Shown here in pieces: positions 1 through 23,995 of a stretch of DNA of 23,995 nucleotides. Location of the stretch: assembly GCA_010909165.1 (NCBI GenBank), contig VJWM01000390.1, positions 1 through 23,995 of the forward strand, read 5' to 3'. Origin of the DNA: Anthoceros angustus. Taxonomy: Eukaryota > Plantae > Anthocerotophyta. The position numbers and the translations under genes are program-made. The notes beneath the pieces were generated by a model. That model made no database searches and had not been told where the DNA came from. It was given only the letters and a program-made list of their open reading frames with translations. Each line of letters starts with the position of its first letter. Positions within the stretch are counted from its first letter, which is position 1.

Positions 1-552
1 TAGACGTTGCTCGTCTGGGGTTTTGGCAGGGCTGGGGTGTTGGACTGTTGTCACAGGGTTTGTTGCAGCGGCGCCTTCGTTGCTTTGCCATTGATCAAGT
101 TTATGGTGATAAAAGAAGAACGAGAGATATCCCGCGATGAGGAGACCGGTCGTCCAATTGTTCCAATTGCCGATGGCTTTATTCCGAGCGTCTACCTTCT
201 CTGGGTCGTAGCCGTCGCGGTTCTGGATCTCGCGGATGGTTTTGGAATGATGGCGAAAAGAAACTGTGTGCGATCGAAGGTTGACCAATATGGTCGCAGT
301 AAGTGACAACCACCGAAGTAAAGCAAGGCAGGCCGGAGCGAGTTAGTAACGGGATTATCTTGTCGATCAAGGCCAAGGTGACGCCGATCGCTCCTGCAGA
401 GATGGAGGTTACTTGCTTCTCGTACATCTCCTGCGACTTTTCATTCCTTTTCCCTAGGCTCTCGGCGAACTTGTCAAGCTGCCCCCAACCATTGTCACGA
501 TTCAGAGGTTCGGAACTGGCGATGGAAATCTTATGCTTTATGCCTTTGCATC
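1..552 (-). CDS. Hypothetical membrane protein (frameshifted; ends uncertain)
   Basis: Joined frames give ...QLDKFAESLGKRNEKSQEMYEKQVTSISAGAIGVTLALIDKIIPL...DARNKAIGNWNNWTTGLLIAG...FITINL, i.e. a helical N-part plus hydrophobic segments. Core is track ORF 179..427. Confidence 0.45.
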
Positions 553-797
553 AGAGTTAAAATAATAAATACCGTCCCAGGTAAGGCCATAGGGGATGAG
601 CTGGGGATAAATAGGCTATAGGATTAAGATCCATTGAGGCTGGCTGAATGATTACGTCGGAATAGGAGTAAGTCTGATTTCTTGGGCCGGTTTGTCACTG
701 TCCCGTAACGGCAGTGACAGGTATAGCCCGTGATGCATTTACGGAATCCTTTTCGTAATGATACTGGTGTTGGATCGACACCTCACGGATTCTAGAG

Positions 798-1747
798 TCA
801 TCCGGACAGGTGATCTGAACCAATAAGCGTTAAACTTGCTCGGTGAAGGAATTTGAAGATGTAGGACAAGCTAGTAGAACTTTTCATTTTCAATTGAGGC
901 TGTATGGCTCCATAATATGTGAGTACCCAAGGGCGTGTTAACCCAGCCGCCAATTTAGTTGGCGTCAATCCGCGAGATTCTTCCAAAAATATTCTTTGCT
1001 TTCCGCAGTTGTTCTTCTTTCTTGAATAGACTAAGCACAGGCACCTTCTCTAATCGATTATATCTGGGAAAAACAGTGAAAAGCTGTCAATATTTGTGAA
1101 GGGGTTGTAACGATATCGTTTCGACAATGGATTGTTGCGGCCTGCCAGCTGAAAGGGCTCAAGTTGAAATGCAAAGTAATAGAAAAGTTGTTGGAGTAAA
1201 ACATCTTGTCTGAATTTCAACTTACTTGAATTTTTGATATCGACTAAACTGCTATCAAGTACTAGATCACTTTGGTTGAAGTAATAGCCGCTTGTTCCAT
1301 AATCGATTTCTATACTGGGTGCGATCACGGCAATTTGCGATTGAAGCAATTTGAAGTCGGTATTCTGTAGAAATCTCTGAAGATCTCATGGAGCCTGGCT
1401 TCCTTCACGGCATTTAAATAGATCGGTTAGCATGAACCGAATAAAATCCAGATCTATCTTCCTTGGTCACCTTGAATAATCGGCTGGATAATATTTTCGT
1501 CTATTTCCTTAATCCAAAGTCTTACTTCGATTTGGATCTCTGGGGCTACCGAATTGGCGATCGGGCATAACGTCGTCGACGACGTCAACCGATGTTTGAA
1601 ACGTCAGGTAACTCCAAGGGCTCCGTGCTATATGGAGGACCCTGTTGTTGTTGTAAACAATCACTTCAAGCCCTAGCGGATTTTTGCTGAGGCGGTTTGC
1701 AACCGACTTACAAATCAGATCAACAGTTAAATTAATTTTTCTTCCAT
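798..1747 (-). CDS. Hypothetical protein, about 310 aa, frameshifted
   Basis: ATG at 1747 (MEEKINLTVDLICKSVANRLSKNPLGLEVIVYNNNRVLHIARSPW...). Track ORFs 1050..1349 and 798..986 appear to continue it after single-base shifts. No family recognised. Confidence 0.4.
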
Positions 1748-1931
1748 TTTACAAATTATTGGAGTAGGCTGAAATTTTAGTACCACTACCATATCTGGGA
1801 TGCTGCCGAGCATCAGTTTAAATCGTTGTGTATCCACCACCTGAATTTCATCCAAGCTACTTAAAAGTAGTATCTAAAAGGTGTACCATATGAGGGTAAT
1901 CTATGAGTAGCCAGCGGCCTTACTTTAATTT

Positions 1932-2185
1932 ATGAAATCCAAGGGCTGCAGTCTGACAGGTCAGAAACAGATGATGAAGTTTTGCTTCGTAAGATGGGCG
2001 AGCAATTCGCACTTCGCATCAAAAAGGCTATTCCTCTTATGAATACTTCGCTTACGAACATAATATTTCTCGTGCCCAATTCAGGAGATATGAAAGGGGC
2101 AGGACTTAAGGATTTCAACATTGGCAAGAATCGTTCGCGCCTTTGGAATGTCCCTGCAGGAGTTTTTTCGGAAGGTTTCGAATAA
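1932..2185 (+). CDS. XRE-family helix-turn-helix regulator
   Basis: Reconstruction across several indels: ...DDEVLLRKMGEQFRTLRIKKGYSSYEYFAYEHNISRAQFRRYERGQDLRISTLARIVRAFGMSLQEFFSEGFE*, a typical Bacteroidota XRE. Confidence 0.8.
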
Positions 2186-2652
2186 TGGAGCCGCGACTTT
2201 AATGACGCCCGCATATGCGGCTCATGTTCCTCCTAACTGGAATAGCTTCAGGACCGCATTGCCGGGGATGCTGAATACCCAGCCCATTTTATTTCAATGG
2301 CGAGTCGGTAATGGTTTTCGAAGTTATCGAGAAGGTTTGTTCTCAAGGGCAAATGCTTTTTGATAACGACGTCCAATGGTATGATGATTCCATCCCGGGT
2401 CAAAGAGAATTTCGGAAAATTTTAGATTCGATGCTCTGCACGCGGGGCCGCGGGCGTCGGTATGCCTTAATAACAATTCGCACTTTCCTATTCCTGTGTG
2501 GTAGGACTTACGAACTCTGCAGCATGGCGCGGAACTGGTCGAATCCGGTGATGATAGCACGGTTTATCATGATGGCTTTATTGCGCCGGCTTCTTTATTG
2601 GGCGGAGCCCGACCGAAGACGTGTAGTTTTGATAGATTTCATATATTACTAA
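2185..2652 (+). CDS. Hypothetical protein downstream of the XRE gene
   Basis: ATG overlaps the XRE stop (TAATG at 2183-2187). Track ORF 2311..2652 supplies the C-terminal 113 aa. No family recognised. Confidence 0.35.
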
Positions 2653-2664
2653 AAATTAACTGCT

Positions 2665-2981
2665 ATGGCTAAATGGGCTGATTACATCATTACTGGAATT
2701 TGGACCTCTGACGGTCATATCTCCACGTTTCGCTTCATCCAGATGATGGCGAAAGCGATCTTTCGATGGGTCAAAAAGAACCGGGGCATACGCCATTGCT
2801 CTAATAAAGTCAGGGCGAACCGTTGTAACAGGTAAGTGGAATTATAACACAGGCAAATGGGTGAAGGGAGGTGGTGAGTTGGTTTACTCGGAACGGTGTC
2901 GAATATTTGCGCACCCATCCAGACGAAGGCGTGGCCGATAATCTTGGGATGATGTTGAATATGGGCAACTTCCCGAGTTAA
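2665..2981 (+). CDS. DUF3892 domain protein
   Basis: MAKWADYIITGIW...HVSLHPDDGE...AIALIKSGRTVVTGKWNYNTGKWVKG...NGVEYLRTHPDEGVADNLGMML matches the DUF3892 pattern (MAKWADY, YxxT, DNL). Confidence 0.75.
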
Positions 2982-3109
2982 GTTTCAATTCCTTTTGGTT
3001 TTCGACGTCTACTCAATGGCTTTGCCGCAACTTTGGGCGGTACTTAAAAGCGGCCTTTATGTGTCGGCTGCCGCAGGAGCCGACATAGCCGGTTGCCCGA
3101 ACTTTTCAC

Positions 3110-3387
3110 CATGAACGATTAGGTCGACAAGGCTAGACCTACAAAGCTCCCAACAGGCAGTTGTAAGACGTGTGCATTCAAGGAGGTCAACCTACGATAT
3201 ATCGTAGCTTTTCGACTAAGGAAGGGTCATGGAAAACCGCGGTGGGGCGAGAGAAGGACTCGAAATTTCCCGAGTTTCACAACAGCTCGTGCTGATAATC
3301 AATTGCTTTAACGCCTTCAATAGCAATATATCTTCCTGAAGGCGGTTCGATAATTGTCCGTTGTTCTCCACATCAGTGTATGATCGC
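3110..3387. repeat. Module M0 (most diverged copy of the ~240 bp att-like module)
   Basis: Right end 3342-3374 is 32/33 identical to M3 15175-15207. Perfect palindrome CTACGATATATCGTAG at 3192-3207. Degenerate left end. Confidence 0.8.
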
Positions 3388-3650
3388 TAATGTCGGAAAC
3401 AAAGAACACAAAAGGATTGCTTACATCGCTTAACTGCCTACAATCGACGAAGGCGACCTGCGATGTATGGTAGATATCTGGATTAAAAAGTTGCCCGGCA
3501 GCGGGGGCTGATAGGCTATTGGAGGACAATTACTACAGAGCTAATCAGTAATTTCTTTGATTATCAATGCAGGAAGTTGGTTGGAAGGCCTATGTCTTCA
3601 TCTAGGCGGTTCAATAATTTTCCACCGTTATCCCCATCAGGGTACGACTC
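3377..3650. repeat. Module M1
   Basis: Left end TAATGTCGGAAAC..., CTGCCTACAATCGA, CTGCGATGTATGGTAG (3458-3473), TTGATTATCAATG, right end GGTTCAA-16-TC-11-ACGACTC. Confidence 0.9.
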
Positions 3651-3675
3651 AATTCGTATCGTAAAAAATGTATTA

Positions 3676-3698
3676 AATACCGTTAGTAATACGGTATT
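3676..3698. promoter_or_regulatory. Inverted repeat AATACCGT-N7-ACGGTATT, possible operator
   Basis: Perfect 8 bp inverted repeat just upstream of the first RHS-locus gene. Function is inferred from position only. Confidence 0.3.
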
Positions 3699-3703
3699 GA
3701 AGT

Positions 3704-5125
3704 ATGGACCGACTTCTTCAATTTTAATACACCAAAACGAAACCTTATCAAACTGCTTCCCTTTCAAATCACCCTTTTTTTCTTCTGGTTACCGGAACGC
3801 TATCGGCACAAGAAGGTAGTCGTTTGGATACGGCACTTGCCGTACAGGAAATGGCTGGCAGGTTTGCAACAGAAGGCGGAAAAAGCCCACCGCAACCTAG
3901 AAAAGGCTACAGACGGGTATTTAACGCGGTTGCAGCGGAGGGAGGAAAAGCTCAAGCGAAAACTTTGGAAGAAGGACTCTGCAGAAGCCAACCGGGTGTT
4001 CGGTGATGTCGCGGCTCGGTACGATGGGCTTAAATCTACTTCAGGAGGTTCGTCCTTATCAATCTCTTTATTCTGGGCACTGGACTCTATCACTACCTCG
4101 TTGTCGTTTATTCAGCGGGCCGGCAATGCCGATTCTTCACTTACATTGAACCAGTACAAGACGCTCCGGGGCGCTTTAACTCCTCCTCCCGGGTCCGACG
4201 GCAGCTTCAGGAACGGCAGCGGCATTTAAAAGCCGAATTGGAAAAGCTGGGGATGGTACAGGCGCTCCGCGGGCTCCAAAAGACGTTTATTACTACTCAG
4301 CGCAGGTACAACAGCTAAAGTCGGATCTGGAGCATCCAGACCGTCTGGCCCAGCGGCTAATTAATCTGGCCATGAAGCAGCCGTCGTTCCGGGCCTTTTC
4401 CGTAAGTACTCGCTTTTGGGAACACTGTTTGCCCTGCAGTGAATCGCCTGACCCAGCGTCGTTGGCTGGTTTGCAGACCCGGTCGTCCATCTGCTCCAAA
4501 CGCAGTTTGGTCAGGGCTCAGGAGTAACTTCCGCGCTCCAACAAAACATGGGTGCGGCACAAAGTCAGTTGGCAACCCTCCGAAGCCGAGCACAAGGTCT
4601 TCAGACCGGTAGCTGGCAAAATGGGGATGCGGAAGCTCCTTCTTTTAAGCCCAATACGCAGAAGACCCGGTCGTTTCTGGACCGGCTGGAGCTGGGCTTC
4701 AATGTCCAGTCCCAACGAGCACGGTACTTTCCCGGTGACCTCCGACGGCGTTCTCCTTGGGCTATAAGTTGAACGACCGGTCGATTCTAGGCATCAGCGC
4801 CTCCTATAAGATAGGCTGGGGCAGGAGCTGGGAAGCGCTGTCCGTTACCCATCAAGGCATTGGCCTTCGCAGTTACTTGGATTGGAAGATCAAGGACCAG
4901 ATCTACGCGACTGGCGGATATGAGCTGAACTACCGACATGCGATCAAAATGTGGACCAGTTAAAGGATTTTTCTGCGGCAATCATCTGGACTTATTGGGC
5001 TATCCAAGCGCTACAAGCTGGGCAAAGTGAATGGCGAAATGAAGCTGATGTGGGACTTCCTCAGTCATCGGCAGGTGCCCAGAACGCAAACATTTGTCTA
5101 CCGGATCGGATATCAAATAAAATAA
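3704..5125 (+). CDS. Exported protein: coiled-coil N-terminus plus beta-strand-rich (putative outer-membrane barrel) C-terminus; first gene of the RHS locus
   Basis: Signal peptide ...FFLLVTGTLSA/Q; helical LQQKAEKAHRNLEK...REEKLKRKLWKKDS; C-part RLELGFNVQSQ...SLGYKLNDRSILGISASYKIGWG...GIGLRSYLDWKIK...YATGGYELNY...FVYRIGYQIK*. Many frameshifts. Confidence 0.7.
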
Positions 5126-5148
5126 GGACTAAAACAGGATTACTACAT

Positions 5149-8100
5149 ATGATTCGAAAATTGCATGTCTTGGTTGTGTTTCTTGGATTTCTGGGGCAAT
5201 ATGCAAGCGCGCAGGCGGAATTGAAGAACATTACACCATTGAGTCCAAATGCAGCTGCAATCGAACGCTACGGCGAGGTACCAGTGAGTTATTTCACGGT
5301 ATCCCAAACATTTCGATACCGCTTTATACGGTGAGTGGACGTTCCCTTCAGTTGCCGCTCAGTTTATCGTACCATGCCGGCGGCAACAAAGTTGAGGACA
5401 ATGCCTCATGGGTAGGACTTGGCTGGTCGCTCAATTCATTGCCGGTGATTAATCGGTCTATCCGCGGGCTTGCAGATGAGGGAGTAGGTGGGTTTTCTCT
5501 GGAAGTCCGGTAAAACAAGTTTACGATAATCGATTTACGACAAGTGGACAAAGTGACTACAATAACTTTCTATGGGACGTTCGTAACGGTAATGTGGATC
5601 CGGAAGCGGACATACATATAGTCTACTTGGAAAAGCGGGAAGTTCTTTTTCAATCAATCCACTCAGAACTTTCAAACTACACCATATGATAATATCAAAA
5701 TAGAATGGCTAGGAAATGGCTTTAGAATAACAAACGATGATGGCGTTGTCTACAATTTCACTATTTCCGAATCGACAGTCAATAATTCAAATTTAAGTGA
5801 GTCGATTGGGTCTTGGTGGGTAACGAAAATCATTAACGCTAATAAAACCGATAGCATTCTTATAGATTATAACATTGAGGTGGAGTCTTACACCACTGTC
5901 CCCTCAGTTACCAAAGTATTTTTATCAGTGGTGATGGTAATTGTGTCCCAAATCCGAATACACTAGCCTACCAAGCAGTTGTATCAAATTTATCCGTTTC
6001 ATCCGTCAAACCCAATCGAATAACCTTTCATAACGGCTATGTTCAGTTCGTGCCGCAAACAACTGTGCGACCCGACCTAACCGGAAGTCACGCGCTAGAT
6101 CGGGTAGACATCTTTAATTACCGAAATGAACTGGTGAAACGATTAAAACTCTTGAAACGGTTGATGGTGGTTGCGGTACCGCGGACTGCAAGCGGATTTT
6201 CCTGAAATCCGTGGAACAGCATGATCCGGTAGGTATCGTTGGCGCCGTGTATTCTTTGCAATATGAGGACGGTATCGCTGTTCCAAGTAGGCTGTCTAAA
6301 GCGCAAGATTATTGGGGATACCATAATGGCCAAAATCAAAACCAAGACTTGGTACCGAGCATATTTTATCAATATTCCGGCACTGACAAACGCAAGCTAC
6401 GAGCAGATAGGAGTGTGAATCCTCAATTTACCCAATGGGGTGTTTTGAAGCGTCTAACCTATCCGACCGGGGTGCCACTTTGTTTGAGTATGAGAACAAC
6501 TGGGTCAGCGACTCGTCGCTTCCCATTAAGACAAGGATACTTCTGATTTATTACAATGGGGTGAGTCAAGGTAGTCACGCTGTATATGAACGATACTTTA
6601 CAGTGGATGTGCCGCTGATCCCGATATAAACGATAATCAAGGGAGCTTATGCTGATATTCAAATCAGCAACATCGGATGCGACTTGAGTGGGGAGCCAAT
6701 CTCTGCGCCAACCATCACAGTGGGTACGAACTATGGTTCTGGGTCCATTTTGGGAAATATATCAGGTCTGTATATTCCTAATGGTACGTACAAGATGACA
6801 GCTGAGTTCAATCAAGATCCGGCTGCGTACACCTATTTTAATTTTTGGTTTCTTGGAAAAAGCCGATAGTGCTTATGTCTCCAATCGTCTTGCGGGTGGG
6901 CTGAGGATAAAGAAGATAACGAATTTGGACAATGTGACGGACGTAAATTCCGTCCAGAGTTCAAATATGTAGAGGATCCGGTATCTAATGTGTCATCCGG
7001 AAAGGTACTCGGAGCCGCGTATTTCAACTTCGCTGAGCATTTTATGTATAAAAGTATGAATTGGTACAGATGGGTTCCTCAGAGTAGTAATAGTCTGTAA
7101 CTCCCAATGGCTACGACGCACGTCGACTTCTAATATTACTACAGTAAATTCCTCTGGAAGTTTTGTTGGTTATCGGATGGTTGAAGTGCTACAGGGTATT
7201 GGAGGAGTCAACGGAAGTCGCGTTTCGAGTTTATGCTAAATAAAGACCAAGTTAGTACTTCGTTTCCTTATCCACCCCGCATTCTCGTGAGCAAAGAAGG
7301 GACAGCTACTGATGCAATCCGACTTTCGAAAAGCTGGCTCTGCGTTTATCCCAGTACGGCGGCTAACTAACTCTTACGCACTGCATTATAACTCTGTTAT
7401 CGGTGCACCTTCCTATGGTTTGAAGATAGCAACGAAGGATATTTATGGCAAAATAGGATTTTCCCGCAGCAATTGGCTTACCTCAATGATGTGCCTGTAC
7501 AGTATGTTTCGGAATATGACACGCAGACTGATTTGTCCTTGCTAAAACTTACGAAAAGGTCTATAGTTCATCAGATACAAATTCTGTATTGATAACCACT
7601 AAAGAATATACCTATCAAAGTCCAACGGCGTATTTGAGCCGAGGCTAAAGCCTATCAGAGTAATGGGAAGATTACAACAACTGATTATTTCTATCCAAGC
7701 GATTTGGCTTTAACTGGTGACGCGGAAGTGGCCGGGCTGAAGTTGGTTACTAAAAATCAGTTGTCAGAGGCGATTCGCACAGTAGATAAGGTAGGCACTA
7801 CACAGATAAAGGCCCTGCAGAAAGATTTTAAAGCACTTACGTCCACCCAGGTTGAGCCGGTGAGCATTCAGGTGCAAACGGAAAGTGGCCCCAATGAGGT
7901 GCGTGTCCAATTCAGGCTTCGATCAAAGCGGTAATCTTCAAGAGCAATATAAATCAGGAGACATTCACCAATCTTATATCTACGATTACAATCGTTCCTA
8001 TCCGATCGCCGAGGTTTTAAATGCAGATAGCTCTTCAGTTGCCTATACATCTTTCGAGGCGGAAGGAAACGGAGGCTGGTAGAATTCCGCCCGCAAATGT

Positions 8101-9086
8101 CCAGTACTTTGGTGGCGTCGCAGGAAGCAGATTTTCATTGGTAATAGCTTCTCAATAAGCAAATCTTCTTTAAGCGCTTCGACAACGTATGTTGTTAGCT
8201 ACTGGACGAAGAACCCGGCTGCATATTCGGTTAGTGGCACAATGTCCGGTTGGCCTAAGTTATTGAATTCAGTTTGCGGTTGGAGGATACTTGGCGCCTG
8301 TTTGAGCATCAGGTAGTTGGGCAAACTACAATTTCAGTGACCGGGTCAGGTTCACTTGATGAGTTGCAGCTCTTCCCAAAAGGAGCCATGATGACTACGT
8401 ATGCTTTTCAGCCGTTGGTGGGTATGACCGTTCAGGTGGACCCGAAAATCAAATTTCTTATTTTACTTACGACGGATTTGGTCGATTATTGTTGATAAAG
8501 GATCAGAAAGGAAATATACTGAAGAAAAACTGCTATGGTTATGCAGGCCAGCAGGCAAGCTGTGAATTGGTCGGTAATGCGGCACAGTCTCAGTCGTTCT
8601 CTAGTACTTGTCCAGCAGGATTTGCTGGTGGCGGTGCAGTATTCGGTCCCTGCGAATACATATTATGCAGCTACACAAGCAGAGGCAAATCTTCGAGCCC
8701 AGCTGATTTGAATGCTAATGGGCAATCGTACGCAAACTCCCATGCGACATGTGCCGACCTCGATATATGCGCGGCTGTCGTTGGAGAATATGGCTTTCAA
8801 CGGGTCCACAACAACAGCAGACGTAGTCGTGCGTTTCTATTCGGATGCAGCCGGAACTAATCCCATTAGTGTTAGTGGTTTGTCTTTGAGTTATCAAAGT
8901 GCCAATTCTTGCGGAGGAACCAATAATTATGGGCAGTCTTGTACGGGTTCTAGTAAGATACTTATAAGCGGAGCGACTGTCTCATATGACGATTATACAT
9001 TTGACGAGTGGAACAATATGGTGGTGACCACGTGCACCATTAATTACCAACTTAATTCTTCTCAAAACTACACCATTATTAACTAG
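5149..9086 (+). CDS. Large secreted YD/RHS-associated protein with TcB/SpvB-like N-terminus and C-terminal DUF5977
   Basis: Signal peptide MIRKLHVLVVFLGFLGQYASA/Q; PLSPNAAAIERYGEVPVSYFTGIPNISIPLY...LPLSLSYHAGG...VGLGWSL; LKRLTYPTG; TTYAFQPLVGMT...YDGFGRLLLIKDQKGNILKK; DUF5977-type ...ADLNANGQSYANSHATC; terminal beta-rich domain ending NYTIIN*. Confidence 0.75.
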
Positions 9087-9093
9087 ACTTACC

Positions 9094-9487
9094 ATGTATC
9101 GAGTTATAGCACTCTTACTTGGAATTATTTCCATTTCAGTCCCCTTGTCTGCTAAGTCCCAAAGTCAAGCTGCAGCCGGGCAAATAGGAGTCGCAACTGT
9201 TATCGAAGGAATTGACGTTGGATAGTTCACAAAGAGAAGCGGTCAAGACTAGAGCTTTAATTTACTATCAGCGGGTAGATTCCGTAAATAGTCAAATTGC
9301 GGACACGGCTATGAGGCGCCAGTTGCTTAGGTCCTCATTACAGCACTATCGTATGCAATTGCAAAACGTGTTGACTGAATCCCAGTTCACGGCTTATCGC
9401 GCCTTTATTCTTCAACGGAAGGAGTTGACAAGACAGCGACTGATGCAGCAAGGTGTACCCATTTCGGAACTTCCTGATGACTTCTAA
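9094..9487 (+). CDS. Small secreted helical protein
   Basis: Signal-like MYRVIALLLGIISISVPLSAKS/Q; one indel joins it to track ORF 9212..9487 (LTLDSSQREAVK...LQNVLTESQFTAY). Confidence 0.7.
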
Positions 9488-9495
9488 CTCATAGT

Positions 9496-12400
9496 ATGAA
9501 ATCAAAATATTTATGCCTCCGTTGGCCATTGCTGCCCATGTTGATGCTCTGTTGGACATGTGCTTTAGCGCAGCATCCATCGAGCTATCCTTCCTATGTG
9601 CAGGTCAATTTTGTGCGTAGCTGGGATAGCAAAGCTCCGCAGACAGACCCCAATAAAATTGTTTCACAGGCATCAATCGATAGTTTTTGATCACTACCCA
9701 ATATATAGACGGATTGGGTCGGCCGGTCCAAACAGTAGCTCGTCAGGCTACACCTCTGGGCCAAGACTTGGTGACGGCCATTGTCTGACGCCTTCGGGCG
9801 GGAAGCCCAAAAGTACTTACCCTTTGCAGCTAATGGCGCAGGGGTAATGCTTCGCTTGCTGATGGTACCTTTAAATTAAACCCTTCCAGCAGGCCGAAGC
9901 TTTTGCCACTACGCAGTACCGGGAGAGCCACATATATGGAAAGACACTGTTTGAGGCCTCGCCCGAGTCGGCCGCTGACTGTTTATGCGCCGGGCGATAA
10001 TTGGGCTGGAGTGAACAGAGGTGTCTCCAGGCTTATTTGATAAACACGGCTGCCGATGAGGTTCGGATCTGGAATGCGGGTTTGCAGGCATCCGACGTGC
10101 CAACGACAACAGCGATATATCCGGCAGGAGCATTGTACAAAAGTCTTGCAACGGATGAGTCGGGAAACGCCGTTATTGAGTATAAGGACAAGTCGGGTCA
10201 GGTAGTGCTGAAGAAAGTACAGGTGGGAGCGACGCCATCGGAAGGACATGGGGCTGGGCATGTACGTACTATATATATGATGATCTGGGCCGGCTTCGGT
10301 TTGTGCTGCAACCCAAAGCCGTTGAGATGTTAGTCAGTAGCAGAAGCTGGACGATCACTAGTGATATCCGCAATGGACTATGTTTTTACTATGGCTACGA
10401 TAGTAGGGGCGTATGACGATCAAAAAGTGCCTGATGCCGGCGAGGTATATATGGTTTATGACGCCCGCGACCGGCTGGTTTTAAGCCGGGATGCCAAGTT
10501 AAGGGTAGATGGAAAATGGATGGTAACCCTGTATGACGGGTTGAACCGACCCATAATGACAGGCCTTGCTGCCTCAGCCAGCCTCGGCTCCAAAACCTTC
10601 GGCCAGCATCTGATCGATGCCGCAGGTTCTTCGGCCTATCCCTTTACGGCTAGCAACGTGCCGTCGTCTGGCTGGGAAGAGCTGACCCAGACGGGCTACG
10701 ATGATTATGCGGGTGCCCGTCCGGTGCGCCGAGCTCGGTCTTCGGACACGACGCAGGTCACGAGCGCGAACTTTTTACCAACCACAATGCGGCTCCTTTT
10801 TTGTCCCCATGCGGTGGAGGCCAGCGCATGTACCCGCGGCCTGCCTACGGGCCGCGTAAAGGTCTTACTACTACCTCCACCTATCTGTATACCACCGATC
10901 TATGACGAAAGGGGCGAGAGATCCGGTAAAAGCACCAATATCACTGGTGGCACCGATGAGCTCACCCAGCAGTATGACTTTACCGGTAAGGTTCTCCGGA
11001 CCCACGGCGCACCCGGGGCGGTGGCACCCCAGAGACCTACCAGACCGGCGCGCAGTCACTATGATCCGGTGGGCCGGCCTACGGATCGCACGCCGGGTCA
11101 CGGGTGGCGGTATTACCGATACCACTTCGAAAGTCACTGTTGCGATGGCGTATGATGAGTTGGGACAATTGAAGCTCAAAAGCTGGCGCCATACTTTGTA
11201 ACGGGCCGGTCTGGAATCCTTGACCTACGAGTACAACATCCGGGGCTGGTTGTTGGGTATGAACCGCGCGTATGCCAAATCAGCTTCTTCGACCACCAAC
11301 TATTTTGGTTTTGAGCTGGGCTATGACAAAGCCTCAATCACCCCTTCAGGCGGTTCGTCCATCGGAAACTTCACCACACCGCAGTACAATGGCAATATTG
11401 CGGGGCGGTTTGGAAGTCAACCGGCGACGATCAGATTAGAAAATACGACTATACCTACGACCGGATGAACCGGCTTACCGGGGATTTAACCAGTTTACCG
11501 GTTCGGGGTTCAATAAAGATGCGGGCACGGACTTCAGTGTAAGTGGGGAACAGGGGCAAATTACTTACGATATCAACGGCAATATCCTGCGGATGAAGCA
11601 AATGGGCTGGAAAATAGCGGGTGGCACCGTGCCGATGGATATATGCTGTACGAATATGTACCCAACTCCAACCAGCTGAAATCCGTGACGGAGGCTTCCG
11701 GAAGCATCAGAGTACAAAATGGGTGATTTTACCGATAAATACACCGGAACCGATGGTGATTATGTCTATGACGTCAACGGCAGCATGACCGTGGATCGAA
11801 ACAAGAACATCAGTAGCATTGCTTATAATCACCTGAATCTGCCTTCGCAAATTGAGGTGACGGGCAAAGGAACGATCACCTACCTATGATGCGGCCAGCA
11901 CCAAACTTCGTAAGACGGTGGTAGAGGGCACTACGACCACCACCACCACTATATAGGCGGGTTTATGTACGAGGAAAAAGGCACCTCGGGTCCCGTTTTT
12001 ACAGTCCTTCGGTCATGAAGAAGGCCGGGTGCGGCCGCGTAGTCCTGCTACTGGTCAACTCACGGGTTTTGCCTATGACTACTTCGTAAAAGATCACACA
12101 GGTAATGTACGGATGACGCTGACCGACGAGCAGAAAACCGATACCTACAGCCACGATGGAAGAAAGTGCGGTGCGGTCGAAAATGCGCTCTTTGCCAATG
12201 TAGACCTCACCCGAGACGGTATCCCAATGGTTACGTTGCAGATACGGACGGCGAGTGGTTCAAAAGTCTCCAAACTTAATGGCTCTGGTCATAAAGTAGG
12301 GCCTGCTGTACTTCTCAAGGTCATGGCCGGTGATATCGTTAATATGCGGGCCTACAGCTGGTATACAACGCCTTCTCAAACGTTCGACCAGCCGGTCTCG

Positions 12401-13773
12401 CCGTTACAGGACCTGCTCAGCTTGCTAAATACGTCCGTTAGTTCGGCTTCAGGCGGTAAAAGCAACCGTTGCCGATCTGGCCAGTGGCGGCAATCTGCTG
12501 ACTGGGCCTATAACAACGTTCCTGTCCGGCAACCGACTCCCGCCTCGACTCCGAAAGCTTATATGGCTCCTCGATGAGCAGTTCAAGCTTGTACAAGACG
12601 GTCCGTCCAGTTCCTCGCCTGTTGGTGCAGCAGGATCAACCACCCATCAGGTGAATGGTGTTACCATGCCCAAATCCGGATACCTGTACGTGTACGGCCA
12701 ACGAAACCCCGGTCAGGACGTATTTTTGACAACTTGCAGGTAGACCATATCCGTGGGCCAATTATTGATGAAACTCACTATTATCCTTTCGGGTTACCAA
12801 TGGCAGGATAAGTTCTAAAGCGGCGGGAAATTTAGAGAACAAACTAAAATATATTGGAAAAGAGGAACAGCGGCAGGAGTTTAGCGATGGCAGTGGGTTG
12901 GAGTGGCTGGATTATGGCGCACGGATGTATGACAACCAGATAGGAAGATGGATGGTATTAGACTCAAAAAGCGAAGCCTATTATTCGAGTTCTCCTTTCA
13001 ATTATGCCCTGAATAACCCGATAGCAAACTTTGACCCTAATGGCAAATGGTCTGTATCACGTCACCACACTATGACGGTAATGGCCTTATCTTCCGCTGG
13101 TATTGGCGTGGTACACAAGCTTATTGGATTGCTCACTATAGTGCAGTCTATGCAGATAATCCCGGAAATCATTTAATGCTTAACAATCTTGTTCATCCTA
13201 CAAGAGGAGACATTTATCGCAGGAAATAGATTACTCTTTACAAAGAACTCCCAAGTAACCGATTATCCCAATTATCATGGTTATAATTTCAATGTTTGGC
13301 ATTCAATGCGTTCCCCACAGGAAAAACAAAGGTTCGAGAGCGGAACAATAGGTGGAATATCTGCGGAAGGGGCGATGCAAAGGGCATGGAGTTCGGATGG
13401 GGTGAGGTATTTTCAGCAGCTAAATCTGGTACTAAACTGGCTGATCTTAAAAGAATACTTGGCAAATCCAATCTTTGGGACAAGGTTTGCATGCTCTTCA
13501 GGATGCCTATGCGCATCATGGCGGCATGACGTTGGGTTCGACCATGTGTACACCGATATATTTACAAGCAATAGAAAAGCGGAGGCGATTACAAGTTCTG
13601 CAGTTGCTGTTTATGCTCTTTTGACTAAAGACTATTCAGCAATAGATAAGATGATGGAAGCAAATAAAGGTAGCCTTGGATTTATATCAACTGAAGGGAT
13701 GTCCACGCAGCAAATAACTCAAATCTTTACAGCTATTCAAAATTACCTAACAGACCATAAGCCAAAGCGTTAA
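9496..13773 (+). CDS. DUF6443 / RHS repeat-associated core polymorphic toxin
   Basis: Signal peptide ...WTCALA/Q; DUF6443 (VNFVRSWD...[13 protein letters not shown]...YDAFGRE); YD repeats ([32 protein letters not shown]); KDHTGNVRM; core ETHYYPFG...[16 protein letters not shown]...[17 protein letters not shown]; ~240 aa C-terminal toxin domain. Confidence 0.9.
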
Positions 13774-14158
13774 TGAATAAAAACTCCTATTCTACATATA
13801 TGCTGGCTGCCTTGTTGGTGTCGGAGTGTTTCTGTTTGTATTGTACGGCGCTTGGGGCACGATTTTAATTTTGAGGAAGCTGCATCTTTAGAATACTTTC
13901 TATTTTCTGCTTCTTTTCTAATAACAAGTCTGCTACTTCTAATCACAAGCTTTTTGCCGAGGTGGAAAGCGGTTTATGTGGTTATGAAATTTTTTTGTTT
14001 CTTATTTTTGTCTTTTGTTATTCCTATTAGGAAAACTTTTTATTTTCTTTTTGAGAAAGGCGGCACTTGGCCTGTTCTGGTTGTACTAAGCATTTTACTA
14101 TTACTGATGTATCAAACAACCCGGTATTTTTTTCAAAAGAGTTTTGGCCTCAGAATAA
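13773..14158 (+). CDS. Putative immunity protein, multi-pass membrane
   Basis: ATG overlaps the toxin stop (TAATG 13771-13775); very AT-rich; about four hydrophobic segments. The track ORF runs to 14199 through the terminator, so a stop at 14156-14158 after an indel is more likely. Confidence 0.7.
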
Positions 14159-14159
14159 C

Positions 14160-14188
14160 AAAGCCGCTCAGTGAGCGGCTTCTTTTTA
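14160..14188. terminator. Bidirectional intrinsic terminator
   Basis: AAGCCGCTCA-G-TGAGCGGCTT (14161-14181) with T-rich tails on both strands, between convergent stops. Confidence 0.8.
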
Positions 14189-14312
14189 TGGCGCAATGAG
14201 GTTTTGCAGGTTGTCCTTTAGTTTTTGTTGGAGATGGCCATATCAATCATGGTAAAGATGGCCTGTTGTTCGGTTTTGCCTAAAGTGTCAATCATTTTAA
14301 TTTTTCCAGCGT
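14186..14312 (-). pseudogene. C-terminal remnant of an XRE-type regulator, cut at module M2
   Basis: TLEKLKMIDTLGKTEQQAIFTMIDMAISNK(K)LKDNLQNLIAP* resembles the C-terminal helices of Bacteroidota XRE proteins as I recall them. No HTH part is present. Confidence 0.6.
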
Positions 14313-14580
14313 ATCGTCGATAATGTCGGTAACGGCGAACAAACAAAACTATCGCAGACATTGCTAGCCTGCCCACAATTGAGGAAGCCGACCTACGATG
14401 TATCGTAGATTTCTGAATAAATAGTCGCCCTGCAGCCATGTGGCTTGTAGACTACTAAAGCTCTGCAGAACTCATCAATAATTTCGTTGATTGTCAATGA
14501 TATAAGCTGGTTAGAAGCTCAAGGACTTCTACCACGCGTTTCGATAATCGTCCGCTGTACTCCACATCAGTGCATAATAT
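14310..14580. repeat. Module M2
   Basis: TAATGTCGGTAAC...; CTACGATGTATCGTAG 14393-14408; TTGATTGTCAATG; right end GTTTCGA-16-TC-CACATCAG. First 90 bp about 78% identical to M3 by hand alignment. Confidence 0.9.
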
Positions 14581-14597
14581 TTTTCTTTCCCTTTCGC

Positions 14598-14873
14598 TTA
14601 TACGGCAGCAGCCCGCAATGTGAAAATCGATCCGACTTGAGATTCAACGCTCAAAATTGAGAGACTTGTATTCATTCCAAAAAGTAAATAATTTGAAATC
14701 AGCTCTAATTCGCGTTCGCTTGCTTCCGACCCGGTGCTTGCACGTATAGCCAACCTTTCCAACTCATTTTCGGGAATCAGCTCGACTTGCAAAAGCAAAT
14801 ATGGCGAAGTCATTGTACGTGTATTCAGTATTCTATGTTTCACTTGAAGTTTTGTTTTTATTGTATTTGTCAA
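14598..14873 (-). CDS. Hypothetical protein, 91 aa; sole cargo between M2 and M3
   Basis: Uninterrupted track ORF filling most of the ~370 bp inter-module gap. No family recognised. Confidence 0.5.
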   Translation of the reverse strand: MTNTIKTKLQVKHRILNTRTMTSPYLLLQVELIPENELERLAIRASTGSEASERELELISNYLLFGMNTSLSILSVESQVGSIFTLRAAAV

Positions 14874-14949
14874 TCTATCTCAAACATTGGACCCTTTCGG
14901 TGCTCAACAGGACAAATTCTTAGATAGTTAACCCTTTCGCTGATCAAAG

Positions 14950-15219
14950 GGTATGATCAATAATGTCGGTAACGAAGAACAAAAAACGATCGCTTCCGTT
15001 GCTCACCTGCCTACAATCGATAGGACCGACACGATGTATCGTAGATTCTCGAAAAGTAGCCCGGCGCATACACGTTAGAACCGACGCACAGAGCGCAAGG
15101 AGCGTGGGGTTTCGTAGCATATTATTTGATTATCAATGTATTAAGATCATTAACAGCTCCAAGTCGTCGCGCATGCGGTTCGATAATTGTCCGTCGTTCT
15201 CCACATCTGCGCGCATACA
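14950..15219. repeat. Module M3
   Basis: GGTATGA-11-GG-16-ACGATCG left end; ACGATGTATCGT; TTGATTATCAATG; right end GGTTCGA-16-TC-CACATC. Confidence 0.9.
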
Positions 15220-15553
15220 CTTGGATTATCTGATAGATATTTTGATACTTATCCAAATGGGAAACGCGTATCTCACCTTACAGTACTGAGTTTGTAGGCG
15301 ACGTTATGGGTACAGGCCGAACAATGAAGACATCTCAAGCACATTGGAATAATTGGGGTAAGTTCATATTAAAGCAAAGCGAAAGTAAATTTATAATTAA
15401 GACAATTGTTGATCGTCCGGATGCGTCTGAATACGAGAAAACTAAAAACTATTTTAATGGCTAGGTATTTAATTATCATCTATAATACTCCCTTTATTGA
15501 GACCAAAAGGTCAGGATGCTAAGTTAATAATGGGGTTTGTTTCTTCTGTGTTT

Positions 15554-16382
15554 TTAATGGATACGAGGGTTGTTTTCTGTTGGTATCGTTCGTTTGGTTT
15601 TGCTCGTGGTGCTGTGGATCTTTTGGTTGTAGTAGGCCATGTATCGATCGATGCCTTCTGCGAGCTCACCACCATCTTCAGCAGGGTTCAGGTATACGTG
15701 GTCATACTTGGAGTGACTTCCAGAACCGCTCGATCCAGATGTTATCCGTTGCCCGTCCTTTTCCATCCATGGATATCTGTATTTCGTTTCGCTCCGTACT
15801 GCGTCCAGCCGGCACAAGTGTATTGCACGCCCTGATCCGAGTTGATGATCTCTGGTTTTCCATGCACCGCAATAGCTGTCTCCAGCACTTCCAGCACCAG
15901 CGCGCGGCCAGCGAGTTGGAGATGCCCCAGCCCACGATCTTGCGGCTATACACGTCTATGATGGCCGTCAGGTACATAAAGCCTCTGCGCATCGGGATGT
16001 ACGTAATGTCCGTGCACCAAACTGGTTGGGCCGGGCAACATCGAGTCCCCGCAGCAGGTACGGTTTGATAAATGCCCGGAAGCCCATTTTGGTGAGGTTC
16101 CTTCTACGGTAAATGGTCTGGTGTCCCATGAGGCGGAAGAGCTGCCGGATCCGCTTAGCCCACCGGATGGCCCTCGTCGCGCAACAGGCGCACCACGGAA
16201 ACACACCCTCGGTGGGGTGCTCCAGCAGATGACGGTCCATGAGCTGCATCATTTTGAGGTTCTCCGGCTTTTCTGCGCGGGGTTTGTAATAGATCTTGCT
16301 GCGGTTCACGGCGAGCAGTTCGCACTGCCGGCGCACCGATAGCTTTTGGAACGGGCTGTACCAGAGACGCACGTGTCGTCAG
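15554..16382 (-). CDS. IS3 transposase OrfB (DDE integrase core)
   Basis: [82 protein letters not shown]. Confidence 0.92.
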
Positions 16383-16660
16383 ATCCCCAGCTTGCAACTT
16401 TTTTAAAAATTCATTTTCCACCTTGAGTTGTCCGATCTGGGCATACAGCTCGCGGGTGTCTACGGACTCGCCTTCGGCATCCGAGGACTTTTCAAAGGCA
16501 GCACTCATGTTTTCCGAATTCAGACTTCCAGCGAGAATCATCACGGCCGAGACTTCAAATTTCTTCGACAGCTCGGCGAGGGTTTGCTGGTTCTTTACGG
16601 CTTCAAGTGCCACCTTGGCTTTGAACGCGGGACTGAATTTGGTGGGGTTTGCTTCTTCAT
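16379..16660 (-). CDS. IS3 transposase OrfA (HTH)
   Basis: MKKQNPTKFSPAFKAKVALEAVKNQQTLAELSKKFEVSAVMI...ELYAQIGQLKVENEFLKK. Confidence 0.9.
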
Positions 16661-16727
16661 TTTGAGGTAGTTAAAAGTACATCCTTTCTTAACTTAACCT
16701 CTGGTCTGAATTTCAGGGAGCATTATA

Positions 16728-16985
16728 GTGAAAGAAGCTGAAAGCATCATTGAAGATACTGCGGCGCACTTCCACCAGAGATGTTGGATTGATTCTGGCA
16801 GCGCAAAAGTGGAGCATTACGAGATTGCAAGTTATGGCGGACTTCGCCAGTTAGCCATAACCTCGCACAACGAAGCTGCCGACTTTTGCAACAAACCCTC
16901 GATGAGGAAAAGGAAACAGATATGCTTTTGACGCAGATTGCTGAAAACGATCTGAATTATCAGGCCCACAGAGGAGGAAGATTAG
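16728..16985 (+). pseudogene. 3' fragment of ferritin-like DUF892 (YciE/YciF family) gene
   Basis: VKEAESIIEDT...RDVGLILAAQKVEHYEIASYGGLRQLA...LQQTLDEEKETDMLLTQIAE. It begins flush with the IS end and the 5' part is absent. Confidence 0.8.
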
Positions 16986-17185
16986 GGCAATAATGTACCT
17001 TTTTACAACTCAGATGCACTGTTTATTGCCATTCTGCGTTTGCGGAAGAATTGTAAGTGGCGTAGTCTGGAACAGGAAGAAGTTATTAGAATAGTGCCCG
17101 GTTGCTTCAAGTGGCCGGGCATTCAATTTTCAATGTGTCAACAATGAGATAGCTTTTATTGTTACGATGGAAGAACTTGTGATTT

Positions 17186-17946
17186 ATGATAGTGAACTAT
17201 ACTGAAAATGGTTGGGAAATTATCACCCAACGTGCTCATGGAGTTGTGGCGGCCCAAATAGGTTTCCAATGGCGGGCGAAAGACAGCCACACCGTTGGGT
17301 GAAACCTTACTTGCAATTGCTGAACACGACGATGCGGAGAATGAGTTGGATGGGGAAAATTTAATAACGCCTGCTGGTGGCCCGCTCAACTTTGACATGA
17401 AGAATTTTGAGCTGACGCATTGCCAGAAATTATCTTCTCTTACAATGAAGAGCCGTTACATTGCTCTGCTTACCTCTATGCACATGAGCTTTCTGTATGA
17501 AAAGGATAGAGACTCGATCGCCGGTGCAGTGCTTTTTAGATGAACAGAAGGTGATGCAGGATAAATGGCGCAAAGAATTGAATTTGTCAAAAGAAGAAGC
17601 AATGCGGATGTACGACCTGCTGAATGGTGCGATGCACTTTCGCTTCTTCTTTGTAAAGGAGAAGCGCAGCCCGAAGAACGTAAAACGGACATTAGCACAG
17701 GACCAGACAAAAAATGTACCAATTGGTGCAGGTGGACGAAACTATATTTACCGTGCAACCACAGCCTTTTGAAGCCCTAAATTTTGAAGTGAGCTACGAC
17801 ACGGGGCTTATTTCGCAAATGGGTTTCCGTACCACAGCAGAGTTTAGAGAAGCGTTCGTGAAAGCGGAGGTAATCGAAAGAGATGGAAACTGATTAAGCA
17901 AACCAACCGCCCGATTAAAAAACGAAGGTTTGATTGTTTGTACTAG
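17186..17946 (+). CDS. DUF3891 family protein
   Basis: MIVNYTENGWEIITQRAHGVVAAQIGFQW...RWVETLLAIAEHDD...SRYIALLTSMHMSFLY...YDLLEWCDALSLLLC. End position approximate. Confidence 0.8.
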
Positions 17947-18107
17947 TAACAAAAGTTTTCACAGTAACCCATGAAGTAAAAATTGCCCTTAAATGCAAGG
18001 CATTTCATCAAAGGGTAGTGCTTTGGCTATCAATTTTGCTTTCAGCCAATCTGTTGATTAATTAAACCATTATTCTTTTGGCACGGTAGTTAGGATTATC
18101 AGCTTTG

Positions 18108-18551
18108 ATGAAAGCCAAAGAAAGTTTATTTTGCTTTGTTAGAACCCAATCCCGAATATGAAAACCTATTGGTGGTGGTTGTTGACGATGACCACGATGA
18201 TTTATCTAACATTCTTGATGCCTTTGAAATGACAAACTGCGCTGATGCTGTTTTGCCATTTCAAAATGTGGAAGATTTATACCAACATTTAGACCGGGCT
18301 GCTCAACTCCTCAGCTCATCATATTAGATCACCAAGCCCCCATGCCAAAGGTGGGGAGGCTTTGACGAAGCTTCAGGCCAGCCGCCGCTTTGACCACACT
18401 TCGGTAGTGATCTATTCGTCACATTTAAGCCCGCCTAAAAAGTAGAATTATTAGCGACGGAGCTGACTTGTGTTTAGCGAAGGCACTAACGATAGAACAA
18501 ATAATGCAAGATGTTTTATTGTTCTGTGAAGCTGCAAAAAACGTATGCTGA
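18108..18551 (+). CDS. Single-domain response regulator (receiver)
   Basis: LVVVVDDDHDD...PQLIILDHQAP...VVIYSS...LCLAK. Confidence 0.75.
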
Positions 18552-18611
18552 CTTGAATATGAAGGGTGGCGCCTAACGGAGGACATTTTATATCCTATTA
18601 AGGCCGGCTCA

Positions 18612-19040
18612 CAAGCTGAAGGGCTGGATTAATTCTTCAATGCGCCTATTTGAACTGCTGGTAAAGGTGTGCATATTTTTAAGCGCCGTTACATCGGTAG
18701 GTTTTACAATATATCCGGCTACCCTTCTTTCTTGTTTCCTCAATATCGGGCGGCGCTGCCGACGTTGTATAAACTACCACCGGAATGTCGCTCAAATTTT
18801 TGTCGGCCTTTATGCGACGAAGACACTCTTTACCACCCATCCCGGGCATGTTCAAATCAAGAAATATCAAATCAGGAGAACTGTTGACCGATGTAGTAAT
18901 GTTAATGCTTCAATGCCGTCGTTGGCTATAAGCAAGTTTGTGTCGGATTTACTTCTTCAAGCATTTCCTTAAAAATCCTGATCATCGTTATCATCATCTA
19001 CCAATAAAAAGCAGAGTGGTTTTGTAAGCGTCTCTTCCAT
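18612..19040 (-). CDS. Single-domain response regulator (receiver)
   Basis: FLLVDDDNDDQD...IFLDLNMPGMGGKECLRRIK...IPVVVYTTS...YIVKP; follows the kinase directly. Confidence 0.85.
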
Positions 19041-19051
19041 TCTTCAAATTG

Positions 19052-22000
19052 TCATTTATCTTGTGCTATGGGTAAATAAACTTTAAATGTTGCTCCTTCA
19101 CCGGTTTTCCTTCAGCCTCAATTTTCCCGCCATGACGTTCAGCAATTTTTTGTAAAGAGAAAGGCCGAGGCCCGATCCTCATATTCATCTTTTGAATGCA
19201 GGCGCATAAAGGTTTGAAAAATAAAGTCTGCCTTGTTTTTATCAAAACCAATTCCATTGTCCTGAACCGTTATCAAAGCAAATTGCTTGCCGGTGTTACC
19301 ATCATTTTCCAAGACAACCTCACCAGTTATAATAATGACCGGCGGTACATTTTCTTAGAAAACTTTAATGCATTATTGATGAGGTTGTAAAATAGCTGGT
19401 GAAGCAATCGAGGCACCTTCCACGGTCGGCAAATTGTTGTACTTGATTACTGCCTTTTTTGAGCAATGGTAATTTCAAGGTCTGTCTCCACATGCTGAAG
19501 CACGCCTGAGAGGTGAACGGCTTCAGTTAGCAACGATTTCTTAGCATCGAGAGCTGAATACTCAAAACCCCATCAATCATATCGTAACTGCGGGTGGGTG
19601 GCAGCCCTGTCAATCTTCGATACATATAGTTTTGCCTTTTCTGGCAGGGCCGCTGAAAACTCATGCTCCGTGCGGCTGACGAATGTTTTATCTTACGTAC
19701 AGGCTCTTTCAAATCGTGTGAAGCCACATGAGCAAAATGTTGCAAATCTTCGTTGCTACGCTGCAACTCTTTGGTGCGTTCAGCAACCAACTCTTCTAAT
19801 CGTTCTGCTACGTTCTTTTGGTCATGTATGCGTCAAGTGCCAAACCACCGTATAATCTCATTGGCCTCATTGCGAAAAGGTGTGGCTCTTGCCAACAGCC
19901 AACGCAGTATTGCCCATCACTCCGGCGCATACGGTATTCTATCTCATAATAGTCCCGGTGTCGTGGGAATGTTCAAACTTTCCATGTACGGTCATAATCA
20001 TCCGGTGCAGTAATTTAGACCATCCTCGGCCTTCGTTTCTTCATACGTCATGCCGGTGAATTCAAACCAACGCTGGTTGTAAAATCATGGTAGCCATCCG
20101 GCTTTGCCCACACCATTTGCGGCATAAAGTCGGCGAGTTGCCGAAGTTGTTCTTCGCTCTGCCTTAATGCCTGTTCTGCCTCCCGTTCTTTTGTTGTATC
20201 CGACATAACGCCGATAAAACGGTGTTTCTCACCACGATTGTTAGGTGCACCGGCCAATAGAACGAACCCAGCGAACAAGGCCGCCATCTATTATGCGAAA
20301 CTCGGCGTGATAGCTTGTGAGCTATCACTGTCAAACAGTAGTTTTGCAGTTCATTTCTCCACCGTGCTCTGTCATCGGGATGGATAGAAGATAAAAATCG
20401 TTCAAACGTAAAATCTTCATCAGGGCTCGTTTTCAAATCTGGAGCGGTTAGATATGACAGTCTTGTCTGTTTGGATATTGTAATCCCATAACCCAAAGCT
20501 TGCTGCATCAATGGCTGTGCTGAGCTGCTACTTTCCTGCAGGGCATTTTCCGCTTTTACGCTGGCTAATGTCCTGCAGAGCCCAACATGCGAGTGGATTT
20601 GCTCGGCATTGTGCAGAACAAAGCCACGATCAAATATCTGTTTATACGACCCGTTGCGGCATCGAAACTGGTATTCTTCTGTCCGTATCTCCGCCTCGTC
20701 AATAACTTTATGAATGCCGTACCACCCGCTCCCGGTCGTCAGGTGAATACGGTCGTACCACCAACTTGCAGTTTCATCAACTTCATCGTATGCGTAATCG
20801 AACATTTGATAAAGCGCCTCATTCCAAACGATGGTATCTTTTTCCAGTGTCCCAATCCCAAATAGCATCCTGAGTTGCCTTGTTAATTAACTGAAATCGT
20901 TCAATGCTTTCACGCAGTATCTCTTGCCTCTTTTTCTTCGGTTGTTTCTCTTACTTCAATGATGGTTCCTACACCTTTCCTGTCCACTATAATAGGCTTG
21001 CTGTAAAGCCACCGGAAAGAAACTGCCATCTTTACGGACAAATACTTCTTCACTGGTTTGTTTATGGGCAGCAAAGCCCTCTATTGGGCATTCTTCAAGC
21101 GGAAAATGAGTGCCGTCGGATGGGTATGGTGGACGTAATAGTGAAGGGCTTGCCGGTGACTTCCTCTAATTTGAAACCCGTCATTTGTTCTGCCGCCTCG
21201 TTCATGTGTAAACACAATATTGCCGGTCGTCCATCATAAACAAGGCTGACGTCGTATTTTCCGTTACTGTCTCTAAAAGTTGTTTTGGTAGGCGAGTGCC
21301 CTTTCCACTTTAGCGAAGTATCGGTGCAACTGGTAAAAACTTTATTATGGATCCATCCTCATTTACAAGCGGTTCCGAACGGTAAGCAGCCAAAAGGAAT
21401 GGCCGTCTTTTTCGACGTAAAATGCATTACCACTTCGGAAGGTTTGCCGGTGGTGGTGATGGACGAGCAGGTATTTTCAGGAGGTAGCGGGTTGCCATTT
21501 TCATCCGTTATAAGAAAAGTCTCGTCCAGCTTTTTCCGGAAGGTATAAATGTCTTTCTCAGCCAGTACCGCTTCAACGGAATCTAAACCCATTTGCAGTG
21601 CAGCTAATTGGTTCAAGCTAATGATGTTGCCCTTGTTGTCTAACTGGTAGATGGCGGATGGCACATGCTGCAATGTGATTTCCAACCCGGTTTGCAGCTC
21701 GTCCAATTTTTGGTTTACTTTAATGCTATTGGTAATGTCTCTTGATACGGAGATGAGGCGCATATTTTCCGACCCACCCCGTCTCTGGCGTAACCACGAC
21801 ATCCCACCATTTGGGTGTTCCTTTGGCAGTTGGGCAAAAGGCCTGAAAACGGGCCGTTTCACCAGCAGAGGCTGTTTGCACCGATTGTCGTACTATTTCC
21901 TGATATTCCTCGGGCCAGAGTTCCCACCAAAATTTCAGCTTTACAGTTTCTGAGATTTTCGATTTCCAATGTACACCGCCCATTTTCGTTCATGTACAAC

Positions 22001-22510
22001 AGTTTGCCGTCTCTTCCCAAAATCTTCACGCAATCGGGGCTGCTTTCGAGCGTAGAATGATTAAATGCTTCACTTTTGCAAGAGCCTCTGGCAACAATTT
22101 CTGAAGTAATTTCCTTTCCGGAAATTAGTACCTGCTGAACAGCCTGCTTCACGTTTTATCGGGATAAAGCTAAAATTGTAAATCGAAGAGTCATCTTGAC
22201 CATTGGGTGACCTCAATGAAATCTCAGTAAGCGTTTGCTCATTTCCGGTTAGAGAGCATAAACGAATACGATTTAAAATATCCTGTTGTACAGATGAGGA
22301 AAAAATCGGAAAAAATTAAACGAAACCTTTGGGTGTGCTCAACACCAAGTAATGAAAGCGTTTTGTGTTTGCAAACAACACATTCAGGCTTTCGCATTCA
22401 ATAATAACTATCGGGTACGGTAATAAATCAAAAATAGCAGCGTCCGTAGTATAAGAGTGGCTCAACGCACTCTCTGAAACGCCGTTGTTTCGGTCGGTAG
22501 TTATTTTCAT
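19052..22510 (-). CDS. Multi-PAS/PAC sensor histidine kinase (HisKA + HATPase_c)
   Basis: Several PAS repeats (LESSPDCVKILGRDGKLLYMN, WYDRIHPDD, SSIHPDD, LADFMPQMVW); H-box [39 protein letters not shown]. Confidence 0.88.
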
Positions 22511-22678
22511 GTTTTGTATTCAACAAACGGAATAAGCAAAAATAATAAAAGGAAAAACTGACCTGTAACCCCCTCCCCACCTATGACACATGAAATTTCG
22601 AAAGGTTCAGAAATAATGTATCAAGATCTCTCACAGCATAGTCTATATCAAAAACTTGTTGCACTTGCTAAAATCAGG

Positions 22679-23285
22679 CTAGCCTGCCGGCAAAACACGG
22701 TAAATCTTGCACCTTTTCCTTCCTGTGCTTCGGCATAAATATGACCATAGTGCCGCTCCACAATTCTTTTACACAAAGATAACCTGAGGCCGGTTCCTCA
22801 AATTTATCTTTTGCATGTAAGCGGGTGAATGTTTGGAAGATGGTTTCTGCATACGCGTCAAACCCAATTCCATTGTCCTCCACGATGATCTTTACAAATT
22901 TTATATCTTGCAACTTCAAATCCCTTGTTTTCCAATTGAAACTGACTCTGTTTGCAGGCTGACTAACAAAGGTGTTTCCGGCTTTGAAAATTTCAGTGAG
23001 TTGCTAAGTAAGTTATAAAAAGCTGATGGATCAATACGAAAGAACCATAAACGGGCAACAAATTGTGATACTCTATAATGGCTTTTTGGCCGATAGCCAT
23101 TTCTAAATCTTCTTCAATTGTTTGAAGTAGTTTATTCAGGTCAATACGTTCTTTGGCTATTTCGTCACCATCGATCAGAGAGTATTTCAGTGCATCCCGT
23201 CAATCATTGTGCAGGAACTGGAAACATCAATTTTTGAAATGTAATTAATGGCTTTATCAGGCAAACTTTCTGCAAACCTGCCTTT
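22679..23285 (-). pseudogene. C-terminal half of a second histidine kinase (HATPase_c, no H-box)
   Basis: FAESLPDKAINYISKIDVSS...MIDG..KYS...IHQLFYNLLSNSLKFS...VEDNGIGFD...[33 protein letters not shown]...GKGARFTVFLP. Confidence 0.75.
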
Positions 23286-23837
23286 TCAGCTACCTGAATT
23301 TGTTTATAAAATGTTCCGACCCTACCAACGTGTAATATAAAAAACGAGATGATTGATTTCAATTTGCTCTGTTTTTTAAAATAACTTTCTACATACTGAA
23401 CATTCATATAATCTAAAAAAACACCATTCGGTTTTAGGCATTGAGCAATGGTACGGATAGCATTATTATGTTCTCTCAACGTTCTAAAAACCAAAACTGG
23501 TAAAAATTAAATGCAAAATCAAAATAATTTACATAAAAGGGCAGTCGCATATCATGCACAAAAAAAATGTAACCTGTCATTTTCAAATTGCTTAGCTTCT
23601 ACTATATTTTCTGGTGCCAAATCAATGCCGGTTACATCAAATCCTTTTTCGGCAAATATTTTACTATGACGCCCTTTTCCGCAGGCAACATCTAAAATAG
23701 TAGATGAAATAGCCGGTTTTAAAATACTGCAGCAAATGAATAATCCATTCATTGGCCTCATCTTCATTTCTGTTTTGATATAATAAATGATAATATGGTG
23801 AATTAAACCAGTCTTTATACCAATTTCTTAAAGGCAT
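23204..23837 (-). CDS. Class I SAM-dependent methyltransferase, apparently C-terminally truncated
   Basis: WYKDWFNSPYYHLLY...ILDVACGKGRHS...VTGIDLA...HDMRLPFYVNYFDFAFNFFTSFG...LKPNGVFLLDYMN. Confidence 0.85.
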
Positions 23838-23862
23838 CCACTAATTGCTATTAGTGAAGTTG

Positions 23863-23870
23863 CAAAATTA
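23863..23870 (-). promoter_or_regulatory. Bacteroidota -7 promoter box TAATTTTG
   Basis: Exact TAnnTTTG match 25 bp upstream of the methyltransferase ATG. No well-spaced -33 box found. Confidence 0.5.
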
Positions 23871-23995
23871 CAAATAGAAAGTTGGTAATGATGTAAAACA
23901 AATGTTTTGTAAACAATAAGGCCACTATAATTAAATTAATGAAAAAATATGAATCAATTACTTAAATTTGCATTCCCCTGCAGAGAAAAATAAGC

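Follow-up and report, generated by a model that had tools for sequence, protein, structure and literature searches.

The question raised by this locus is what four similar sites, each loosely resembling the 3′ end of a tRNA, are part of and what they do there. The sites lie in a stretch of 23,995 nucleotides from the Anthoceros angustus assembly GCA_010909165.1 (contig VJWM01000390.1, forward strand), which was analyzed as a whole and is referred to below as the window. The initial annotation described their right ends as G(G/T)TTC(G/A)A, 16 nt, TC, and C(A/C)CATC, and interpreted them as attachment sites of a large serine integrase. An exact pattern search recovers this arrangement at the four right ends and at no other place, with TC at 3367, 3631, 14561, and 15200 as described; the pattern has no match in 100 shuffles. 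Each of the four sites, however, forms the terminal 31 nt of one copy of a single repeat, and together they accordingly represent one event rather than four. Because the sites are not independent of one another, their common 16-nt spacing merely indicates a block free of insertions and deletions. The same spacing in four copies also makes an assembly error unlikely, although the assembly is noisy and every gene in it is broken. If the units are only a local repeat family, the value of this result is mainly corrective, in that four pattern matches become one repeat seen four times.

The repeat is a direct repeat of approximately 262 nt, present in the window in four copies (c1 to c4), all on the + strand (Table 1). 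The copies range from 260 to 265 nt in length and share 53–69% pairwise identity. All four are clustered inside 12 kb, with none in the remaining 12 kb, and neither further nor partial copies were found elsewhere in the window. The units c1 and c2 are joined without a spacer, and c3 and c4 flank a module of 379 nt; approximately 190 nt separate the end of c2 from the first homology to operon gene 1. A short motif of only 4–6 nt, AGNG(Y)A, follows the right end of three units; c2, c3, and c4 also begin with it at their left ends. The copies are old and diverged, and belong to an unsampled lineage of Bacteroidota.

Table 1. Coordinates of the repeat units, their internal elements, and the surrounding genes in the window.
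Feature	Position	Strand	Remarks
Repeat unit c1	3110..3374	+	265 nt; left arm the most diverged among c1–c4; right end abuts c2 directly
Repeat unit c2	3375..3638	+	264 nt; head-to-tail with c1
Repeat unit c3	14308..14568	+	261 nt; starts 108 nt past the likely immunity ORF
Repeat unit c4	14948..15207	+	260 nt
Left box of c3, CGATAATGTCGG	14318..14329	+	direct repeat of the box within the right-end block
Left-box equivalents	c1 3116–3128; c2 3385–3396; c4 14958–14969	+	
16-bp palindrome (7+2+7) of c3	14393..14408	+	strongest dyad of the unit
Palindrome equivalents	c1 3192–3207; c2 3458–3473; c4 15029–15044	+	
Variable centre of c3	14409..14487	+	
Variable-centre equivalents	c1 3208–3292; c2 3474–3557; c4 15045–15126	+	
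Near-palindromic middle box of c3	14488..14497	+	
Middle-box equivalents	c1 3293–3302; c2 3558–3567; c4 15127–15136	+	
Right-end block of c1	3344..3374	+	stem, 12-nt TTCGA loop, stem, 7-nt strand ending T-C-C-A-C-A-T-C
Right-end block of c2	3608..3638	+	
Right-end block of c3	14538..14568	+	
Right-end block of c4	15177..15207	+	
Operon gene 1	3828..5122	+	homologue of ~472-aa proteins of unknown function in loci L005 and L007; broken (at least 3 frame changes, 1 in-frame stop)
Large DUF5977 protein gene	5203..8569	+	broken (at least 4 frame changes, up to 2 in-frame stops)
DUF6443/RHS-repeat polymorphic toxin gene with C-terminal domain	9532..13773	+	broken (5–6 frame changes, 6–12 in-frame stops)
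Hydrophobic ORF after the toxin gene	13852..14199	+	115 aa; likely immunity gene by position alone
Module between c3 and c4	14569..14947	.	379 nt; sole ORF 91 aa, − strand, no family match
IS3-family insertion sequence	15499..16711	−	rve and HTH_Tnp_1 fragments, terminal inverted repeats; broken; unrelated to the units

Each unit is composed of two arms around a variable centre. Briefly, the box of the left arm occurs twice in direct and once in inverted orientation within the unit, and a 16-bp palindrome, located approximately 85 nt from the left end, is the sole strong hairpin. The variable centres are similar in length (79–85 nt) and unrelated in sequence among the copies. The right arm consists of the near-palindromic box, a fixed distance of 42–43 nt, a direct copy of the left box, and the terminal ...TCCACATC. 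Beyond TC, conservation continues for 6 nt and then, more weakly, over another 4–9 nt. Identity between copies amounts to 63–96% in the arms and 70–96% at the right end, compared with 31–51% in the centre, and this unevenness, together with the kept spacing of the boxes, implies that the arms are under constraint. The same features bear on the idea that the units arose by local duplication of an intergenic stretch and now decay as inert sequence, with no present function. Such duplications would be consistent with four copies only, all local and of low identity, for which no relatives were found; however, the decay is very uneven, with a saturated centre beside a well-conserved right end, and both the box spacing and the length of the units have been kept. 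Neutral decay would not yield this combination, and an inert origin is quite improbable. A role of the variable centres as guides against nearby DNA was also considered and rejected, the best matches of 12 nt being at chance level.

The units bracket a frameshift-ridden operon of the RHS toxin type (10.7 kb) and the 379-nt module, and thereby stand at the boundaries of gene modules. The DUF6443/RHS toxin gene was left unrepaired and its pieces were searched one by one; the ORF that follows it is likely the immunity gene. Reassignment of stop codons was rejected as a cause of the broken frames, as no reassignment brings back long ORFs. The G+C content across the region is 40–54%, and the left 3 kb of the window have no match in Pfam or NCBIfam. 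In Mucilaginibacter defluvii, a homologous operon belongs to an island that also encodes a relaxase and, adjoining a real tRNA-Pro, a large serine recombinase of 539 aa; operons of this type accordingly do travel on integrative elements.

The initial annotation took each right end to copy the 3′ end of tRNA-Ala and to be an attP/attB hybrid, at which a large serine integrase would cross over at TC and the zinc-ribbon motif would be displaced by 5 bp. The distances from the heptamers to TC, 16 nt on one side and 11 nt on the other, do agree with the positions of the zinc-ribbon motif in attP and attB half-sites (PMC3783163). The right end also carries a tRNA-like motif, islands with a serine integrase at a tRNA-Ala-like tmRNA end are known, and the homologous M. 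defluvii operon is located near a large serine recombinase and a tRNA. However, no two-fold symmetry about TC is found, with or without a 5-bp shift. Mirror matches about TC number 16 of 88 against a background mean of 23.2 (sd 4.4), and the comparison of the outer motifs at shifts of 0, +5, and −5 gives 9, 11, and 13 of 44, respectively, all within background. Inverted repeats (6-nt seed) are absent within 45 nt of any right end. The motif reported beyond TC is indeed present at its place (ATGATCG at 3380 and ACGACTC at 3644, each 11 nt after TC), but on direct reading it agrees with the reverse complement of GGTTCGA at just 3/7 and 4/7 positions and is not similar in the relevant sense. Furthermore, the 5 extra bases relate the unit to a tRNA, not one half-site to the other, and the conserved block extends beyond TC, whereas similarity between att sites would end at the crossover, and belongs to a unit of approximately 260 nt, compared with the 40–50 bp expected of an att site. 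Regarding the enzyme, no fragment of the window of at least 70 aa matches Resolvase, Recombinase, or Zn_ribbon_recom, and tblastn of the window with the large serine recombinase of M. defluvii (locus L005) yielded nothing. Neither a serine nor a tyrosine recombinase (including Phage_integrase of Pfam) is encoded in the window, where the sole recombinase-type gene is the IS3 transposase. The numerical fit to the serine-integrase geometry vanished after symmetry testing, and hybrid serine-integrase sites are highly improbable here.

The likeness to tRNA, on which the same interpretation drew, is retained in part. The right end can be read as a T-stem, a TTCGA loop, the 3′ strand of the T-stem, and a 7-nt acceptor strand ending in T-C-C-A-C; the heptamer of the T-loop is present. 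By contrast, the loop comprises 12 nt in all four copies (with a stem of 3–5 pairs), compared with a 7-nt loop on a 5-bp stem in tRNA, a descriptor with a 7-nt loop has no match, and no tRNA model matches the ends. An acceptor strand of the alanine type, T70-C71-C72 with A73, is present in c1, c3, and c4, and c2 has C at the last position. When the 5 loop bases are removed, the pattern retrieves real tRNA 3′ ends, mostly those of tRNA-Ala(UGC) (21 among the first 40 loci), a preference that is largely built into the pattern itself. With the real spacing of the units, only 3 matches are obtained, as expected by chance, and the agreement with tRNAs at the positions left free by the pattern is likewise at chance level. 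Of shuffled windows, 1.8% contain a match to a tRNA-like descriptor that was fitted post hoc, and this share rises to 22% when GG is omitted. ARAGORN detects 0 tRNA or tmRNA genes in the window, and Rfam gives no tRNA or tmRNA match around the units at E values up to 10. The resemblance of the right ends to tRNA is loose and marginal, and the 3′ end of a tmRNA is an equally good fit.

The units carry no coding signal. A protein-coding unit was rejected, as c2 and c4 differ by 2 synonymous and 11 non-synonymous changes and the left and right boxes lie in different frames. In every copy, one − strand frame runs uninterrupted across the right arm and the resulting peptides look alike, but its third-position excess is weak (57 vs 39 and 44). 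The units might instead act as a structured non-coding RNA or a cis-acting leader, co-transcribed with the + strand genes, in which the arms would form a multi-helix junction and the centre a tolerated hairpin domain. All units are indeed on the strand of the operon, and c2 ends shortly upstream of operon gene 1. In the structure predicted by RNAalifold, 5 of the 30 pairs show compensatory changes, compared with 1.8 in shuffles (2/500), and the share of paired cells reaches 90%, compared with 25–49% in slid controls; the ends of the unit are furthermore able to pair (9 pairs, 89% of cells paired). However, the structure was tested on the same four sequences from which it was derived, and the end-to-end helix lacks covariation. 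The single-sequence folds of c1 to c4 (z-scores −1.2, −0.3, +2.5, and −0.5) are no better than those of shuffles, and the units belong to no known RNA family: Rfam has no match over the whole window at the gathering score, and no relevant one around the units at E values up to 10. Moreover, c1 precedes c2 and not a gene, and c3 precedes a module with no convincing + strand gene. An RNA role of the units is considered unlikely.

Another explanation is that each unit is a selfish miniature element devoid of terminal inverted repeats, such as a non-autonomous single-strand (HUH, IS200/IS605-type) element. Sharp ends, a single orientation, a head-to-tail pair, and a typical size would suit such an element, and so would the lack of target duplications and of consistent terminal inverted repeats. 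Terminal inverted repeats were tried and rejected, since the end-to-end inverted match is at shuffle level in c1 to c3 and reaches 15/20 in c4 only (39/500 shuffles); regarding target duplications, direct reading shows that the flanking tetramers differ within each unit. The recurrence of AGNG after right ends and at left ends is also in keeping with it. Insertion beside a short target that is re-created by the element's own right end would explain the head-to-tail copies. On the other hand, the copies are just 53–69% identical and, instead of being dispersed, cluster within 12 kb; conserved subterminal hairpins were found at neither end, and no HUH transposase, TnpB, or similar gene is present in the window. 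By direct reading, the left flanks of the units also share no fixed target of 4–5 nt. A selfish element is rated as having a low probability.

Relatives of the units were sought in several ways. The right-end pattern and a three-box pattern gave 0 matches in genome, metagenome, and viral collections, blastn against plasmids and phages gave nothing, and nhmmer profiles gave nothing on the loci with homologous operons, around which no analogous flanking repeats are found. A protein of the window that was looked up by exact sequence likewise had no record. As no relatives were found, the case rests on four copies in a noisy assembly.

A comparison with known systems points to several partial likenesses. 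A precedent is provided by islands in tandem arrays, in some cases without an integrase, between which a tRNA-Ala-like tmRNA 3′ end is repeated (PMC3146451); among them are the ssrA islands of Dehalococcoides, which use the serine integrase DsiB and of which some are integrase-less (PMC3146451; PMC4383910). As in such tandem tRNA/tmRNA islands, repeats on the same strand bound successive modules of accessory cargo, some of these being recombinase-less, and the end of the repeat resembles an acceptor end of the tRNA-Ala type. By contrast, the repeat of the tandem islands spans approximately 20 bp and matches exactly the 3′ terminus of a functional gene at the head of the array (PMC3146451; PMC4383910), whereas the present units are approximately 262 bp, 53–69% identical, and tRNA-like over the last ~35 nt only, with a 12-nt loop, and the window contains no tRNA or tmRNA gene. 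With the att sites of large serine integrases, the units share TC with a heptamer 16 nt to one side, as fits the position of the zinc-ribbon motif in attP (PMC3783163), although they have no two-fold half-sites, no inverted motif at any shift, and no limit of 40–50 bp, and no integrase gene accompanies them in the window. Diverged same-strand repeats between toxin/immunity modules in Bacteroidota also recall integron attC sites and the repetitive intergenic sequences of Bacteroidales rAID-1 (10.1101/471110). An rAID-1 cluster is defined by a 5′ gene for an XerD-like tyrosine recombinase, followed by at least two co-directional genes at ≤41% G+C (10.1101/471110). Assignment to such a cluster was rejected, as the window has no Phage_integrase match and a regional G+C of 40–54%. 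Unlike integrons and rAID-1, the window has neither an XerD-like nor an IntI gene, its G+C is not low, and an operon of 10.7 kb makes up one of the modules. With its far greater length, the unit also differs from attC, and it lacks the integron core motifs. Inverted boxes at the two ends of attC fold that site into a hairpin; the ends of the unit can pair, as described above, but with no covariation. Like MITEs and the palindrome-associated elements derived from IS200/IS605, the units are of similar size, non-coding, and sharp-ended, with a head-to-tail pair; they differ in having no terminal inverted repeats, target duplications, or conserved end hairpins, and in being few, old, and clustered.

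The attP of arm-binding (heterobivalent) tyrosine integrases, such as that of phage lambda, is approximately 240 bp. The units resemble it in size and in carrying several short boxes, direct and inverted, at fixed spacing with sequence-free spacers between them, although binding to these boxes is putative; they differ in that the unit boundary shows no overlap region flanked by inverted core sites, and the window encodes no integrase. For a site of approximately 250 bp with repeated boxes, a tyrosine integrase fits better than a serine integrase.

The sharp ends of the units at the boundaries of gene modules make an att-like role plausible, and the units are tentatively regarded as junction modules of an att-like kind, served by a site-specific recombination system that acts in trans, an assignment that is possible rather than probable. 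Module-boundary placement, same-strand copies, conserved arms and box spacing, the non-coding nature of the units, and folds at shuffle level all argue for it. We infer protein binding, recombination, and the kind of enzyme from this arrangement. The modules would act as double-stranded DNA, in the manner of junction or cassette-boundary sites; their repeated boxes would be the binding sites of a site-specific recombinase whose gene lies elsewhere, which would link modules in head-to-tail order, and this joining would leave one unit at each boundary of a gene module, here the RHS toxin-immunity operon and the 379-bp module. A former tRNA or tmRNA target may survive as a relic in the right end, with its loose likeness to tRNA. 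Against an att-like role stand several observations: the window has no recombinase besides the IS3 transposase, the unit boundaries show no inverted core-type symmetry, and no relatives were found, while the boundary motif comprises 4–6 nt. An origin of the units as deletion remnants does not account for the kept spacer length, and the 5 compensatory pairs in the predicted fold favour an RNA or single-strand role.

In its most specific form, which is a long shot, the att-like reading would have the units serve as recombination sites for a platform of cassette assembly, so far undescribed, in an unsampled lineage of Bacteroidota. They would be att-only modules of approximately 262 bp with a core derived from tRNA or tmRNA and an enlarged 12-nt loop, which a trans-encoded recombinase would string head to tail, thereby capturing polymorphic-toxin operons. 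If true, such sites would differ from integrons and from the usual tRNA-targeted islands. Furthermore, should the units prove to be recombination sites, they would illustrate the way in which a poorly sampled lineage of Bacteroidota gathers and exchanges large RHS toxin-immunity operons.

The motif G(G/T)TTC(G/A)A-16 nt-TC-C(A/C)CATC, which the initial annotation had reported at four right ends, was recovered by pattern search at exactly four sites in the window, all on the + strand, and had no match in 100 shuffles; the heptamers at 3380 and 3644 also lie where they had been placed. Each site makes up the final 31 nt of a copy of a direct repeat of approximately 262 nt, referred to here as the unit (copies c1 to c4), and the four sites are accordingly not independent. 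Since the sites are ends of one repeat family, their common 16-nt spacing represents one indel-free block, and the agreement of four copies makes an assembly error an unlikely cause.

Coordinates of the repeat units and right-end motif sites, and composition of the operon between c2 and c3
Feature	Position	Strand	Description
Unit c1	3110-3374	+	
Unit c2	3375-3638	+	
Unit c3	14308-14568	+	
Unit c4	14948-15207	+	
Motif site, c1	3344-3374	+	pattern search of window
Motif site, c2	3608-3638	+	pattern search of window
Motif site, c3	14538-14568	+	pattern search of window
Motif site, c4	15177-15207	+	pattern search of window
Operon gene 1			~472-aa protein of unknown function; at least 3 frame changes, 1 in-frame stop
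Operon gene 2			large DUF5977 protein; at least 4 frame changes, up to 2 in-frame stops
Operon gene 3			DUF6443/RHS-repeat toxin, about 1450 aa; 5-6 frame changes, 6-12 in-frame stops
Operon gene 4			115-aa hydrophobic ORF, likely immunity gene

Pairwise identity among the copies is 53-69%, and conservation is segmental: sequence is retained over the left ~110 and right ~87 columns (right ends 70-96% identical), whereas the centres of 79-85 nt are unrelated (31-51% identity) and nevertheless keep their length. The spacing between boxes is fixed across copies. A short box near the left end recurs as a direct repeat within the right-end block and in inverted form within a near-palindromic middle box. 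The unit also holds a 16-bp palindrome (7+2+7), ~85 nt from its left end. Units c1 and c2 stand head to tail without a spacer, and a boundary motif, AGNG(Y)A, is found at the start of c2-c4 and again after the right ends of c1-c3. The conserved arms set against a saturated centre, the repeated boxes at fixed spacing, the position at gene-module boundaries, and the head-to-tail pair suggest constrained sites acting as DNA; inert duplications in decay are an unlikely explanation of the same pattern. All inferences regarding the unit rest on four copies, and the assembly that they come from is noisy. Two hairpins were also observed: a G+C-rich one with an 8-bp stem and no following T-run just upstream of the c1 left end (3056-3087), and a 7-bp one across the c4 left boundary (14932-14952), which includes the first five bases of c4 and has no counterpart at c2 or c3.

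One parse of the right end gives a 5-nt stem strand, a 12-nt loop beginning TTCGA, a second 5-nt stem strand, and a 7-nt strand ending T-C-C, followed by A-C, with 3-5 stem pairs across the four copies. As regards the proposed tRNA-Ala mimicry, this arrangement corresponds to a tRNA 3′ half with alanine-type positions 70-73, except that the loop is 5 nt too long. A search pattern made of the window's own letters minus five loop positions matched in at least 80 viral contigs, and 33 of the matches in the first 40 loci fell at the 3′ terminus of a tRNA called by ARAGORN (Ala(UGC) 21, Tyr 6, Ser 5, Phe 1), a retrieval largely built into the pattern. Positions left free in the pattern agree with these tRNAs at chance level. 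The unit's real spacing gave three matches, none related to the unit. On one viral contig (L090:2308-2334), the GGTTCAATAAT...CC...GTTCTCCA spacing occurs with nothing else of the unit, and is taken as chance. A post hoc descriptor occurred in 1.8% of shuffled windows, and in 22% when its two G's were omitted. The resemblance is no more than suggestive, and it would hold equally for a tmRNA end and a tRNA-Ala end.

The right ends had further been read as serine-integrase attP/attB hybrid sites with crossover TC. Such sites comprise two-fold related half-sites around a crossover dinucleotide, and the zinc-ribbon motif of attB is displaced 5 bp towards the centre relative to attP (PMC3783163). 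The 5 bp of the annotation separates unit from tRNA, not half-site from half-site. Mirror matches about TC numbered 16 of 88, fewer than the background average of 23, outer-motif comparisons at shifts of 0, +5, and -5 gave 9, 11, and 13 of 44, all background, no inverted repeats were found near any of the four right ends, and conservation extends beyond TC; hybrid sites of this kind are very improbable.

A protein-coding unit was rejected by coding tests on the copies. A structured RNA or leader appears rather unlikely: the two unit ends can pair and a predicted common fold holds 5 compensatory pairs, compared with 1.8 for shuffles, but four sequences are too few to decide and the fold comes from the very copies on which it was tested, covariation between the ends is absent, individual units fold no better than shuffles, and no Rfam family matched. 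The units have no consistent terminal inverted repeats, and a miniature element lacking them is doubtful. No relative of the unit turned up in any collection searched (genome, metagenome, viral, plasmid and phage), nor did nhmmer profiles of the units find one at loci holding homologous operons.

The interval between c2 and c3 contains an operon, broken here and intact in relatives; its genes were left as they stand and the pieces were searched separately. No reading of the stop codons yields an ORF above 273 codons in the window, since all recognisable genes are broken. Frame changes and in-frame stops affect the toxin operon, IS3 element, histidine kinases, and DUF892 and DUF3891 genes across the window (e.g., 3828-13773, 19142-23003), reflecting either an unpolished long-read assembly or a heavily pseudogenised genome. 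No protein exceeds about 47% identity, the value reached by Mucilaginibacter and metagenome sequences, and the source is therefore an unsampled Bacteroidota lineage. On a gut-metagenome contig (L001:8062-14809; also L002 and L003), an array of short co-directional ORFs directly follows dnaA and tRNA-Ser, begins at an RHS C-terminal fragment that shares 79% identity with a portion of the toxin tail in the window, and resembles an orphan toxin/immunity array. The region right of c4 holds a broken IS3 element, DUF892 and DUF3891 fragments, and two PAS histidine-kinase genes. The IS3-family element (15499-16711) has imperfect terminal inverted repeats and may have split the DUF892 gene, whose adjacent fragment begins at profile position 76. 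A 43-nt direct repeat (77%; 19242-19284 and 22858-22900) inside two minus-strand HATPase_c fragments indicates two adjacent paralogous sensor kinase genes. The left 3 kb matched nothing searched. Genes for tRNA and tmRNA are absent from the window, as are serine and tyrosine recombinases.

We tentatively favour the units as att-like junctions at gene-module boundaries, which a recombinase encoded outside the window would serve. Tandem islands at tRNA/tmRNA genes can be separated by target fragments, some lack an integrase, and those of Dehalococcoides use a serine integrase (PMC3146451; PMC4383910). These islands are the nearest precedents for the units. The attP of tyrosine integrases, arm-bearing and ~240 bp in length, is a further one. 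In Mucilaginibacter defluvii (GCA_039543225.1), the homologous operon belongs to an island that also carries a relaxase and a 539-aa large serine recombinase gene, whose called 3′ end abuts or overlaps, at the island end, a genuine tRNA-Pro(GGG) on the opposite strand (L005:16816-19008; Rfam 61 bits); a 28-nt partial copy of the tRNA 5′ part follows 600 nt further on. This arrangement suggests tRNA-linked serine-recombinase islands in Sphingobacteriia, and, since the island carries the homologous operon, such operons do ride integrative elements.
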